In this document: positions 1 to 64,000 of the stretch, one piece after another
How the letters are laid out: each line of letters begins with the position of its first letter
How positions within the stretch are numbered: position 1 is the stretch's first letter
DNA from: Candidatus Peribacterales bacterium
Lineage (GTDB): Bacteria > Patescibacteriota > Gracilibacteria > Peribacterales > Peribacteraceae
NCBI GenBank assembly: GCA_020058765.1
Contig: JAGVDM010000003.1
Coordinates: 52,019-116,018 of the forward strand
Length of the DNA stretch: 64,000 nucleotides
Direction of reading: 5' to 3'
Notes under the pieces: model-generated
Databases searched by the model: none
Told to the model about the DNA's origin: nothing
The model's input: the letters and a program-made list of their open reading frames with translations, nothing else
Program-made: the position numbers and the translations under genes

Positions 1-862
1 CAGAAATACCGTCTGGAACCGTGCCGCAGGGTGCACCTGGATCAAGGCATGCAAGCGAGAGAAAGAGCTGCCCAATGCCGTGCACGGTTTGCACGAGCAT
101 GTGCCACGATTCCGACAGTGCGGTGAGGAACGCCGTGCCGAGAGGCTGAGCCGTGCCCTCGAGCACTAACGGAACCAGCGCCATCACAATCCCCGCTTCG
201 CTCTTCTCTGAGAGCGTCACGGTGAACTTCTGCTCTTCTGTGTACTCCGGCGCGAGCAAGACGGTGTAGATCACTTGCCGTTTGCCTTCCTGCATACCCG
301 CAACATCTTCGGGGCGCGTCACCTCTTGGTCACCCACGTATGTGAGGATGCTCATCTCTGGCACACCCACTGCCGCTGCACCACCACCACTCACTACATC
401 ATCAATGCGTACGCCGAGCGTGAGGTTGATGAGACCATCCTCTGCTGCAGCCTCCAAAGCAGGCAACGATGTGTACACGGCTATAGGGATCCACTTTCCA
501 AAGGAGAACCCGAACGTGAGGATGACGAGCGCGAGCAGGAAATTCATGAATACGCCCGCACAAAGAATGCTGATACGTGCGGGAATGGACGCAGCACCAA
601 AGCTGCCGGGGCGTGTGTGCTCACGAGCATCGATAGCATTCTCACCCTTCAGACGCACAAAACCACCGAACGGAATCCAGTTGATCGTGAATTTTGTCCC
701 GCCTTGTGTGAACAATGTCACAGCACGGGGCGGCAAACCGAATCCGAACTCCTCCACCACCACTCCAGCGCGTCTGGCAGCGAAAAAATGGCCCCACTCA
801 TGAATCATGATCAGGACGCTTAACAGAAGGAAAAATGCCAGCGCTGAGAGGAGAATTGTCAT
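1..862 (-). CDS. rseP: Site-2 (M50/RseP-type) intramembrane zinc metalloprotease; C-terminus lies beyond the window edge
   Basis: Hand translation of the minus strand from the ATG at 862 gives MTILLSALAFFLLLSVLIMIHEWGHFFAARRAGVVVEEFGFGLPP... The HExxH motif (HEWGH) lies in the first TM helix, followed by a PDZ-like middle region. The frame stays open to nt 1. It is absent from the ORF track because it has no stop inside the window. Confidence 0.8.
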   Translation of the reverse strand, partial: MTILLSALAFFLLLSVLIMIHEWGHFFAARRAGVVVEEFGFGLPPRAVTLFTQGGTKFTINWIPFGGFVRLKGENAIDAREHTRPGSFGAASIPARISILCAGVFMNFLLALVILTFGFSFGKWIPIAVYTSLPALEAAAEDGLINLTLGVRIDDVVSGGGAAAVGVPEMSILTYVGDQEVTRPEDVAGMQEGKRQVIYTVLLAPEYTEEQKFTVTLSEKSEAGIVMALVPLVLEGTAQPLGTAFLTALSESWHMLVQTVHGIGQLFLSLACLDPGAPCGTVPDGIS

Positions 863-989
863 AAAGCGCGAAAAAGAGACAGGAGGCGATACTAGAGATG
901 ATGTGGAAAACAGAAAAGTTTTCCACACCAACTTCCACTTGCCTCACTTGCGCCTTCCTTTCGAAATGAAGCAAGGTGAAAAAAACACG

Positions 990-1640
990 TCAAGCACGAG
1001 CCACAACCCATGCAGAAACAGACTGCGCACCCGCAGCACGAAGCGCTGCAGCACACGCCGAGAGTGTGGCGCCTGTGGTGACAACATCGTCAATGAGTAT
1101 GACTGTTTTGGGCACAGCAAAGCCTGTACGGGCAGCAAATGCATCCTGCATTGCGACCAGCCGATCCTTGCGACCGCGGCGAGCTTGCCTCCCTGTTGGA
1201 CGGCGACGTTTGAGTACGGAGCACACTGGCATATGGCGATAGTGCCCGAGTGCCTCTGCAAGCAGCTCCGCTTGGTTGAATCCGCGCCAGAAACGGCGAG
1301 TCCAGTGCAGCGGAACCGGGCAAAGTACCGTCGCATCGGTAGAAGCTACAGGCAGCGCATGATCCATAGCGAGTGCAAGTGCGTGGTATACGGCGGGAAT
1401 GCGCTTGTACTTGAGCGTGTGCACTGCCTTTCGAACAAGCGGCGCGTCATCGTACGATGCAGCAGCAATCACACATTCGAGCCCATCCACCTGTACGGGA
1501 AACCCGCCACTATGGCATTGCTGCTGTAGTTGGAGCACTTCCGCATCGGACACCAGTGCACCCTCTGCACCACCGAGCGACACGCGCGGAAAGACCATAT
1601 CGAGAAGTGATGGCACCATAGCAGTGGATTCTGGCTCCAT
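990..1640 (-). CDS. comF: ComF-family phosphoribosyltransferase-fold protein
   Basis: 216-aa ORF with the C-terminal PRTase motif VILIDDVVTTGATL and a ComFC-like N-terminal region. Confidence 0.8.
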   Translation of the reverse strand: MEPESTAMVPSLLDMVFPRVSLGGAEGALVSDAEVLQLQQQCHSGGFPVQVDGLECVIAAASYDDAPLVRKAVHTLKYKRIPAVYHALALAMDHALPVASTDATVLCPVPLHWTRRFWRGFNQAELLAEALGHYRHMPVCSVLKRRRPTGRQARRGRKDRLVAMQDAFAARTGFAVPKTVILIDDVVTTGATLSACAAALRAAGAQSVSAWVVARA

Positions 1641-1686
1641 TGCTTGTTGCTTGCGAGAGGAGTTGGTAGGCTTTGCGCGCTGAAAC

Positions 1687-1785
1687 GGGCAATTAGCTCA
1701 GCTGGGTCGAGGATCCGCCTGCGGATCCGAGCCACAGAAAAGACGCCACTGGCGCGGCCTCTGAGCAAGAATGCATTCACAGAAC
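1687..1785 (+). other. tRNA-Val 5'-half mimic / leader module (pseudo-tRNA-like element)
   Basis: GGGCAATTAGCTCAGCTGG is identical to nt 1-19 of the downstream tRNA-Val. It is followed by the hairpin GGATCCG-CCTG-CGGATCC (1711-1728), the A-rich tract CACAGAAAAGA, and the mini-hairpin CGCCA-C-TGGCG. There is no T-arm and no acceptor 3' strand. Confidence 0.6.
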
Positions 1786-1862
1786 GGGCAATTAGCTCAG
1801 CTGGTTAGAGCGCCACATTGACATTGTGGAGGTCACAAGTTCGAATCTTGTATTGCCCACCA
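1786..1862 (+). tRNA. tRNA-Val (anticodon GAC), CCA encoded
   Basis: Hand-folded cloverleaf: acceptor GGGCAAT/ATTGCCC, D arm GCTC..GAGC, anticodon arm CCACA-TTGACAT-TGTGG, T arm ACAAG-TTCGAAT-CTTGT, then ACCA. Confidence 0.95.
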
Positions 1863-2033
1863 CCCTTCTTGGCCCCACCCGCACACCAAGCGAAGCGGGT
1901 TTGCATAATCGGTTCCATGGAGACGAAGAACAAAGTATTGCAAGAAAACAAATATATATTTACGCAAGGTACGGGAGAGTGAAAAGAAACGAGAATTCCG
2001 CTACAATAAGAGGATTTCTTCATACAAAAACCC

Positions 2034-2519
2034 ATGCCACCACTCTCCACTCCTCCGGGTCAGCACCTGCTTGCATGGACGGCACCGTCCCACCCACACC
2101 ACACGCGAACGGTGCAGTGGTACCTCGGGTGTATAGCCATCATTGGTGGGTTGATCGGATACAGCATCTGGACAGAGGCGTGGACATTCACAGGGCTCAT
2201 TGTGCTCATCGTGGGTATCTACGTGTGGCAACACCGCAGGGATATGCCAAACCACAGCATTACCATTACAGATCGAGGATTCCAGTACGACGCAATATTC
2301 ACCCCATGGCAACAGTGCAAAGGGTTCTGGATGCTTCGCGGACCAGACTATATCGAGCTACACCTGGAACGAGAGCATGCACCCACCAAGGAGTGCCGTA
2401 TTCAATTGGGATCGCTCAACCCGGAAGACGTGCATGACGTATTGGCGCAGTACGTTTCAGAGCAAACACACCGCACGGAAGACACACTTGACATGATTAC
2501 AAGAATCCTTAAAATCTAA
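2034..2519 (+). CDS. Hypothetical membrane protein (two TM helices plus a small soluble domain)
   Basis: 161-aa ORF with the hydrophobic pair CIAIIGGLIGYSIW / FTGLIVLIVGIYVW. It abuts the next ORF with a 1-nt gap. Confidence 0.55.
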   Translation: MPPLSTPPGQHLLAWTAPSHPHHTRTVQWYLGCIAIIGGLIGYSIWTEAWTFTGLIVLIVGIYVWQHRRDMPNHSITITDRGFQYDAIFTPWQQCKGFWMLRGPDYIELHLEREHAPTKECRIQLGSLNPEDVHDVLAQYVSEQTHRTEDTLDMITRILKI

Positions 2520-2520
2520 C

Positions 2521-5500
2521 ATGCTGCACAAGCAGTACCACGAACACTTCGCCTTCACATTCTCGCCCTGCTCGCAGGAGAACCGCTTGGCATGCAAGCA
2601 GCAAGGCAAGAAGAACGACGATCGGGCTGCAACACCAGAGTCCGAGCGAAGCGCACTTGAACGTGGCCGCACTCCGCAAGAAAAGCAGGACCGCATGGAA
2701 AACGATGTGGCCGGCATGACCTCGGAACGACGCCAGCGCATTCTGCGCCATGTGCCCACCGCACTTCTTGATCAGTACACGATGGGTGCGGCATACCTCA
2801 CCGACACACTCATAAGCATCCTTGGTGAGGATCAGCTCAAGCGACTACTCAAACAGCACCCGGAGTTCCGTGCGCTCAAAATTGAGCAGACTGCGGATAT
2901 TGAAACTCTGCTATCGCAGGCGTTCGAAACGGAAGGCAAGCGTAGCTCCGCACTGCTCTCCACCATGGACACACGCATGGCCATGCTCCTCACGCAGATG
3001 CTGGAAAGCAAAATCCGGCAATTCGAAGAGCTCAAGGAAGTGGCACTTCGCCATATGCAGAACGATGAAGCGCTCACGCACGCCGTGGACGCACAGGAGC
3101 AGAAGCTGTCATTGCAGTCTCGTACAATGGACGATTGGCTGCGTACCGCGAGCACCAAGGAACTCTGTGCCACGCTTGGCGTCCCAGAGGTTGCCGATGC
3201 AGATCGTGCAATGCTCCTCGGCCGCATTCGCGGCTACATCCAAAACAAGCGCAAGCTCGATCAATGGAACCTGCCGGAAATCGCACGCAACGAACACCTG
3301 CGCACCATGCTGCAGCGTACGGGCGATCTCTCTGGCGTGCAGAAGCAGCTCTACGACCAACTGCGCAAATCGCTCCCTGTAGTAGCTGGGGTGCTAGATG
3401 CGCAACTGAACGAAGAAGCGGAGAAAACCAATGCATGGCTCACCGAAGAAAAACAGCGCTACGGATCGTTGCTGCAGGACATCACGCCAGAAAATCAGGA
3501 TGACCGCGAAGCGGCATTCCAGGCGCAGCATGGCGTGAGTGCCATCGCCGTTGCTCGCGAAATCGAGGAAACCGAATCCACGATCGCTTTCGCGAAGAGC
3601 GGCGACACAATCAATGCCAATGACCCCGGCACAATTATGAATGCCAGTGCTTTGGTGGAACGGCTGTCGCAGATGCGCAGCTACCCCGATGGCACACCCA
3701 AAACCGTGGTGGACACACTACGCCCAGAACAAGAAGCCGCAGAGCAATGGGCTGGTGCTATGCGCAGTGAACTCCACGAGCTGCTCCACAAGCAGTACGC
3801 CTCGCCAGATCAGCGCCAGCAATTGGCACAGTGCTTTGGAACACCGGATGTATTTGCAACACTCACCACGCTGGAGGCCGATCTACAGGTATCAGATCAT
3901 AACCCCCGCGGTGTGAATGCTGTGGAGTACACACAGAGCAGACGACGTGCGCTGGAGCACATGGTGCGCAGTCTGCGCAGCAACCGAATTGCACAAGCAA
4001 TGAACGCGCATGCGCTACACGAAGAAGATCGCGTGCAAGCATCACAACCAGACAAAACTGTGCTAGATGTGATCCAGGAAACACGTGCACGATTGCAGGC
4101 GGCAACACAGGAGATCGTTGCCATACCCGAAATTGGGAATGGTGTGTCCGGATTGCTCAACGTGCGTCAGCACGTTATGAACCGTGCAGAGACGCTGGAG
4201 CAGGAACTGCGCCAAGCGGAGCTGCAGCGACAGACAGTAACAGGGCTCGGCTACGTGCGAGCAGAAACACGCAAGTTGGAACGTGCAGCCTTGCTCCTCA
4301 CAGACATGCGCCGCATGAAGCACTTTGTGCTCTCAGAAGAGGATTTCGAGCGCCGCACGGGTACGCGGAACCTCGCAGCATATGACCTGGCCAGCGGCGA
4401 CATTCTGGTGAACCGTGACCGCTGCGCACGCGAGAAGGCATCCATCCCCGATCTAGTTCGTCACGAGCGTGAACACGCCGTGCAGGATATTCTCACGCGC
4501 CGAGCAGGAGTGTTCCCATTCCTGCATCGCGCAGCGTTCGAGGTACTCCGCGAGAGCAACCCCGCATTTGGCGATGTGCTCCGCCGCCATGCAGGTGAGT
4601 GGGGCATTGCGCATCAGCGCGAGAAGATTCGCGCGCAAGCTGCAGACCCCGCAGAAGCACAAGCACTGGAAGACGAGCTCCTCACAGAGGAGTTGCTCAA
4701 CCGCTACGTGGATTGGAAGCGCAAGCCGCAGAACGAACTCATCGCAGGAGAGCGCGAGCTCATGGCAATGGTAGAGAATGCCGGACTCGCAGAGAACCTT
4801 CGCGGCATCGCAGAACGTGACCCAACCGCAACGACCCGCGCTGATCTGCAGGATCTACAGATGTTCCAAACTGCAGCCGGGCAGCCCACGTTGCAGGATG
4901 CAACACAGGCGCTTGCAACTGGTACCAATGCAACGACCGTTCCTGCGCAAGGCGGTGAAGCGGCAGACGAAGGCGGTAGCATAGACATGAAGGGCAAGCT
5001 CCACAGCTGCCAGAAGATGATTGTAAAACTAGAGGAGTTCTGCACAGCACAGCCGTACTACAAAGGCGATCTGGACACGACCATCGGTGAATCAAAGCAG
5101 GTCTACAACTACCTTATAGATATTTTCCGCTCGCAAACGGTGAATGGTCAGCCATTCCCCAACCCAGAGCAGCAGCCAGTATTCATCGCGCAGGTGAGCA
5201 AGCTAAAAGACGGATTAAAAGATTTAGTAGATATGACTCAAAACGTTGACAACAAGCTCCACGACCTCACAGATGAAAAACCAGGGCACATTACGGGATG
5301 GAAAGCCTTCTGGGGTAACGTCGCCTTCATGAGCCCACTTGATGTGTACCTGCTGGTGCAGGACTCCATTGAAGACGTGAAGCGCATGTGGAACCGCCGC
5401 AGCAAACAGACGCGTAGCGGCGTGGCGCAGGGGCTCTTTGGCAATATTCCAGAAAACGACCTCCCGGGGCTCCGCTACTTAGGAAGGCTCGCGAAAGAAA

Positions 5501-7017
5501 ACGAAAAACGTGAGCAGCAGGCCGAAGATGAAGAAGTGGACGTGTGGAAGGAGGGTCTCAAAAACAAGGATGCCTACCAGCTCATGGATATCTTGAGCAA
5601 GATTCAGACGAACAAAGACCAGGCGAAGGCCATCTTCTTCCTGCTGGCAGACAAGGGCCGTATCGACTGGGGCGATGAGCGTATTTGGGATCTGCTCAAT
5701 GGTCTGTCGCAGTTCAAAATGCCAAAAGAGCAGTGTAAGCGTGACATTGTGCTGCGTAACAACTGGCTCAACAAATTAGTAAAGGATATTTGGGACGACA
5801 GCGACCAGTTCTTGGACTGGAAGACGAGTAACGACAGCAACTTCAACACCAACCGTGATAAGTTTAACGAGTACGTGGATACCCTCTCGCAGAATAGCGG
5901 CGCAATGCGCGCGGAATTAGAGCGTATCTTGGGAACGTATACGGCATGCAAAGGACGCAATGAAACACCTCCGCAGGACGTGAACCCGCACCTCTACGAG
6001 AAGCTGCTGGAATTCGCGATGGTGAAAGGAAAAATGACAATGGAAGACAAGTTCTACTACCTCATCCGCGGTATTGCAGAAGGCCTGCTGCCGCTCGAAC
6101 GCCTCAACGTGCTCAACAACCAAGTGCTCGGGAGCTTCCCGTTCATCGACTACTTCGCCGGCCAGAACAACACGCTTGCAGAAATCAAGATACTGTCTGA
6201 ACGCATTACTGAATCGGGTAATCGGTTTAAGCCGGGCATGAAGACTACGCTCTTCCTGGAAACAGAGCTCGCTCGCGACGAATCCACCCGCCAGCGCGTG
6301 ACAAAGGTGATCACACGCTCCGGCGAACAGATCGACCACGAAGACGCACCGATGCTGATGGCCTTCCTGGACTACGGAGGAATCGAAGAAATGCTGCAGG
6401 CTTTCTCCGGTCAGCGTCAGCGCATGACCAAAGAAGGACTGAAGAACTCGTACGTTGGTTTCAATACGCTGTTTAAGACGTACGCTCGCGTTGCAGAGCT
6501 CGACCAAGATGGAACAGCGCGCTTTACCTCCAAAGATGCCACGCAACTTGGCCGATCGCTCATGGCGTATATTCACTTCGATAACATTGCGATCCAAGCG
6601 GCTAACGACGGCAAAGGCCGCCAGTCGCTCACCTGGGAACAGGTGGAAAACGAAACAATGCCTTCGGGAGAGGGGCGAACATCTTCCATGTTCCGCGACC
6701 AAATGAACAAGCTTGCCGTGGATATCTTCCGGAACTACGGCATTACAAGCGTGGATGTTGGGGGCAAAGCCGGTGGAGCGAATACCGTCACGCTCGACCA
6801 GTACCTGGGGCAATTGCGCGGCAAACGCCCAACGGGCGACGAGGAGAAGAAGGCACTCTTCGCCGCTACACCAATCTTCGAACAACGGCTTCTGAAAGCC
6901 ATTAATGGAAACCCTTCTGTTTTCGCGCGCACACTGCAGTCTCATGGAAACAGCCTGCTGCAGGAGCGCAGCGAAGACATTAGCGTCGACGCTGTGCGCA
7001 CATCACTCAGGCAGTAG
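2521..7017 (+). CDS. Giant hypothetical protein (1498 aa): coiled-coil-rich N-terminal half, HExxH motif, globular C-terminal half
   Basis: Uninterrupted 4.5-kb ORF. The motif HEREH is at nt 4462-4476 (aa 648-652). I see no TM segment or signal peptide. I do not recognise the family. Confidence 0.75.
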   Translation: MLHKQYHEHFAFTFSPCSQENRLACKQQGKKNDDRAATPESERSALERGRTPQEKQDRMENDVAGMTSERRQRILRHVPTALLDQYTMGAAYLTDTLISILGEDQLKRLLKQHPEFRALKIEQTADIETLLSQAFETEGKRSSALLSTMDTRMAMLLTQMLESKIRQFEELKEVALRHMQNDEALTHAVDAQEQKLSLQSRTMDDWLRTASTKELCATLGVPEVADADRAMLLGRIRGYIQNKRKLDQWNLPEIARNEHLRTMLQRTGDLSGVQKQLYDQLRKSLPVVAGVLDAQLNEEAEKTNAWLTEEKQRYGSLLQDITPENQDDREAAFQAQHGVSAIAVAREIEETESTIAFAKSGDTINANDPGTIMNASALVERLSQMRSYPDGTPKTVVDTLRPEQEAAEQWAGAMRSELHELLHKQYASPDQRQQLAQCFGTPDVFATLTTLEADLQVSDHNPRGVNAVEYTQSRRRALEHMVRSLRSNRIAQAMNAHALHEEDRVQASQPDKTVLDVIQETRARLQAATQEIVAIPEIGNGVSGLLNVRQHVMNRAETLEQELRQAELQRQTVTGLGYVRAETRKLERAALLLTDMRRMKHFVLSEEDFERRTGTRNLAAYDLASGDILVNRDRCAREKASIPDLVRHEREHAVQDILTRRAGVFPFLHRAAFEVLRESNPAFGDVLRRHAGEWGIAHQREKIRAQAADPAEAQALEDELLTEELLNRYVDWKRKPQNELIAGERELMAMVENAGLAENLRGIAERDPTATTRADLQDLQMFQTAAGQPTLQDATQALATGTNATTVPAQGGEAADEGGSIDMKGKLHSCQKMIVKLEEFCTAQPYYKGDLDTTIGESKQVYNYLIDIFRSQTVNGQPFPNPEQQPVFIAQVSKLKDGLKDLVDMTQNVDNKLHDLTDEKPGHITGWKAFWGNVAFMSPLDVYLLVQDSIEDVKRMWNRRSKQTRSGVAQGLFGNIPENDLPGLRYLGRLAKENEKREQQAEDEEVDVWKEGLKNKDAYQLMDILSKIQTNKDQAKAIFFLLADKGRIDWGDERIWDLLNGLSQFKMPKEQCKRDIVLRNNWLNKLVKDIWDDSDQFLDWKTSNDSNFNTNRDKFNEYVDTLSQNSGAMRAELERILGTYTACKGRNETPPQDVNPHLYEKLLEFAMVKGKMTMEDKFYYLIRGIAEGLLPLERLNVLNNQVLGSFPFIDYFAGQNNTLAEIKILSERITESGNRFKPGMKTTLFLETELARDESTRQRVTKVITRSGEQIDHEDAPMLMAFLDYGGIEEMLQAFSGQRQRMTKEGLKNSYVGFNTLFKTYARVAELDQDGTARFTSKDATQLGRSLMAYIHFDNIAIQAANDGKGRQSLTWEQVENETMPSGEGRTSSMFRDQMNKLAVDIFRNYGITSVDVGGKAGGANTVTLDQYLGQLRGKRPTGDEEKKALFAATPIFEQRLLKAINGNPSVFARTLQSHGNSLLQERSEDISVDAVRTSLRQ

Positions 7018-7065
7018 CTTCCTCGCTATTGTAAACGAGGTGCAAGTCACGCATGATTCTTTGCG

Positions 7066-7515
7066 ATGCACATCGCCATTCAACGTATAGATCCATCGCT
7101 CCCACTCCCCCGCTACGAATCTACGGGCGCAGCAGGGTTTGATTTTATTACGCGAGAAGACACCGTCATCGCGCCCGGCGCGATTGGGCTCGTGCCAGGC
7201 AATGTGATTGTGCAGGTACCCAAAGGGTACGCGTTGCTCGTACTCCCACGTTCGTCGCTAGCGCGCAAGAAAGGCCTGGTGTGCCCGCACTCCATTGGCG
7301 TCATCGACCAGGACTACCATGGACCAAAAGACGAGATCTTCGTGCAGGTGCAGAACATCACCCAAGAACCCGTGACCATTGAACGCGGCGAGCGCATTGC
7401 CCAAGGGCTCTTTGTGCGAGTGGATCAGGCAGAGTGGCAAGAGGTAGATGGCCACGGCGCACAGACGCGTGGGGGGTTTGGATCCACGGGGAGTAATTCT
7501 ATCTTGAGAACTTAG
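7066..7515 (+). CDS. dut: dUTP diphosphatase (trimeric dUTPase); the last 8 codons are supplied by the inserted cassette
   Basis: Motifs AAGFDF, GVIDQDYHG and the C-terminal motif V RGGFGSTG are present. The tail SNSILRT follows the 55-bp repeat. Confidence 0.9.
   Translation: MHIAIQRIDPSLPLPRYESTGAAGFDFITREDTVIAPGAIGLVPGNVIVQVPKGYALLVLPRSSLARKKGLVCPHSIGVIDQDYHGPKDEIFVQVQNITQEPVTIERGERIAQGLFVRVDQAEWQEVDGHGAQTRGGFGSTGSNSILRT
7436..7490. repeat. 55-bp direct repeat, left copy (dut 3' coding end)
   Basis: ggcaagaggtagatgGccacggcgcacagacgcgtggggggtttggatccacggg matches 8828-8882 at 54 of 55 positions. Confidence 0.95.
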
Positions 7516-8500
7516 ACATCCTCTCAATGTAATTGACAACATCTGCATCGTGAAGATGGAAATCTTCCATCCATTCATCAGAATGGATCGTATCTAGGTA
7601 TCTCTCTCCCCCATCACATAACAGTGCAACAATTCTTTGTTGTGCATCGATTTCGATACGACGCAGGGCTGCCAAGATTACAGCCCCAGAAGAAGGCCCC
7701 AAAAGAATGCCCATGCGGCGCGCAATAGTCCTTACTGTATTATACGAATCGGGCAAGGTTACAGAATCAATACAATCAACACCCTGAAATTCTGATACAT
7801 CTTCATTTGCGTCATTTGTATCAGCATTACCATACTGAACACCAATAGCCTGCAAATGCTTTATCTCTTTTTTTAGAAAAGTGGCGGTGCCACCTACAGA
7901 TCCACCCGTGCCTAAATAGCCTATGATGCCATCGATTTGATCTCCTATATCTCTTTTTATCTCTTGGACAAGAGGTAAATAGCTTTCTGCGTTTTTTTGA
8001 GAATGAAATTGATCCAAATAGTAAATATTCGATTCAATCCTCGTGATCTCAGTTGCCTTCGCATGTAGCACTTCATGACTATCCTGATTCGCAGGAACTG
8101 GACATTCGATTAGTGATGCACCATATGCTCTAATTTCACTAATAATTTGAGGAGGCGTATCGTCAGCAACCACACAAATACATTTATAACCCTTAGCAGC
8201 AGCTAGCATCGCTAATCCAATACCATAGCTGCCGCTTGAGCAATCAATTACTGTGCCGCCAGAATGGATACGACCTTCTTTTTCTGCGACAGAAAGTAAA
8301 TGTTTTGCGGTTCTACTTTTCATGCTGCCACCAGCATTTTCTTTTTCAAGTTTTAAGAAAAGCGAAGCACCATTACTGACTGGATACACAAACGTACTTG
8401 TTCTGCCGATCAATTCTTCAACATCACGATGCATAAATCTAGCCAGAAACCTCCTCCTGGCTGCACGAATGCAGCCAGGAGTTTTAGAACTTTCCTGCAA
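7499..8500 (-). CDS. PLP-dependent cysteine synthase / CBS-family (CysK-like) enzyme
   Basis: Contains the PLP-lysine region ENAGGSMKSRTA, the glycine loop GTGGSVGG, and SSG near the C-terminus. The ORF-track start at 8500 is TTG. The first ATG is at 8434 (MHRDVEELIGRT). Confidence 0.8.
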   Translation of the reverse strand: MQESSKTPGCIRAARRRFLARFMHRDVEELIGRTSTFVYPVSNGASLFLKLEKENAGGSMKSRTAKHLLSVAEKEGRIHSGGTVIDCSSGSYGIGLAMLAAAKGYKCICVVADDTPPQIISEIRAYGASLIECPVPANQDSHEVLHAKATEITRIESNIYYLDQFHSQKNAESYLPLVQEIKRDIGDQIDGIIGYLGTGGSVGGTATFLKKEIKHLQAIGVQYGNADTNDANEDVSEFQGVDCIDSVTLPDSYNTVRTIARRMGILLGPSSGAVILAALRRIEIDAQQRIVALLCDGGERYLDTIHSDEWMEDFHLHDADVVNYIERMSKFSR

Positions 8501-8526
8501 TCAGCAGTCAATATGATTCGGGGGAA

Positions 8527-8727
8527 TCAGCTGAAAATGATTGCGTAGGCAACAGGCAAAGCAATTGCCAAGAGAATGACGGGCAAGCAGCCCAATCGAG
8601 CGGGCGGAACTGCCCCTGAGGCATTACACTGGGGGCAGGGAATCTCTTCGGAGAAACTGCGACCACAGTGATTTGTTCCACCACCACTCAGTACCGTCTT
8701 TTTGCCCTTACACCTTGGACACTTCAT
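8527..8727 (-). CDS. Small zinc-ribbon protein with a C-terminal TM anchor
   Basis: MKCPRCKGKK...CPQCNASG has two CxxC pairs, followed by the hydrophobic stretch LGCLPVILLAIALPVAYAIIF. The ATG at 8727 is preceded by GGAGGTG. The ORF-track start at 8745 is TTG. Confidence 0.55.
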   Translation of the reverse strand: MKCPRCKGKKTVLSGGGTNHCGRSFSEEIPCPQCNASGAVPPARLGCLPVILLAIALPVAYAIIFS

Positions 8728-8777
8728 CAAACACCTCCGTTTCAAATAGAACTGCCGGACTGGAAAGAACTCACCTC

Positions 8778-8805
8778 AAGATATCATGTATACTTTATTT
8801 GTCAA
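8778..8805 (-). promoter_or_regulatory. Sigma70-like promoter of the cassette operon (TTGACA-16 nt-TATCTT)
   Basis: The minus strand reads TTGACAAATAAAGTATACATGATATCTT, about 50 nt upstream of the Zn-ribbon gene start. Confidence 0.4.
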
Positions 8806-8827
8806 TAAAGTGACACGAACAGTACAG

Positions 8828-8895
8828 GGCAAGAGGTAGATGACCACGGCGCACAGACGCGTGGGGGGTTTGGATCCACGGGTACGCACGCGTAA
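8828..8895 (+). pseudogene. dut: Displaced original 3' end of dut (right 55-bp repeat plus the native terminus ...GFGSTGTHA*)
   Basis: Reading the right repeat in the dut frame gives EVDDHGAQTRGGFGSTGTHA followed by a stop at 8893-8895. Confidence 0.75.
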
Positions 8896-8906
8896 CAATG
8901 CAAACA

Positions 8907-8943
8907 CCCCGTAGAGACGTGCCGCCGGCACGTCTCTACGGGG
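8907..8943. terminator. Bidirectional stem-loop terminator between the dut remnant and ftsZ
   Basis: Perfect 17-bp stem: CCCCGTAGAGACGTGCC-gcc-GGCACGTCTCTACGGGG. Confidence 0.7.
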
Positions 8944-8963
8944 AAATACGGCGTGCGTTGTAA

Positions 8964-10220
8964 TTAATCCTTCGCACCCGTCACGCGCTTGCGCATGAAT
9001 GCGGGAACCTCCAGCTCCTCTTCGTTGAACTTTGGAGCAGTGTTCTGTTCAAAAGAGGAAGGCGTGGAACTGCGCGTAGGAATGCCGCGCTGATTTGCTG
9101 CCTCCTGGGGCTTGCTCGTGTTGCGTGCAAGTGCCTCGGCAAGCGGACGCTTTGCTGTGGAGCCGTATGCTGCCAGGCCCCCGAGCTCGCGCTGTTCAAA
9201 GCCCGTAGCGATCACCGTGCACTTCACTTCACCAGTGTAGTTCTCATCGATCACGGCACCGAAGATGATGTTGGCATCGGAATCCGCGGCCTCGGTAATG
9301 ATGCGTGCTGCCTCATCCACCTCGAACATACTGAGGTCGTTGCCTCCCGTGATGTTGAAGAGGATTCCCTTGGCTCCATCGATCGAGAGCTCCAGGAGCG
9401 GGCTATCCACTGCAGCACGTGCTGCCTCTGCGGCGCGGCTGTCGCCGGTGCCGTAGCCAATACCCATGAGTGCGGTACCGGCATCCTGCATGATGGTCTT
9501 CACGTCGGCGAAGTCCACGTTCACAAGACCGTGCACTGTAATGATATTGGAAATACCTTCGATAGCGTGCTGCAGCACTTCGTCTACTACCTGGAATGCT
9601 TCGGTGAGTGGTGTCGTCTTATCAATGAGCGACAGAATTTTGTCGTTCGGGATCGTGACGAGCGTATCGACTTTGTCGTGGAGCGACTCGAGTGCCTCAT
9701 CGGCCTGTTTGCGGCGCTTCATTCCCTCGAAGCTGAATGGCTTGGTGACAACGGCAACCGTAAGGATACCCATGCTACGAGCCAAATCGGCAATTACACC
9801 GATACCCCCCGTACCCGTACCACCACCGAGACCGGCGGTGATGAAGACCATGTCTGCACCCTCCAGTGCAGCCTTGAGTTCTTCTGTGCTCTCCTCGGCA
9901 GCCTTCTTGCCGATATCTGGATTGGCACCAGCACCAAGCCCGCGAGTTGTACCGCGACCAATGGTGATCTTGGTACCCGCTGGGTTGTGGTACAGCGCTT
10001 GAATATCCGTATTCACCGCTACGAATTCCACACCCTGCACCTTGGCTTCCACCATACGGCGCACTGCGTTGGAACCGCCGCCACCTACGCCGATCACGCG
10101 GATCGTCGCGCCGGCCAGCACATCGGGACGGACTTCCTTGGAACTCGCGCTGTCGTCGCGCGGGGGCTGCATGCCGCCGGGGCGGGAGCCGCTGAACAGG
10201 TTACGAAGCGTGTCTGACAT
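8964..10220 (-). CDS. ftsZ: Cell division GTPase FtsZ
   Basis: Tubulin signature GVGGGGSNAV and GGGTGTG, with a disordered C-terminal tail. Confidence 0.97.
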   Translation of the reverse strand: MSDTLRNLFSGSRPGGMQPPRDDSASSKEVRPDVLAGATIRVIGVGGGGSNAVRRMVEAKVQGVEFVAVNTDIQALYHNPAGTKITIGRGTTRGLGAGANPDIGKKAAEESTEELKAALEGADMVFITAGLGGGTGTGGIGVIADLARSMGILTVAVVTKPFSFEGMKRRKQADEALESLHDKVDTLVTIPNDKILSLIDKTTPLTEAFQVVDEVLQHAIEGISNIITVHGLVNVDFADVKTIMQDAGTALMGIGYGTGDSRAAEAARAAVDSPLLELSIDGAKGILFNITGGNDLSMFEVDEAARIITEAADSDANIIFGAVIDENYTGEVKCTVIATGFEQRELGGLAAYGSTAKRPLAEALARNTSKPQEAANQRGIPTRSSTPSSFEQNTAPKFNEEELEVPAFMRKRVTGAKD

Positions 10221-10259
10221 GAGAGAGATGGGGAGGGAAACGAGAGGGAATCAGAAGAT

Positions 10260-11492
10260 TTACGGAAGGAGACTTTTGAACCACGTACCGACTTGTGTTG
10301 CAGTTTTAGCGAACTTGAACGACCCCATACGGGATGGCTGGTTGCCTTCGCGCAAACCCCATACGAGCGTACCGAGCGCAGTGGCGTAGGCTGGGTCATC
10401 GACCTTTTCGATCACTCCACCAATATCCACAGGGAAGCCCATTTGGACAGGCAGACCCAACACATCACGAGCGAGATCGAGCACACCAGGTGCTTTGACT
10501 GCTGCACCTGTAAGGAGCGCGCCAGCTGGCAACATGCCGCTGCGACCAATACGTACGAGCTCCTCTTTGACGAGGGAGAAAATTTCAAAGTACCGCGCCT
10601 GCATGATCTCTGCCATGTAGCGCTTGCTCACAGTCTGGGTGTCCACTTTGCTCACCGAAGAGAGGTCGATCATTTCGCGCTCCCCTACTTCCTCTGGGAG
10701 CACGGAACCGAATTCGATCTTGATCTTCTCTGCGGTGTCGATAGATGTACGCAGACCAATAGCGATGTCGTTGGTGACACTCTCGCCGCCCACTGGGAGC
10801 GTGCAGGAGTGGAGGATGGTTCCTTCTTCGTACACGGCAATGCTGGTGCACCCTGCACCTACATCGATCACCACGGCGCCCAACTCCTTCTGGCGCTTGG
10901 TGAGTACAGACTCCGCAACAGCGATCGTGCTTGGCACGATATCGTCGATATCTACACCAGCCTGATCCACACACTTCTCGATGTTCTTCACGTGCTGCAC
11001 GTGACCAGTGATGATGTGTGCCTCCACCTCTAGGCGAATGCCCGTCATGCCCACAGGGTTCTTAATACCAGTCTGCTCATCGACCGAGTAGGTCTTCGGT
11101 TCGATGTGCAGGATGCGGCGGTTCTGTGGAATGCTCACGGCTTGAGCTGCCTCAAGCACACGAGCAACATCATCCACCGAGATCTCCGATCCGGAGATGG
11201 CGATGACACCGCGGCTATCGAACGACTCAATGTGCGCTCCACTCATACCAACGAACACATGGTTCACCGGCACGCCGGCCATGCGCTCAGCATCCTCGAG
11301 TGAGGAGATAATGTTGTGGATGAGTTCCTCCACGTCGATCACGTGACCCTTGCGAATACCGAGTGATGGGGAGAGCCCCACACCAATGATATTGGGAACT
11401 TCACGATCGCCTTGCCCATCGGCAACGGCAACTACAGTGCGAATTTTGGCGCTTCCGATATCTAAGCTGGCTATAACACGCTCTCGTGGCAT
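10260..11492 (-). CDS. ftsA: Cell division protein FtsA (actin-fold ATPase)
   Basis: SLDIGSAKI at the N-terminus and VIDVGAGCTSIAV, located immediately upstream of ftsZ. Confidence 0.95.
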   Translation of the reverse strand: MPRERVIASLDIGSAKIRTVVAVADGQGDREVPNIIGVGLSPSLGIRKGHVIDVEELIHNIISSLEDAERMAGVPVNHVFVGMSGAHIESFDSRGVIAISGSEISVDDVARVLEAAQAVSIPQNRRILHIEPKTYSVDEQTGIKNPVGMTGIRLEVEAHIITGHVQHVKNIEKCVDQAGVDIDDIVPSTIAVAESVLTKRQKELGAVVIDVGAGCTSIAVYEEGTILHSCTLPVGGESVTNDIAIGLRTSIDTAEKIKIEFGSVLPEEVGEREMIDLSSVSKVDTQTVSKRYMAEIMQARYFEIFSLVKEELVRIGRSGMLPAGALLTGAAVKAPGVLDLARDVLGLPVQMGFPVDIGGVIEKVDDPAYATALGTLVWGLREGNQPSRMGSFKFAKTATQVGTWFKSLLP

Positions 11493-11744
11493 GAAAAAGT
11501 TGGTGAAATGTCGAGTAGGAAAGGTGAGAACGGAGCAGAGTCTACGTCCCGTAGGAAAGCGGCTGCAAGCGGCTTCTGTACACCAAACATGAACAGATCA
11601 TCGAAACATGTTCATAGGATTTGTTCAGACTTTTCCCCTCTATGTAGGGAAGATATAAAATTGTTGATCAACCAATTTTCCTCGAAAATGTGATGAACGC
11701 AAAAAGTGAACAGCTATGAAGATCATCACAACGATTCTTTGGCT

Positions 11745-12707
11745 TCAGAACATCGACAACTGTTCACGCGATGACTCGATCTCGCTCTCTGTTGTTTGCT
11801 GCGATGCATCCCCCAGGTAGAAGTGCGAACCATATTCGCCCGTAGCCAGCGCCTGGAGCCGCTTGCTGAGCATGGTGAATTCCATCGTGCCAAAGAATTC
11901 CCGAATGAGTGGCACTGGCAAATCTTCCAGCGCTAGAGCATCCAGAGGGATCGGCAATGGAAGATCAGTTTTAAGAACCGCCATACGTTGGCAGAAGAAT
12001 GCCTGCTCACGATCGGCAACGAGCTTCTCGCGGACGCTGGGGCGGATATCCTCGAGGTGCTCGTAGATCCCTTCGAGGGAGTCGTAGCTCTTGAGCAATT
12101 CCGATGCGGTCTTGGGGCCAATACCGCGCACGCCAGGGAGGTTGTCTGAGCTATCGCCAGAGAGCCCTTTGAACGCAGGCACCTGCGCAGGAGTCACGCC
12201 GAACTTCTGCAATACACCTGCCGGATCCAGCCGCTCTGCGGCTTGGTACCCTTTATGCGGAATAGCGATGATGATGTCTTTCGTCGCCAGCTGAAACACA
12301 TCGCGATCCCCGCTCACAATGGTCACGCGCATCCCCTGCTTCTCGGCAGCAACTGCGTAGGTCGCAAGCAGGTCATCTGCTTCGTAGCCTTTATCGGACA
12401 CGCGGCGAATGCCGAACGTATCGATGAGCTCCAAGATGCGCGGGATCTGCACGTAGAAGTCGTCGGGTGTTTCCGCCCGGCCTTCTTTGTATTCCGCATG
12501 CTCCTGATGGCGGAAGGTTTCCTCGCCTTCATCGAAGCAGAAGAGCAGGGCATCTGGCTTCTCCTGCGCAAGGATAGAAATGAGCATGCTCGCCACGCCG
12601 AACACGGCGTTCACTTGTTCACCTGCACGCGTGCGCAGCGTACGGGGAATAGCCCAGTATGCCCGGTACATGAGGTGGTGGCCGTCGATCAGAACCAAAT
12701 GTTCCAT
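11745..12707 (-). CDS. 5'-3' exonuclease / flap endonuclease (Pol I N-terminal-domain type)
   Basis: MEHLVLIDGHHLMYRAYWA..., SGDRD, and the H3TH region GVRGIGPKTA are present. I trimmed the ORF-track start (12878) to the ATG at 12707. Confidence 0.85.
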   Translation of the reverse strand: MEHLVLIDGHHLMYRAYWAIPRTLRTRAGEQVNAVFGVASMLISILAQEKPDALLFCFDEGEETFRHQEHAEYKEGRAETPDDFYVQIPRILELIDTFGIRRVSDKGYEADDLLATYAVAAEKQGMRVTIVSGDRDVFQLATKDIIIAIPHKGYQAAERLDPAGVLQKFGVTPAQVPAFKGLSGDSSDNLPGVRGIGPKTASELLKSYDSLEGIYEHLEDIRPSVREKLVADREQAFFCQRMAVLKTDLPLPIPLDALALEDLPVPLIREFFGTMEFTMLSKRLQALATGEYGSHFYLGDASQQTTESEIESSREQLSMF

Positions 12708-12876
12708 ACCAAAAACAGGTACCCGTAGGGTGCGCCAAATAGCCCATCTGCACAACTCTGTGGAAGACAAATATACAACCCCATAGTCAGAGGAACACGC
12801 AAGATATGGAGGCTTCTCCAGAAGAGCGATTTCCGCTAGAATAAGGGGAAACATACACATATCCACTTTCGCTCTC

Positions 12877-13509
12877 ATGACCCCCCTTTCCCCCGCTTAC
12901 GACAATAAAATTGCGCGCAAATACAGCGTGAAGACGCTGGAGCATAAGGTGGAAAATAAGCTCGCGTTGCAGAAGGAGCTCGGCTGGGCTCCAGAGAAAC
13001 GGATGCCGATGCTGTGTATTCCAACAGGCATGACAGAAGAGCTCGGCGGCAAACTGCTGAAGGAAGTATTGCCCGGCCTGCTCTCCCAAGGGATCGCTCT
13101 GCTCGTGCTCGGAAAAGGCAGCGAGGAGTACGGTGCGATCTTTACCAAGCTAGCCGAGGAAAAGGGGCACAGAGTTGCCATCATCAAAGATACAGACGAA
13201 GGCCGCCGCAAGATGTACGCCGCTGCGGACATGGCACTCTTCCTCAGCAATCCAACTGGCATGAGTGAACTGGAAACCGCCCTGCAGTACGGCACCATAC
13301 CAGTGGCACCAAGCTGCAAAGCACTCAAGAACTACAACCCGGTACAAGAAGCAGGAAACAGCTTCCTCTACGACGACAATACCAAGTGGCACTGCTTTGC
13401 TGCGCTCGTACGCGCACTGGAAACACATGTGTTCCCGTACGACTGGCGCACTATCCAGCGCAACTGCATGGAGAGCGTGGGTGCAGTACTGGAAGAAGAC
13501 GCAGAGTAA
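12877..13509 (+). CDS. Glycogen/starch-synthase C-terminal-domain-like protein (stand-alone, probably non-catalytic)
   Basis: Alignable by eye to the C-terminal half of GlgA (LPGLL..G..LLVLGKG, GTIPV). The catalytic SRFEPCGL block reads LSNPTGMS, so the Glu is replaced. There is no N-terminal Rossmann half upstream. Confidence 0.65.
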   Translation: MTPLSPAYDNKIARKYSVKTLEHKVENKLALQKELGWAPEKRMPMLCIPTGMTEELGGKLLKEVLPGLLSQGIALLVLGKGSEEYGAIFTKLAEEKGHRVAIIKDTDEGRRKMYAAADMALFLSNPTGMSELETALQYGTIPVAPSCKALKNYNPVQEAGNSFLYDDNTKWHCFAALVRALETHVFPYDWRTIQRNCMESVGAVLEEDAE

Positions 13510-13542
13510 TCTACGTAGAGCTATATGCGACGCGGGAAACGA

Positions 13543-14103
13543 TTAGTTCCCTAGAAAGTCTCGTTGTGGTGACGACTTTTTCCCCGGAGGAGGGGTTGGA
13601 TCCTTGAGCGTGCGAAGATTCGGCGCGTCGGAAACGACGGCGACGATGCTCTGCGCGGTCACTGTTTCCTCCTTGTTGAGCTCCGCGTTCCATGCTCGAT
13701 AATCACCGTCAGCCGTTTTGCCGAGGAGTTCGCGACGTTGATACTGCTGATCAGAATCGAGATTGCCGGGGTCCACCATGACAACGGTGCCGGGAGCGAA
13801 GTTATCATTCTTCTTCACTACGTTCTTCTGCACAATGTTGATACCCATGCCCGTGAGAAGCGAGCGGATTTTTTCGACGTTCTCTTCCTGCACAACACCA
13901 GTGACATGGCACATGTTGCCTCGCACAATGACATGCACGTCCTCCGCAGTCTCCGCATTCAAGCGATGAGCAATCGTAGACTCTTCATACGCACTGATAT
14001 GGGACACACCATCCGGTTCATCTCCAGATGGAATAGCGAGTTCGGTATCCTCAGGTTCGGGCGGAGGGAGCGTACCTTCGAGAATCAGGCTTTTCTTCGT
14101 CAT
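13543..14103 (-). CDS. Hypothetical protein (possible BON-like fold)
   Basis: 186-aa ORF. The segment VHVIVRGNMCHVTGVVQEENVEKIRSLL resembles a BON/OsmY-type element. This is a weak call. Confidence 0.5.
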   Translation of the reverse strand: MTKKSLILEGTLPPPEPEDTELAIPSGDEPDGVSHISAYEESTIAHRLNAETAEDVHVIVRGNMCHVTGVVQEENVEKIRSLLTGMGINIVQKNVVKKNDNFAPGTVVMVDPGNLDSDQQYQRRELLGKTADGDYRAWNAELNKEETVTAQSIVAVVSDAPNLRTLKDPTPPPGKKSSPQRDFLGN

Positions 14104-14142
14104 ACGGGAAAGGGGGAATACTCATATATTATAAAACAAATA

Positions 14143-14442
14143 CTATGCTTTAGCAATATCCGGAATTGGAGGACAGAGCGCCTCCTTCTCCTCCTTGGAG
14201 AGCTGCTTTACCTTGGCTTCGCGGCTGCGCGCCTCAGAGAGTGTCTCGAATTGTTCGCGGTACACAATCTGCACCGGTCGGCGACTGCGCGTGTACTTCG
14301 CACCGGTGCCGAGGTTGTGCTTGGCCTCGCGTTCCGCGAGATCGATGCAGGTGCCCGCGTAGAGCGAACCATCTGCACAACGAGCGAGGTAGAAGTAGTG
14401 GGACACACGACCAGTATAGTCACAAACAGTCGGAACATTCAT
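14143..14442 (-). CDS. GIY-YIG nuclease-superfamily protein (UPF0213-like)
   Basis: YFYLARCADGSLYAGTCIDLAEREAKHNLGTGAKYTRSRRPVQIVY is a canonical GIY-YIG core. Confidence 0.8.
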   Translation of the reverse strand: MNVPTVCDYTGRVSHYFYLARCADGSLYAGTCIDLAEREAKHNLGTGAKYTRSRRPVQIVYREQFETLSEARSREAKVKQLSKEEKEALCPPIPDIAKA

Positions 14443-14484
14443 TTGCGCGACACCGCACATTCGTTACACTCTTGCGTGCCTCGT

Positions 14485-14559
14485 GGGTCGGTAGCTCAGT
14501 GGTAGAGCAGGAGACTCTTAATCTCTTGGCCGCGGGTTCGACCCCCGCCCGACCCACCA
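14485..14559 (+). tRNA. tRNA-Lys (anticodon CTT), CCA encoded
   Basis: Hand-folded: GGGTCGG/CCGACCC acceptor, anticodon arm GGAGA-CTCTTAA-TCTCT, T arm GCGGG-TTCGACC-CCCGC. Confidence 0.95.
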
Positions 14560-14560
14560 C

Positions 14561-15991
14561 TTAACTAAGAATTTCCACTTCGCCGATTTTCAGTTTTTTT
14601 GTGCGTCCATCGTCCATGCGCACCGTCAGGATGTGATCAGTTTCGCGCTCGGTGTAGGGAATGATGATGCGTTCTATCGTTCCTTCGCCTTGCCCAAGAT
14701 ATCGACTTCCCCAGTCACTGATCCTGATGCGCGTGCCCAGCGCGATGTCTTGCGGATCCGCCTGGATAGCAAAACGTTTGATTTCAATCACCTGCCCGTC
14801 CTTCACCACGAAACAGTCTTTATTGCCGCCGGCTTCCACGTACTCACATCCGGGCTCTTTGTAGAATCGCCTGCTTCCGACGTAATACTGTTCCTTCGCC
14901 GGGTCGAGGGTATACACATTGGCACTGTCAGGGTATTGCCTCTTCAATTCGTCATAGAGTGGTTCCCTGATACCCATTGTCTTGCCCACGCAGCGCGCGA
15001 TGATTTCCGCTCCCACCATATTTGAATCTTTGTCCCCCGAAATTTCTGACGCGCCCATGCCGAGCGGTTTCGTCGTGCAACCGATATGATCGAAGAGGTG
15101 ATACCCCTGTGTGACGCGCATGCCGCCCCTTACGTTGTCCATAACGGCTGCCGGCATATCTTCTTTACGAAAGACGTCGGCATCGAGTTCGATCCATAGT
15201 TTGCCCCCCTTCTTCTCTAATCGTGCGCCCATCTCCGTGATCGCATCAAGGATGTGCTGAGGCATTTCATCTTCGTTCTCGGGATTCTTCACCTCATCCA
15301 TCTCGTAAGCTTTCACGCCGAGAATTTTGAGTTCTTCCAAATATTGCCGTTCGGTCGAAGGCACTCCCTCTTGATCGTCCACGTCGTTCAAGCCGATATA
15401 CATGATGTTCTCGGGCTTCAGGAACGGCGCTCCCCTGAGAAGGTCAATGAGTTCCTTCGGGCCCCTGCCCGTGAGCACTGCCGATACCATGCCGTGAATG
15501 TTTCCAGATGGCGTCGTTTCCGGCGTGTTGAGGTCTGCGTGCGCATCGACCCAAATAAGACCCATCTCGATACCATGCTCATGGCAGTAGCGCAGTGCGC
15601 CGATCACGTCGAGGCCGCGTGTGTGATTGCCACCGAGTGAGAGTGGCGTTTTTCCGCTTTCCAAAATTTTCTGCACGGCGTCGGCGCCCTCCGTTGCCGA
15701 TTCAACGACCGCTTCAAGCTTCTTTGCCTTGGGGTCACTATTCCCCGGTGTATCTTTGACGGAGAAATCAATGTGCGCCTCATCTCTGAGTCGCGCACCT
15801 GATCCGCGAAACAGGTCATGAACATGGGTTCCAATATGGTAGGCCGCGTCTCTGCAATTCACTCCCACCTCGGCGCTGCCTTCGTCATCGGAATTGTTCA
15901 CGACAATGCCGATCTCTTCGCCGTCGAGATCACGGTTCCCCTCAATTTTGATGTGCTTAATCATTTTTATGATTATAGCAGTTTTAAGCAA
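14561..15991 (-). CDS. Arginase/agmatinase/formiminoglutamase-fold ureohydrolase with extra N- and C-terminal domains
   Basis: Metal-ligand blocks GGNHT, VDAHADLNTP, SGNIHGM and ELDADVF are present. An additional C-terminal domain of about 130 aa is unassigned. The stop codon lies 2 nt from the end of tRNA-Lys. Confidence 0.8.
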   Translation of the reverse strand: MLKTAIIIKMIKHIKIEGNRDLDGEEIGIVVNNSDDEGSAEVGVNCRDAAYHIGTHVHDLFRGSGARLRDEAHIDFSVKDTPGNSDPKAKKLEAVVESATEGADAVQKILESGKTPLSLGGNHTRGLDVIGALRYCHEHGIEMGLIWVDAHADLNTPETTPSGNIHGMVSAVLTGRGPKELIDLLRGAPFLKPENIMYIGLNDVDDQEGVPSTERQYLEELKILGVKAYEMDEVKNPENEDEMPQHILDAITEMGARLEKKGGKLWIELDADVFRKEDMPAAVMDNVRGGMRVTQGYHLFDHIGCTTKPLGMGASEISGDKDSNMVGAEIIARCVGKTMGIREPLYDELKRQYPDSANVYTLDPAKEQYYVGSRRFYKEPGCEYVEAGGNKDCFVVKDGQVIEIKRFAIQADPQDIALGTRIRISDWGSRYLGQGEGTIERIIIPYTERETDHILTVRMDDGRTKKLKIGEVEILS

Positions 15992-16171
15992 CTTTTTCCA
16001 GTTTGGGAACGCAGAAAACCATGAAGAATCTCGTCATAAATCAGTTCCAACGTTCTCCCAGCATCTCCATCAACTATCTAAAAATTGCGAGTTACATTGA
16101 AAGAGTAACTAAAACATCTTCCTCGCCTGCACCTTACTGCGTGCCATCTATAGCCAGCACAGCAAAACAGC

Positions 16172-16615
16172 TCACGGCGCCGTGCCGTAGAAGTGTATAT
16201 CGCGAGTGACAACATTGAAGCCAAACACGTGATATCCATTGCCCCACGTATTCAGGATCTCCCCTTCAAAGCATGTGTCCATAACGGGTTCCCACATGGG
16301 CGAGAAGCGATCGTAGTTCTCCGGAAGAATGAAATTGGATTCCACATCATTGCAGGGAACCTCTCGGTATCCCTTCGTACCAAGGATTGCGGCGTACTCT
16401 TCCGTCGCTCTAAAGCGTAACCAGATTTGATACCCCTGCCACGTGTCACCCACGCCTTGCAGATCGGTGACTGCAGAGGGAACAGGTCTCTCGATCAGGT
16501 ACTCAAACATTTCTTGCGGCGTATTGCCAGAGGAGGGGCCAGACATGCACCCCACAAGAACGAAGAGAGCGCTCGCGCCGAGAATGTGTCGAACTATGAG
16601 TTTCATAGGAGACAA
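16172..16615 (-). CDS. Hypothetical lipoprotein
   Basis: Signal peptide with the lipobox LVGC. Confidence 0.6.
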   Translation of the reverse strand: MSPMKLIVRHILGASALFVLVGCMSGPSSGNTPQEMFEYLIERPVPSAVTDLQGVGDTWQGYQIWLRFRATEEYAAILGTKGYREVPCNDVESNFILPENYDRFSPMWEPVMDTCFEGEILNTWGNGYHVFGFNVVTRDIHFYGTAP

Positions 16616-17476
16616 TTAGAATACCTTCCGCGCGTGTGCTTTCTGCGTACCGTCCTTTGCAGGAATCAATACTGCAAAGGGCAGGTCGTTGTGCCAGGCA
16701 ATCGTATCTGGCTTTACCTCACGCTTGATATTGCGCCCGTGGCGCACGTCTTCTGCTTCTGCATCGGTGAGCTCAATGCCATCGAACTCCGTGAGTACTT
16801 CTTTGAGGGGCACAATGAACGACCAGCCCACACTCTCTGGTGATACTGCGAAATCGACCGACCACTCCCCTACCTTGGTGCGGCGAAGCCCAGAGAGGTA
16901 CGCACCGCAACGCAGGTGTTGGCCAAGATCATGTGCAATGGAACGGATGTATGTGCCGCTGCTGCACCCCACACGGAGCACGATCTTTGGGTAACTATAC
17001 GAGAGGAGATCGCACGCAGTGATATCTACCGTGCGTGAGGGGATGGTGACATCTTTCCCCAACCGCGCGAGCACGTAAGCGCGGTTGCCATCCACGTGCA
17101 CAGCGGAGTGCGCGGGTGGCACTTGATCGATCTTGCCGGTGAACTGCTGCCGCAGGAGTTGGATCACCTGCTCTTCGTCTGGCTGCTTCCACCCCGGCTT
17201 GGGCGTGAGCTCTTCGATCACGCCATCGCGATCGTAGGTGCTGCTCACCGAACCCAGTTCGATATCGGCGATGTATTCCTTGGAGAGCGAATTGAAGAAC
17301 TCTACTACCTTGAGTGCCTTGGCACCCACCGCGAGCACCATGAGCCCAGACGCTGCGGGATCGAGCGTGCCTAAGTGCCCAACCTTCTTTTCGTGCAGGA
17401 TACGACGCACCTGCGCCACAATGTCGTGGCTGGTGGGGCCTGCCGGTTTATCGATAAGGAGGAACCCGTGCTTCAC
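16616..17476 (-). CDS. truB: tRNA pseudouridine-55 synthase TruB
   Basis: GFLLIDKPAGPTSHD and the catalytic GTLDPAASG are present. I trimmed the 450-aa ORF to the GTG at 17476 (MKHGFLL). The upstream extension overlaps the divergent gene. Confidence 0.85.
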   Translation of the reverse strand: MKHGFLLIDKPAGPTSHDIVAQVRRILHEKKVGHLGTLDPAASGLMVLAVGAKALKVVEFFNSLSKEYIADIELGSVSSTYDRDGVIEELTPKPGWKQPDEEQVIQLLRQQFTGKIDQVPPAHSAVHVDGNRAYVLARLGKDVTIPSRTVDITACDLLSYSYPKIVLRVGCSSGTYIRSIAHDLGQHLRCGAYLSGLRRTKVGEWSVDFAVSPESVGWSFIVPLKEVLTEFDGIELTDAEAEDVRHGRNIKREVKPDTIAWHNDLPFAVLIPAKDGTQKAHARKVF

Positions 17477-17554
17477 GCCGGAAACTGTACCCAATACCCC
17501 GCGAGAGAGCGACGGATTCCGCGACAATTCCCCCGCAGTGCAGACTGCGCTACG

Positions 17555-18124
17555 ATGGGCTCCATGAATGTGACGCTCAGCTGGGACCTGGTGGTGATTG
17601 TGTTCTTCGGGGTGATCATGAGTTACAGCTTCATCATCGGGAAGCATGAATCGGTGAAGATCATTGTGTTTACCTATATAGCAATCGTGGCCGGGCTCGC
17701 CACGGGCAATGTGCTCACGCGGCTCTCGGCCAATTCCCAGCCGCTGCTGTCGTCCTTTGGATTGGTGCTTAATATTACGGTGCTCGACAGCACGAAGCTC
17801 CTCATCTTTATAGGCACCATCATTCTGCTCGCCATCCGCGGCGGGTTCGATGTTGCCTACGGCAACGATGACAGCGGCATCACGAATACCATTCTCACGG
17901 GACTCTTTGGATTTGTAACAGCAGGCTTGCTGCTCACCACACTCCTCACGTTCGTTGCGGGAGGGCAACTCCTATCGCCCGCACTCTCCACTGCACCGAA
18001 CCTCGCGCCCATCTTGGCACAGAGCCAGCTCATGCAGGCCATGGTGCTGTACCAAGACCTGTGGTTTGTACTCCCGGCAGCATTGCTCGTGACCGTGGGT
18101 ATTGTGAGTGGGAGCAAGGAGTAG
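17555..18124 (+). CDS. Polytopic membrane protein (CvpA-like, tentative)
   Basis: About five hydrophobic helices. The ATG at 17555 was chosen within the longer ORF. Confidence 0.55.
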   Translation: MGSMNVTLSWDLVVIVFFGVIMSYSFIIGKHESVKIIVFTYIAIVAGLATGNVLTRLSANSQPLLSSFGLVLNITVLDSTKLLIFIGTIILLAIRGGFDVAYGNDDSGITNTILTGLFGFVTAGLLLTTLLTFVAGGQLLSPALSTAPNLAPILAQSQLMQAMVLYQDLWFVLPAALLVTVGIVSGSKE

Positions 18125-18253
18125 GGAAAATAGTCTACTGCGAAACAAAAGACACAATGCGGTCAAGTTCCATTGGATGCCACGAGCATTGCGCGGCTTG
18201 CAAAGCACTCATCGACCGCGTAACAATAGCGGTTGTTCTTCCTCTCTTTGCAC

Positions 18254-18604
18254 ATGAAGCTCTCCATCTCTCGTATTGCTACTTGGGTCTCCTCTGCCCC
18301 GATGCTCGCACTTGCCAGCGCACAGAATGCGCTCGCAGTGGACTTTGGTGAAATCCCAGATACGGGAGGCGGCGGCGACATTCACCAGGCTATTACCGAC
18401 GTTATCTTCGGTATTCTCACCTTCCTCGGCATCATCGCGGTGCTCGTGATCGTGGTTGCCGGTATTCGCCTCATCGTTGGCGGTGCAGACGAAGGTCAGC
18501 GCGAGAAGGCTCGCAACATGGTGCTCTACGCAATCATTGGTCTTATCCTCATCCTGCTTGCCGGTGCGATCGTGCAGTGGGTACAGGACACGTTCGTCGG
18601 GTAA
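18254..18604 (+). CDS. VirB2/TrbC-like type IV secretion pilin (orphan copy)
   Basis: Signal peptide ...ALASA, then a TM helix, the loop GGADEGQREKARN, and a second TM helix. This is the same architecture as the three genes at 62.5-63.9 kb. Confidence 0.6.
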   Translation: MKLSISRIATWVSSAPMLALASAQNALAVDFGEIPDTGGGGDIHQAITDVIFGILTFLGIIAVLVIVVAGIRLIVGGADEGQREKARNMVLYAIIGLILILLAGAIVQWVQDTFVG

Positions 18605-18625
18605 GAGATCCACATCGTCATTCAA

Positions 18626-18650
18626 AAGAGCCCCGCAACCCGGGGCTCTT
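18626..18650. terminator. Bidirectional hairpin terminator
   Basis: AAGAGCCCCG-caacc-CGGGGCTCTT followed by TT, lying between convergent genes. Confidence 0.6.
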
Positions 18651-18664
18651 TTCGTACAGAGTGT

Positions 18665-19222
18665 TTACGCCGGTTCCTGCGTGACCGGCCCAATCTCTGG
18701 AATACTCGGCAGGATCTCTACAGGAAGAGTTGGTGCTTCTTCTACAGGAACTGGCACAGGCGGATCACGCACGATGATCGCCTTGGGTGTAATTTCCACC
18801 ACGTCAGAGAGTGCAATGGGCACACCCCATCGCCACCATCGGCGAGGAAAGAGCCATTCGCTGCGCATGGAATCGGTATTGAACTGCACGTCTCTACATA
18901 CGCCCAGTATGCGGCCACTCTCCGTACGTATGGTCTGCCCCAGCACCGTGCGCGGATCATCCAGGAATGCGGCAAGACGGATGCGCTCTTCGAGTGGGTA
19001 CACGGCATCCGGGTCACGCACGTGCACTTGTGTCCCCCACCGGAGAATATCGTCTGCAGCCAGGAACGGCGTGCCGTCATCTATGGGCGCATTCACAATG
19101 CAGAAGCCCTCAACACGGCCTGTATCCGGGTGGATGAGTATTCGGGCGATCTGCCCAAGGGTTTCATCGACTGCATCGCAGACGACGGGGGTGCCGATAC
19201 AGGTGGAGAAACGGACGCGCAT
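18665..19222 (-). CDS. PRC-barrel domain protein (two copies)
   Basis: G.V.D...G.LG.V.D-type PRC patterns occur twice. I prefer the ATG at 19222 over the GTG at 19276, which would overlap prs. Confidence 0.55.
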   Translation of the reverse strand: MRVRFSTCIGTPVVCDAVDETLGQIARILIHPDTGRVEGFCIVNAPIDDGTPFLAADDILRWGTQVHVRDPDAVYPLEERIRLAAFLDDPRTVLGQTIRTESGRILGVCRDVQFNTDSMRSEWLFPRRWWRWGVPIALSDVVEITPKAIIVRDPPVPVPVEEAPTLPVEILPSIPEIGPVTQEPA

Positions 19223-19242
19223 TCGGTATACTAGTAGTGTAC

Positions 19243-20169
19243 ATGCAACTCTTCGCAGGATCTTCCCATCCGGCACTGGCGACCGCGCTCGCAGAGGCCT
19301 TGGGCGCTACGCAGGGGAAAATTGAGCTCAAAACCTTCAGCTGCGGCGAGCAGTATGTGAAGTTTGGCGAGTCTGTACGCGGCAAAGACGTCTACATTCT
19401 GCAAACGGCGACCCGCAACCCCGATCAAGATCTGATGCAGCTCTTCTTGATGTGCCAAGCGGCAAAGCTGAGTTTTGCGGAATCGGTACACGTGATTGTG
19501 CCCTACTTCCCGTACGCACGGCAGGATCGTGTAGCCGAGCCGCGCGAACCGATCTCCGCCAAGCTCGCAGCACATTTGCTGGAGCGCTCTGGTGCAGACC
19601 ACGTGATTACGCTCGACCTACACTCCAGCCAGATCCAGGGCTTCTTTTCCATCCCTGTAGATGCACTGGAAGCTCGCACGATTTTCGCGGACTACTTCCG
19701 TAAGAAGAAGCTCAAAAACCCCGTGATCGTTGCCCCGGATGTGGGCGGAGCCAAGCGCACCAAGAAGTTTGCCGATCTGCTAGGTGCCGATCTGGCGATC
19801 TTGCACAAGACCCGCCCAGAACATCAGAAGTCTGAAATTGTAGAAGTGGTAGGAAATATTGAGGGGCGCACCTGCATTTTATTCGATGACATGATCGACA
19901 CCGCAGGCAGCCTGCTCTCTGCCAAACGTGCATTGGAGCAGCGTGGAGCGAGTGGGGAAATTTACGCTGCGGCAACGCACGCGATCCTCTCGGGTAATGC
20001 AGAAAAGAACCTCAAAGAAGCCGGGTTTACAGAGATCGTGGTTACAGACAGCGTCCCCGTGGATCACTCCATTGCCAAGATGACGGTGCTCCCTATTGCA
20101 CCCCTGCTTGCCCGAGTGGTCACGCATATCGAACGTCGCGAGAGCGTGACGGAAATCTACGAGAATTGA
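19243..20169 (+). CDS. prs: Ribose-phosphate pyrophosphokinase
   Basis: MQLFAGSSHP..., PYFPYARQDR and the PRPP loop DDMIDTAGS are present. Confidence 0.93.
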   Translation: MQLFAGSSHPALATALAEALGATQGKIELKTFSCGEQYVKFGESVRGKDVYILQTATRNPDQDLMQLFLMCQAAKLSFAESVHVIVPYFPYARQDRVAEPREPISAKLAAHLLERSGADHVITLDLHSSQIQGFFSIPVDALEARTIFADYFRKKKLKNPVIVAPDVGGAKRTKKFADLLGADLAILHKTRPEHQKSEIVEVVGNIEGRTCILFDDMIDTAGSLLSAKRALEQRGASGEIYAAATHAILSGNAEKNLKEAGFTEIVVTDSVPVDHSIAKMTVLPIAPLLARVVTHIERRESVTEIYEN

Positions 20170-20240
20170 GAGCACTGAAACCTGCAATCTGGTTTACTGA
20201 CGGAAGTTTGCTACACTTTCGCCAATTTCCCCCTTTTTTC

Positions 20241-20813
20241 ATGTTGAAACGTTCCGTACCGGCAATGATTGCCGCCACGTCCCTGCTGCTCACTGCAGCA
20301 CCAGCTGCAATGGCAGCAAGCACATGCGACACGCTCACGGGTCGCGAGCAGATGCGCTGCGAAATCGCACAGACGCGCCTGAATCGTAATCATCTGCGCT
20401 CTACGCAGGCAGAGGAGCGCTCATCCTTCCGCAGCTCCGCAAAGCAGCGCGTGATGGAGTCCACTCCTGGTGAAGCACGCAGCACCACGGTACGCGACCT
20501 CGGCAACGAGCGCCGCGCACTGCAGCGCATGCACCGCAACCAGCGCAAGACGTTCATCAATGAACTGCGCTCTGATCGTCGTGACTTGATGGAGAATGTC
20601 CGCAACACGCGCCGCGCACAGAAAGAGAACTTCCGCCTGCAGGTAAAAGAGCGCAAAGAGCTCATGCGCTCCACGCTCCAGAAGCGTGCTGCCGTACAGG
20701 AACCAGAAGTGGAAGTAGAGACCGAGGTTGAGACAGAAGTGGAAGTAGAGACCGAGGTTGAGACCGAAACGGAGGTCGAAACCGAGACCGAAACGGAGGA
20801 AAGCGCAGAGTAA
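20241..20813 (+). CDS. Secreted basic coiled-coil protein with an acidic (E-V/T)n repeat tail
   Basis: Signal peptide MLKRSVPAMIAATSLLLTAAPAAMA, an R/K-rich helical middle, and the C-terminal EVEVETEVETEVEVETEVETETEVETETETEE. Confidence 0.65.
   Translation: MLKRSVPAMIAATSLLLTAAPAAMAASTCDTLTGREQMRCEIAQTRLNRNHLRSTQAEERSSFRSSAKQRVMESTPGEARSTTVRDLGNERRALQRMHRNQRKTFINELRSDRRDLMENVRNTRRAQKENFRLQVKERKELMRSTLQKRAAVQEPEVEVETEVETEVEVETEVETETEVETETETEESAE
20706..20800 (+). repeat. Coding tandem repeat (two exact 30-nt units plus degenerate copies)
   Basis: gaagtggaagtagagaccgaggttgagaca occurs at 20706 and again at 20736 (29/30 identical, last base a vs c), followed by degenerate GAA/ACN/GAG units. 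Confidence 0.8.
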
Positions 20814-20833
20814 TCGACTCTGTATTGCAAAAA

Positions 20834-20860
20834 GGCGGGGTCAGAGACCCCGCCTTTTTT
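20834..20860 (+). terminator. Rho-independent terminator
   Basis: GGCGGGGTC-aga-GACCCCGCC followed by TTTTTT. Confidence 0.85.
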
Positions 20861-20960
20861 GTACCAGTTCGCGCAGGAGACGATTGACGCAGTGCACCCG
20901 ATTCGTATGATGGACGCGACGTGCAGGCTCCCGCCTGCGCGTGGTGCTCATTGCATGAAC

Positions 20961-21067
20961 GGGCGATGAGCTCAGCTGGGTCGAGTGCCGCTTGCGGCAC
21001 GAGCCATAAAGAAAAGATGCGACACTGTCGCGCTCACGCTGGGCAATCACACTATCATTCACAACAC
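20961..21067 (+). other. tRNA-Ile 5'-half mimic / leader module, copy 1
   Basis: GGGCGATGAGCTCAGCTGG matches tRNA-Ile nt 1-19 at 18/19 positions. It is followed by the hairpin GTGCCG-CTTG-CGGCAC (20985-21000), the A-rich tract, and the mini-hairpin GCGAC-ACT-GTCGC. The last 42 nt are identical to copy 2. Confidence 0.6.
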
Positions 21068-21173
21068 GGGCGATTAGCTCAGCTGGGCCGAGGATTCTCT
21101 AGAGAATCCGAGCCATAAAAAGAACGCGATCTGTCGCGCTCACGCTGGGCAATCACACTATCATTCACAACAC
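21068..21173 (+). other. tRNA-Ile 5'-half mimic / leader module, copy 2
   Basis: GGGCGATTAGCTCAGCTGG matches 19/19. Its hairpin is GGATTCTC-TA-GAGAATCC (21092-21109), a completely different sequence that is still self-complementary. Confidence 0.6.
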
Positions 21174-21250
21174 GGGCGATTAGCTCAGCTGGTTAGAGCG
21201 CGACACTGATAATGTCGAGGTCCGCAGTTCAAGTCTGCGATCGCCCACCA
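21174..21250 (+). tRNA. tRNA-Ile (anticodon GAT), CCA encoded
   Basis: Hand-folded: GGGCGAT/ATCGCCC acceptor, anticodon arm CGACA-CTGATAA-TGTCG, T arm CGCAG-TTCAAGT-CTGCG. Confidence 0.95.
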
Positions 21251-21307
21251 TTCCATCTCCGGATTGCCCGGTATGTTTTTGACAAATCAATATATACAGT
21301 ATGAAAT

Positions 21308-22036
21308 ATGCTTCAAAATATGGATATCCCCTCCGCATTCTCGGAAGAAGAACAGAAGAAAGCGACTGCTGCCGCGGAATTCCTGCGCATGAATGCCGAG
21401 GATGCGCTGCGCGATTTTGAGGAGAGCAGCGGTGCCACCGATGAAGATCGCACGTTCAAAACATCGTTCATCACACTCATCGATACCTATTGTGCGGATC
21501 CGGAGTTGGCCGAGGGTCAGGTGTCACGATTTCTCTCGATGCTGCCAAAGAGCGGCAACAGGATAGCCAATGCCTTCGTTGCACATGCCATCCTCCTCAC
21601 GACCCGCAATGCGCTACGAGAGAAGGTAGGCATAGAGATCGACATGGTGGAAGAAGCAGAGCGCGGCAAAGAGCAGGGCAGGGATGTGCGCGATGCATCT
21701 ATTCGCGAGAGTGCGGGCTACACCAATGATGGTGACGTTGCAGAGAGTGCACTCACCGATGCAGCGCAGGAGCAGAACATTACCGATAACGACATTGGCG
21801 AAAGCGCTGCAGAAGACGTGTCCTACGTTGATCGGGTGAAATACATCTCCCCTGCCATGACATTCCTACGCCAAACCCGCAGGCTCGCCGAGGGCATCTG
21901 TAATCACTGCGCCGCAGACGCAGCACTCCTGCAGCGGGCAGCACTCACCCCGCAGGAAGAAAACCCATCAATATTGCAGCGACACATTCAACGGCTCATG
22001 GCACAGGTAGAACCTGTGCGCGACGAAGATAAATAG
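21308..22036 (+). CDS. Hypothetical acidic protein
   Basis: 242-aa ORF with no recognisable motif. Confidence 0.55.
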   Translation: MLQNMDIPSAFSEEEQKKATAAAEFLRMNAEDALRDFEESSGATDEDRTFKTSFITLIDTYCADPELAEGQVSRFLSMLPKSGNRIANAFVAHAILLTTRNALREKVGIEIDMVEEAERGKEQGRDVRDASIRESAGYTNDGDVAESALTDAAQEQNITDNDIGESAAEDVSYVDRVKYISPAMTFLRQTRRLAEGICNHCAADAALLQRAALTPQEENPSILQRHIQRLMAQVEPVRDEDK

Positions 22037-22041
22037 CTACC

Positions 22042-23673
22042 TTACGTATCCGAACGAGCCCACGCCATGAACTGCTCCAATGGCAGCTCGTAGAGGTACT
22101 CCGTTCCTGCTTCTACAACAGAACGAACTGTGCGACGCTCAACATCGATCGTGAAAGAGAACGTACGATCACGTGTTGGTGTGCTGATCACGATTTTCCG
22201 TACATCCGCTGTGGTATCCCCGGTAATGCTCACCTCTGTGGTGAGCGTGAACATCGCTCCTGCCTCTGCGAGTAGTGCAAGAACCTTCGCCTCCACCTCT
22301 GCATCGGGCACTGTTCTTTCGGCGAGCTGTTCGGGCGCAGTGGATACCCCCGGCTTGGCAGATTCAGATGGCTCCACAGGTGGCGCGATATCCTGCATCT
22401 GCACCGGCGCAGTGCTGACCGCATCCAATCGCTGCCAACGATCCAGTATGGCAAGCGATGCCGGATCCAGCGCCCGCACATGCGTACTAACCACATCGAT
22501 TGCCCTGGCTGCCAATGCATGTGCGCGCTCTGGGTATTCCATAGCCATGAGCGCTTCTATGTGGCCATCCATTTGGTGCACAAACGGCTCCAGGAGCACA
22601 AGCGGATCAGCAGTATCGAGGAGTGTATCTGCTGCACGCTCGGCCCAGCGTCGCAGCGCCATGTCGCCCAACGGATCGGAGCGAACATCAGCACCAGGGA
22701 GCATGAGCGTATCAATGAGGAGTGCGTCTCCTGTGAGGAGCGGTTCAGCGAACACGCCTGTCACTGCGCTCACCCGTGGGTGGAGCGTGCACAGGAGCCA
22801 GAGATCTGGATTGCGTGCGAGAGCCGCGGCAAGAGGAGCTGCACTATCCGCATGATCAGCGGACTGTAGCAGCAACCCAGCAAGTGCCTGCTGTACATCT
22901 GGCAAATGGAGTGATGCCGCCAAAATCCCCTGCTGCAATTGTTCTGTAACCGTATCGCTGCGCCGTGCGTCTACGGCAGCAGCAAGATTGCGTAAGGCGT
23001 CCTGCCGATGCGCATTGTCTGTACGCTCACGAGCGCCAGGGAGCAGCGGCACCGAGGACGGAAGGAGTAACGAAAGACCGCCGCTCGATTGCACATGCGG
23101 CTCGGCAGCTACCGGGAGCAACGCACTATTGTGTACCTGTTCCTGCAGCGTGGAACGAGGGATCGCGCTCGTTTCTCGTGCACGCAGCCAAATCGGCAGA
23201 CCTGCACCCTCGGATGGAAGAGGAGACCCATCACTCCGCCATTGCCTTCCTGGTGCCACGAGCACGCGCTTCTCGTGTATGGAGACGAGTGCGGGTGTGG
23301 AAATCGCTGCTACCACAATGGCATCGTCGTACCGCGTGAGGTGCACAAGGCCATCGAGCGCCTGCACCGTACGACCATTGCCGAGTGATACATGCAGCAA
23401 CCCATCTGCAGCGAACAAGCCAGAACCGTCGTAGAGCTCGGGGGTGCCTTCGTGCATTTCTACTGTTGCTCCATCGTAGAGGAGCGCACGTTGACCACCC
23501 GGGAGCGGTAGTGCCCAAAGATCTTCGAGGATCTCCACCGACCGTGGAGGCTGTGCATCTGCACCAAGCAATGCCCCGCGCAGGGCACCGTGTGCCGTGG
23601 GGAGCAACACCGCGAGTGCAAACAACGGAATTGCCACGAAGTGCCGGTGTGAACGTGGGCGTTTCTCAGACAT
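22042..23673 (-). CDS. Hypothetical secreted / membrane-anchored protein
   Basis: 543-aa ORF with the N-terminal anchor FVAIPLFALAVLLPTAHG. The family is not recognised. Confidence 0.6.
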   Translation of the reverse strand: MSEKRPRSHRHFVAIPLFALAVLLPTAHGALRGALLGADAQPPRSVEILEDLWALPLPGGQRALLYDGATVEMHEGTPELYDGSGLFAADGLLHVSLGNGRTVQALDGLVHLTRYDDAIVVAAISTPALVSIHEKRVLVAPGRQWRSDGSPLPSEGAGLPIWLRARETSAIPRSTLQEQVHNSALLPVAAEPHVQSSGGLSLLLPSSVPLLPGARERTDNAHRQDALRNLAAAVDARRSDTVTEQLQQGILAASLHLPDVQQALAGLLLQSADHADSAAPLAAALARNPDLWLLCTLHPRVSAVTGVFAEPLLTGDALLIDTLMLPGADVRSDPLGDMALRRWAERAADTLLDTADPLVLLEPFVHQMDGHIEALMAMEYPERAHALAARAIDVVSTHVRALDPASLAILDRWQRLDAVSTAPVQMQDIAPPVEPSESAKPGVSTAPEQLAERTVPDAEVEAKVLALLAEAGAMFTLTTEVSITGDTTADVRKIVISTPTRDRTFSFTIDVERRTVRSVVEAGTEYLYELPLEQFMAWARSDT

Positions 23674-23768
23674 AGAATGTGTGTTTTTCCTCTAATTGTA
23701 GCAAAAAAACGCATTTCCGGCAATTCGCCATACTTGCCGAAATCTTTGAAAAGTTGCACGATGAATGT

Positions 23769-24257
23769 GTGCGAATTCTCGGCATCGACCCCGGCGTAGC
23801 AACTATAGGTATTGGGCTTCTGGATGCCAAAAGTCCGCAGAATTTCGGTACACCGGAATGGCTGACCATTGAGACGAAGCCGGGGGTACCCCTAGGCGAT
23901 CGGCTGGCCGAAATCGCCAAGGACTTCGCCGAACTACTGGACACCTATGCCCCCGAATACGCGGTGATGGAGCGCGTGTACTTCTCGGTGAATGAGAAGT
24001 CTGCCATAGAGGTGGCGCATGCCCGCGGCGTGCTCTTGCAGCAGCTGGCCTCGCGCGGCGTGCCCGTGCTTGAGCCAAACCCCATGCAACTCAAGCATGC
24101 CATTACCGGAGACGGGAATGCGGACAAACGCCAGATACAGGAAATGCTCATGCGCATGTTCACACTCGAAAGCCCGCCGCGACCCGACGATGCGGCAGAC
24201 GCGCTGGCGCTGGCGGTGTATGGCGCACTCCATGCGCCCATGCAGGCGCTGCGCTAA
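23769..24257 (+). CDS. ruvC: Holliday junction resolvase RuvC
   Basis: RILGIDPGVATIGIG, ERVYF and DAADALALA are present. The start is set at the GTG at 23769 and is uncertain; the ORF opens at 23679. Confidence 0.85.
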   Translation: MRILGIDPGVATIGIGLLDAKSPQNFGTPEWLTIETKPGVPLGDRLAEIAKDFAELLDTYAPEYAVMERVYFSVNEKSAIEVAHARGVLLQQLASRGVPVLEPNPMQLKHAITGDGNADKRQIQEMLMRMFTLESPPRPDDAADALALAVYGALHAPMQALR

Positions 24258-25372
24258 GCCACAGTACTCATGCGCTCCACCATCCCCTCTTGCACCGAGA
24301 GCAGCTGTGCGCCGTGCAATTGATCGGGCACGTGCGTGCTCGTGATGAACACTTGGTGCTCGCTCACGCTCTGCAGCAGTGCCTCTTGATGGGCAGTATC
24401 CAGTTCCGAGAAGACGTCATCGAGCAGCAGAAGCGGCCGTTCACCACGACGCAGTTCCAGGTACGACACCTGCAAGAATACGAGTGCCAGCACTGCGGCA
24501 CGCTGCTGCCCGCGAGAAGCGAAGCTCGGCAACGATCGACCATCGGCAAGTAGCTTCCAGTCATCACGGTGCGGCCCCACCGTTGTTGCCTGCAGTAGCA
24601 CGTCGCGATCACGCTGACGGCGGAGGAGATCGGTAAGTTCTACGGTGAGATCTGCAGGAGTACGTGCCTCGCCTTTGCGTTCGTAGGAAAGGTGCACTTC
24701 CTGCCACGTTTCCCCGAGTGCCGTGAGCTCTTCGGCCAACGTGCATTGCAGCACTTCAATGAGCTCCAGACGCTGCAACGTTACCTCGGCTCCAGCAAGT
24801 GCGAGTTGCCCATCCCACAGATCCAGTACGGCGGGGTCTGCTCTGCGTTGCGCAATCTCTTTGAGGAGGCTGTTTCGCTGCTTGAGCGTACGGGCATACT
24901 GCGAAAGTGCAGTGAGGTACTGCGGTGACACCTGGCACAGCAGCTGATCGAGGAATTGCCGACGTCGCTGCGGCGGGCCAGAGAAGAGGCTTAAATCCTG
25001 CGGAAGGAAGAGCACGGTAGGGAGCAGCCCCACCACATCGCTGATCGGCAGCGCCACATCGTTGCGGAAGCACGCCTTGCGACGGCGTGGAGCTATTTGG
25101 CACGCCACTTCCAAGCGCTGCGCGGCCTGATCTGCCCCCTGCATTTCCCCCGTAATGCGGTAATGCCCGCTCCCCCAACGAATGAGATCTTCGTCGTCGA
25201 TACCATGGCAGGATTTGGTGAGTGCAAGGAGCGAAATCGCCTCGAGGATATTGGTTTTGCCAGCGGCGTTCTCGCCCACCAGCACATGCACGTCACTCCC
25301 CGCCTGCGGGAAGCTGATATCGAGCGCATCGTACGATCGGAACTGCTCGAGAATGAGACGAGTAAGACGCAT
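24254..25372 (-). CDS. recF: DNA replication/repair protein RecF
   Basis: MRLTRLILEQFRSY, Walker A GENAAGKTN, and Walker B LLLLDDVFSELD. Confidence 0.9.
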   Translation of the reverse strand: MRLTRLILEQFRSYDALDISFPQAGSDVHVLVGENAAGKTNILEAISLLALTKSCHGIDDEDLIRWGSGHYRITGEMQGADQAAQRLEVACQIAPRRRKACFRNDVALPISDVVGLLPTVLFLPQDLSLFSGPPQRRRQFLDQLLCQVSPQYLTALSQYARTLKQRNSLLKEIAQRRADPAVLDLWDGQLALAGAEVTLQRLELIEVLQCTLAEELTALGETWQEVHLSYERKGEARTPADLTVELTDLLRRQRDRDVLLQATTVGPHRDDWKLLADGRSLPSFASRGQQRAAVLALVFLQVSYLELRRGERPLLLLDDVFSELDTAHQEALLQSVSEHQVFITSTHVPDQLHGAQLLSVQEGMVERMSTVA

Positions 25373-25381
25373 GGCAAAGAA

Positions 25382-25864
25382 TTACGCAGCGAGGTGCGTG
25401 AGGCCGTCTTTCACCACCGCCTGCGCGACTTCCAAGTACGCCTTGCGCCTGAGGAACTGTGGAAGTTGCTCGGGGAGTATCCACTGGAATCCGTCGATCT
25501 CTTTCCCGTCTACCTGCACCTGCTGCTCACCTTGGAGCAACGCCAAAATGAACTCGATGCGCTGCCCGCGAACGTGATCGGGTCGAAAGCGGCGATAGGA
25601 CGACGGGAAATCGTACTGATACACATGCGCGCTCTTGCCGAATACGTCTACCGTGAGGCTCGCTTCTTCCTGCAATTCGCGCACGGCAGCCTGCGTAATG
25701 TCTTCCCCTTGCTCGCAACCACCCTGCGGCAGCTGCCAGGAATCGTTCTTACGAGGCTTATGGAGAAGCAGAATTTCATACACCTGCCCACAGCCGTCTG
25801 GGCTACAAACATTCGTGGGCCGGAACACGGCGATGGAGGCGCAACTGCGATAGACGTCAGGCAT
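25382..25864 (-). CDS. NUDIX hydrolase
   Basis: Nudix box GGCEQGEDITQAAVRELQEEASL. Confidence 0.85.
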   Translation of the reverse strand: MPDVYRSCASIAVFRPTNVCSPDGCGQVYEILLLHKPRKNDSWQLPQGGCEQGEDITQAAVRELQEEASLTVDVFGKSAHVYQYDFPSSYRRFRPDHVRGQRIEFILALLQGEQQVQVDGKEIDGFQWILPEQLPQFLRRKAYLEVAQAVVKDGLTHLAA

Positions 25865-25904
25865 GACAAAACGATAGTACCCGCAGTTCGTCTGCAGCGC
25901 GACC

Positions 25905-26108
25905 TTACGAAGAATGACGCTCCTCCTTGAGCTTTACATCCACGCGCTTGCGCAGGCGTGGTGAGTACTTCATGAGCTTTGCTGCATGCTCCTTCCAGGC
26001 TTTACCCATTTTGTCCTGCTTGTGGAAACGCACAGACCCCAGACGGTCGCCCGTTTCGCTACAGTACACGCCGAACACTGTTCGCTTGCCTCTTGGCATA
26101 TCGGGCAA
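25905..26108 (-). CDS. rpmG: Probable ribosomal protein bL33 (cysteine-less form)
   Basis: The C-terminal KLMKYSPRLRKRVDVKLKE resembles the L33 KLELRKYCP..RKHTVHKE block. The middle of the protein is divergent. Confidence 0.45.
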   Translation of the reverse strand: MPDMPRGKRTVFGVYCSETGDRLGSVRFHKQDKMGKAWKEHAAKLMKYSPRLRKRVDVKLKEERHSS

Positions 26109-26161
26109 AGGATACGGAGGAATTGGACGGTTGCAAGTGAAAACCCGAAAATCGGGCGCAC

Positions 26162-27109
26162 TTAGGCCATGTGCCCACCCTCGTGCTTGCCGCCAGACTG
26201 CAGGTAATTGAACACGCTATTGGCCGCTACGGCGCCCTCACCCGCAGCAGTAGCAAACTGTGCGAAGTGATTGCTGCCGCTCGTGACATCCCCTGCTCCA
26301 AATACGCCGGGCACCGTGGTCGCCATGGCTCCATCTACCTGCAGGAACCCCTTGGAATCCAATGCGCACCCGAGTGATTTGCCAAGCTCCGTAGAGGGCA
26401 ACGATCCGATCTCGATGAATACGCCATCCACCGCGAGGGTTTCCTGCCCCTCAAACGGCTTGTCGAGCTTCACTCCTGTCACGCGTTCGTTGCCCACGAT
26501 CTCCGCAACATTGCGCTCCAACACGAACGTGACGTTGTCGCGTGATTGTACGCGATCCACCCAGTAGGGCTCCGCTCGGAAATCGCTGCGCCGATGGATG
26601 AGGTACACCTGCTTGGCCACCTGCGCGACGATCGCAGCACCTTCCACTGCACTATCGCCACCACCGATCACCGCAACCGTTTTGTTGCGGTAGAAGAACG
26701 CATCGCACGTGGCACAGTACGTCACTCCTTTGCCAGAGAATTCCTCTTCGCCGGGTGCACCCAAATGGCGCTTACTAGAGCCCATGGCGAAGATGATTGT
26801 TTTGCCGTCGACAGTGTCTCCGCTCTCCAAATGGAGGCGGAATCCTCCATCGATCTTTTCGATGGATTTCACCCACGCGATCTTGTGAGTGACTAAGTCC
26901 CCAAAACTGAGGGCGTGATTCTTGAATCGTTCCATAAGATCGGGGCCGCGCACATCGATGTCGCCAGGCCAGTTGCCCACTTCGGCAGCCGTCATGCCCA
27001 TGCCACCTTCTTCGGCACCCACAATGAACGTGGAAAGCTTGTAGCGGGCGCTATACACCGCAGCGGTATAACCGGCGGCCCCTAGGCCAATGATCAGAAC
27101 GTCGTACAT
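26162..27109 (-). CDS. trxB: Thioredoxin-disulfide reductase
   Basis: YDVLIIGLGAAGYTAA, the redox CATC motif (CATCDAFF), and GGGDSAVEGA. Confidence 0.92.
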   Translation of the reverse strand: MYDVLIIGLGAAGYTAAVYSARYKLSTFIVGAEEGGMGMTAAEVGNWPGDIDVRGPDLMERFKNHALSFGDLVTHKIAWVKSIEKIDGGFRLHLESGDTVDGKTIIFAMGSSKRHLGAPGEEEFSGKGVTYCATCDAFFYRNKTVAVIGGGDSAVEGAAIVAQVAKQVYLIHRRSDFRAEPYWVDRVQSRDNVTFVLERNVAEIVGNERVTGVKLDKPFEGQETLAVDGVFIEIGSLPSTELGKSLGCALDSKGFLQVDGAMATTVPGVFGAGDVTSGSNHFAQFATAAGEGAVAANSVFNYLQSGGKHEGGHMA

Positions 27110-27184
27110 TGAGCGAAGAAAAAAGAGACACCACTAGAGTATCGGAGAATCCGATTCTCGGAAAATCTGATTGTGACAAAACCG

Positions 27185-28471
27185 TTAGAGCCACCCGCGT
27201 ACGCGCATGGCATCGAGCATGCGCTCGATCCCCACGGCGAATGCCGCATGACGGAAGCTCATGTTCTGACGACGGGCTTTGCGGCGTACCGCAGTGAATG
27301 CATCCAGCATCACGCGGCGGAGGCGCTCATCTACCTGTTCGGCCGTCCACTGTTCGCCGCTCCTGCCCTGTGACCATTCAAAGTAACTCACCGTTACTCC
27401 TCCGGCATTCGCCAACACATCGGGGATCACCATAATGTCGCGCTTCTCGAGGATGGCATCGGCCTCTGGTGTAGTGGGGCCGTTGGCAAGCTCCAGTACA
27501 TAGCGCGCTTTGATCTCTTTGGCGTTCTCCTTGGTGATCACGTTATCGAGCGCAGCGGGAATAAGCACGTCACACGGCAGCGTAAGGAGCTCTTCGTTGG
27601 TGACCTTGCGAACGTTATCCAGCTTCATGCGTTCGATATCGCACACAGACCCCTCGCAGTATTCGCCCGTTACCGAACCGGTCTTGTGCTTGTACTTTTC
27701 GATGCGCACCGGATCGAGACCTTCCTCTGCATATACGCCGCCCTGTGAATCGGAAATGCCAACGACTGTATAGCCAGCGTTGTGGAGGAAGTGCGCCATG
27801 TGCGCACCAGCGTTCCCGAACCCTTGAATAACGACTTTCAGTTCATCGGGGTCCAGCGCATCGCGGCTCACAAGCTCCTGCAGAATAAAGAACCCTCCGC
27901 GAGCAGTAGCAGTATCGCGACCAACTGATCCGCCGAAGGACATCGGCTTGCCAGTGATCATCGCCGGGCTGTAGCTGTTCGTGAGCTGTTCATATTCGTC
28001 GCGCATCCACGCCATGATCGTTGGTGTGGTGTTCACATCGGGTGCGGGGCAGTCGATATCGGGCCCCAAGTGATCTTTGAATGCACGAACGTACTCACGA
28101 GACACCGCTTGCAGCTCGCGCTTGGTGAGCTCCTTGGGGTTCACCTGCACACCACCCTTGGCTCCGCCAAAGGGAATACCTACCACTGCGGTCTTGATGG
28201 CCATGAGCGCTGCAAGCGCTTTCACTTCTTCTTCGTCGGCCTCGGCGTGGTAGCGAATGCCGCCTTTGTACGGACCACGGGCATTGTTGAACTGCACGCG
28301 GAATGCGTGATAGCTCTCTTTGCTCCCGTCATCGCGCGTAATGGTGATATCTTTCTTGTGTGTCTTCTGCGGCTCGGCAAACAGATCATTCTCGCCATCG
28401 GCAAGATCGAGTTCTTTGAGCACTGCAGAAAGCGTGTCTTGAAAACGGGAGTACGGCGTAGAAGCGGGCAT
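27185..28471 (-). CDS. gdhA: Glutamate dehydrogenase (Glu/Leu/Phe/Val dehydrogenase family)
   Basis: KGGIRYH, GGAKGG and GFGNAG are present. Confidence 0.92.
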   Translation of the reverse strand: MPASTPYSRFQDTLSAVLKELDLADGENDLFAEPQKTHKKDITITRDDGSKESYHAFRVQFNNARGPYKGGIRYHAEADEEEVKALAALMAIKTAVVGIPFGGAKGGVQVNPKELTKRELQAVSREYVRAFKDHLGPDIDCPAPDVNTTPTIMAWMRDEYEQLTNSYSPAMITGKPMSFGGSVGRDTATARGGFFILQELVSRDALDPDELKVVIQGFGNAGAHMAHFLHNAGYTVVGISDSQGGVYAEEGLDPVRIEKYKHKTGSVTGEYCEGSVCDIERMKLDNVRKVTNEELLTLPCDVLIPAALDNVITKENAKEIKARYVLELANGPTTPEADAILEKRDIMVIPDVLANAGGVTVSYFEWSQGRSGEQWTAEQVDERLRRVMLDAFTAVRRKARRQNMSFRHAAFAVGIERMLDAMRVRGWL

Positions 28472-28560
28472 GGATCAAAAGAAGTGAGAAGATGTGCGAT
28501 CAGCATACTCGGCGCACCGCAAAACACAGGTAGACGGAGAAGACTGAAACTCACTCTTGC

Positions 28561-29349
28561 TCAATGCAGCAGTTCAAACAGCCACGCAAACAGGCGTGCC
28601 GCTCCTTCGGGCAAGCGTGGACCAGGTCTGTTGAGGAGCGAATCATCGATCACGCGCACGCACCCTGCTTGCACGGCCGGGAGTGCATCCCACCCTGGGC
28701 GCTTGGTGAGGAGTGTTGGATCGGCGAGTGCGCCCGCACCACACCAACTCACCACAATGAGCTCGGGGTTGAACGCCTGCACTTGCGCGAGTGTCACCTC
28801 GGGGCTCAACGCGCCTGCGGCAACGGGGTACGGCTCACCACCGGCAATGCGTACCATTTCGGGCACCCAGTTGCCCGAAGCAAACGGCGGCTGGTGCCAT
28901 TCTTCTATGTACACACGCGGCTTGCGCGGCAAAAGCGCACCTTTACGCTTGATGTCGTTGAACCCCTGCTGCATGCGCAAGATGAGCTCCCCTGCCGCCT
29001 TGTCGCACCCAACAATTGTGCCAAGCAGGCGAATCCATTCGTAGATCTGCGCAAGCGTGCGCGGATCGTGATACACCACGGGCAGCTCTGCTGCGCGTAG
29101 CTTCTCTGCGAGCTTGGCCTGGATGGATGTACCCAGAAGCACTGCCTCCGGGGCATGCGTGCGCAGTGCTTCCGCGTCCACGTCGGTCATGCCGCGCAAG
29201 TGCGCAAGCGCACGCGCGGCGGGTGGTTCATTGCTAAATTGATCCGTGCACACAATTTGCTCCCCTGCGCCCAATGCAAACAGAATTTCTGTAGAGGCCG
29301 GCGAGAGCGATGCAATGCGCACGCCGTGAAGTATACGGAATGCTTGCAC
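28561..29349 (-). CDS. BtuF / helical-backbone periplasmic-binding-protein-fold protein (no obvious signal peptide)
   Basis: RIASLSPASTEILFALGAGEQIV..D and the C-terminal PGPR resemble cobalamin/siderophore-binding proteins. No permease or ATPase gene is adjacent. Confidence 0.65.
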   Translation of the reverse strand: MQAFRILHGVRIASLSPASTEILFALGAGEQIVCTDQFSNEPPAARALAHLRGMTDVDAEALRTHAPEAVLLGTSIQAKLAEKLRAAELPVVYHDPRTLAQIYEWIRLLGTIVGCDKAAGELILRMQQGFNDIKRKGALLPRKPRVYIEEWHQPPFASGNWVPEMVRIAGGEPYPVAAGALSPEVTLAQVQAFNPELIVVSWCGAGALADPTLLTKRPGWDALPAVQAGCVRVIDDSLLNRPGPRLPEGAARLFAWLFELLH

Positions 29350-29385
29350 GTCTCGCCTGGATAGTTAGAGTGACCCCCTTCTCTC

Positions 29386-30582
29386 TTGCAGCCCATGAGC
29401 AACGGAAAGCACTTCGGCATCCTCGCGAGCGGCGGCAACTGCCCGGGTATAGACGTGGTGGTGCGCAGCTTTATTGAGCAAGCGCAGGATGATGGAAATG
29501 AGGTGTACCCCATCCACAACGGGCTCAACGGACTGCTTGTAAAGCAACAGCTCACGGCGTATCCACTCATGACGCGCTTTCAGCTACAGGAGCTATTTAA
29601 TGGTCATGGCTCCAAGCTTGGTTGCTCACGAGACTTCATTGGCCCACAGCATGCCGAGCGCGCCGCACGCACGATTGCTGAATATGTAGAAGAGTACGGC
29701 CTGGAAACACTCTGCGTGATTGGCGGCGACGGATCTGCAGCAGGTACCAAACATGCCATCGATGCCATGGATACGATCGGCAAGGTGCAGAAGCCAGGCA
29801 TCGTGCTGGCACCCAAGACGATTGATAACGACCTACTGCGCACCGAGCGTACGTTCGGTCACCGCACGGCGGTAGCGAATATTGCGTGGAACCTGCGCAC
29901 TATTCGTAACGATGCCATGAGCCACAAGCGGGTGAACTTGGTGCAAGTGCCCGGGCGCGAAGCGGGCTGGCTGGCACTCCGCGGTGGCAAATCTGGCGGC
30001 GCAGACTACACGCTCATCCCCGAGCAACCCGTGCCAGTAGAAGAGATCTGCCAACGCATAGTGGATCTGTATGCTGCACAGCAACACGTGATCGTGTGCG
30101 TGGGGGAAGGGTTCGTACCGGAAGGTGTGGAGGAAAAAGATGTAAAGACCACAGACGAGAACGGCAACAACGGCAGGTTCACCCCGGCAGCCTACCTTGC
30201 GGGCAAGCTCAACGAGCAAATGGCTGGCCAGTTCCCACACATCAATAGCGAAAAACTACCTGCGCGCGCCGTATCTATCGACTCCGAGCAGCTGCGCGGA
30301 CTACCACCCACTCCTACAGACATTATTTTCTGCGAAGAAGTAGGCGCTACGGCAGCGCACTTGGCCAACGAAGGCATTCGCGATGTGGCGATTGTGCGCA
30401 AACACGGCGAAGTGGACGTTGTGCCGCTCGCAACGATCGTCGGTGGGGCACGCGGTGTGCCCGAAGGTGCGTATGACCGTCAGAAACTCCGCATGCGCGA
30501 CATCCCCGGCGGCTTCGATGCGCGACTACAACACTACAAGCAATCGCTGATCAACGACGAAAGTGGTACACTCCCGTCATGA
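29386..30582 (+). CDS. pfk: 6-phosphofructokinase (ATP- or PPi-dependent)
   Basis: GILASGGNCPGID, VIGGDGS and PKTIDNDL are present. Confidence 0.88.
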   Translation: MQPMSNGKHFGILASGGNCPGIDVVVRSFIEQAQDDGNEVYPIHNGLNGLLVKQQLTAYPLMTRFQLQELFNGHGSKLGCSRDFIGPQHAERAARTIAEYVEEYGLETLCVIGGDGSAAGTKHAIDAMDTIGKVQKPGIVLAPKTIDNDLLRTERTFGHRTAVANIAWNLRTIRNDAMSHKRVNLVQVPGREAGWLALRGGKSGGADYTLIPEQPVPVEEICQRIVDLYAAQQHVIVCVGEGFVPEGVEEKDVKTTDENGNNGRFTPAAYLAGKLNEQMAGQFPHINSEKLPARAVSIDSEQLRGLPPTPTDIIFCEEVGATAAHLANEGIRDVAIVRKHGEVDVVPLATIVGGARGVPEGAYDRQKLRMRDIPGGFDARLQHYKQSLINDESGTLPS

Positions 30583-31187
30583 AGCGCCTTTCCTCACTGA
30601 TTCTTTGCACCGCAATGCTTGCTGCGTGCACTCCTGCCGTACCGCAAAAGCCCGAGCAGCCACCGGTACCGCCAGTGCAACAAGAACCACTGAGTCTTGA
30701 GCAAACCGCAGAAGATATTCTGATGACACTGAAGTCCGAGGACATTGCCGCATTTGCACAGTACGTACACCCTGTAGATGGTGTGCGCTTTACGCCGTAC
30801 ACATACGTACAGGAAAGCGACATCGTGCTGCTCGCCGAGAACATTGTAACTCAGTACGAGGGCGACACCGTGTACACGTGGGGCAGCTTTGATGGATCTG
30901 GTGATCCGATCGGCCTCACCTTCTCCCAGTACATCGATCAGTTCGTCTGGACGCAGGACTTCACCCAAGCAGAAGATGTTCTGTGGGATGATCCTCAATC
31001 ACGCGGCAATGGCATCAACAATGCTGTGGAATTCTACGGACCAGAAGCCCGGATAGTGGAGTACCACTTCCCAGGCTTTGATCCACAGTACGAAGGAATG
31101 GATTGGCAGAGCTTGCGCCTCGTACTCAAGCAGCACGATGGCAACTGGAAGCTCGTGGGAATCATCCACGATCAGTGGACGATTTAA
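30579..31187 (+). CDS. Hypothetical lipoprotein
   Basis: Lipobox LAAC. There is an ATGA start/stop overlap with pfk. Confidence 0.6.
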   Translation: MKRLSSLILCTAMLAACTPAVPQKPEQPPVPPVQQEPLSLEQTAEDILMTLKSEDIAAFAQYVHPVDGVRFTPYTYVQESDIVLLAENIVTQYEGDTVYTWGSFDGSGDPIGLTFSQYIDQFVWTQDFTQAEDVLWDDPQSRGNGINNAVEFYGPEARIVEYHFPGFDPQYEGMDWQSLRLVLKQHDGNWKLVGIIHDQWTI

Positions 31188-31882
31188 GAAGAAACAGAAG
31201 ACGTAGACGATGTATCGAAGCGTTCCTCAGGAATAGCTTCATCGCGTGTGGTCGGCCCCACTACACGATGTGTAGATACAGGGCGACCCGTTGCTGATCG
31301 TGGCAATACAGACGCGGGGTTGACGAACGCCTCCAGTTCCTCGGCGGATTCCACGTAGCCGCGCATATCTGTATCTGCACCGCGGTGAATGCCGAGGTGC
31401 AGATGTTTGCGGTTCCACCCGCTCCAGAGCGTGCGATGCGCGGCAAGTATGCCAAGTTGTTCTCCGGCTTTAGGCGTTTCGCCTTCGGGCATCATGTCCT
31501 CTTGTGCCAAGTGGCCGTAGAGCACAGTCACCTCTTCGTTCTCAATCATGCATCGCTGTACCAGCAAACCGCCATACCCCTCGGCAAAGCCGCTGTAGAG
31601 CACGGAGCCGTCGCAAATAGCATAGACCGGCACATCTGTACGCAATTCACTCTCGCGAATTTCGTAGTCCAACCCCGCGTGGTAGCCGGTGAATCGTTCC
31701 GGCGGATCGATAGGGTTGTGCTCGCCATCGGGCGTAACGTACATGCCAAATAGCAGTGCAGTAGGGCGAGTGCGCGCATCGCTAATGGGCGCAGGCAATC
31801 CGTTGCCTATGCAGCCCGTAAGCAGAAGGCCTACGAGCATAGGCGCGTAGAGCGCAAGGTATGGGAAGGAAGTGGAACGCAT
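31184..31882 (-). CDS. M23-family (LytM-type) peptidoglycan endopeptidase lipoprotein
   Basis: Lipobox LTGC, with the HxxxD block YHAGLDY and HLHLGIH. Confidence 0.8.
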   Translation of the reverse strand: MRSTSFPYLALYAPMLVGLLLTGCIGNGLPAPISDARTRPTALLFGMYVTPDGEHNPIDPPERFTGYHAGLDYEIRESELRTDVPVYAICDGSVLYSGFAEGYGGLLVQRCMIENEEVTVLYGHLAQEDMMPEGETPKAGEQLGILAAHRTLWSGWNRKHLHLGIHRGADTDMRGYVESAEELEAFVNPASVLPRSATGRPVSTHRVVGPTTRDEAIPEERFDTSSTSSVSS

Positions 31883-31912
31883 AACAAGGAGGAGAAAATC
31901 GAATGAGAGCGA

Positions 31913-32110
31913 TTACTGCGCAGTGGTGTCGCTCCCCTGATCGGCATCAGGGAGTACATCCACATTGATCACGGAAGGATTTTGCGGTGTGTCTTCCGCG
32001 CGCTGTTCCAAGAACTGAAAGGCGGAGTAAGCAATGAAGACCACTGCACCAACGGCGACAATCGCCACAAGAATATTGACGAAGGCATTCTGATTCTGCG
32101 TGTTTTCCAT
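31913..32110 (-). CDS. Small single-pass membrane protein
   Basis: MENTQNQNAFVNILVAIVAVGAVVFIAY..., with the ATG at 32110. Confidence 0.4.
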   Translation of the reverse strand: MENTQNQNAFVNILVAIVAVGAVVFIAYSAFQFLEQRAEDTPQNPSVINVDVLPDADQGSDTTAQ

Positions 32111-32135
32111 GGGAAAAAGGGGGAGAAAGAAAAAA

Positions 32136-32381
32136 TTAATCAGCACGACGAACGAGACCGGCAAGACCCAGCAAGAGCATGGCGCCCACAACCGACATGG
32201 CGAGGGAACCAACCGTGCCGTAGGCATGCAGGTTCAGCAGGCCAAACACGGCATTGCCGATCACTGCGCCAAGGATACCCAGGATCAGGTTGCCAATAAG
32301 GCCGAACCCGCGACCCTTCACAAGCACGCCGGCAAGCCAGCCTGCAACAATACCGATAATGATGATCCAAAGAAGATCCAT
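32136..32381 (-). CDS. GlsB/YeaQ/YmgE-family (transglycosylase-associated) membrane protein
   Basis: MDLLWIIIIGIVAGWLAG....G.GLIGNLILGILGAVIG is typical of this family. Confidence 0.75.
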   Translation of the reverse strand: MDLLWIIIIGIVAGWLAGVLVKGRGFGLIGNLILGILGAVIGNAVFGLLNLHAYGTVGSLAMSVVGAMLLLGLAGLVRRAD

Positions 32382-32420
32382 ACGAAAAGGGGGAAGTGCT
32401 ACACACACGAAGACGGACAA

Positions 32421-32885
32421 ATGTGCGTATTCTTACAAAACCCTTTTAATACGTGTGGCACCATACATATCGTGCACACGCGTTCTGTAGCTTTGGCACT
32501 CCTGCTCTGCAGTGTATTGAGTGCATGCGTGCAACCAGCGGCCACACCTACGCCCGTGCTGCAGCCCACAGCATCTGGCTCCACCACCCATCTGCTGCCA
32601 CATATACAAGAGACGCATTTGGAGATGCGCGAGAACTACCGCGAAGCAGTAGATCTGCTCGACCGCATGCGCAGAGTGCCCGAACTTGCAGAGGAATATG
32701 CCCTGCTAGAAAAGTACGTTGAGTCACTGAATCAAGACCTCACGGTATTGGACAAACTGGAAGCCATTGCACAGCAACGTGCGCTTACGCAGCAAGAAGC
32801 AGACGATTACCGCCAACGCCGCCGCGACTGGCGTGCCCGGTCAACAGTCGTGTTCAGTGCAGTGGGACAGGGGCTTTCGGAGTGA
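32421..32885 (+). CDS. Hypothetical lipoprotein (coiled coil)
   Basis: Lipobox LSAC. The ATG at 32421 was chosen inside the longer ORF. Confidence 0.5.
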   Translation: MCVFLQNPFNTCGTIHIVHTRSVALALLLCSVLSACVQPAATPTPVLQPTASGSTTHLLPHIQETHLEMRENYREAVDLLDRMRRVPELAEEYALLEKYVESLNQDLTVLDKLEAIAQQRALTQQEADDYRQRRRDWRARSTVVFSAVGQGLSE

Positions 32886-32886
32886 G

Positions 32887-32972
32887 TGGTGCCATGGGAG
32901 GGACTCGAACCCTCAATCCCTTGCGAGAACGCGATTTTGAGTCGCGCGCGTATACCATTCCGCCACCATGGC
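32887..32972 (-). tRNA. tRNA-Leu (anticodon CAA), long variable arm, CCA encoded
   Basis: The reverse complement folds as GCCATGG/CCATGGC acceptor, anticodon arm CGCGA-CTCAAAA-TCGCG, a variable arm, and T arm GAGGG-TTCGAGT-CCCTC. Confidence 0.93.
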
Positions 32973-33488
32973 AAAGGGCTGCGTAGATCATCTCATGAAT
33001 TTTTGGTTACGCATATATTTCTTCCCTCTGTTCTTTTTGTACCCAAAAAGAACCAAAAAGGTTCGCTCCTGTGATTGCTCACGGAGCAGCCTTTCCCAAT
33101 TGCTCCGCTACAAAAATGATCCCACTCCGCTCCGCCGCTCCGCATTTTTGCCACGCTCCGCAATTGGAGGCTGCAACCGCTCACAATCAATGTCGCGATT
33201 GATGAACGGTATTTCATTACTCGTTCCCCACACCCGCAAAATGCAGTGCGCAGCAAACAAAGATCAAGACTGCTGTACGCAACATACTGCAGGACTGTTG
33301 TACGTATGGTGAGTGTTTGCGAGCATCATTTTGCGGTGATTTTTCTTTGGTTCTTTCTTTTCATGGAAGGAAAAGAATGAAGGGAAAAGACACTTTTGCG
33401 CGCAGTACCCTGGTAGTTCCTTGCTCATCGCAAAAATACCCAATGTCCGTGCAGGTAAACGCGACAAAGTCGGGTATGCTGCATCTAC

Positions 33489-34814
33489 ATGAAACAGTTC
33501 AATACATTCACCTTCGAAGGGTACGACCTCGACCGCGAAAGCGGCACTGTTTCGCTGCGCTATAACCTGGATGGCACAACCGAATTCACCGAAAAGCTGC
33601 TCCTCCCCACAAAGGGAATGGTGCGGTACGACGAGCATACGGTGGATCGGGCACTGCATACGCTGCACCTGTTTGGCGGGGCCAGTTACTACAAAACCTG
33701 CTGCCCCAAGACAATTGCAATACACACTGCACCCCTCACTGCGGAGCGTGCAGCATTCTGGAACACCGTGTACCAAAAGGGTTTGGGAGAATTCTTCTAC
33801 AAGAACAAGGTAGATTTCCGTGGGCTCATTGCCTTCCCCGCAACAGCGAGCAACACGCCAGAAGTAGATGGCAAGCCACGTGCAGCGGGTAAGCGCGTGC
33901 TGGTGCCAATTGGTGGCGGCAAAGATTCCACGGTAACAGTGGAGCTCCTCAAGGCTGCCGGGTTCGACGTCACGCTCCTGCGCATGGGTAGCCACCCGAT
34001 TATTACGGAGACTGCGCGGATTGCGGGTGTGCCGATGCTCACAGTGGAGCGTCACCTCTCTGGTGCGCTGTTCGACCTCAATGCGCAGGGTGCACTCAAC
34101 GGTCATGTGCCTATTACGGGGTACCTCTCTGCACTCTCTGTGTTGGTGGCACTCCTGTATGGGTTCGATTCCGTGGCGTTTAGCAATGAGCAAAGTGCCA
34201 GCGAGGGCAACGTGGAGTACTTGGGTATGGAAGTAAACCACCAGTGGAGCAAGAGCGTGGAATTTGAGCGGATGTTCCAGGAATACCTTGCAGATTTCGT
34301 CACTACGGATGTGCAGTACTTCAGCCTGCTACGGCCATGGAGCGAGCTCAAAATTGCACAGGCGTTCAGCAAGTATCCGCAGTACTTCCCGGTTACCACA
34401 AGCTGCAACGCCAACTGGCGTGTGCTCAAGGAACGCCCAAAGGAACGCTGGTGCGGGGCGTGCCCCAAGTGCGCATTCGCATTCGCGGTGCTCGCAGCGT
34501 GGGTGCCAGCCGACGATTTGATCAACGCCTTTGGCGCCAATCTGTTTGAGAGCGATGCACTGCTGCCAACGTTCGACGAGCTGCTGGGTGTATCTGGTAA
34601 TAAGCCGTTTGAGTGTGTGGGCACGCCGGAGGAAACACGTGCGGCGTTCCTACTCGCCGCACGGCAGGAAGCATTTGCCCACACTGCGGCAATGCAGCTG
34701 TTTGAAGCGGAATGCCGGCGCGATATTGCCGATGCGGATGCACTCATTGCCGATGCACTCGAACCAAGCGACGATCACGCCGTTCCTCCTGCATATCTCC
34801 ATGCGCTTGTCTGA
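33489..34814 (+). CDS. murL: PP-loop (GGGKDS) ATP-pyrophosphatase-fold protein; candidate MurL-type UDP-MurNAc-L-Ala-L-Glu epimerase
   Basis: PP-loop VPIGGGKDS, a C-terminal CGACPKC motif, and a 14-nt overlap with the murD start. The family assignment rests on context plus my recollection of MurL/MurD2 pairing. Confidence 0.55.
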   Translation: MKQFNTFTFEGYDLDRESGTVSLRYNLDGTTEFTEKLLLPTKGMVRYDEHTVDRALHTLHLFGGASYYKTCCPKTIAIHTAPLTAERAAFWNTVYQKGLGEFFYKNKVDFRGLIAFPATASNTPEVDGKPRAAGKRVLVPIGGGKDSTVTVELLKAAGFDVTLLRMGSHPIITETARIAGVPMLTVERHLSGALFDLNAQGALNGHVPITGYLSALSVLVALLYGFDSVAFSNEQSASEGNVEYLGMEVNHQWSKSVEFERMFQEYLADFVTTDVQYFSLLRPWSELKIAQAFSKYPQYFPVTTSCNANWRVLKERPKERWCGACPKCAFAFAVLAAWVPADDLINAFGANLFESDALLPTFDELLGVSGNKPFECVGTPEETRAAFLLAARQEAFAHTAAMQLFEAECRRDIADADALIADALEPSDDHAVPPAYLHALV

Positions 34815-36084
34815 ACTGAGCGGCAAAAAGGTGTGCATTCTCGGCTTTGGCCGAGAGGGCAGGGCGATGCTTGCCGCCATTGAGCGCGATGCGCCAGAGG
34901 CAGAAGTGACGATTGCAGATATCAACTCCACAATCAGTGTTCCAGAGCGTCACGGGAAGCAAGTAGGTGAAGGCTGGCTCCAGAACTTGCAGCACTTCGA
35001 TGTGATCATCCGGTCGCCGGGTATTCCACCACAGCCCGCGCTGCACGCTGTAAAAGACAAACTTACGAACACAACACAGATCTTCTTGGATACTGTTGCA
35101 GGAACAGGAGCAGTGGTGATCGGCATTACGGGCTCAAAAGGCAAAAGCACTACATCGAGCCTGATTCATCACATTCTTCAGGAGGGCGGCCGCGAGAGCC
35201 TGCTTGTAGGCAACATTGGCGAACCAGCAATCGCCCACATCGATGCAGCCAAAGACGGCATGATCTTCGTACACGAAATGAGCAGTTACCAGCTCATGGA
35301 TGTGCATTCTAGTCCTGCGATGGCCGTGATCACGGCGTTCTTCCCGGAGCATTTGGATTACCACGGTTCACTGGATGCCTACCGCGATGCAAAAACGAAC
35401 ATTGGGCGCTTTCAGGAACCTGAAGATGTGATCTTCTACGATGCGGCATCGGAAGGTGCTCGCATGATCGCCGAGGAAAGCCAAGGACGCAAAGTACCAT
35501 TCACCATGAACGACTGTCCCGTTGCCATACAAGAAACACAGCTCATTGGGGCGCATAATCTGCGCAACATGGGTGCGGCATTCTTGGTGGCTCGGTCACT
35601 CAGTATTCCGGTGGAAACATGCATAAGCGCTCTGCGTTCTTTTAAGCCGCTCCCCCATCGCCTGCAATTGGTGAGCGAAGCGAAGGGCATTCGTTGGGTG
35701 GACGACGCCATTTCCACCACACCGGAATCTGCCATTGCAGCAATTGATGCGCTCGACGGACACGTGGGCAGCATTATTTTGGGCGGGCAGGATCGCGGCT
35801 ACGACTTTGCCCCACTCGGGGAACGCATTGCGCATTCCACGATCGCCACAGTGATTTTGGTACCAGATAGCGGCACAACAATTGAAGCGGCACTGCGCAG
35901 TGCCAAGGCAAAAGCGCACATTGAGCATGCGCCAACTATGCAGGAGGCCGTGCGACTTGCCGCACTGCACACACCCAAAGGAACTACGTGCCTGCTTTCT
36001 CCAGCATCACCCAGCTACAACATGTTCAAGAACTTCGAAGAACGAGGGCGCGTGTTCGCAGAATCCATCGCAGCACTCGCTTAG
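34801..36084 (+). CDS. murD: UDP-N-acetylmuramoyl-L-alanine-glutamate ligase (MurD; possibly MurD2 type)
   Basis: KKVCILGFGREG and GITGSKGKSTT are present, with Mur ligase middle and C-terminal domains. I chose the ATG at 34801 inside the longer ORF. Confidence 0.88.
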   Translation: MRLSELSGKKVCILGFGREGRAMLAAIERDAPEAEVTIADINSTISVPERHGKQVGEGWLQNLQHFDVIIRSPGIPPQPALHAVKDKLTNTTQIFLDTVAGTGAVVIGITGSKGKSTTSSLIHHILQEGGRESLLVGNIGEPAIAHIDAAKDGMIFVHEMSSYQLMDVHSSPAMAVITAFFPEHLDYHGSLDAYRDAKTNIGRFQEPEDVIFYDAASEGARMIAEESQGRKVPFTMNDCPVAIQETQLIGAHNLRNMGAAFLVARSLSIPVETCISALRSFKPLPHRLQLVSEAKGIRWVDDAISTTPESAIAAIDALDGHVGSIILGGQDRGYDFAPLGERIAHSTIATVILVPDSGTTIEAALRSAKAKAHIEHAPTMQEAVRLAALHTPKGTTCLLSPASPSYNMFKNFEERGRVFAESIAALA

Positions 36085-36614
36085 GCCTGGCTGCCGTCGC
36101 CTACTTTTACTTTGGCGGGGCGTAGCACGCGCCCGTTGAATTCATACCCATCCTCGAACACCTCGAGGATGACATCTACAGCGCCGGGACCCGCTTGCAA
36201 TACTTCGTGCCGTACGGGATCCACTGGTTGCCCTTCGCATTCCATGCGCTTGAGGCCTGCCTCTTCGAGCCGACGTAGGAGATCCTGCTCCACTGCTTGT
36301 ACGCCTTTTACCCATTCCGCATCGGCGAGCTCCGCGGGCAAGTGCTTGAACGCTCTGCGAAAGTTATCGACCGTTGGCAGCAAGCGCTCGACGATGCCGG
36401 CAGCAGCGAAGAGGCGAATATCTGCCGCCTCACGCTGGAGGCGCTCTTTGGCATTCTGCAAATCTGCCTGCGACCGACCTGCAATATCTCGCAAGCGAGC
36501 CAGCTCTGCACGAGCGGCTTCCAACTCCTGCACCGGTGGTGCTACGGCATCGTCACCAGTGGTGGCTGCCGCAGCGCTGTCATCTGCCGGAGGAGTAGGG
36601 TGCTTGCTCGTCAT
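36081..36614 (-). CDS. grpE: Nucleotide exchange factor GrpE
   Basis: Coiled-coil N-terminus, NFRRAF-type motif (DNFRRAFKH), and a C-terminal beta-domain. Confidence 0.88.
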   Translation of the reverse strand: MTSKHPTPPADDSAAAATTGDDAVAPPVQELEAARAELARLRDIAGRSQADLQNAKERLQREAADIRLFAAAGIVERLLPTVDNFRRAFKHLPAELADAEWVKGVQAVEQDLLRRLEEAGLKRMECEGQPVDPVRHEVLQAGPGAVDVILEVFEDGYEFNGRVLRPAKVKVGDGSQA

Positions 36615-36675
36615 TCACTCCCATCATAACGGCAAGACTCGCTTGGGCAACCCATGAGTGCTACATTGTCGCGCA

Positions 36676-37674
36676 ATGCCTACTCTCCTCTCCATCGCCG
36701 CCATTCTGGGCGGATTCGTCTTGCTCATCAAAGGAGCCGACTGGCTCGTAGACGGCGCATCGTCCATCGCACAGCGACTGAACATTCCCGATCTCGTAAT
36801 CGGTCTTACGATTGTGGCATTCGGTACGTCAGCTCCAGAGCTGATCGTGAACATCATTGCGAGCTTGCGGGGCAATGCAGACATCGCCATCGGCAACATT
36901 GTAGGGAGCAACATCGCCAACACACTGCTCATCTTGGGCGTGGCAGCCATGCTCTTCCCGCTGCGTGTGCAACGGAGCACCGTGCTGAAGGAAATCCCGT
37001 TCTCCATCCTTGCCGCACTTGTACTGTTCCTTATGGCCAATGACCAGTTGATTGATGGATATAGCGCATCGGAAATCGGCAGAGGCGACGGCCTGATCCT
37101 CATGTGCTTCTTTTGCATCTTCCTCTACTACACGTTCGGCATGGCAAGCGCTGGCAAAGCAGAAGACCTCTCTGCCCCCAAGCGCAGCACACTCATGGCA
37201 ACAGGCATGATGGCCATCGGCCTTGTTGGCCTAGGAATAGGCGGAGAATTCGTGGTACGAGGAGCAACCCAGATTGCCGAGCTGCTCGGTATTAGCCAAG
37301 CGCTCATCGGCCTTACAATTGTTGCCGTGGGTACATCGCTCCCCGAGCTGATGACCTCGGTCATTGCCGCTCTCAAGCACAAGCCAGATATTTCTGTAGG
37401 GAACATTGTGGGCAGCAATATCTTCAATATCTTCTGGATCCTGGGCGCAAGCGCCGTCATTCAGCCACTACCATTCTCCGCTGCCATCAATCCCGATCTG
37501 CTCGTAGTGATCGGCTCTGCGGTACTGCTGTTCCTCTTCATCCATACAGGGGGCATTCACAAACGGCTGCTCTTCTGGCGGCAGCGCGATGGCCACATCA
37601 TTACACGCGTGGAAGGAGCACTGCTCCTCGCGTGCTACGTAGGATACGTGTGCTTCGCGGCGCTGCGCGGGTAA
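36676..37674 (+). CDS. Ca2+/Na+ antiporter (CaCA / YrbG family)
   Basis: Two alpha-repeats, GLTIVAFGTSAPEL and GLTIVAVGTSLPEL. Confidence 0.88.
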   Translation: MPTLLSIAAILGGFVLLIKGADWLVDGASSIAQRLNIPDLVIGLTIVAFGTSAPELIVNIIASLRGNADIAIGNIVGSNIANTLLILGVAAMLFPLRVQRSTVLKEIPFSILAALVLFLMANDQLIDGYSASEIGRGDGLILMCFFCIFLYYTFGMASAGKAEDLSAPKRSTLMATGMMAIGLVGLGIGGEFVVRGATQIAELLGISQALIGLTIVAVGTSLPELMTSVIAALKHKPDISVGNIVGSNIFNIFWILGASAVIQPLPFSAAINPDLLVVIGSAVLLFLFIHTGGIHKRLLFWRQRDGHIITRVEGALLLACYVGYVCFAALRG

Positions 37675-37731
37675 CAAAAAAACCGACCAGGGATTGCCCG
37701 GCCGGTTTTGTGGAATGACGAGTGAGGAAAT

Positions 37732-37968
37732 TTATTCGACTTCCTCTTCCTGCATCACGCGGACGCCGGCCTCCATTTCGGCCTCGCCCTCAACCATAGC
37801 CTCGTCGGCTGCCATGTCCTCATCCTTCATCACGGTGCCATCTGGGACAACATGTTCGCCTTCCATAGCTTCGCCTTCCATTGCCTCATCGGCGGATGGC
37901 TGCTGTGCTGGGCTGCATGCTGCGAGGAGCATTGCGACAGAGAACGCTGCAAATACGGACTTCTTCAT
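37732..37968 (-). CDS. Small acidic lipoprotein (Met/Glu-rich)
   Basis: MKKSVFAAFSVAMLLAAC lipobox followed by (E/M/A)-rich repeats. Confidence 0.5.
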   Translation of the reverse strand: MKKSVFAAFSVAMLLAACSPAQQPSADEAMEGEAMEGEHVVPDGTVMKDEDMAADEAMVEGEAEMEAGVRVMQEEEVE

Positions 37969-38093
37969 GGAAATGGGGGAAAATAACGCGCCCATGCTAG
38001 TGCCGTGGGAGGGCAATTGACAAGCCAAGAATAGGGAAAAGTTCCGTATTCTCGCTTTGCATAGCGATGGCGCTCCTGCATAATTCGGCGCGT

Positions 38094-38192
38094 GCCACGG
38101 TAGCTCAGTTGGCCGCGTCGACGCTTGCGAGACGCGCAATCAAAGAAACTGTGCTCGGTTGGCTATCGATCTTTCCACTATTGTAGGGACAT
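38094..38192 (+). other. tRNA(CAT) 5'-half mimic / leader module
   Basis: GCCACGGTAGCTCAGTTGG is identical to nt 1-19 of the downstream tRNA. It is followed by the hairpin CGCGTC..CG-CTTG-CG..GACGCG (38114-38136) and the A-rich CAATCAAAGAAAC. Confidence 0.55.
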
Positions 38193-38268
38193 GCCACGGT
38201 AGCTCAGTTGGTAGAGCACGGGACTCATAAGCCCGGGGTCACCAGTTCAATCCTGGTCCGTGGCACCA
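38193..38268 (+). tRNA. tRNA with CAT anticodon (elongator Met or lysidine-dependent Ile2), CCA encoded
   Basis: GCCACGG/CCGTGGC acceptor with a paired G1-C72, so it is not an initiator. The anticodon loop is CTCATAA and the T arm is ACCAG-TTCAATC-CTGGT. There is an A31/G39 mismatch in the anticodon stem. Confidence 0.9.
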
Positions 38269-38289
38269 TCAAGATGTATTAGACCCACT

Positions 38290-38598
38290 ATGCAAAATCC
38301 GACTGAATATCGTGGCCCCACCATTCAATTGTCACCCATCTTTGAGGGGTCTGATGGACGTCCTTCTGTAATGTTTTGGACCGAAAAGACGCGGGGAAGT
38401 GTTATGGGGATACTCCAATATCACGAAGATAGCGGATGGATACTGGCACAACGGCACCCATGGACCGAGTACGATATTCCAGACTACATCATCGAACAGG
38501 CTCCTGTAGCTGCCGATGTTCAATACCCCAATGGCATTGGCTCACACTACAATCCTTCACACCCGCTTGGACATCCACAGAGTCGAGATTTGCCCTGA
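38290..38598 (+). CDS. Hypothetical protein inside the tRNA-flanked 376-bp segment
   Basis: ORF MQNPTEYRGPTIQ... with no recognisable motif. Confidence 0.35.
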   Translation: MQNPTEYRGPTIQLSPIFEGSDGRPSVMFWTEKTRGSVMGILQYHEDSGWILAQRHPWTEYDIPDYIIEQAPVAADVQYPNGIGSHYNPSHPLGHPQSRDLP

Positions 38599-38644
38599 TG
38601 AGAAAGGTGCTCGGCTCGACCACAAGTAGAAAAATCATCTCTAA

Positions 38645-38659
38645 TGGTCCGTGGCACCA
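38645..38659 (+). repeat. 15-nt direct repeat of the tRNA(CAT) 3' end (att-like)
   Basis: TGGTCCGTGGCACCA is identical to 38254-38268. Confidence 0.85.
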
Positions 38660-38789
38660 CGATACTTGTAAGCCACGCTCGCTCAGTTGCCACCGGTGGA
38701 GCCGCAAAAGGCTTGGATCGCAGTCCTCACAGAGGAGTCCGTAATGCTACAAACTGTAGTAACTTGCTGTGTGATGATACGATTGAAAC

Positions 38790-39140
38790 ATGAGTGAGAA
38801 CAAAAAAACGATCGAGCAGTACATCGATGGCTTCAACACACTGAACCATGCTCAGATTCTTGATTGCCTTACTGAGGATGTCGAATGGGTTATGCCAGGA
38901 TTCTTTCATCATGTTGGAAAGGAGGCCTTTGATAAGGAAATCGAAAACCCTGCATTCTCTGGGGCGCCAGTTGTCACTATCAAACGCATGACAGAAGAAA
39001 ACAACGTGGTGATTGCCGAGGGAACGGTTCTCGCACAGAAGGCATCGGGCGAGAAGTTGCCACTCATCTTCTGTGATGTCTTTGAAATGCGTAACGGAAA
39101 GATTCAGAAATTGATCGGCTACATCGCCGAGGGTACATAG
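38790..39140 (+). CDS. SnoaL/NTF2-like (ketosteroid-isomerase-fold) protein
   Basis: 116 aa. The pattern IEQYIDGFN....IL..L.EDVEW resembles SnoaL-like domains. Confidence 0.65.
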   Translation: MSENKKTIEQYIDGFNTLNHAQILDCLTEDVEWVMPGFFHHVGKEAFDKEIENPAFSGAPVVTIKRMTEENNVVIAEGTVLAQKASGEKLPLIFCDVFEMRNGKIQKLIGYIAEGT

Positions 39141-39181
39141 CGCATATTCCCTATATCACGCTTTTGTGCCATGCTCCGTCC

Positions 39182-39781
39182 ATGAAGCACCTCTCCACAG
39201 TATTCATTGCAGTCATCTCGGGTCTTGTTGGTGGCGCATTGGCCACCGCATTGCCGGAACTCATTGCACCGAGCAATGAAGATCTGATTCGTGATTTCTA
39301 CCGCACAGAGACCGCGGTACACGTGAGCCCACATAGCCTGCGAACGAAGATGGATGAACGCGTGAACGACTACGTATTAGTCGACCTCCGTAGCCAAGAA
39401 GAGTACGAGCGAGAGCACATTGCAGGAGCAATCAACATTCCCGCCTACAGCGATCCAGATACATCGGCATATGGAGATGTGGAGCGCATTGTTGGTGCAT
39501 TCAAGGCACTCTCTCCAGAGAAGCACGTCATCGTATACTGCTACTCCATGCCATGCATGACAGGTCGCAAGATCGGCAACATGCTCGCGGAACATGACGT
39601 GTATGTGCAGCACCTTGGTATTGGCTGGAACGAGTGGCGGCACTTCTGGAACTTGTGGAACCACGAACATGAGTGGAATGCCACGAAGGTGGAAGACTAC
39701 ATCGTATCGGGATCGGAACCCGGCGAACCCACGAGCGAGCCGAGTATCTCCCCCTGCGTGGAAGGACAGTTCGGGTGCTGA
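39182..39781 (+). CDS. Membrane-anchored rhodanese-domain protein
   Basis: N-terminal TM helix, a rhodanese core (LVDLRSQEEYEREHIAGAINIP), and the active-site loop region CYSMPCMTGR. Confidence 0.7.
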   Translation: MKHLSTVFIAVISGLVGGALATALPELIAPSNEDLIRDFYRTETAVHVSPHSLRTKMDERVNDYVLVDLRSQEEYEREHIAGAINIPAYSDPDTSAYGDVERIVGAFKALSPEKHVIVYCYSMPCMTGRKIGNMLAEHDVYVQHLGIGWNEWRHFWNLWNHEHEWNATKVEDYIVSGSEPGEPTSEPSISPCVEGQFGC

Positions 39782-41236
39782 TTACGGCTTGAACACCTTT
39801 CCGTGCGGCTTCTCGTTTGTAAGGAAGTTGGTGAACTGCCATGTGCTGCCGTCCGCAGGCTGCCCCGTAGGCGTCCAGTCCAATGGAACCGAGAGCACTT
39901 TGCCTAGATATGGGGTGGCAACTGCCATCACATCGCGGTGTGGAAGCTGATCAGGAAGAAGCACGCCTTCGTTGGGGTGGCGAATCATCCATGTCACAGC
40001 ACCAAGCACAGACGCGGCCACTTGCAGAGTGGTAGCGTTTTGCCCAGGCACCAAGCGACGGGCTTCTGCAACGTCGAGCACCGTGCCAGTCCACCAAGAC
40101 GTGAAGTCATGACCCATGAGCAGCACTCCTAGCTCATCCACACCATCAGTGATTTCATCGGACATCACACGCCACTTCTCCTGCATCACATACTCACGTT
40201 GGCGCAGATCTTCTAGGCAGCGAATCGCCTCCGGGCACGGGCAGTAGGAATAGTGCACCGTTGGCCTGTGTAGCGCCGTGCCGTCACCATCCCAGAGAGT
40301 GAGTGCATCGGAGATGCTGAATGCTTCGCCGTGACGAACAACCATGCCTACAATCTCCTGGCTCGGCACACGAGACTTCACGAATGTGTTAATACCAAAG
40401 CGCTGCAAACAGATTTGATTCTTGGGCTCGGATGCGTGCGCAAAGCCGTCTTCAGGCATGGATCGTTCATGCGTTCCCCATCCAATTTCCGCAGGCGCAA
40501 TCCCCTCTTCGTAAAAGCCTTCTACGCTCCACGTATTCAGGAAGGTATCTACGCTGTGCGGTGTATTGGTACGCTGAGTATCAATCTCACTAATGTGAAT
40601 CACGCGCAGATCGAGCAATGCGGCGAGCTCAGCGAAATTCTTGTAGCGCATTGCATGTTCAACAGCATGAATGCGGAGGTCATTGGGCTTCTCTGCGCAG
40701 AGTTTTGCACCAATATCCAGCAAACCCATCTTGGTGAAGTGCGACACGAGACCGGGATTTGCACCATGCTCAAGCACTGCCGTTGGCCCTCTCTCATTCG
40801 CCCAACTACGCATGAGATCGCGGATTGCCATGTGACGAACATAGAGCGTTCGATTCCGTGGATCGGCATTCTCTTTTTCTGCGTAGGGATCCCACAGTTC
40901 TACAGAGGTATTGATATAGAGCACGCCGTTCTTGTGGCACCAGTCGAGCATGTCGGTGCAGGCGATATTCCATGCGAGGTCGATGATCAGATCGCCGCGA
41001 GATACAGATTGTGCGAGCTGCATGCCCATTGTTTCCTTTTTGAGTTGCTCCACGCGGAACGTGAGCCCCTGAGGAAGGAGATCCTTCACATGCTCACGAC
41101 CATCCACCATATCCATAATGGTGATCTGTGATGGCGTGATATCCAGGTGACGGAGAAGGAGTGGAAGCGTGCACTTCGCCACGCCTCCAAAGCCGAGGAG
41201 GAGGATGTGTCCTTTGAAGGGAAATTTTTCAATCAT
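39782..41236 (-). CDS. hss: Homospermidine synthase (saccharopine-dehydrogenase-fold)
   Basis: LLLGFGGVAKCTLPLL, NTWSVEGFYEEGIAPAEIGWGTHE, DELGVLLMGH and GQNATTLQVAASVLG match my memory of bacterial HSS closely. The ATG at 41236 was chosen. Confidence 0.85.
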   Translation of the reverse strand: MIEKFPFKGHILLLGFGGVAKCTLPLLLRHLDITPSQITIMDMVDGREHVKDLLPQGLTFRVEQLKKETMGMQLAQSVSRGDLIIDLAWNIACTDMLDWCHKNGVLYINTSVELWDPYAEKENADPRNRTLYVRHMAIRDLMRSWANERGPTAVLEHGANPGLVSHFTKMGLLDIGAKLCAEKPNDLRIHAVEHAMRYKNFAELAALLDLRVIHISEIDTQRTNTPHSVDTFLNTWSVEGFYEEGIAPAEIGWGTHERSMPEDGFAHASEPKNQICLQRFGINTFVKSRVPSQEIVGMVVRHGEAFSISDALTLWDGDGTALHRPTVHYSYCPCPEAIRCLEDLRQREYVMQEKWRVMSDEITDGVDELGVLLMGHDFTSWWTGTVLDVAEARRLVPGQNATTLQVAASVLGAVTWMIRHPNEGVLLPDQLPHRDVMAVATPYLGKVLSVPLDWTPTGQPADGSTWQFTNFLTNEKPHGKVFKP

Positions 41237-41463
41237 AATGACGCGGAGTGTAACAATATTATTTTCGAAGGGAATAGATTCTTTGGAGAGAAAGTGCACT
41301 TTGGATGCATTTTAAAATTCCAAAGTTGCACAAAATATACGCAATCGCCCCCAAAGTGCATTTTGCGTATTTTGCGTGCTCGCAAAAAATTCCCAGAAAA
41401 ATTCTCCATGGAAACCGTGCGACATACTTGTGAGGCATTCGCGCACTTCGGTAGCGTACCGCA

Positions 41464-41952
41464 GTGCCCCGGGAATACTCCACATCGGAACTCTTGCAAG
41501 AGAGTGCGCAGCTCGAACGTCGCGCATTCGATCTGCTGTGCGATGTGAGTGCGGAAGTAGTGAGGAACGTTGCGAATGTCACATCGGTGGAATTTTGCAG
41601 GGATCAGGATTTGCAACGATTCCGCGATCGTACGGAGAACGACCTACATGCATTCTTTGAAGTAGGAGGCACCATCTACCATTTGCGCGCATACCTTTGC
41701 CACATGCTCGCGCGCCGTCGAGCGGAGGGCGAAGATCCGCAACGTGACTTCCAGAACATCGAACTCACAGGATACCGCAAACCACGAGTTGCACTGCATG
41801 GCGGAACACACTCACTGCGGCAAGATCGTTACCCGTGGGATCCCGCACAAATAGCACGTGCGGTCATTGAGCAGAACGCCGACCTGTTTTTGCAGCGCCA
41901 AACCATGCGGCCACCTGCTGAGGCGGAAGGAACAGGACATACAGCGGAATAA
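41464..41952 (+). CDS. Hypothetical protein (overlaps the 3' end of the convergent gene by about 90 nt)
   Basis: 162-aa ORF with no recognisable motif. The overlap lowers confidence. Confidence 0.3.
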   Translation: MPREYSTSELLQESAQLERRAFDLLCDVSAEVVRNVANVTSVEFCRDQDLQRFRDRTENDLHAFFEVGGTIYHLRAYLCHMLARRRAEGEDPQRDFQNIELTGYRKPRVALHGGTHSLRQDRYPWDPAQIARAVIEQNADLFLQRQTMRPPAEAEGTGHTAE

Positions 41953-42760
41953 GCACGAGGAACGACCAAATGGAGAGGAGCAGTGCGATGGCGATATGAA
42001 ACATTGCGCCGAACGCAAAGCCGATCCAGCGCACGCGCGGAATCCAAAAACTCATTGCGAGTAGCACTTCAAACAGAATGATCGCTGGCACGGCTGCGTC
42101 ATACAGCGACGGAGCAATGTCCCAACGAACGATTCTGAACGCGAGTGGCGTCGCCCAACTACTCATAAGTGATGCCCGCAAAATTCCACCGTCCTCCCAC
42201 CCCGGCAACCAGAGCTTCTGCAGCGCGGCACCGAGGTACGTTGCCGTAATCTGCACAGCGAGTAACCGCTGCGGGAGAAGTGATACCGACTCCCATGCGC
42301 GCCAGGTACCTCGTTCTCTGTGCATGCGTAGAGACAATGCCATATCAGCTCCACTGCACAGGAACACGAGGATGAAGAACAGCGAAATACGATGAATAGT
42401 TGCAGGGAACACATGCAACGAGAGCTGCCAGAACTCTAGCCCCAGCACGAGGATGCCTAGCAGACATACGCGCATCCGGTACCCCGCAATGAAACCGATC
42501 AAACAGACCAGGAGCAGTGCGTAGAGCACCGTTACGATGAATGGACTTGGTGCATCGAAGAGCTGCATGCCACTGTAACCATCGCCAAGGAGTGGCATAG
42601 CAACACCCGAAGAAGAAAAGGAGACGAAGAGGACAGGGGCGTACCCTAGTGCGAGCAGCAACCAGAACGAGCCAATTGCTATCCGCGCAATCGCCAGTGC
42701 ATGCGGCGGTACAGCCGCACACCACCATGCATCCCACTGTTTTGCACATCGCAGAATCAT
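41864..42760 (-). CDS. Polytopic membrane protein, HTTM-domain-like (tentative)
   Basis: Many TM helices, beginning ..ALAIARIAIGSFWLL. There is an ATGA overlap with the upstream gene. Confidence 0.5.
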   Translation of the reverse strand: MILRCAKQWDAWWCAAVPPHALAIARIAIGSFWLLLALGYAPVLFVSFSSSGVAMPLLGDGYSGMQLFDAPSPFIVTVLYALLLVCLIGFIAGYRMRVCLLGILVLGLEFWQLSLHVFPATIHRISLFFILVFLCSGADMALSLRMHRERGTWRAWESVSLLPQRLLAVQITATYLGAALQKLWLPGWEDGGILRASLMSSWATPLAFRIVRWDIAPSLYDAAVPAIILFEVLLAMSFWIPRVRWIGFAFGAMFHIAIALLLSIWSFLVLIPLYVLFLPPQQVAAWFGAAKTGRRSAQ

Positions 42761-43281
42761 GTGGAGCCAACAAGCGTACGAACAACGTGCGGCGGCATGC
42801 GCAGCGCATCGATGCCATCCGGCGAGATCGGCCACTGCTCCTGATACACCTGCACAGTTGCGTATGAACGACCTGCAGCAACCTCTGCATGTTGTACACG
42901 AAGCGCGAAGCGATCATATGCAGCATGAAGCGCGGCATCACCACGATTTGCAAAACTCAAAAAACCCGACCGAACAAATCGCTCTCCACGACGCCCAGGC
43001 AAGTATCGCTCAACGGAAATGGTCTCCCACTCCCCCGTTGCCGTGCGCCCCTCCAGCACAAGATCTTGATGCACCGTTCGGTAGCCCTGATACGGAGACA
43101 TCGTCTGATAACTGAAGCGTGCAAATGTTCGCAGCAGAGGAATTTCTATGCGCCACAGCGTAAACGCCAACCCTCCAAGGGTGATGCACAGATAGGCGAT
43201 GATCACCGCATGCCGGAACGCGAGGAGAAACATGCAGCACAGCGTAGCAGAGCACAGGAAGAACGGGTGTTGCGGAGCCAA
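42757..43281 (-). CDS. Membrane protein co-translated with the HTTM-like gene
   Basis: Two N-terminal TM helices plus a soluble domain, with translational coupling (ATGA). Confidence 0.5.
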   Translation of the reverse strand: MAPQHPFFLCSATLCCMFLLAFRHAVIIAYLCITLGGLAFTLWRIEIPLLRTFARFSYQTMSPYQGYRTVHQDLVLEGRTATGEWETISVERYLPGRRGERFVRSGFLSFANRGDAALHAAYDRFALRVQHAEVAAGRSYATVQVYQEQWPISPDGIDALRMPPHVVRTLVGST

Positions 43282-43304
43282 TGATCCTCTATACTCTGCG
43301 GGCT

Positions 43305-44039
43305 ATGAGCATCACGCTCGTTTGTTTGCATGGCTGGGGCGGCTCGAAAGATTCATTTCGGGAATTGCGCGATGCGCTCAAAGGATCACACGTGCGCATC
43401 CTCGCACCCGACCTTCCGGGGTTCGGGAATGCCGACGAGCCAGATCGCCCTTGGTCGGTCGACGACTACGCGGACTGGGCGGAGCAGTACATTCAAGAAC
43501 ATGTAGATGGACCCTACGCACTCTTTGGACATTCACACGGTGGTCGCATATGCATCAAGCTCGCCGACCGCTGGGCAGCGAGCAGTACCAGCACGCGCGA
43601 GCCGTTGCATATCTTCCTCTGTGCGGCTGCAGGCATACGTCGTACACGGCACTTCAAACGTCTTCTTGGTCTGCTCCTCGCAAAAGGCGGAAAAGTACTC
43701 CTCGCAATCCCTGGACTGCGCACATTGCAGCCACTCGCAAAAAGACTGCTCTACAAGCTGGTGCGTGTGCATGACTACGAACGGGCATCCGATGTTATGC
43801 GTCAGACACTCATCCTCGTTACCCGTGAAGATTTGCGACCACTCCTCAAGCACATTCGCATTCCCACTACGCTCTTTTGGGGGAAAGACGACAGCATGAC
43901 CCCGCTTGCGGATGGGCAACTCATGCAACAGCGCATTCGCGGAAGTACGCTTAACGTGTACCCAGGCGTGCGACACGGTGTGCACCGTGACCGCGCCGAA
44001 GAGATTGCCACAATCGTTGTGGCAGCACTCCAGCAGTAG
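43305..44039 (+). CDS. Alpha/beta-fold hydrolase
   Basis: MSITLVCLHGWGGS and the nucleophile elbow GHSHGG are present, with a C-terminal His region. Confidence 0.8.
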   Translation: MSITLVCLHGWGGSKDSFRELRDALKGSHVRILAPDLPGFGNADEPDRPWSVDDYADWAEQYIQEHVDGPYALFGHSHGGRICIKLADRWAASSTSTREPLHIFLCAAAGIRRTRHFKRLLGLLLAKGGKVLLAIPGLRTLQPLAKRLLYKLVRVHDYERASDVMRQTLILVTREDLRPLLKHIRIPTTLFWGKDDSMTPLADGQLMQQRIRGSTLNVYPGVRHGVHRDRAEEIATIVVAALQQ

Positions 44040-44047
44040 ATACAGAT

Positions 44048-44281
44048 TTACCGACCGGCAGCCCCATGCAAGCGCACACCGTACGGCGTCGCGTCTTGAT
44101 CATCAGGAATACCGTCGCTATCGGCATCTGCAATGCTCGCTGTGAGGTAAAAGTAGTGCGCCGGAGCCGCCTGGATGGCGGAAATCGCTGGCACAACAAC
44201 CGTGACCGCGGTGGAAATCAGTGCCGCAAGCAATACGATGAGCGATGTTTCCTGAGAAACGGGAGTATGGAGGGAACGCAT
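44048..44281 (-). CDS. Small membrane-anchored protein with one thrombospondin-type-3-like Ca-binding motif
   Basis: TM helix LIVLLAALISTAVTVVV followed by DADSDGIPDDQD. Confidence 0.4.
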   Translation of the reverse strand: MRSLHTPVSQETSLIVLLAALISTAVTVVVPAISAIQAAPAHYFYLTASIADADSDGIPDDQDATPYGVRLHGAAGR

Positions 44282-44404
44282 GGGTGTGTGTATGAAAGGA
44301 AGTTTTCTGATCAGTGTACCAGAAAATGCCATCCCAGACAATGCTGCCACCGTGCGGAAAACACCTTTGGAGCAATGGGAGAAATGCCGCGTTCACGCTA
44401 GGCT

Positions 44405-45961
44405 ATGTCCATCGATCTGGCTCCCATCCTCGTCGGCCTCACCGTAGGGGCATCTGCATCGCCAATGCTGACGTTTGTGCGTCTGTGGCAGCTCAAAGAA
44501 TGGCGTATTGATCGCCTGCGCGAGCATCTGCGTGCCGAGGGTATTCTGCGTCAGCTTTTCGGAATGTTGCGCCCAGCAATTGTTGCATGTGCCATTGTGC
44601 TCGGCATAGCGCTGCAAGCAACAATGCCATGGGTATGGACGGGCGCACTCGCAGGAATTGCCTGCCTCTCCGTTCTGCAGATTGTGTTACGCAGACAACC
44701 CATGCCCGTATGGACAATGAAAGCGGTGCTCATTACCGCTACCACTCTTTTGTGCACCACCACAGTCGCCGGAGTACTCCTCCTCACGCTAGGGGAAGCG
44801 TGGCTCCTTGCTGTTGCACTCCTCCAACCAGCATGCGTCGCTGTCGCCTGGTTGTTGTGGCGCCCAGTGGACGCCATTCTGAAGCGCAACATTCTGCGGC
44901 GTGCAGCGCGCGTACGAGCCGCACTCCCCGCACAAACAGTAGTGATTGGCATTACAGGGAGCGCCGGAAAAACCACCACCAAAGAACTGCTTGCCCACGT
45001 ACTCGCAGAGAAGCACCCGTTCACTACACCCGCACACGTGAATACGGAAATCGGTGTGGCGCAGTGGATCAACCGTACACTTCCTTCTGTCACTGACTCT
45101 GCAATCATCATTGTAGAAATGGGCGCGTACCGCATGGGGGAAATTGCCCTCCTCTGCCAAGTAGCACAACCAACAATGGGGATTGTGACATCGGTAGGGA
45201 GACAACACATTGCGCTGTTTGGTTCGCAAGAGCGTTTGTGCCAAGCAAAAGGAGAGCTCATTGCCGCACTCCCGAAAGACGGTCATGCGTTCCTGAATGG
45301 AGACAATACACTCTGCGAAAGCCTGCGCAGTAGGGCACAGTGCGCTGTAACCGTTGTGGGCACAGGTGGTCGGGCAGATATGGAGGCGTTTGATATTGAA
45401 GAAACGGAAGACGGTATCGCATTCCGCATCGAGAAGACGCACTACGCAGTGCCGCTGCACGGCACACACAACGTTACCAACGTGCTGCTCGCCATCGCTG
45501 CGGCACGCGCATGTGGCATGAAGACGAGTGACATTGCAGCGCGATTGCGGAGTTTTGTGCCACCAGCGCATACGTTTGCCGTACGCAAAGAACAAGACAC
45601 GCTCATACTCGATGACACACACAACTCGAGCCCAGCAAGCGTGCTTGCTGCAATTGCCTGGGCACGTAATCAACCCGCAGAAGAGAAAGTACTGCTCTTC
45701 AGCGGACTTATTGAACTCGGGGAAAGCCAAGATAGAATCCATGCAGAAATCGGCACAGCAGCAGCGCCAGTATTCGATCGCGTTATCGTACTGTCGCCGC
45801 ACTGTCGCCGCATGGTAGAGAAGGGCTACGGAAAGAAAGTTGAACTGTACGACAAAACGACACCGCGCATTGCACCGACAGCGCTGCTCATCTGCGTAGG
45901 CAGAATGTCACCTCGCGCCATCCAATCGCTTCTGCCGAACTCCCCCGCGCCCACCTCGTGA
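44405..45961 (+). CDS. murF: UDP-MurNAc-tripeptide-D-Ala-D-Ala ligase MurF fused to an N-terminal polytopic membrane domain
   Basis: The first ~150 aa carry about four or five hydrophobic helices. These are followed by GITGSAGKTTTKE and Mur ligase central and C-terminal domains. Confidence 0.85.
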   Translation: MSIDLAPILVGLTVGASASPMLTFVRLWQLKEWRIDRLREHLRAEGILRQLFGMLRPAIVACAIVLGIALQATMPWVWTGALAGIACLSVLQIVLRRQPMPVWTMKAVLITATTLLCTTTVAGVLLLTLGEAWLLAVALLQPACVAVAWLLWRPVDAILKRNILRRAARVRAALPAQTVVIGITGSAGKTTTKELLAHVLAEKHPFTTPAHVNTEIGVAQWINRTLPSVTDSAIIIVEMGAYRMGEIALLCQVAQPTMGIVTSVGRQHIALFGSQERLCQAKGELIAALPKDGHAFLNGDNTLCESLRSRAQCAVTVVGTGGRADMEAFDIEETEDGIAFRIEKTHYAVPLHGTHNVTNVLLAIAAARACGMKTSDIAARLRSFVPPAHTFAVRKEQDTLILDDTHNSSPASVLAAIAWARNQPAEEKVLLFSGLIELGESQDRIHAEIGTAAAPVFDRVIVLSPHCRRMVEKGYGKKVELYDKTTPRIAPTALLICVGRMSPRAIQSLLPNSPAPTS

Positions 45962-47193
45962 CAACACCTATCCACCACACCTTCGGGCCGCTTGCGCTGC
46001 AATCACAAGTGCTCCAAGCGTTCCGGCTGCAGTTCCAGCCATGGCTCTGGCAGCACGGCCCTTCACGTGAAGAATTGCGAACCGCGCTCGCCAAGCAGTA
46101 CAGCCGCAATGTGCATGTGTTCGATTCCGGCCGCAGTGCACTGTGGGCTTTGCTTACCGCATTGGAGCTCCAACCTGGCGACGAAGTGATTTTGCAAGGA
46201 TTCACCTGCGCCGTGGTGCCCAATGCGATCCGTGCGGCGGGTGGCACACCTATTTACGTGGATATCAGCCAACGCACGCTTGGGCTCGACCCAAGCCTTG
46301 TACGTTCCGCGATTACACGACGAACCCGCGCAGTGATTTGCCAGCACACGTTCGGTATTCCATCAGATACAAGCGCACTTCGGATTATCTGCGATGAATC
46401 CGACATCGCACTCATTGAAGACTGTGCACACATTCTGCCGGAGCAATTGAGCGATCGCATAGGGCTGCATGCAGATGCAGTTCTCCTGAGCTTCGGTCGA
46501 GATAAAGCGATCTCTGGCGTAAGCGGCGGCGCGGTTCTCACACAGCACGCATTCATTGCTCAACGCTTGGATGGTATCGAGAAGAGTGCTGCCACACTTT
46601 CGAAGTGGGAGATATTTACACTTGTGTGCTACCCCCTGCGCTATGCCACAGCCAAGTTCTTGTGGCCAGTACATTTGGGGAGGCTCTACTTGCGCATCGT
46701 ACGATTTTTTCGGCTGCTCCCGCCCGTGCTCACCGCCGAGGAACGCCGGGGAATCATGACAGCACGCGCATATGCATTGCCCAATGCATGCGCGGCAATG
46801 GCGCTGCTGCAATTCCAACAGCTGCGCAGCATCAATGCACACAGGCATATGCTCTCCGAGCGCTACGCTGCAGCGGTACACACTCTGCACGCAGAAGTAC
46901 CTCGAGCAGCTGCTTCTTCCCCTGCATTGCAGAAGTTCCCCCTGCTGCTCCCCAATGCTGAACGTATTCGTCGGGCACTCAAGCGCCAAGATATTCACCT
47001 AGATGACGGTTGGTGCGGTGCGGTGGTGAACCCTCGAACAACGGATCAGCGTGCAGCGGGTTACCCTCGCGGCACATGCCCGGAGTCTGAACGCATTGCA
47101 TCGCACATCTTGAGCCTGCCCACCCACCCCACCATGACCGTGAAAGACGCAGACAGACTACTCGCGGCATTGGAGAAGTTGCTGCATACTTGA
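45958..47193 (+). CDS. DegT/DnrJ/EryC1/StrS-family PLP aminotransferase
   Basis: DEVILQGFTC.., IEDCAH, and the PLP-lysine region FGRDKAIS are present. There is a 4-nt overlap with murF. Confidence 0.85.
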   Translation: MTTPIHHTFGPLALQSQVLQAFRLQFQPWLWQHGPSREELRTALAKQYSRNVHVFDSGRSALWALLTALELQPGDEVILQGFTCAVVPNAIRAAGGTPIYVDISQRTLGLDPSLVRSAITRRTRAVICQHTFGIPSDTSALRIICDESDIALIEDCAHILPEQLSDRIGLHADAVLLSFGRDKAISGVSGGAVLTQHAFIAQRLDGIEKSAATLSKWEIFTLVCYPLRYATAKFLWPVHLGRLYLRIVRFFRLLPPVLTAEERRGIMTARAYALPNACAAMALLQFQQLRSINAHRHMLSERYAAAVHTLHAEVPRAAASSPALQKFPLLLPNAERIRRALKRQDIHLDDGWCGAVVNPRTTDQRAAGYPRGTCPESERIASHILSLPTHPTMTVKDADRLLAALEKLLHT

Positions 47194-47200
47194 GCCAACG

Positions 47201-48283
47201 ATGACGATTGCGCAGGCCGCCGATCGCGCACAATGGGATGCATTCCTCCGGGGGCATCCGTTCTCCCCGTTCCTCCAGAGTTGGGCAATGGGCGAGGTAT
47301 ATCGCGATATTGGCCAGGAACCGATCCGCCTAGAAGCACGTGCGAATGGAGCGATCGTTGGTATCTGCCAAGCAATTGTGGTGCCGGCACGGCGCGGCCG
47401 GCATTTGATGGTGCAGTACGGCCCAATTCTGCAGGATCACAACGTACTACCCGGATTCCTTGATGCCTTGCACGACGTAGCACGAGAACATCGTTGCTCC
47501 TTCGTGCGCATGAGTCCGTTCTGGCGTGAAAGTGATCCGCTCGCACACACGTTGCGAGAGCATGGTGCACTACCATCACCGCTGCACCTCCTTTCGGAAT
47601 ACACCTGGTACATTCCGCTGCGCCAGCACGACCGCTGGCAAGATGCCATTAGCGAATCTCCAGCACGCAAGGAAGAGGAGATTATGACCGACATGCGCAA
47701 GACGACGAGGAATCTCGTACGTCGCGCAGAACGCGAAGGAGTAGAAGTGCGTGCTTCGGATGATCCGATGCATGATTTGGATATCTACTTCCATCTGCAG
47801 GAGGAAACACGAAAGCGCCATGGATTTGTTCCGTACCGCGACAGTTTCATTCGAGCCCAGGTGAAGCACTTCGCACCGCAGGGCGAGGCGATCGTGTACG
47901 TCGCGCGGTACCAAGGTGAACCAGTCGCTGCATCGGTACACATGTCCTTTGGAGGAATCACCAGCTACCACCACGGAGCGAGTACGCACGCGCATCCCAA
48001 AATCCCCGCAAGCTACCTACTGCAGTGGACAGCCATCAGTGATGCACTCCGCCGTGGAGACGCGATCTACAACTTCTGGGGCATTGCTCCGCGCAAGGTG
48101 ATGGACGATGGCAGCGAAGTCATCATCAACCCCAAGCATCCGTTTGCTGGTGTGACCACATTCAAAACCGGATTCGGCGGAAAACCACTGCCAATTGTGC
48201 ATTGCATGGATCTACCACTCTCGCCCGTCTACCGCCTTACGCGCGCATTTGAAACACTGCGAAAGTGGCGCCGTGGCTTCTAA
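47201..48283 (+). CDS. FemAB-family peptidyltransferase (peptidoglycan cross-bridge formation)
   Basis: WDAFL...PFSPFLQSWAMGE, the RK.TRNLVRRAEREGV block, and a C-terminal GxxxFKxGFGG motif. Confidence 0.85.
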   Translation: MTIAQAADRAQWDAFLRGHPFSPFLQSWAMGEVYRDIGQEPIRLEARANGAIVGICQAIVVPARRGRHLMVQYGPILQDHNVLPGFLDALHDVAREHRCSFVRMSPFWRESDPLAHTLREHGALPSPLHLLSEYTWYIPLRQHDRWQDAISESPARKEEEIMTDMRKTTRNLVRRAEREGVEVRASDDPMHDLDIYFHLQEETRKRHGFVPYRDSFIRAQVKHFAPQGEAIVYVARYQGEPVAASVHMSFGGITSYHHGASTHAHPKIPASYLLQWTAISDALRRGDAIYNFWGIAPRKVMDDGSEVIINPKHPFAGVTTFKTGFGGKPLPIVHCMDLPLSPVYRLTRAFETLRKWRRGF

Positions 48284-48301
48284 CACACTACACTGCGACG
48301 T

Positions 48302-48625
48302 ATGCCCAAGAAGATCCCCGAGCCCATGACCACCGAGCAAAAGATCGACGAAGTCGTCGAAATTCTTCGTCAGATGAATCACCGAGATCGCCTACGAATG
48401 TGGGGCAGTACATTCCACAGCATTCTTGGACTCATCCCCATAATCATTTTCATCGGGAGCGCTTGGTACGTGTACAACTTCGGCGATGAACTGCTCCAGC
48501 AAATTGCAGCAGAAGCTGCTAAGCAGGCATCCAACGTGGCAACAGGTAATGCGCAAGTGTTCTTCGAGGGGTTCGATAGCAGTGCCATGAATGAATGGTT
48601 CCGACAGATGCAAGGTCAGCAGTAA
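48302..48625 (+). CDS. Small membrane protein
   Basis: 107-aa ORF with one central TM helix, ILGLIPIIIFIGSAWYV. Confidence 0.5.
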   Translation: MPKKIPEPMTTEQKIDEVVEILRQMNHRDRLRMWGSTFHSILGLIPIIIFIGSAWYVYNFGDELLQQIAAEAAKQASNVATGNAQVFFEGFDSSAMNEWFRQMQGQQ

Positions 48626-48761
48626 GTCTGTTTGACACACACCGCAGAGGATCGATACAGTGCCTGCAGATGTACAGCTTCTGCACAATTAAGCCGACCC
48701 CAATGAACCGCGTCATTCGCGCGGAGGGCAGGCTGCACGTGCTGTAATTGTAGAACTGTAC

Positions 48762-50018
48762 GTGTCACTCGCAGCCTTCCCGCAACAGCAGGAGGGCGAC
48801 TTTTCCGTGGTACACATGTCGCTGCAATCCCCAGAACTCCGGCCCACACAAGCAACTGAGAAGTTGACTAATACGCATTATAGTGCCATATTATCCAAAC
48901 TCATGGGTTTGCGCGGCACCATTGGTATTCCGGAGGATCTGCAAATCCCCAATCCCCTGTCGTATGCCAGCACTGCCGACTATGTAGTAGCAAATCGCGA
49001 ATTCAACATGCAGCTGCGGCAGATTGCCGTACGGTATTTGGAAATGCAGAAGGTGATTGACCTCGTACGCACGCGCATTCAGGAAGACATTGGCGATAGC
49101 GATCACCAGATCGATGTGACGCTGGCAACAGTGGGCAGTGATGGCCGATTGGAAAAATGTCTGCCGTCGCTCTACGAAACAGTGGCGTACGTCCGCAAGC
49201 AACACAACGGCATTCACCTCGAACTGCATCAGGAAATCTCCGAAGAGATCGCGGATATTACCGCGCAGGATGCTGTGACCCGAATGGTGCATGCAGACGC
49301 GCAAGATCCTCTTATGCGCACGGGCATCTTCTCGCATGTGGAAGTGAAGACATTCTCCTCATCCAACTTCCTGCACTTCAACGATAATCCAGCACTCAAG
49401 GCGTGGCCGTCGCGCATCATCGATGCGCTACCACTCGGAGTGGATGAAGGTGGGCTTATCCCTGCGGCAAAACGACGCCTGCTCTCCGAAATTCAAGGAC
49501 CAGAAGGCAAGAAGCTGATTGCCCTGGAAGATGATCGACACAAGGATGCGCGCAAAATCATCACGCGAGGCGGCGCCGACCGATTCCAGGGGAAAGATGT
49601 GCAGCACTACGACCTAGAGAAGCGGGAGATGTACTACGACACGCAAACTGGCGCCGCAGCACTCAAACACGGCCCACTGCGGACAGTGCAAACGCTCTGC
49701 TACTGGAAGCTCATGCAAGCGCTCCGTTTGGCAGAAAATGGCGAACCATTGCTACAGCAAACGCCGACGCCAACAACAGAAAAGCTCGCCTACCTGGCAG
49801 ACAACAATGTGCTGAAGTTTCAGCGCCATGCGCAGATGGAAGAACTGCGCACAGTGTATGAACGCATTCTGTGGTGGCAGCACCGCGCCGGCTACGCACA
49901 CCACGTGGAATCGCAGCCGGTGCTCTCGCTCTCACCAAACGAAGCCGCAGAGCTCACGGAGCTCTTACGCGGCCTCGATGCGCGCGTGCGCGAAGTGGCG
50001 AAGAAAACAGGGAGTTAA
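48762..50018 (+). CDS. Hypothetical protein
   Basis: 418-aa ORF. The GS..GR.E element (ATVGSDGRLEK) faintly recalls pol-beta-type nucleotidyltransferases, but the acidic dyad is not evident. Confidence 0.55.
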   Translation: MSLAAFPQQQEGDFSVVHMSLQSPELRPTQATEKLTNTHYSAILSKLMGLRGTIGIPEDLQIPNPLSYASTADYVVANREFNMQLRQIAVRYLEMQKVIDLVRTRIQEDIGDSDHQIDVTLATVGSDGRLEKCLPSLYETVAYVRKQHNGIHLELHQEISEEIADITAQDAVTRMVHADAQDPLMRTGIFSHVEVKTFSSSNFLHFNDNPALKAWPSRIIDALPLGVDEGGLIPAAKRRLLSEIQGPEGKKLIALEDDRHKDARKIITRGGADRFQGKDVQHYDLEKREMYYDTQTGAAALKHGPLRTVQTLCYWKLMQALRLAENGEPLLQQTPTPTTEKLAYLADNNVLKFQRHAQMEELRTVYERILWWQHRAGYAHHVESQPVLSLSPNEAAELTELLRGLDARVREVAKKTGS

Positions 50019-50019
50019 A

Positions 50020-51474
50020 CTATTGCCCTCTAAGCAATCCAAGCATGTCGTCTTCGGTCATGCTGCCGCTCACAAGCAAGCTTGGGAGTTGCAGGAATTC
50101 ATTGCGTGTAAACGCAACGGCTGGTGCTGCGCCTACACCGAACAGATACCCGGACTGCCCAGCAACCTGCGTAACACGTTCGTTCACGCCACCCCATGGG
50201 TACGACACAGCAAAGACTTCGCGATCAGTGTAATCCTCGAGCATTTGCCTACTCTGGCGCAGTTCGATCTCCACCTGAGAATTGGTCATTGATCGCAGGT
50301 CATCACCGGAGTGCGCACCGGATTGCACATCGAACCCGTTGGCAATGAGCGTAACCACTTGTCGCTCTGTAATGCCATCGATCCCCAATTCTTTGCCAGG
50401 AAGGAAGAGGGTTGCAGGTGCATTTCTCGCAATGAGCAGGTCAGAAACCTGCTGCAAATTCTCTGCGGAAAGATCCGAGATCGCGAGTACCACAGTGCGT
50501 GGCTCAATGCGTACATCCCGCTCCTCTTGAGCGAGCACAAGCTCACGTAGATCGCGGAGTGTCCAAATGCGGTACCCATCCGCGCGCAAACGATCGACAT
50601 GTCGACCAAGTGCCGCAACCACACCTTCTTGATTCAAACGATAGTGCAAGATTGGCAATGCGTAGCGATCTTGTCGCACAAGGAAGTTCGGCAGGAACGG
50701 CGACAGATACTCCGAAGCGACGTATCCTTCACCACCGTTGAAGGAAATTCTCGCCCATACTTGATCCATACTGAGTGGACGGATAATTGCCTGACCCGCC
50801 AGCTCACCAAGGAGCTCGCTTTGGGAGTCTGGTGATTTGCGCACGTTGAGGAATCCGAAGTCCACGAAGTACATGCCCTCGAATGCTTTTTTCTCTTCTG
50901 GAAGCCGCTCCTCGGGAACCAGTTTTGCAATGTATCGCGTGGAAACAAACCCTTCCTGACCATCCGCAAGTTTCACACGAGCCCATGCGGCATCGGCGAA
51001 ATCCAATACTTCGACAGTGTCCCCCTGCTCCAATCTGCCAACGGCAGCGGCAGTAACAGCAGGGCTCTGCCGTACATTGAGGAATACGTTTGTTACACGG
51101 TAGACATTCGCCCCCGCATCCGCCCCAGTAGCGCGCAGTGCTTCATAGGTGGACACCTGCGATAGATCAAGCACCAGCGGTTGCCCCGGCGTAGTAGGAG
51201 CCGTAGCGCCGGTACCGCCATCCAAACGCGGTACAAAGCTCCCTGTTGCAGTCGCGGAACTCACATCATCCTGCGCCTGCCGAGCAAGCTCACGGAAGCG
51301 CTCCAGATCCTGTTCGGTGAAGGTGAATTCTTCTTCGAGCGGTGCGGTAACTTTTGGTTCATTAGACGAGCACCCCACAAACAGAATTCCGAAGGAAGAA
51401 ACGAGAAGGAACGCAACAAGCGATCGGGAGGAAATCGCATGTTGATGCCGGCGACGGAGAGTAGAGCGGTACAT
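50020..51474 (-). CDS. Membrane-anchored SH3b-domain / polysaccharide deacetylase (NodB-like) protein
   Basis: N-terminal anchor with a Cys, two SH3b-like segments (LNVRQSP.., LNVRKSPD..), and a C-terminal deacetylase-like domain. Confidence 0.7.
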   Translation of the reverse strand: MYRSTLRRRHQHAISSRSLVAFLLVSSFGILFVGCSSNEPKVTAPLEEEFTFTEQDLERFRELARQAQDDVSSATATGSFVPRLDGGTGATAPTTPGQPLVLDLSQVSTYEALRATGADAGANVYRVTNVFLNVRQSPAVTAAAVGRLEQGDTVEVLDFADAAWARVKLADGQEGFVSTRYIAKLVPEERLPEEKKAFEGMYFVDFGFLNVRKSPDSQSELLGELAGQAIIRPLSMDQVWARISFNGGEGYVASEYLSPFLPNFLVRQDRYALPILHYRLNQEGVVAALGRHVDRLRADGYRIWTLRDLRELVLAQEERDVRIEPRTVVLAISDLSAENLQQVSDLLIARNAPATLFLPGKELGIDGITERQVVTLIANGFDVQSGAHSGDDLRSMTNSQVEIELRQSRQMLEDYTDREVFAVSYPWGGVNERVTQVAGQSGYLFGVGAAPAVAFTRNEFLQLPSLLVSGSMTEDDMLGLLRGQ

Positions 51475-51498
51475 GGGAAAGAAAAGAAAAAAAGATGA

Positions 51499-53199
51499 TT
51501 ACATGCGGTCGGGCATGCGGAGCGTAAGAAGTTCTGCTCCACAGCGGAGGACCTTGGCCGTAAGGGAAGTGAGCGCCAAGCGCAGATCACGCGTAGTACC
51601 CTGCGCCGTCAAAATCGGATCGGCGTTATAAAATGCGTTGTAACTCTGGCAGAGCGCGTACAGATAATTCGCAAGAATATGCGGCATGTGCTCTTTACGT
51701 GCCTGCTGTAGCGCATCTGCAAAACCTACGAGTGTATTCACTACATCACGTTCATGCGCGGAGAGTGCCTCCGCCTTTTTGGGGAGTGCAACAGTCTCCA
51801 TCTCCGCCTTGCGCAGCACTGAGCATGCGCGGGCGTGCGTGTACTGGAGGTAGGGGGCGCTGTTGCCCTCAAAGCTCAGCATTTTTTCCCAATCGAAGAC
51901 AATCTCCTGCTTGCGATTTTGGCTCAAAATGCCGTACACAAGTGCGCCAACACCCATCATTTCGGCAAGAGCATCTGCATCATCTGTCTGGATCGCTTCA
52001 CCGCGATCGGCAATCACTTTGGCAGCACGCGCTACTCCCTCTTGGAGCACCTGCTCAAGACTGAGAATGTTCCCTTTCCGCGTACTCATAGACGAGTCTG
52101 CAAACCGCATGCGACCGAACAGCACATTCTGGAAACGCGGGAGCTCCCAGCCAAGCATGACGCATGTTTCCACAAGCTGCTCAAAGTGCAGCTTCTGCGC
52201 GATATCGGTGAAAATGAGGATCTCCTGCGGATTATAGGTATCAATGCGGTAACGCATTTGTGCCAGATCGCGCGTGGAGTAGAGCGTTGCACCGTCGCCC
52301 TTGAGCACCAAGTACGGCGGCATGTTCTTGTCTTCCGGGAATTGCACAATGAGCGCTCCCCCTTCGCCCTCGGTGAACACTGCTTTCTTTTTTCCTTCCG
52401 CGAGAACGGGTGCCATTTTGTCTTCGTAGAAACTCTCGCCGAGATCTAGATCAAAGCGAACGTGCAAGCGGCTGTATACATCTGCCAATGACGCTTTTGT
52501 CACTGCGACAACATCTGCCCAGAATGTGCGAAGTGTTTTGTCTCCGCTTTCCAATGCGCGAAACGCCTCTCGACCCTGTTCTTCGAGCGATGCATCTTTT
52601 TCTACCTCATCATGAAACCGCACATAGAGCGCGAGTAATTCATCGATCGTATGATCTTTGACGGACTTTTTCCCTCCCCACTTTTCATACGCAACGGCCA
52701 GTTTGCCGAACTGCGTTCCCCAGTCGCCGATGTAGTTCCAGCGAATCACCTTGTAGCCCGCATGTTGGTACAAATTCGCTGTCGCTTGCCCAACAACTGT
52801 CCCAATTAAGTGATGCACACCAAGCGGCTTGGCAATATTCGGCTGGGAGTACTCCACGATCACTGGTGCCTCCTTGCGCTCTGCAATCGCCTCACTCGCA
52901 ACGATACTGCTCTGCAATCGCTCCAAATGCCCCTCTGGGCTCAACCAAACGTTTATATATCCCGGTCCGGCGATCTCCACCTTCTCCACGCCCGGTTGCC
53001 CTTGGAGGGACGTGAGCAATTCCTGTGCAATCTCCACAGGCTTCGCCCCCACCTGCTTGGCAATCTGCAACGCAACCGGCGTAGCAATGTCACCATGCGC
53101 AGCGTCGCTCGGGCGGCTCCATGTGACTACAACATCATTGAGCCCCCTCGTCTTTTTGAGGGCGTTTTGGATGGCCGAATTCCACCGATTAATTACCAT
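51499..53199 (-). CDS. argS: Arginyl-tRNA synthetase
   Basis: HIGH-type motif (PLGVHHLIGT), MSTRKG in place of KMSK, and a DALR-type C-terminal anticodon-binding domain. Confidence 0.95.
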   Translation of the reverse strand: MVINRWNSAIQNALKKTRGLNDVVVTWSRPSDAAHGDIATPVALQIAKQVGAKPVEIAQELLTSLQGQPGVEKVEIAGPGYINVWLSPEGHLERLQSSIVASEAIAERKEAPVIVEYSQPNIAKPLGVHHLIGTVVGQATANLYQHAGYKVIRWNYIGDWGTQFGKLAVAYEKWGGKKSVKDHTIDELLALYVRFHDEVEKDASLEEQGREAFRALESGDKTLRTFWADVVAVTKASLADVYSRLHVRFDLDLGESFYEDKMAPVLAEGKKKAVFTEGEGGALIVQFPEDKNMPPYLVLKGDGATLYSTRDLAQMRYRIDTYNPQEILIFTDIAQKLHFEQLVETCVMLGWELPRFQNVLFGRMRFADSSMSTRKGNILSLEQVLQEGVARAAKVIADRGEAIQTDDADALAEMMGVGALVYGILSQNRKQEIVFDWEKMLSFEGNSAPYLQYTHARACSVLRKAEMETVALPKKAEALSAHERDVVNTLVGFADALQQARKEHMPHILANYLYALCQSYNAFYNADPILTAQGTTRDLRLALTSLTAKVLRCGAELLTLRMPDRM

Positions 53200-53408
53200 G
53201 TATGATCAAAAGTTATACTCAAGGATTGGCTGCAAATATAGCAGTGAAAACGCATATCGCTACTTGATTACATAAATTGATCTTGCTCAAAAATTCTCCT
53301 CATGTTTTGAGCACAAAATGTATGCAAACTATTCTGTACATATTCCATGGCGAATTTCTGTGAACAGAAAGCGGAAAAGCGAGTAGGAAAGCCAAGAGTA
53401 TCACTCCA

Positions 53409-53437
53409 TTGAAGAGAAAACCGAAAAATGGTACAAT
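53409..53437 (+). promoter_or_regulatory. Near-consensus extended -10 promoter (TTGAAG-17 nt-TGgTACAAT) abutting the start codon
   Basis: TTGAAG at 53409-53414 and TACAAT at 53432-53437, preceded by TG. ATG codons are at 53441 and 53444, the second being 6 nt after the -10 element. Confidence 0.45.
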
Positions 53438-53440
53438 ACT

Positions 53441-54346
53441 ATGATGTTTTCTCAGCGATTCACCGCTGCAGTCCTTGCACTCTCCGTCCTCGTAGCGGGG
53501 TGTGCGACCACGTCCGATTCCCCATCCCCCGTTGGGGGGACTGGTGCCGTGACTGGTTCTGGGGCAGTGCAATCCACGGATGAAGTGCCTGCGCTCGACG
53601 TTACTGGTGCAAAAGCTGGTGCGTATATTTCGCTCTTGCTCAACGGACCCACAGTGAAGCTGGGTGGCCCACGCCCTCCAGCGACGCTCGGCGTATACGT
53701 GAGCCTCTATTTGGCGCAGGGCGCATTCATACCAGTACAAGCCGCAATGCAGGGCATTGAAGTGCTAGAGCAGATCCTCCTTGGGCAATCCACACCCGAG
53801 TCGAGTGAAACGTTTGCGCTCCTCAAGGAATTTGGATCCATCCTGCAGGTGGATGTACTTGATAGCATGAATCGCAGCAGGGATCGTGCGGAAGCGCTCG
53901 ATACATACGTTCGATCGCTGCGAAACATTATGGAACTTGCGAGCCGAAAAATTACCGAGCTTCAAACACTGGAGGAAAACCTAGATGAGCGGCAGAAGGC
54001 GCAACGCACCGTTGTGCGCGACATGGAACGTGTCGTGCAGAATGCACTGCGTGAAGAAGACTTCGAACTGGCAGGGGGAAAACAAGAAGAACTGGTGAAA
54101 GCAAAGTCGTCGCTCGCGGCTTTGGAAGCCGAATTCGAGCAAACAGGCGACATTCTGGATCCCTATGAACGTTTGATGGAAGTCGCCGAGGAGCGCGCGA
54201 ATGCCATTGAGCAGAACCGCGCAATCCTCATTGCCGGCCTACAAGTGGTAGAAGTGCCTGGAATTGACGATTTGGAGCTGATTAACGATGGCGGAGGCTG
54301 GCGAGAGCGCATCCTCCCGAGCAATACCGTTTCCCCAAGCCGATAG
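53441..54346 (+). CDS. Coiled-coil lipoprotein encoded upstream of the VirB4-like ATPase
   Basis: Lipobox LVAGC with a long heptad-like C-terminal half. Confidence 0.65.
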   Translation: MMFSQRFTAAVLALSVLVAGCATTSDSPSPVGGTGAVTGSGAVQSTDEVPALDVTGAKAGAYISLLLNGPTVKLGGPRPPATLGVYVSLYLAQGAFIPVQAAMQGIEVLEQILLGQSTPESSETFALLKEFGSILQVDVLDSMNRSRDRAEALDTYVRSLRNIMELASRKITELQTLEENLDERQKAQRTVVRDMERVVQNALREEDFELAGGKQEELVKAKSSLAALEAEFEQTGDILDPYERLMEVAEERANAIEQNRAILIAGLQVVEVPGIDDLELINDGGGWRERILPSNTVSPSR

Positions 54347-54397
54347 GCGCATCTGGATTGATCCAGAAGCCAAAAAAAGGTATAATCAAGAGATTCA

Positions 54398-56767
54398 ATG
54401 ACACCAAACACACAGCAAAAACCGGCACAGTACCCCATTCTACTTGCAGCTATTGATGACTTGCTCGGTCTGCATACGCAGGCCACGCGCGTGCTCAAGG
54501 GTGCTACAGATGGTGATTCTCTGACAGCAGATGAAAAGGACATTCTGCGGCTCTATGAAGAAGGCTTGCAGAAAACTCTGGATCTGATCGCTCCTGCAGG
54601 CATGCAGGTGCTCAATGACGAGCTCATTATCAATGAGCGCCATTCGCGCACACTCTACGTGCACAACTGGCCAAACTACCTGTACCCGAACTGGCTCTCG
54701 TCGGTGATCAACTTCGATGCAGAGATGGACATCTCGCATTACATCTACCCATCGAGCAACAAGATCATCATGAAGATGCTGCGCAAGAAGGTAACAGAAA
54801 TGCGCGCATCGATCCGTATGTTGGAACAGCGCGGCATCGTTCGCGACCCGGTGCTGGAAGCAGCACTGCAGGACGCAGAAGAACTGCGTGACCTGCTCGC
54901 TCGCGGCCGCGAGAAGCTGTTCCAGTTCGGTATGTACATCACGCTCTACGAGCAAGATCCTAAAGCACTCAAAAAGCTGCAGACGGATATAGAATCGCTC
55001 CTGGGCGGACGATTGGTGCTCACAAAGCCAGCACACTTCCAAATGGAACATGCTTGGGTGAGCACATTACCGTTTTGTTTGGATGAGCTGGAAATCACAC
55101 GCAACATGAACACCTCGCCGCTTGCGACGAGCTTCCCCTTCTCTAGCTCCGACCTTACATCTGATCACGGCATTCTGTACGGCATCAACCGTCACAACGA
55201 TAGCTTGGTGATCTTTGATCGCTTCGATCTGGCCAATGCCAACGCCACGGTGTTCGCTACTTCCGGTGCGGGTAAATCGTTTACCGTGAAACTCGAAATT
55301 CTGCGCTCGATGATGTTCGGCACGGAAGTGTTCGTCATCGACCCAGAAAACGAATACGTCGAACTAGCCGAAGCAGTGGGCGGCACACATATTCCCATTT
55401 CGCTACAGAGCTCGCACCGCATCAATCCATTCGATCTGCCACATGCAGTGCGCGGAGAAGATGCTCAACCTGGTGAGATTCTGCGATCCGCAGTCATCAA
55501 CCTCCACGGCCTCTTTAAGCTCATGCTTGGTACGCTCACCCCAGCGGAGGACGGTGTGCTCGACAAGGCAATCCTCGATACATACGCCTTGAAGAAGATC
55601 AAAATGGACACGCCGAACCCGCACGATTTTGAGCCGCCAACCATGCACGAGCTCGTAGATGTGCTCACCACAACAGATGGCGGCGAACACATGGCGCAAA
55701 CACTCAAGAAGTACACCGAAGGAAGCTACTCTGGGGTCTTCGATCGCCAGACAAATATTGAGCTCAACAAGCAGATGGTGGTGTTCCAGATCCGCGACCT
55801 AGAAGAACAGCTCCGTCCGATCGCCATGTACGTGGTGCTCAACTTTCTCTGGAACCGCATCCGTGCAGACTTCAAGCGCCGCATTATGATCATCGACGAG
55901 GCGTGGAACCTCATGCAGCACGAGGACTCCGCACGCTTCCTCTATGGTCTCATTAAACGCGCACGTAAGTACTTCCTTGGTATTACTACCATCACGCAGG
56001 ACGTGGAAGACTTCGTGAATTCCCCGTACGGTAAACCGATTATTACCAACGCCGCATTCCAGATTCTGCTCAAGCAATCTGCATCGGCAGTGGATAACCT
56101 ACAGAAGCTCTTCTACCTCACCGACGGTGAGAAGTATCTGCTGCTCAACTCCGATGTAGGACAAGGGTTGTTCTTCGCAGGCAACAAGCACGTGGCGATC
56201 CAGATTGTAGCGAGCCCACAGGAAGAAAAGCTGATTACAACGAAGCCAGATGAAGTGCTCAAGAAGCAGAAAGAGAAAGAGGAGCAGAAGCGCATCGCAG
56301 AAATCGATGCTGCTGCTGCAAAAGCAGGGAAGGGTGAGGAATCCAATGAAAAAAAGAAGTCCGTTGCCCCCACCAAGACAGCAGCAAAGCCTTCGACAAA
56401 GAAAGACGAGGATCGCCCACCAAATGCACGCGTGATGGAAGTGGTAAAAGCAATGCAAGGCGGTGATCACACACCGCATGTGGAACGAAAGATCATGCTT
56501 TCGGAATCAGAAGAGGAAAATGAGCGCATCTTCAATGAGGCTGAGCGCAAGCACGCAGAAGAAGAGAAGCTTGCAGCACAAAAGGCTGCCGAAGCAGAGC
56601 GTGTTACCAAAGAAGCAGCTGCGAAGAAGAATACTGCTCCAAAGCCCGCTGCAAAGGACTCTACAAAGTCCTCCACAAAGGACTCTGCATCGACGAACCC
56701 CTACCTCGCACAACCCAAAAAGCAGCCGCCAAAAGATGAACAAAAGAAAGAGGGTGCAGCGTCTTAG
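54398..56767 (+). CDS. virB4: VirB4/TrbE/TraC-like type IV secretion ATPase with a K/E/A-rich disordered tail
   Basis: Walker A ATSGAGKSFTVK and Walker B RIMIIDEAWNLM (the DEAW signature). The last ~190 aa are low complexity. Confidence 0.8.
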   Translation: MTPNTQQKPAQYPILLAAIDDLLGLHTQATRVLKGATDGDSLTADEKDILRLYEEGLQKTLDLIAPAGMQVLNDELIINERHSRTLYVHNWPNYLYPNWLSSVINFDAEMDISHYIYPSSNKIIMKMLRKKVTEMRASIRMLEQRGIVRDPVLEAALQDAEELRDLLARGREKLFQFGMYITLYEQDPKALKKLQTDIESLLGGRLVLTKPAHFQMEHAWVSTLPFCLDELEITRNMNTSPLATSFPFSSSDLTSDHGILYGINRHNDSLVIFDRFDLANANATVFATSGAGKSFTVKLEILRSMMFGTEVFVIDPENEYVELAEAVGGTHIPISLQSSHRINPFDLPHAVRGEDAQPGEILRSAVINLHGLFKLMLGTLTPAEDGVLDKAILDTYALKKIKMDTPNPHDFEPPTMHELVDVLTTTDGGEHMAQTLKKYTEGSYSGVFDRQTNIELNKQMVVFQIRDLEEQLRPIAMYVVLNFLWNRIRADFKRRIMIIDEAWNLMQHEDSARFLYGLIKRARKYFLGITTITQDVEDFVNSPYGKPIITNAAFQILLKQSASAVDNLQKLFYLTDGEKYLLLNSDVGQGLFFAGNKHVAIQIVASPQEEKLITTKPDEVLKKQKEKEEQKRIAEIDAAAAKAGKGEESNEKKKSVAPTKTAAKPSTKKDEDRPPNARVMEVVKAMQGGDHTPHVERKIMLSESEEENERIFNEAERKHAEEEKLAAQKAAEAERVTKEAAAKKNTAPKPAAKDSTKSSTKDSASTNPYLAQPKKQPPKDEQKKEGAAS

Positions 56768-57855
56768 CGTGCATCTTCGATGAGTGGTGTCTCGGCTACC
56801 TGATCTTCCACCACACGCCAGCGTAGTTCTGGCTGCAGTTTGCCAGAGAGCGCAAACCCAGCAGCTTTACGGTGCCCACCGCCATGGAAACGACTCGCCA
56901 TGGCAGCCACGTCTACATCATCACGCAGCGTACGGAGCGATCCTTTCACTTTGCCATCACGCTCAGAGAGGATGAGGGAGAAGCGCATACCAGGAACAGC
57001 ATTCACATAATCGATTGCCCCGGTGAGCTCGGAATAATCGGCGCCCGTGGCGCGGAAGTCCCCTTCTGTCACTGCGGAAATTGCTGCGCCCTCCTGCGTA
57101 ATGGAAATTTTCTCGAGCACGCGCCCCCACAACTTGAGCGTGCTGACTTTTGCCGTGCGGAACACGGCATTCACAATTGCCTGGCGCCTGGCACCGGCGC
57201 GGAGCAAGCGCGCAACCGTACGATACACGCCAGCTGTAGTGTTGCTATGGAGCAATCCACCCGTGTCGGTATACACGCCCGTGAGTAGACACGTGGCAAT
57301 GTCGCTCGAAATCGGCCACTCGAGACGGTCCGCCAGGTCCACAATGATTTCGCAGGCAGACGCAGCATTGGGCACGATGATGTTCACCGTTCCAAACCGA
57401 GTATTCGTTGGGTGGTGGTCGATGTTCACACTCCTTGTAGTAGGATCAAAAAGCTGCGGATGGCTTTCGTGCATTTCGGTGAGCTTGGGCTCAGCACTAT
57501 CTACGAAAACGACGGCATCCCCTTCCAGAAGCGTTGGTGGCCCTTGCACACGTCCGGAACCCGGGAGAAAGCGGAATACATCGGGCACGGGATCCACGCA
57601 GTGCACCGTCACCCGAGTGTTGGGGTACGCCTGCTCGAGGAGTGCGCCAATACCAAGCAAAGCGCCGATCGCATCGCCGTCTGGATTGCGATGGCAAATG
57701 CACAACAGTCGCTTCGCCGTGGAGAGGAGTTCCTGCGCCGACCGTGCGTCTTCGATCTGCACCATAAGGGAGCGAGGGTAACGCTGACACGCAAAGCCGG
57801 CAATGCGCTGGAGTTGCGCACAATCCAAAGCTGTCGCATGACGAACGAACGCCAA
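56764..57855 (-). CDS. nrnA: DHH/DHHA1 phosphoesterase (NrnA-type oligoribonuclease / pAp phosphatase)
   Basis: HRNPDGDAIGA, the DHH block (IDHH), and the DHHA1 motif GGGHRKAAG. Confidence 0.85.
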   Translation of the reverse strand: MAFVRHATALDCAQLQRIAGFACQRYPRSLMVQIEDARSAQELLSTAKRLLCICHRNPDGDAIGALLGIGALLEQAYPNTRVTVHCVDPVPDVFRFLPGSGRVQGPPTLLEGDAVVFVDSAEPKLTEMHESHPQLFDPTTRSVNIDHHPTNTRFGTVNIIVPNAASACEIIVDLADRLEWPISSDIATCLLTGVYTDTGGLLHSNTTAGVYRTVARLLRAGARRQAIVNAVFRTAKVSTLKLWGRVLEKISITQEGAAISAVTEGDFRATGADYSELTGAIDYVNAVPGMRFSLILSERDGKVKGSLRTLRDDVDVAAMASRFHGGGHRKAAGFALSGKLQPELRWRVVEDQVAETPLIEDAR

Positions 57856-57867
57856 GGAGAATTACCC

Positions 57868-58188
57868 CTACGTAGCCTCGTCGAGCAACTGATCAATGCG
57901 CGACACTTTCTCGGCTACTCGGTCAACACGGAACCGAATGATCGGCGCGCGAAAACGCTGGAGCGCATGGAACAATGTCTTCTGGAACTCATCACGCTTC
58001 TCTTCCAAGTATGCCAAGGCGTCATTGGGCGACTGCAGTGCGCTAATGTACACGGTGGCGTACGAGCAATCTTTGGACACCGCCACCTCGGTAATGGTCA
58101 CAATACCGCAGCTTGGGGGACATTCGCGGAGTGCGGGCGAGATCACTTGCCGCACGGTAGTGCCGATTGTTTCGGGACGCGTCGCCAT
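57868..58188 (-). CDS. rbfA: Ribosome-binding factor A
   Basis: The KH-like core VTITEVAVSKDCSYATVYIS. The ATG at 58188 was chosen inside the longer ORF. Confidence 0.8.
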   Translation of the reverse strand: MATRPETIGTTVRQVISPALRECPPSCGIVTITEVAVSKDCSYATVYISALQSPNDALAYLEEKRDEFQKTLFHALQRFRAPIIRFRVDRVAEKVSRIDQLLDEAT

Positions 58189-58218
58189 GGAGTAGCAGCA
58201 TACTCTATGCTGTAGCCA

Positions 58219-59091
58219 ATGTCCGCACCGAAAACCGTTCTCTTCTGTGGCACGCCCGCCTTCGCCATCCCGGCGTTGCGCGCTGTGCACGCGTGTCCAG
58301 ATCTGCAGATCACCGCCGTCGTGACGCAGCCAGATCGACCGGTGGGACGCACGAAGGAACTCACTGCACCGCCAGTAAAGGATGTAGCACTGGAGCTTGG
58401 TCTCACAGTGCTTCAACCAGAACAGGTAAATACCGAATTGCCTGCCGTGCTCACAGAGCCACCGGATTACCTTGTCACCGTTGCCTACGGGGAACTCATC
58501 AAGGATGCACTACTTACGTTGCCACGCATTTCGCCAATCAATGTGCATCCGTCCCTGCTCCCCCGCTGGCGCGGCGCGTCCCCGCTGCAACACACGATCC
58601 TCGCGGGAGACACAGAAGCAGGCACCACCATCCAGGTAATGGGCGCCGAGCTAGATGCGGGCGACATCCTCGCACAGGAACGCGTTGCTGTGCTGCCACG
58701 GGAAACAACAGCAACGCTCCACGACAAGCTCGCCACACTCTCTGCAACACTCCTTGTGCAGGTACTCACACATCCGCTCTCCCCCACGCCACAATCTGCG
58801 AATGGCATAACCTTCTGCAAAAAGCTCGCGCGTGAGAACGGTATTGTGGATCCGACCACGATGGATGCGGAAACAATTGATCGCACCGTGCGCGCACTCC
58901 ACCCGTGGCCGGGTGTGAGTTGCTCAGTGCAGGGGGAAGAGGTGAAATTGCACGCAACAAGCCTGGAGCCGCAAAGCTCCGCGCTCGCGCTCCCCTGCAG
59001 CAACGGAACAACACTCTACGTGCTGCAGATTCAATCTGCCGGCAAGCGCGTAATGACAGGCGAAGAGTGGCAGCGAGGACGCAGGCAGTGA
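58219..59091 (+). CDS. fmt: Methionyl-tRNA formyltransferase
   Basis: VLFCGTPAFAIPAL, INVHPSLLPRWRGASP, and a C-terminal OB-like domain. Confidence 0.92.
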   Translation: MSAPKTVLFCGTPAFAIPALRAVHACPDLQITAVVTQPDRPVGRTKELTAPPVKDVALELGLTVLQPEQVNTELPAVLTEPPDYLVTVAYGELIKDALLTLPRISPINVHPSLLPRWRGASPLQHTILAGDTEAGTTIQVMGAELDAGDILAQERVAVLPRETTATLHDKLATLSATLLVQVLTHPLSPTPQSANGITFCKKLARENGIVDPTTMDAETIDRTVRALHPWPGVSCSVQGEEVKLHATSLEPQSSALALPCSNGTTLYVLQIQSAGKRVMTGEEWQRGRRQ

Positions 59092-59122
59092 CCCCGAACG
59101 TGAACTGCGTATACTTGGGGCA

Positions 59123-60421
59123 ATGCGCATTGCATCACTCCTGTTCTCTGCAGCGCTGCTGCTCCATCCATTTGCCGCACTGGCGGCACTGGATAGCGAC
59201 GGCGACGGCTTGGAAGACACGGAGGAAATCACACGTGGCACCGACCCACAGAACGCCGATACCGACGGCGGCGGTGAGGCCGACGGTGCGGAAATTGCCA
59301 ATGGACGCGATCCGAACGTGCAGGAGGATGACCTCACATTCGACCGCGATAACGACACGCTCACCAATGGCGAGGAAGAGGCAATGGGCACCGACCCGTC
59401 CTCTGCCGATACAGATGAAGACGGAACGAACGACGCAGACGATCGCTATCCACTCGATCGGGAATACAGCCGCGATGAGGACGAAGACGGCATGCCCGAC
59501 GAATACGAAGAAAAGTATAACTTCTCCCCTACGCTCCGCGCAGATGCAGAAGAGGATACCGATGGAGATGGCCTCAAGAATATCGACGAGTTCATCTACG
59601 GCACAGACCCTATGAATACCGACACCGATAATGACGGCGTCATTGATGGCGAAGAAGTAGAAAAAGGCACAGAACCACTCGAGAATCCCTGCTTGGAATT
59701 CGGTTCACCCAAGCAACCGTTTGCAGATGTATCGAAGCACTGGGCGGAGGGATATGCCGTGCGACTGCAACGCGTGAAAGTGCAACCAACAGGCGCACGT
59801 TTGGCTGATGGATACGCCGAAGGCGATGTGCGGCTTTTTGCACCAGACCGAGCGATCTCACGGTTCGAATTACTGAAGCTCGCGCTCTTGAGTAGCTGCA
59901 TAACAGTGGAGGATACGCAGGAACCTGCAACAGTCTTCACCGATGTACCACTCGCTGTTCGCCCTCGCGAACCAGCAGATCGTGCTGAGCGACGCCGCAT
60001 TATTTACAGCGCAATGCGTGAAGGCATTGTGCAAGGCTACGAAGATGGTACGTTTCGACCCGATGCTCCAGTGAACCGTGCCGAGGCTGTGAAGATCTTG
60101 CTCGCTGCAGCACGGCTCAAACCCTTAAGTGACTACGATATTCCCGCACCACAATTTAGCGACGTACCAGTGGATGCGTGGTTTCGCGAATCAATCGAGC
60201 TCGCAGTGGGATACGACCTGCTTACTGGCTACCCAGATGGCACATTCCGACCGGAGCAGTCGATCACCCGCGCTGAGGCGGGGAAGCTCGTGTACTTGCT
60301 CATGCTTATCAACCCGCATGTGAACGGCTATGTGCTCCCGGCGGATGGCCTCGGGCTCACAGACACAGCAGAGGAAGACATGAAACACCTTGAACCCACT
60401 ACAGAAGATTCTGCCGAATAA
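59123..60421 (+). CDS. Secreted protein with thrombospondin-type-3 Ca-binding repeats and three SLH domains
   Basis: Signal peptide, at least five D.D.DG..D motifs (DSDGDGLEDTEE, DTDGGGEADG, DTDEDGTNDADD, DTDGDGLKNIDE, DTDNDGVIDGEE), and three FxDV...W...A SLH-like segments. Confidence 0.8.
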   Translation: MRIASLLFSAALLLHPFAALAALDSDGDGLEDTEEITRGTDPQNADTDGGGEADGAEIANGRDPNVQEDDLTFDRDNDTLTNGEEEAMGTDPSSADTDEDGTNDADDRYPLDREYSRDEDEDGMPDEYEEKYNFSPTLRADAEEDTDGDGLKNIDEFIYGTDPMNTDTDNDGVIDGEEVEKGTEPLENPCLEFGSPKQPFADVSKHWAEGYAVRLQRVKVQPTGARLADGYAEGDVRLFAPDRAISRFELLKLALLSSCITVEDTQEPATVFTDVPLAVRPREPADRAERRRIIYSAMREGIVQGYEDGTFRPDAPVNRAEAVKILLAAARLKPLSDYDIPAPQFSDVPVDAWFRESIELAVGYDLLTGYPDGTFRPEQSITRAEAGKLVYLLMLINPHVNGYVLPADGLGLTDTAEEDMKHLEPTTEDSAE

Positions 60422-60435
60422 ATCAGGCAGCGCAA

Positions 60436-60454
60436 AGCCGGGCATAGCCCGGCT
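60436..60454. terminator. Short hairpin between convergent genes
   Basis: AGCCGGGC-ata-GCCCGGCT. Confidence 0.4.
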
Positions 60455-60479
60455 GGAGCGCTTCCACCGTAGAGAAATA

Positions 60480-60809
60480 TTAGACGTGGCTCTGCATTTC
60501 CTGGAAGGCCTGGATGAATTTTTCCAGATCTTCGGAGTCGAACATAATCGTCGTCTTCTGGCCACCGCGAGACTTCTCGCTCACCTTGAAGAACTTGCCG
60601 TTCCCGGACTGCTTTAAGTCGATGTAGAACGTGCGCTGGCGCCCGTGGATAGTGATGCTGTGCACTTCGTCAGCAAAACGGCGATCGCCACCTCCGCCAC
60701 CTGCTGGTGGGCGAGGTGCCTGACTGCGCTGCTGTGGCGCTTCGCCAGAAGAATGCTGGTCGCCCTCATCGGACGGCATGCCTGTGAGCTCTGCCATTGG
60801 ATCAAACAT
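60480..60809 (-). CDS. PUR-alpha-like (DUF3276-type) single-stranded nucleic-acid-binding protein
   Basis: The segment TFYIDLKQSGNGKFFKVSEKSRGGQKTTIMFDSEDLEKFIQAF fits a PUR repeat. The start is uncertain (60809 or 60797; the ORF opens at 60863). Confidence 0.6.
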   Translation of the reverse strand: MFDPMAELTGMPSDEGDQHSSGEAPQQRSQAPRPPAGGGGGDRRFADEVHSITIHGRQRTFYIDLKQSGNGKFFKVSEKSRGGQKTTIMFDSEDLEKFIQAFQEMQSHV

Positions 60810-60911
60810 AGAAAGATTGGGTAGGAAAGTAATCAACGCTCCCTTCGCCGGTCGTCCTCGCACATGCGTGCTGAAAATGGCTGTTACTGAGAGCGCTATA
60901 AGACTACTCCG

Positions 60912-62474
60912 TCACGCCTTTGGTGCAACCGAGTCCTCGATTTTCGGGAACAGGATTGCGGGCTCACCCACGGTTTTCCAATCCTTCTGACTGCCCCACT
61001 GCTTCATGTCGTCAGTAATCACAAAATCGTGATCAAGCATCTTGGCGGCATATGACACACCGAGCTGCGTACTGATTTTCTGCGCAGTTTCCGGCATGAA
61101 TGGCAGCAGCATGAGAGCTATGTGACGCAGACATTCCGCAAAGTTCCCGAGCGTCTGGATGCGTTTTTCTACATCGTCTTTTATTGTCCAAGGAGCGCGA
61201 TCATTAAATGCACCATTCAAGATTGATACTGCTTCGGTCAGGCTTTGCATCGCTGCATGTAACTCGAAAGTATCCATTTGTTGAGCAAAGTCATCCCACA
61301 GCTTCTTTGTCTGCGATACAGACTCCTCATCGGTCGGAATCTGTACAACACCACCATCTTTCCGCAATAATACGAGTGCACGATTCAACATATTCCCAAG
61401 TTGGTTTCTCAACTTGGCATCGTACATTTCCTCGAGCCGCTTCCAGCTAAAATCCCCATCTCGCCCAACCGGAACTTCGTGGCTCAGGTAGAACCGCAGT
61501 GCATCCACGCCGTATTTGTCGATCACATCTTGAGGCACCACCACGTTGCCGAGGCTTTTGCTCATCTTCTCGCCTTCGCTGGTAAGGAACCCGTGTACGA
61601 GCAAGCGATCCGGAATGCGTACACCTGCTGCTTTGAGCATGCTCGGCCAAATGAGCGCATGGAAACGCGTGATGTCCTTGCCAATCACATGTGTGACTAC
61701 TGCATCGTCCCACCATTCACGCTCTTCGTTCTTCGTAAAATAGCCGAGGCCAGAAATGTAATTGGTGAGTGCATCGCACCACACGTACATCACATGATCT
61801 TCGTCACCTGGCACATCAATGCCCCATGCGAGGCTTGTCTTTGGGCGCGAGAATGACACATCTTCGAGCCCCTGATCCAAGAGCGACAGTGTTTCGTTCG
61901 CACGGAAATCGGGCACGATGCGGTACTCTTCCTTGCCCCAATCTTTCGTGAGCAAACTCCGGAGATTTTCGGTGTCTTTGGAGAGCAGGAAGAACCAGTT
62001 TTCCTCAGTCACTTCATCCGGAATGGTGTGGTGCACTGGACACTTGCCGTCTTCTAGATCTTTCTTGGGCATAAAGCGCTCGCAGCCGGCGCAATAGAGC
62101 CCTGTGTAGCTGCGCTTCTCGAGCATGCCGGCATCTTTGAGCTTGTTCCACAGCGCCTGCACCGTTGCCTTGTGGCCGCTGTCCGCAGACGTGCGGATGA
62201 ATTTGTCGTAGGAAATACCCAACCGTGTATAGAGATCCTGAAACAACACAACGTTGCGATCCACGAGTGCACGCGGGGTAACCCCCTCTTCCTCGGCTTT
62301 GCGCTGGATCTTGATGCCGTGCTCGTCGGTACCAATCTGGAAACGCACCTCATCTCCACGTAAACGGAACCAACGTGCACACACGTCGGCGAGCACCTTC
62401 TCCAGCACGTGCCCCATGTGCGGAGCAGCGTTGGGGTAGTCGATCGCGGTGGTGATGTACTGGCGCTTGCCCAT
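60912..62474 (-). CDS. metG: Methionyl-tRNA synthetase
   Basis: YPNAAPHMGH (HIGH motif), KMSKSLGN, and a CxxC..C..H zinc knuckle. Confidence 0.95.
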   Translation of the reverse strand: MGKRQYITTAIDYPNAAPHMGHVLEKVLADVCARWFRLRGDEVRFQIGTDEHGIKIQRKAEEEGVTPRALVDRNVVLFQDLYTRLGISYDKFIRTSADSGHKATVQALWNKLKDAGMLEKRSYTGLYCAGCERFMPKKDLEDGKCPVHHTIPDEVTEENWFFLLSKDTENLRSLLTKDWGKEEYRIVPDFRANETLSLLDQGLEDVSFSRPKTSLAWGIDVPGDEDHVMYVWCDALTNYISGLGYFTKNEEREWWDDAVVTHVIGKDITRFHALIWPSMLKAAGVRIPDRLLVHGFLTSEGEKMSKSLGNVVVPQDVIDKYGVDALRFYLSHEVPVGRDGDFSWKRLEEMYDAKLRNQLGNMLNRALVLLRKDGGVVQIPTDEESVSQTKKLWDDFAQQMDTFELHAAMQSLTEAVSILNGAFNDRAPWTIKDDVEKRIQTLGNFAECLRHIALMLLPFMPETAQKISTQLGVSYAAKMLDHDFVITDDMKQWGSQKDWKTVGEPAILFPKIEDSVAPKA

Positions 62475-62530
62475 GCGTAAGACAGCCTAGCGACGTTGCG
62501 CCAGACCGTGAAGCGGAAACACGAAGCTGA

Positions 62531-62881
62531 TTACGCCGTCGCATCTGCCACGAACTGCTCCACGAACATCACGAATCCCTCGCCGAGAATGGCAAGAGCA
62601 ACACCAACCGCCGCAGCGATCATAATGTTCTTTCCTTCGTTCCGTCCTTCGTCGCTCCCCCCGGAAGTCACCATTTTGAACGCACCCCATAGGAAGAACA
62701 CCACCGCAGCACCGCCGATGACTTCGGAAACGATATCGATCACGCGCACAGCAAACTGAATAAGGAATGCACTCCCCGCTCCGCAACCTGGGTGCAATGT
62801 CTCGCAGTATTGCTGGTAAATAAAATCTTCTGCCTGCGCAGACGGGATGAGTGAAGCCAATAATGAAAGTAGTGTGAACAT
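62531..62881 (-). CDS. VirB2/TrbC-like pilin (third gene of the pilin operon)
   Basis: Signal peptide ..PSAQA, then a TM helix, the loop SGGSDEGRNEGKN, and a second TM helix. TAATG overlap with the upstream gene. Confidence 0.6.
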   Translation of the reverse strand: MFTLLSLLASLIPSAQAEDFIYQQYCETLHPGCGAGSAFLIQFAVRVIDIVSEVIGGAAVVFFLWGAFKMVTSGGSDEGRNEGKNIMIAAAVGVALAILGEGFVMFVEQFVADATA

Positions 62882-63459
62882 TAGAAATTCAAATTTACAA
62901 CAGCTCCTACAATCGGACGCGACATGTTGATGAGGATACCTCCAATAATTGCCCAGAGCAGCATGGTACGAGCTTTGTCCGTTTCTTCACTCTTGCCGCG
63001 ACCGAGTACAAGGCGCAACCCTGCGACCATCGCCACAATGGTGAAGGTGATATTGAACATCACGAGCATGAAGTCCACTGCAATAGTCGCAATCGCGAGG
63101 AATGGATTGCCACCACCCGAAGCTGCATTCGCACGCCCCACAGTAAAGGAAATGATCGTCTGTGAGAGCAGCGCTAGAGCAAAACCGCCGAGCGCATACA
63201 AAATCGAATTGCGTCCTTGGCTGATCTTGGATTCATCACCGCCGCTAATGAGCATTTGCGCGCCTCCCCACACCACAAATACGACAGCTGCTGCCGCGAC
63301 AACAGCTACAAGAAGGTCTGCCACACTCCCCAGGATTGCCGGTGCGTTGTTCTCCGCCGAGCACCCACCTACGAGCGTACAGGCAAGACTTGCCCCACCT
63401 GCCGCAAACGTTGGCGTTGCGTGCAGGAGTCCCCCGAGGATGAGGAAGAGTACAAACAT
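62881..63459 (-). CDS. Tandem-fused double VirB2/TrbC-like pilin
   Basis: Two consecutive TM-loop-TM modules, with loops SGGDESKISQGRN and GRGKSEETDKART. Confidence 0.6.
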   Translation of the reverse strand: MFVLFLILGGLLHATPTFAAGGASLACTLVGGCSAENNAPAILGSVADLLVAVVAAAAVVFVVWGGAQMLISGGDESKISQGRNSILYALGGFALALLSQTIISFTVGRANAASGGGNPFLAIATIAVDFMLVMFNITFTIVAMVAGLRLVLGRGKSEETDKARTMLLWAIIGGILINMSRPIVGAVVNLNF

Positions 63460-63461
63460 GA

Positions 63462-63857
63462 TTAGTCAAAGAAGAGATCGTTCAGAATTCGTAGAATTGT
63501 TCCAGTAAATGACAGAACGACAATGCCGAGAATGGCACCGATCATCTTCGCCTTTCCAGTGGCGCGTTTATCGGCCTGATCGCTCGAAATCATGATCAAG
63601 AAGCCGCCGTAGAGCATCCAGAGAATACAAATACCCACGGCAACGCTGTAGAGCCACGGGAGCGTGGAGTTGAAGTAGTTGAACCACGTGGTCAGCCCAG
63701 GTCCAATGGTAATTTCATTCGGGCCGCTGATCGGTTCCAAAAGTGGCACCTTTCCGCGCACCATTGCATCGTCAGCAAATGCGCTCGGTGGCAGTGTCCC
63801 CGCCATTGCAGCAAGCCTGAAGGCCACGGAACGGATGTGCTTCCAAAAAGAAATCAT
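63462..63857 (-). CDS. VirB2/TrbC-like pilin (first gene of the pilin operon)
   Basis: Signal peptide ..PSAFA, then a TM helix, the loop SSDQADKRATGKAK, and a second TM helix. The ATG is at 63857; the ORF-track start at 63860 is TTG. Confidence 0.6.
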   Translation of the reverse strand: MISFWKHIRSVAFRLAAMAGTLPPSAFADDAMVRGKVPLLEPISGPNEITIGPGLTTWFNYFNSTLPWLYSVAVGICILWMLYGGFLIMISSDQADKRATGKAKMIGAILGIVVLSFTGTILRILNDLFFD

Positions 63858-63862
63858 CAAAA

Positions 63863-63873
63863 TATTGTACCAT
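63863..63873 (-). promoter_or_regulatory. Extended -10 element ATGGTACAATA, 5 nt upstream of the pilin-operon ATG
   Basis: The minus strand reads ATGGTACAATAttttgATGATTTCT. The same 11-mer at the same spacing occurs at 53428-53438. Confidence 0.45.
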
Positions 63874-63984
63874 AAACACCCCGCAAATACGAGGCCAAAA
63901 CAACGCTCTACAAGCCGATATAGCCAAGAAAGAGGCTTCGTGCTTGCATCCGCGAGGCAGTCTCCGTAGCATCTGGCTCTGCGC

Positions 63985-64000
63985 GCGGATGTAGCTCAGT
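63985..64000 (+). tRNA. 5' start of a tRNA or of another tRNA-5'-half mimic, cut by the window edge
   Basis: GCGGATG-TA-GCTCAGT fits an acceptor strand plus the start of a D arm. Its identity cannot be determined. Confidence 0.35.

Follow-up and report, generated by a model that had tools for sequence, protein, structure and literature searches.

Sequence evidence that a 5'-end copy and hairpin upstream of a tRNA(CAT) gene form a divergent member of a Peribacteria tRNA leader cassette family

The DNA analysed here, referred to below as the window, is a single stretch of 64,000 nucleotides from a Candidatus Peribacterales bacterium. It contains five complete tRNA genes (Table 1), three of which (Val, Ile and Met) have a cassette directly upstream that includes a copy of the 5' end of the tRNA itself; the Lys and Leu genes are bare. 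In front of tRNA(CAT), the repeat search revealed a 20-nt exact direct repeat (TGCCACGGTAGCTCAGTTGG; 38093-38112 and 38192-38211, spacing 99 nt), and the 19-mer GCCACGGTAGCTCAGTTGG has two exact matches in the window, compared with 0.01 expected from shuffles. The upstream copy, which we term the mimic, had been reported in an earlier note on this DNA, together with a GC-rich hairpin and an A-rich tract behind it. The copy turned out to be exact, and the sequence and predicted fold place the hairpin and tract where that note had put them.

The hairpin is predicted to fold with an outer CGCGTC/GACGCG stem, an inner CG/CG stem and a CTTG loop. Beyond the A-rich tract lies a conserved block, within which GTGCTC is antisense to nt 22-27 of tRNA(CAT). 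At the corresponding locus of a relative (L141), GCGCTC replaces GTGCTC, and the tRNA there has GAGCGC. The block in the window is also similar to the sense D-arm (GCTCAGTTGG). For the -10-like box that follows, a strict promoter scan found no -35 partner. The tRNA gene itself encodes its CCA, and its G1-C72 and C11-G24 pairs argue against an initiator identity. Its A31.G39 mismatch, already remarked on in the earlier note, is real and is kept in the orthologous tRNA(CAT) genes of relatives.

Table 1. Positions of tRNA genes, cassettes and associated elements in the window
Feature	Position	Strand	Method
Canonical cassette before tRNA-Val(GAC), 99 nt, 76.7 bits	1687..1785	+	repeat search, R1
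tRNA-Val(GAC)	1786	+	ARAGORN, Rfam
tRNA-Lys(CTT)	14485	+	ARAGORN, Rfam
Two tandem canonical cassettes before tRNA-Ile(GAT), 67.6 + 77 bits; units 20961-21067 (107 nt) and 21068-21173 (106 nt)	20961..21173	+	R1
tRNA-Ile(GAT)	21174	+	ARAGORN, Rfam
tRNA-Leu(CAA)	32887-32972	-	ARAGORN, Rfam
Sigma-70-like promoter TTTGCA-17-CATAAT, ending 9 nt before the mimic	38056..38084	+	promoter scan
Mimic, exact copy of tRNA(CAT) nt 1-19 (38193-38211)	38094..38112	+	repeat search, 19-mer search
Mimic content: acceptor 5' strand, U8 A9, D-stem 5' strand, D-loop through G19	38094..38112	+	
GC-rich hairpin CGCGTC-GA-CG-CTTG-CG-A-GACGCG	38114..38136	+	predicted fold
A-rich tract CAATCAAAGAAAC (canonical units: CCAYARAAAAG at the equivalent place)	38137..38149	+	sequence, alignments A1 + A3
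Block GTGCTCGGTTGG, invariant in three Met-type cassettes	38151..38162	+	alignment
-10-like box TATTGT, 8 nt upstream of tRNA(CAT) +1	38179..38184	+	-10-like box search
tRNA(CAT), elongator-type (G1-C72, C11-G24), encoded CCA	38193..38268	+	ARAGORN, Rfam
Exact copy of tRNA nt 62-76, TGGTCCGTGGCACCA, 15 nt, 391 nt downstream	38645..38659	+	repeat search
Another, degenerate copy of tRNA nt 1-19 (16/19), 12 nt past the 3'-end copy	38672..38690	+	19-mer search

The Met module is not recognized as tRNA-like by these searches. ARAGORN found no tRNA gene in 38094-38192, where nothing reached the 29-bit gathering threshold for a tRNA or pseudogene, and cmscan with Rfam RF00005 (E <= 10) returned only the true tRNA between 37950 and 38700. 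Nor was there any meaningful match (E <= 10) to Rfam 15, including its T-box, riboswitch and leader families, when the Met, Ile and Val regions were searched. When the 99-nt module was folded alone, its stability was no better than that of shuffled sequences (z = -0.27); what supports a structure is therefore the comparison with relatives and not the energy of the fold.

The Val and Ile cassettes are canonical units. In a canonical unit (alignment A1), tRNA nt 1-19, usually copied exactly, are followed by G-Y-CGAG, a stem of 6-7 bp with a loop of 3-5 nt, CGAGCCA and an A-rich tract. The second part often holds a small hairpin formed by a sense copy of tRNA nt ~24-31 and its complement. Next come, in many units, a stretch antisense to the D-arm or more widely to the tRNA 5' half, and then a -10-like box, after which comes the next unit or the tRNA. 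Units are ~95-122 nt long, and a tRNA has from none to three of them in tandem. A block of 62 nt is identical between the two Ile units, and their hairpins are entirely different. When true tRNAs are aligned to the unit by the covariance model, an insert of 34 nt is deleted, so that the unit can be read as tRNA nt 1-31 into whose D-loop region hairpin, CCA and A-tract have been inserted.

Like the canonical units, the Met copy has the 19-nt repeat upstream on the same strand (99 nt away, within the ~95-122 nt of the family), a hairpin after G19 and an A-tract. By the canonical definition the hairpin starts 1-3 nt past G19 and combines a covarying stem of 6-7 bp with a loop of 3-5 nt. The earlier note had described it as a third, more divergent instance of the Val/Ile element, similar to the Val module in layout and length, and this description is borne out: spacing and order of parts are shared, and the Val unit is also 99 nt long. 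The note's further observation that the CGAG flanks are missing needs refinement. The Met flanks are GGCCGCG...CGCGCAA in place of the canonical GGGYCGAG...CGAGCCA, so that the motif is indeed absent, but the two non-Watson-Crick G.A positions of the canonical flanks have become G-C and C-G pairs, and CGCG...CGCG thus preserves the helix. Because CGAG...CGAGCCA is lost, we file the Met copy as a divergent "Met-type" subfamily rather than with the canonical units. A covariance model trained without the Met copy (R2) gave it a weak score of 12.2 bits (E ~0.02, on a rough calibration); it was the best match outside the training set other than true tRNA 5' ends, with tRNA-Met itself scoring 6.4 bits. 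This detection is by itself only suggestive. On sequence comparison as a whole, we place the Met element, as one of the divergent members, in a Peribacteria tRNA leader cassette family that is lineage-wide.

A scan with the pattern GCTCAGYTGGNNCGAG-N(12-24)-CGAGCC covered 185,579 species, each represented by one genome. At least 118 stretches matched, about 113 of the 118 being chance matches in coding DNA of high-GC genomes. A palindromic insert combined with a downstream 19-mer repeat occurred in at least five genomes, all of them, among the matches listed, Candidatus Peribacteria/Peregrinibacteria MAGs. A metagenome scan with a tighter pattern yielded 15 stretches, 14 of which were cassettes directly upstream of tRNA genes; the tRNAs concerned were Ala (TGC, GGC), Val (TAC, GAC, CAC), Ile (GAT) and Pro (TGG). 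Homologous cassettes are found on over 20 independent contigs. Model R1, applied to 197 kb of Peribacteria DNA, identified 27 units, all adjoining tRNAs or other units. Placement relative to tRNA genes was not random there, every strong covariance-model match standing immediately before a tRNA of the same orientation. On both strands of the same 197 kb, the arrangement CGAG-hairpin-CGAG with at least five pairs was confined to tRNA leaders. No REP/BIME- or MITE-like scatter was seen in this DNA, and hairpin-only matches of the covariance model elsewhere in the window stayed below 9 bits. That three of the five tRNAs carry the module is correct for the window; the lack of modules at Lys and Leu, however, is a property of the window only, since Leu cassettes occur in other Peribacteria. 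The Leu-CAA genes at L141 and L144, for example, carry related cassettes, unlike the bare Leu-CAA of the window. Our literature search found no description of such a cassette and, with no match in Rfam 15 either, the family is apparently undescribed so far.

The copy of the tRNA 5' end is not uniform across the family. It always includes the acceptor 5' strand, and its junction falls at nt 7, 8, 13, 18 or 19. U8 is often mutated in distal mimics, and diverged mimics exist (L124 Ala, L144 Leu). Because such divergence is tolerated, an exact mimic may owe its identity to recent conversion and not to function. In 19 of 21 units the hairpin is followed by CCA. A second type of hairpin (CCNACCTTCG...CTACGGTNGG), that of the Leu cassettes at L141 and L144, interrupts Leu mimics, and also distal Ala and Val mimics, after nt 13, and short-copy variants stand before some Met and Leu genes.

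Across the family, 91% of the cells in the hairpin alignment were paired, compared with 67.6% in column shuffles, and 43 cells showed double changes, where 14.5 were expected and none of 500 shuffles reached 43. Controls in which the register was slid gave 16-51% pairing. From these alignments we conclude that the cassette hairpin is, by all appearances, under structural selection. The direct-repeat flanks CGAG/CGAG are able to form C-G, G.A, A.G and G-C layers that would extend the helix, although RNAalifold favours an adjacent register, in which G19-C48, G20-C47 and Y21-G46 are separated from a stem of 7 bp by a CGA/GA internal loop. Both registers are workable on the + strand only, which points to RNA, or to single-stranded DNA of the + strand. 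When the hairpin pairs were compared by strand there were four G.U against two A.C, although these numbers are small. The invariance of CGAG...CGAGCCA suggests a specific partner, either protein or RNA.

Several known elements were considered for this structure and rejected. A kink-turn does not fit, since the tandem G.A flanks lack a 3-nt bulge in either register. An intrinsic terminator was discarded because there is no U-tract on the + strand and no terminator-like site on either strand of 38094-38192; the Val and Ile cassettes do have a small second hairpin with a T-run that looks like a terminator, on the minus strand only. A T-box-like specifier was dismissed because a consistent codon is absent. 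The block GCTCTAACC is similar to E. coli boxA, but boxA-like antitermination was set aside because this block follows the D-loop variant of each tRNA (TTAGAGC, CTAGAGC or TCAGAGC).

The Met locus can be followed in relatives by its conserved gene order, exchanger then tRNA-Met. Homologues of the neighbouring Na/Ca exchanger belonged to Peribacteraceae, Peribacteria or Peregrinibacteria wherever the organism was named, which by itself makes a Peribacteria origin of the window almost certain. One independent assembly, the Logan assembly of SRR6489204 (L134), is 100% identical to the window over 2603 nt, module included; the Met module is therefore not an artefact of a single assembly, and the collapsed repeats that the earlier note had raised as a possible source of error do not account for it. 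At L141, where the neighbouring protein is only 61% identical, there is an exact 19-nt copy at -101, followed by GGCC, a fully paired hairpin (GTCCC...GGGAC), the A-tract TTATAAAAAAG, a GTGC(GC)TCGGTTGG block, GATCTTTC and a -10-like box. L146 has a decaying version of this L141-type cassette, with ATACAAAAAAG as its A-tract, and L137 is equivalent to L146 minus exactly one unit. Elsewhere the copy is shorter: L135 and L143 have only the 7-nt acceptor strand, then a longer hairpin and ACGAGTRACTC, and at L136 the copy has 8 nt and lies at -28, with a hairpin of 11 bp incorporating tRNA nt 1-3. No copy is present at the Met loci of L144, L148 and L150.

The Met-type cassette is thus found in the window and in two distant relatives (L141 and L146), and is missing from others. 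The hairpins of L141 and L146 differ in sequence from that of the window but are still paired, with one compensatory change from T-A to C-G. These states indicate that the Met-type cassette is old and patchy, and that it has been gained and lost as whole units. Gain or loss is also seen outside the Met locus, L125 having one unit and L133 two in sequences that are otherwise near-identical; in L123, L126 and L131 the distal units have decayed. Similar hairpins are shared by orthologous loci of different species, which indicates vertical descent.

The sigma-70-like promoter lies upstream of the mimic. The box CCTGCATAAT is conserved in relatives and, in the cassette-less L144 and L148, stands 9 nt ahead of the tRNA itself; in the window it stands 9 nt ahead of the mimic instead. 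Given this position, the Met cassette is most likely transcribed as a leader of the pre-tRNA. The simplest reading of the sequence would be a long precursor starting at the mimic, possibly with additional weak internal starts. Strict sigma-70 matches are mostly located ahead of whole arrays, as with the Ile and Met arrays of the window and those of L120 and L124, and a strict scan of 21 arrays gave two matches inside arrays, one of which is dubious. When the Met locus was compared with an arrangement of the rrn P1-P2 type, in which every repeat would have -35 and -10 hexamers spaced 16-18 nt apart, the distal site (TTTGCA-17-CATAAT) was present, with nothing but TATTGT at the proximal site. 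Of 41 unit or tRNA starts, 31 have a -10-like box at a distance of 4-30 nt upstream, so that boxes lacking a -35 partner are enriched inside units over a background of 28.5%. Because strict sigma-70 matches inside units are rare, the case for an extra promoter within the cassette is weak. Leaderless tRNA transcription, of which Nanoarchaeum is an example, was rejected as the -10 box to +1 distance varies from 4 to 27 nt.

If the leader is transcribed, it could pair with the tRNA that it precedes. In 13 of 19 units the leader was complementary to the tRNA 5' half to an extent matched by no more than 5 of 200 shuffles (mean z = -2.5), whereas the leader was not complementary to the 3' half. The complementarity follows the D-loop variant of each tRNA, as in the Met cassettes, where GAGCAC is matched by GTGCTC and GAGCGC by GCGCTC. 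Deletions have eroded the antisense stretch in many units and, for the Met copy of the window, the duplex between leader and tRNA was not significant (z = -1.19). Of 20 precursors comprising unit plus tRNA, 17 had a minimum-energy fold with nt 1-7 of the mimic on the 3' strand of the tRNA, the swapped fold of L123 reaching -83 kcal/mol (z = -6.1). However, with shuffled leader tails the swapped state was still predicted in 87% of precursors, with an equal energy gain (mean z = +0.19). A strand-swap switch as a designed feature was rejected on this ground, and we regard the swapped fold as a generic hazard or by-product of the duplication. The Val, Ile and Met leaders of the window gained less from co-folding with the tRNA than did 37-40 of 40 tail-shuffled leaders. 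Such self-contained leaders fit with selection against interference with the tRNA.

Downstream of tRNA(CAT) are further partial copies of the gene. The 15-nt copy of its 3' end bounds an insert of 376 nt containing a 102-aa ORF without a Pfam match, and to judge by its sequence it looks like a decayed attachment-site scar. The degenerate 5' copy beyond it, the fourth, is followed by the palindrome CCACCGGTGG and then by the A-rich sequence GCAAAAGG. Partial 3' tRNA copies are also seen elsewhere in the clade, one of them beside a GIY-YIG nuclease gene (L126). The upstream 5' repeat does not have the form of an attachment site, there being 80 nt and no ORF between its two copies.

Taking together the anatomy of the cassette, its distribution, its covariation, the gain and loss of units and the position of the promoter, we tentatively favour (with a probability of about 0.4) an explanation in which the leader repeat was generated by recombination and is transcribed, the selected core of hairpin and A-tract being a processing or insulation site that neutralizes the spare 5' strand. 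Recombination between duplicated tRNA 5' segments would create, expand and contract tandem units of ~95-122 nt. The conserved promoter, now ahead of the first mimic, would drive a long tRNA precursor whose leader opens with a spare copy of tRNA nt 1-19, and in which the RNase P cut is needed ~99 nt further downstream. Selection would act on the hairpin directly after the copy, with the internal CGAG/CGAGCCA motif in canonical units, and on the A-rich tract next to it. Hairpin and A-tract together would make the leader fold back on itself and define where, within the A-tract, an endonuclease cuts. By this cut the spare 5' strand would be detached or sequestered early enough to leave the 3' acceptor strand to the true 5' strand. 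A secondary promoter may be contributed by the remainder of the unit, with the A-tract as an UP-like element along with the -10-like box. That the leader is transcribed and cleaved, to the benefit of the cell, is what we infer from these features. Against the explanation, if the spare copy were a mere hazard then its deletion would be the simplest outcome.

A different role for the leader, possible but in our view unlikely, is that of a riboregulator or decoy, which makes explicit the idea of the earlier note that the copy may be a mimic for RNase P or RNase Z. Spare 5' strand, hairpin and CCA would together be a competitor acting in cis, in which either the mimic base-pairs to the 3' acceptor strand or the hairpin serves as a minihelix-like pseudo-substrate (a helix of ~12 layers followed by an unpaired A), so that the yield or timing of RNase P maturation is controlled. 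The constant presence of the acceptor 5' strand in mimics with a variable junction is in keeping with this, as are the predicted pairing of mimic nt 1-7 with the 3' strand, the antisense stretch that tracks the D-loop variants, the CCA after the hairpin, and the G19-C48, G20-C47, Y21-G46 stack with internal loop and 7-bp stem favoured by RNAalifold. However, shuffled tails swap just as readily, the antisense stretch is decaying in many units and not significant for the Met copy, some mimics are unable to pair with the 3' strand (4 of 7 positions in L124), U8 is frequently mutated in distal mimics, and cmscan does not see the module as tRNA-like even at E <= 10. A broader proposal, to which we attach the same low degree of belief, is a new class of cis-acting "self-mimic" tRNA leader, in which the spare 5' strand is clamped by the CGAG/CGAGCCA hairpin, and RNase P, a different nuclease or a binding protein would be dedicated to recognizing the motif and so to gating or metering the maturation of particular tRNAs, or in which a stable RNA of ~50 nt resembling a tRNA 5' fragment is released for each tRNA made.

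Slightly less probable still is that the cassette is the footprint of a miniature non-autonomous element, which invaded the 5' part of the tRNA gene, brought a replacement promoter and 5' end, and pushed the original promoter, together with nt 1-19, further upstream; in that case the hairpin would be a recognition structure for a recombinase, or one formed in single-stranded DNA, kept for the spread of the element. The conserved promoter does stay with the mimic, as if ~99 nt had been inserted after nt 19, and exact units are present or absent among relatives. The second hairpin type that interrupts Ala, Val and Leu mimics behind nt 13, the classical 3' copies in the clade with a GIY-YIG nuclease gene beside one of them, and the 15-nt 3' copy downstream of tRNA-Met all argue in the same direction. 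On the other hand, no recombinase gene is linked to the cassettes, the hairpins of one genome differ at every locus with no sign of recent transposition while those at orthologous loci of different species are similar, the tandem G.A flanks and G.U pairs suit RNA of the + strand, and the hairpin motif never occurs away from tRNA leaders in the 197 kb. Neutral tandem duplication at a highly transcribed gene, by slippage or unequal crossing-over and with no function, seems to us improbable: it would explain the variable copy number, the decayed distal units (L123, L126, L131), the drift of some mimics and the orthologous loci without a cassette, but not the compensatory covariation and invariant flanks across several tRNA types and distant Peribacteria lineages, nor the retention of the Met type at L141 in spite of the divergence of the neighbouring protein. 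Although the repeat is short, the idea that it is a chance similarity, or an artefact of collapsed or chimeric repeats, can be given practically no weight; it is refuted by the identical independent assembly and by the 0.01 matches expected, and the homologous cassettes on the other contigs also contradict it.

The leaders of tRNA genes are usually thought to be simple and unstructured. Here, an uncultured class of CPR bacteria has a conserved, covarying structure with a copy of the gene's own 5' end before many single-copy tRNA genes, in numbers that differ between close relatives. If the cassette acts as RNA, it would be a new structured-RNA family for the catalogues, and would offer a handle on how tRNA supply or the quality of maturation is tuned with ~46 single-copy tRNA genes; if the "self-mimic" class were true, this mode of tRNA-gene regulation would be without known precedent in any organism. 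The five Ca. Peribacter riflensis genomes of PMC4736985 have 46 tRNA genes each. If instead it is the trace of a tiny invading element, both the target (the 5' end) and the miniature size would be unusual. For annotation, the 5' fragments in cassettes should be treated neither as pseudogenes nor as assembly errors, and either model R1 or the pattern GCTCAGYTGGGYCGAG-N(12-22)-CGAGCCA provides a very specific marker of Peribacteria DNA.

Among known systems, the rrn operons of E. coli have tandem P1-P2 promoters, UP elements and leader hairpins at stable-RNA operons. The cassette is like them in being repeated upstream of a stable-RNA gene, in having a leader hairpin, and in having A-tracts ~50-60 nt upstream of a -10-like box. 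It differs in that its repeats carry the exact first 19 nt of the mature RNA and a CGAG/CGAGCCA motif of their own, in the rarity of strict -35/-10 pairs inside units, and in that no boxA-type role fits. Attenuators and T-box leaders are resembled in the succession of sense copy, antisense stretch, true 5' half and 3' partner, which would allow 1:2/3:4 or 2:3/1:4 pairing. In contrast to these, the cassette has no terminator, specifier or Rfam match, and its alternative fold is no more favoured than in shuffled leaders.

Nanoarchaeum makes some tRNAs from split halves, and hairpins are used as model substrates of RNase P. Hairpin substrates also appear in PMC12439589. In common with these systems, the cassette has the 5' portion of a tRNA encoded separately and continued by a GC-rich helix, and behind a helix it has a short single-stranded tail with CCA. 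It differs in having an intact tRNA immediately downstream, so that no joining is needed, in lacking a bulge-helix-bulge, and in its helix of 9-12 layers with a 3-5-nt loop and no T-loop.

The repeats of tRNA sequence at attachment sites usually come from the 3' part of the gene. Such a site resembles the cassette in being a direct repeat of part of a tRNA beside the intact gene, and the clade has 3' copies as well. Partial tRNA duplications of this kind, at the attachment sites of integrative elements, are the subject of Williams 2002 and Reiter 1989, as cited in PMC9897764. Attachment-site elements are of kilobase scale and encode an integrase, whereas the cassette repeats 19 nt of the 5' end at a fixed distance of ~100 nt, has a covarying hairpin and no ORF, and forms tandem arrays. 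At the tyrT locus of E. coli there are 178-bp units downstream of the gene, each with ~19 bp of the 3' end of tRNA-Tyr. Both systems have tandem units beside a tRNA gene, each with a ~19-nt piece of the tRNA, presumably generated by unequal crossing-over. However, the tyrT copies are of the 3' end, downstream, and in one species, whereas those of the cassette are of the 5' end, upstream and class-wide, within a structured element that appears to be under selection.

In the Val and Ile cassettes, i.e., the leader units upstream of tRNA genes that carry a copy of tRNA nucleotides 1-19 (the 5′ copy), a hairpin and an A-rich tract, a small second hairpin is read, together with the A-tract complement, as a terminator-like (intrinsic) site for transcripts of the minus strand (see table). 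Unlike these, the Met cassette, which precedes the tRNA with a CAT anticodon, has no minus-strand terminator-like site. The Ile array is preceded by a terminator and a promoter, and immediately upstream of these lie two perfect tandem copies of a 30-nt sequence as well as perfect 16-nt tandem repeats (window 20704-20799); a coding region with a repetitive 3′ end is the probable source.

Coordinates of terminator-like sites, hairpins and genes in the window and in contigs of Peribacteria relatives (L-numbers)
Feature	Location	Strand	Detail
Terminator-scoring site, Val	window 1743-1758	minus	
Terminator-scoring sites, Ile	window 21019-21031, 21122-21141	minus	
tRNA-Ile, TAT anticodon	L041:7464-7540		ARAGORN call, Peribacteria contig
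tRNA-Ile, TAT anticodon	L121:9882-9958		ARAGORN call, Peribacteria contig
Second hairpin type	L123:2854-2925; L126:6163-6290; L141:4820-4915; L144 upstream of 913		
CATGAAAG(A/G)AAAACCGCAGGTYTGYCTTTCATG hairpin	L137:1680-1720; L146:7530-7570; L122 upstream of 995		
GIY-YIG nuclease ORF + partial 3′ tRNA copies	L126:5380-6065	minus	PF01541, E = 1.3e-14

If the calls of tRNA-Ile with a TAT anticodon are real, this clade may decode AUA without lysidine, in which case Met would be favoured over Ile2 as the identity of tRNA(CAT). The 3′ end of this tRNA, TGGTCCGTGGCACCA, has an exact 15-nt duplicate 391 nt downstream (window 38645-38659), and the intervening 376 nt contain an ORF of 102 aa that matches no Pfam family. 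Starting 12 nt past the duplicate is a degenerate copy of the 5′ 19-mer (16/19; 38672-38690), and the palindrome CCACCGGTGG lies on its 3′ side, together with an A-rich stretch. In appearance, the region at 38645-38690 is an insertion in the tRNA(CAT) 3′ end that has since decayed, adjoining an old cassette. The last bases of the window (63985-64000), GCGGATGTAGCTCAGT, begin a further tRNA or mimic (5′ copy), which the window edge truncates; TTGCAT-17-TAGCAT precedes them.

Among the relatives, different genomes have a second conserved hairpin type, in which CCNACCTTCG and CTACGGTNGG enclose an inner hairpin; it interrupts tRNA 5′ copies (Val, Ala and Leu), the insertion point being after nucleotide 13. 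The hairpin CATGAAAG(A/G)AAAACCGCAGGTYTGYCTTTCATG, found just upstream of two tRNA-Met leaders (L137, L146) and likewise just upstream of a tRNA-Ala cassette (L122), is a further conserved element of tRNA upstream regions. In L126, tRNA-Ala(GGC) is directly followed by the GIY-YIG nuclease ORF and then by two partial 3′ tRNA copies, both with a loop-less GC hairpin (CCCCGC-AAA-GCGGGG) in place of the anticodon arm, and one also with a hairpin inserted in the T-loop. Two assemblies that are otherwise near-identical differ in their tandem Val(TAC) cassettes, with one in L125 versus two in L133; judged from these sequences, the difference is a copy-number polymorphism in natural populations.

What the first reader, a model, noticed from the sequence alone, without database searches (positions are those of the whole stretch)
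53409..53446. The VirB4 operon and the pilin operon share a near-identical promoter/start module suggesting leaderless mRNAs
The two regions read:
- 53428-53452: ATGGTACAATAct**ATG**ATGtTTTCT
- minus strand 63873-63849: ATGGTACAATAtt**TTG**ATGaTTTCT

The 11-mer ATGGTACAATA contains an extended -10 element, TGnTACAAT. In both cases an ATG begins 6 nt after the TACAAT hexamer, which is about where transcription would start. There is no room for a Shine-Dalgarno sequence, so the transcripts would be leaderless. The similarity runs for about 21 of 25 nt into the first codons (MMFS.. and MMIS..). An 11-mer recurring by chance in 128 kb of two-strand sequence is improbable (expectation about 0.03). 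Here it sits at the same offset in front of the two functionally linked type-IV-secretion-like operons, which lie 9 kb apart on opposite strands. That suggests a shared regulatory module.
Basis: seen in the sequence. Interest (0 to 1): 0.6.

Follow-up and report, generated by a model that had tools for sequence, protein, structure and literature searches.

The report
Consensus promoters abutting start codons
The two look-alike stretches are copies of this uncultured Peribacteria bacterium's standard strong promoter, placed so that the mRNA should begin at the start codon; this layout is common in the genome and family and is not a switch special to the secretion genes.

Summary
ATGGTACAATA occurs only at 53428-53438 (+) and 63873-63863 (-), and the 25-nt stretches match at 22 positions. 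In both, an ATG (53444; 63857) starts at the 7th base after TACAAT.

- Genome-wide, 57 genes have a -10 hexamer exactly 6 nt before a start codon, against about 7 at other offsets.
- The layout recurs at the pilin gene in 25 of 29 related genomes and at the lipoprotein gene in 46 of 57 loci. The signal peptide begins at that codon.
- The 16S tail reads UUUCC, not CCUCC, and GGAGG is not enriched.

A T4SS-specific module is not supported.
- Matched positions follow the genome's core-promoter consensus (TGG-TACAAT, A-6, G-1, A+1) plus ATG.
- The 11-mer occurs 6 times and TGGTACAAT 13 times, including before a histidine kinase, a sortase and surface proteins.
- The -35 regions differ. The sister species lacks the resemblance, and 20 genomes show no co-variation.
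- One caveat: 4 of 11 gene-linked TGGTACAAT sites precede T4SS or type IV pilus genes.

This is a known mechanism in a lineage where I found no published description.

The parts
53409..53414 (+). -35 hexamer TTGAAG of the lipoprotein-gene promoter, 17 nt before the -10 hexamer
   Evidence: A TTG at -35..-33 is the family consensus for this promoter.
53429..53437 (+). Extended -10 element TGG-TACAAT (TG at 53429-53430, hexamer at 53432-53437)
   Evidence: It matches the commonest 9-mer among the genome's 69 TGnTAnAAT sites.
53438..53443 (+). Discriminator ACTATG. It holds an in-frame ATG (53441) that would lie upstream of the predicted transcript start.
   Evidence: Consensus A at -6 and G at -1.
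53444..54346 (+). Predicted transcription start on the A of ATG, and a 300-aa coiled-coil lipoprotein gene (MFSQRFTAAVLALSVLVAGC, lipobox LVAGC). No family assigned.
   Evidence: Orthologues precede virB4 in 57 Peribacteria loci. In 46 of them a start codon lies 5-11 nt (mostly 6-9) after a -10-like hexamer.
54381..54397 (+). virB4's own promoter: TATAAT (54381-54386), then caagaG|A. Predicted start at A 54393, giving the leader AUUCA before ATG 54398.
   Evidence: A hexamer followed by GA at the 6th/7th nt was found in 55 of 55 Peribacteria loci, with a TG extension in 45 of 55 (hexamer choice favoured GA).
54398..56767 (+). virB4-like ATPase gene (789 aa); codons 2-8 are CA-rich (ACACCAAACACACAGC)
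   Evidence: Pfam TraG P-loop/AAA_10. NCBIfam VirB4-like CD1110 family, 367 bits against a cut-off of 325. A+C in codons 2-10 is 0.74 in orthologues against 0.55 internally.
63864..63872 (-). Extended -10 element TGG-TACAAT of the pilin operon (hexamer at 63869-63864)
   Evidence: The family logo is TGC-TATAAT across 24 genera.
63858..63863 (-). Discriminator ATTTTG. It holds an in-frame TTG (63860-63858) upstream of the predicted start.
   Evidence: G at -1 and A at +1 are invariant in 24 related pilin promoters.
63878..63895 (-). -35 zone of the pilin promoter. It has no TTG; instead CTCG (63893-63890) is conserved. In this genome the zone can also fold as a terminator-like hairpin.
63462..63857 (-). 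Predicted start on the A of ATG (63857), and pilin gene 1 (131 aa; signal peptide ending ..SAFA|DD; T4SS_pilin domain)
62531..63459 (-). Pilin genes 2 (62881-63459) and 3 (62531-62881). Their start and stop codons overlap, so translation is probably coupled.
   Evidence: PF18895 at 44.3 and 32.3 bits against a cut-off of 26.6.

Best explanation
Both sites are housekeeping sigma-70-type core promoters that match this genome's consensus. That consensus is an A/T tract, TGG, TACAAT, a discriminator starting with A and ending with G, then an initiating A. RNA polymerase would start 7 nt after the hexamer. Here that base is the A of ATG at 53444 and at 63857, so the mRNAs begin with 5'-AUG and have no leader. 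Ribosomes would then start on the 5'-terminal AUG without Shine-Dalgarno pairing. The organism appears to have given up that pairing, because its 16S tail reads UUUCC instead of CCUCC. The products are a lipoprotein encoded just before virB4 and the first of three VirB2-like pilins. Their signal peptides begin at that AUG. The near-identity of the two stretches arises because both sit close to the same consensus, not from a dedicated shared operator. Shown here: the sequence, its genome-wide statistics and its conservation. Inferred: the transcription start and the mode of translation.
For: (1) The spacer histogram over 1006 called genes peaks sharply at 6 nt (57 genes against about 7 background), with a shoulder at 7-11 nt. 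The peak also appears without gene calls. (2) These promoters carry TTG at -35..-33, T at -17 and TG at -15/-14, which marks them as promoters rather than ribosome sites. (3) At the 13 TGGTACAAT sites: A-6 in 10, G-1 in 10, A+1 in 12, T+2 in 9. This accounts for nearly every matched position in the pair. (4) In 25 of 29 related genomes (24 genera in the logo), the pilin gene has TGnTAnAAT or TAnACT at 6, 8 or 10 nt before ATG. The 6th/7th bases are always G/A, so the start point is fixed and leaders are 0, 2 or 4 nt. (5) In 46 of 57 loci the lipoprotein start lies 5-11 nt (mostly 6-9) after a -10-like hexamer and opens a lipobox signal peptide. (6) Both promoters lie in divergent intergenic regions, and no other promoter-like site was found on their strands. 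(7) No Shine-Dalgarno system is apparent: the 16S tail is GGAACAUUUCCUUA, the tail varies across 25 genera, and GGAGG is not enriched. (8) The same 9-mer precedes a histidine kinase, a sortase, surface proteins and small unknown proteins. Leaderless candidates are not enriched for hydrophobic N-termini (p=0.42).
Against: The pair is the most similar of 1596 pairs of 6-nt-spacer promoters (22 of 25; the next best is 19). The shared TTTCT in codons 2-3 is not explained by the consensus. Four of 11 gene-linked TGGTACAAT sites precede T4SS or type IV pilus genes (Fisher p=1e-5, class boundaries drawn after the fact). G at -1 differs from the usual pyrimidine(-1)-purine(+1) start rule, so some transcripts may start one base earlier.
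Confidence: 0.78

Rival explanations
1. The shared stretch is a dedicated regulatory module, read by a specific factor or sigma variant, that co-regulates the T4SS-like and pilus apparatus and perhaps other surface proteins.
For: The pair is the most similar of 1596 promoter pairs. Four of 11 gene-linked TGGTACAAT sites precede virB4-region, pilin, VirD4-like and T2SSE genes, and others precede a sortase and secreted proteins. The exact 9-mer is kept at the pilin, VirD4 and DUF4215 genes in the sister species. The genome has four small sigma-like ORFs besides the primary one.
Against: Matched positions coincide with the general core-promoter consensus. I saw no dyad or extra conserved block shared by the two sites. 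The -35 regions differ: TTGAAG against CCTCGT. The 9-mer also precedes a histidine kinase and unknown cytoplasmic proteins. Other pilus and T4SS units use other variants. The sister species has TTGTACAAT-N9-GTG at the lipoprotein gene. There is no within-genome co-variation across 20 genomes (p=0.37; 0.51 without this genome).
Confidence: 0.12
2. The mRNAs have leaders from promoters further upstream. The TACAAT box next to the start codon is then a non-SD translation signal, or a chance match.
For: No start site has been mapped. This lineage uses other non-SD signals near start codons: CA-rich motifs are enriched about 2-3 fold at -13..-4 and +3..+8.
Against: The hexamers come with a TG extension, an upstream A/T tract and TTG at -35 with standard spacing. 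The 16S tail is not complementary to TACAAT. The spacer peak is one base wide at 6 nt, as expected for a fixed transcription start. No other promoter-like site was found in the 241-nt and 125-nt divergent spacers.
Confidence: 0.08

Closest known systems
Leaderless transcription units of Actinobacteria (Mycobacterium, Streptomyces) and Deinococcus-Thermus (GeneMarkS-2 'group C' genomes; from my own knowledge)
   Same: A -10 box (TANNNT) sits about 6-7 nt before an AUG or GUG, transcription starts on the start codon, and no Shine-Dalgarno sequence is used. A sizeable share of genes is built this way.
   Different: The lineage is a CPR bacterium (Peribacteraceae). The promoters are mostly extended -10 (TGn) with a conserved G(-1)A(+1). 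The organism's anti-SD itself is degenerate. I found no paper describing leaderless mRNAs in CPR.
Extended -10 (TGn) sigma-70 promoters of E. coli and Gram-positive bacteria (from my own knowledge)
   Same: TG at -15/-14 next to the -10 hexamer, and the -35 can be weak or missing, as at the pilin promoter.
   Different: Here the start point coincides with the start codon. The pilin promoter keeps a conserved CTCG in place of TTG at -36..-33 across genera.
SD-independent initiation in Bacteroidia such as Flavobacterium johnsoniae (from my own knowledge)
   Same: Genome-wide absence of Shine-Dalgarno use.
   Different: From my own knowledge, Bacteroidia keep the CCUCC sequence and mask it with ribosomal proteins. 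Here the sequence itself drifts (CCUCC, UCUCC, CUUCC, UUUCC), and its (C/U)UCC co-varies with a downstream GGA(G/A). bS21 is reported as often absent in Peregrinibacteria (PMC9297842).

Membership tests
Leaderless transcription unit | A -10 element ending about 6-7 nt before the start codon | tested here: met
   TACAAT ends 6 nt before ATG 53444 and ATG 63857.
Leaderless transcription unit | The arrangement is a positional signal genome-wide, not a single coincidence | tested here: met
   57 genes at a 6-nt spacer against about 7 background. The peak is also present in 60 loci from other Peribacteria genomes (about 0.53 Mb) and absent in Saccharibacteria-like loci.
Leaderless transcription unit | No Shine-Dalgarno sequence, and translation independent of one | tested here: met
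   There is no room for one. GGAGG is not enriched. The anti-SD reads UUUCC.
Leaderless transcription unit | The mRNA 5' end is mapped on the start codon | not testable with these tools
Extended -10 sigma-70 promoter | TG at -15/-14 directly upstream of a TAnnnT hexamer | tested here: met
   TGGTACAAT at both sites.
Extended -10 sigma-70 promoter | A -35 hexamer at 16-18 nt (optional for this class) | tested here: inconclusive
   TTGAAG at 17 nt on the + site. No canonical -35 on the pilin site, where CTCG is conserved instead.
Regulon-specific shared cis-element (operator or activator site) | Shared sequence beyond what the core promoter consensus explains | tested here: not met
   Matched positions follow the consensus at -16..+3. 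Only TTTCT in codons 2-3 is extra, and the sister species lacks it.
Regulon-specific shared cis-element (operator or activator site) | Restricted to functionally linked genes | tested here: inconclusive
   Enriched at T4SS and pilus genes (4 of 11, p=1e-5) but also at a histidine kinase, a sortase, surface proteins and unknowns. Other T4SS and pilus units lack it.
Regulon-specific shared cis-element (operator or activator site) | The two promoters co-vary within genomes across relatives | tested here: not met
   Permutation over 20 genomes gave p=0.37, and 0.51 without this genome.
Type IV secretion (conjugation-like) genes | VirB4-family ATPase above a curated cut-off | tested here: met
   NCBIfam NF045971, 367.4 bits against 325.
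Type IV secretion (conjugation-like) genes | VirB2/TrbC-like pilin domain | tested here: met
   PF18895 at 29.7, 44.3 and 32.3 bits against a cut-off of 26.6 for the three genes.

The most novel reading that the evidence does not exclude
Peribacteraceae as a family may have abandoned Shine-Dalgarno-guided initiation. On this reading the anti-SD drifts freely and is held in a small co-varying hairpin. Genes start either as leaderless or 2-8-nt-leader mRNAs from extended -10 promoters with a fixed G(-1)A(+1) start, or use CA-rich elements flanking the AUG. The exact-consensus promoters would be reserved for the cell-surface apparatus (T4SS-like pilins, VirB4, VirD4, a pilus ATPase, a sortase, large secreted proteins), forming a constitutive high-expression set for the episymbiotic lifestyle.
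Probability: 0.35. Interest if true: 0.6.

Novelty: new member of a known kind. Interest (0 to 1): 0.35.

Why it matters
Gene callers that expect a ribosome-binding site will misplace start codons in this lineage. Here they would add an extra M (MMFS, MMIS) or extend ORFs upstream. Knowing that promoters abut start codons gives exact N-termini and a usable promoter model for Peribacteria, which have no cultured member. It also shows how a CPR lineage with a degenerate anti-SD may start translation, and it supplies candidate strong promoters for future genetic tools. It does not reveal a new regulatory circuit for the T4SS-like genes.

Tried and rejected
- 5-mer enrichment upstream of starts against in-gene decoys: it was dominated by coding versus non-coding composition. 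It showed only that GGAGG is not enriched.
- Secretion link: hydrophobic N-termini are no commoner among leaderless candidates (51 of 173 against 120 of 457, p=0.42).
- Pilin-type -35 (CCTCG) as a regulon mark: about ten weak matches genome-wide, with only the T4SS pilin and the type IV pilin gene as notable hits. Not pursued.
- The terminator-like hairpin in the pilin -35 zone: by eye the arms do not pair consistently in relatives, so I treat the conservation as sequence, not structure.
- Lipoprotein identity: Pfam, NCBIfam and PDB sequence searches gave only coiled-coil noise.
- Literature: searches for leaderless mRNAs or anti-SD loss in CPR or Peribacteria found nothing specific.

Full report
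**Observation.** The 11-mer ATGGTACAATA lies at 53428-53438 on the + strand and 63873-63863 on the - strand. These are the only two hits in the window even with one mismatch allowed. The two 25-nt stretches agree at 22 positions. TACAAT ends at 53437 and 63864. The second in-frame start codon (ATG 53444, ATG 63857) begins at the 7th base after the hexamer, where bacterial RNA polymerase usually starts. The first one (ATG 53441, TTG 63860) is only 3 nt from the hexamer. The description is therefore correct.

**Setting.** The window is C9:52019-116018 of a 1.17-Mb, 54% G+C, 99%-complete genome.
- Relatives of its VirB4 protein come from MAGs titled Candidatus Peribacteria, Peribacteraceae or Peregrinibacteria, which belong to the CPR.
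- The + site precedes a 300-aa lipoprotein gene (lipobox LVAGC). This is followed by a VirB4-like ATPase gene (NCBIfam CD1110 family, above cut-off).
- The - site precedes three tandem T4SS_pilin (PF18895) genes with overlapping stop and start codons.
- Both promoters lie in divergent intergenic regions: 241 nt next to a minus-strand gene, and 125 nt next to a truncated plus-strand tRNA. Read-through from an upstream gene on the same strand is therefore excluded.
- The consensus scan finds TTGAAG-17-TACAAT with TG on the + site. It finds no other promoter-like site on either strand of interest.

**Is it a general feature?** Yes.
- In the whole genome the 11-mer occurs 6 times, TGGTACAAT 13 times and TGnTAnAAT 69 times.
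- I called 1006 genes with a simple caller and plotted the distance from TA.A[AC]T hexamers to candidate start codons. The histogram has a one-base-wide peak at 6 nt (57 genes against about 7 at other distances) and a shoulder at 7-11 nt (23, 31, 30, 19, 15).
- 173 genes are flagged, and roughly 125 of these are above background.
- The 6-nt-spacer promoters also carry TTG at -35..-33, T at -17 and TG at -15/-14. They are promoters, not ribosome sites.
- The same peak is present in 60 loci from other Peribacteria genomes (about 0.53 Mb) and absent from Saccharibacteria-like loci.

**No Shine-Dalgarno system.**
- The 16S 3' tail reads GGAACAUUUCCUUA, that is UUUCC where CCUCC is expected.
- GGAGG is not enriched before start codons.
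- Across 25 genera of the family the tail varies: CCUCC, UCUCC, CUUCC, UUUCC.

**Conservation of the two promoters.**
- Pilin gene: in 25 of 29 related genomes the orthologue has TGnTAnAAT or TAnACT at 6, 8 or 10 nt before an ATG that opens a signal peptide.
- In the 24-genus logo the 6th and 7th bases after the hexamer are always G and A. The 8-nt cases read ..cgAT-ATG and the 10-nt cases ..gATTT-ATG. The start point is thus fixed, and the leader is 0, 2 or 4 nt.
- Lipoprotein gene: it precedes virB4 in 57 Peribacteria loci. In 46 of them an ATG or GTG lies 5-11 nt (mostly 6-9) after a -10-like hexamer and opens a lipobox signal peptide.
- This is the strongest available support for leaderless or near-leaderless mRNAs.

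**Is it a shared T4SS module?** The evidence is mostly against.
- At the 13 TGGTACAAT sites the flanks have their own consensus: A at -6 (10 of 13), G at -1 (10), A at +1 (12), T at +2 (9). GA at the 6th/7th base occurs in 28 of 69 TGnTAnAAT sites, against a 6.6% dinucleotide background.
- This consensus, plus ATG, accounts for almost every matched position of the pair. Only TTTCT in codons 2-3 remains unexplained.
- The -35 regions differ, and each is conserved in its own way. The lipoprotein promoter has aTTG plus an A-tract. The pilin promoter has CTCG at -36..-33 plus a T-tract and TGC.
- In the sister species the pilin promoter is aTGGTACAATacttcgATG. The lipoprotein promoter there is aTTGTACAATgttctgataGTG.
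- Over 20 genomes the two promoters are no more alike within a genome than between genomes (p=0.37; 0.51 without this genome).
- The 9-mer also precedes a histidine kinase, a sortase, a DUF4215 cysteine-rich surface protein, an Asp-rich secreted protein and small unknown proteins.
- Leaderless candidates are not enriched for hydrophobic N-termini.

**What remains of the idea.**
- The pair is the most similar of 1596 pairs of 6-nt-spacer promoters: 22 of 25, with 19 the next best.
- Four of 11 gene-linked TGGTACAAT sites precede T4SS or type IV pilus genes: the lipoprotein/virB4 unit, the pilins, a VirD4-like coupling protein and a T2SSE ATPase. Fisher p is 1e-5, but I drew the class boundaries after seeing the data.
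- The 9-mer is retained at the pilin, VirD4 and DUF4215 genes in the sister species.
- Other pilus and T4SS units use other variants.
- I read this as selection for maximal promoter strength at abundantly made surface machinery. A dedicated factor is not excluded.

**An operon detail.** virB4 has its own promoter: TATAAT at 54381-54386, then caagaG|Attca, then ATG.
- A hexamer followed by GA at the 6th/7th base was found in all 55 Peribacteria loci examined, though my choice of hexamer favoured GA.
- 45 of the 55 have a TG extension.
- The start codon is usually 10-14 nt after the hexamer.
- The promoter in the finding is therefore first of all the lipoprotein gene's promoter.

**Mechanism and comparison with known systems.** Primary-sigma holoenzyme binds the extended -10 element. 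The -35 helps at the + site and is largely dispensable at the - site. Transcription starts at the A seven bases downstream, giving 5'-AUG mRNAs that ribosomes can decode without a leader.
- This works like leaderless genes of Actinobacteria and Deinococcus-Thermus. Three of the four features that define such units were met here. The fourth, a mapped 5' end, could not be tested.
- I found no paper describing this for CPR or Peribacteria.
- Earlier notes of this scan on other Peribacteria genomes report the same architecture. They are not independent evidence.

**Verdict.** The leaderless reading is well supported but unproven. A T4SS-specific module is not supported. This is a new member of a known kind, of moderate interest.

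Noticed in passing
G000 contig C7:613-690 (locus L130); loci L113-L138: The 16S rRNA 3' tail reads GGAACAUUUCCUUA, not ..CACCUCCUUA. Across 25 Peribacteraceae genera the anti-SD core varies (CCUCC, UCUCC, CUUCC, UUUCC). Its (C/U)UCC pairs with a downstream GGA(G/A) across the loop UUACCAG. One pair co-varies: U-A in 14, C-G in 9, unpaired in 2.
   Followed up: partly
window 54381-54420 (+): virB4 has a promoter of its own, conserved in all 55 Peribacteria loci examined, with a 4-8-nt leader. Its first about 9 codons are CA-rich at the RNA level (A+C 0.74 against 0.55 internally) while the amino acids vary.
   Followed up: partly
genome-wide; for example window about 23670-23703 (-), G000 C9:75721: Genes with leaders behind TGnTAnAAT promoters have very short leaders (about 20-30 nt). 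An AAACACACA-like element lies 3-10 nt before the ATG. CACAC/ACACA is enriched about 2-3 fold at -13..-4 and +3..+8 around start codons. It is not complementary to the 16S tail.
   Followed up: partly
window 63878-63895 (-); G000 C7:79754 (+): Pilin promoters in many of the 24 genera keep CTCG at -36..-33 instead of TTG. The type IV pilin gene of this genome has the same CCTCG before its TAGAAT box. In this genome the zone also scores as a terminator-like hairpin.
   Followed up: partly
window 53444-63857; for example G033:C8, G047:C20, G024:C1, G023:C3, G011:C3, G041:C2, G048:C4, G052:C2: The lipoprotein/virB4 unit and the pilin operon lie about 10 kb apart and converge on each other in at least eight genera. 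In this window a DHH-family gene, fmt, an SLH-domain protein gene and the methionyl-tRNA synthetase gene lie between them. I did not check the genes between them in the other genera.
   Followed up: no
window 63983-64000 (+): The 5' end of a tRNA gene (GCGCGGATGTAGCTCAGT...) is cut off by the end of the window and contig. It diverges from the pilin promoter.
   Followed up: no
G000 genome-wide: There are two flavours of -10 box next to start codons. TAnAAT has A at the 7th base in 43 of 75 and TTG at -35. TAnACT has no clear base preference at the 7th position and no clear -35. This may reflect two promoter classes, or more false positives in the second.
   Followed up: no
G000 C6:58787 (+) and C7:45517 (-): Two paralogous small proteins of unknown function (116 and 115 aa) both sit behind exact TGGTACAAT promoters.
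   Followed up: no
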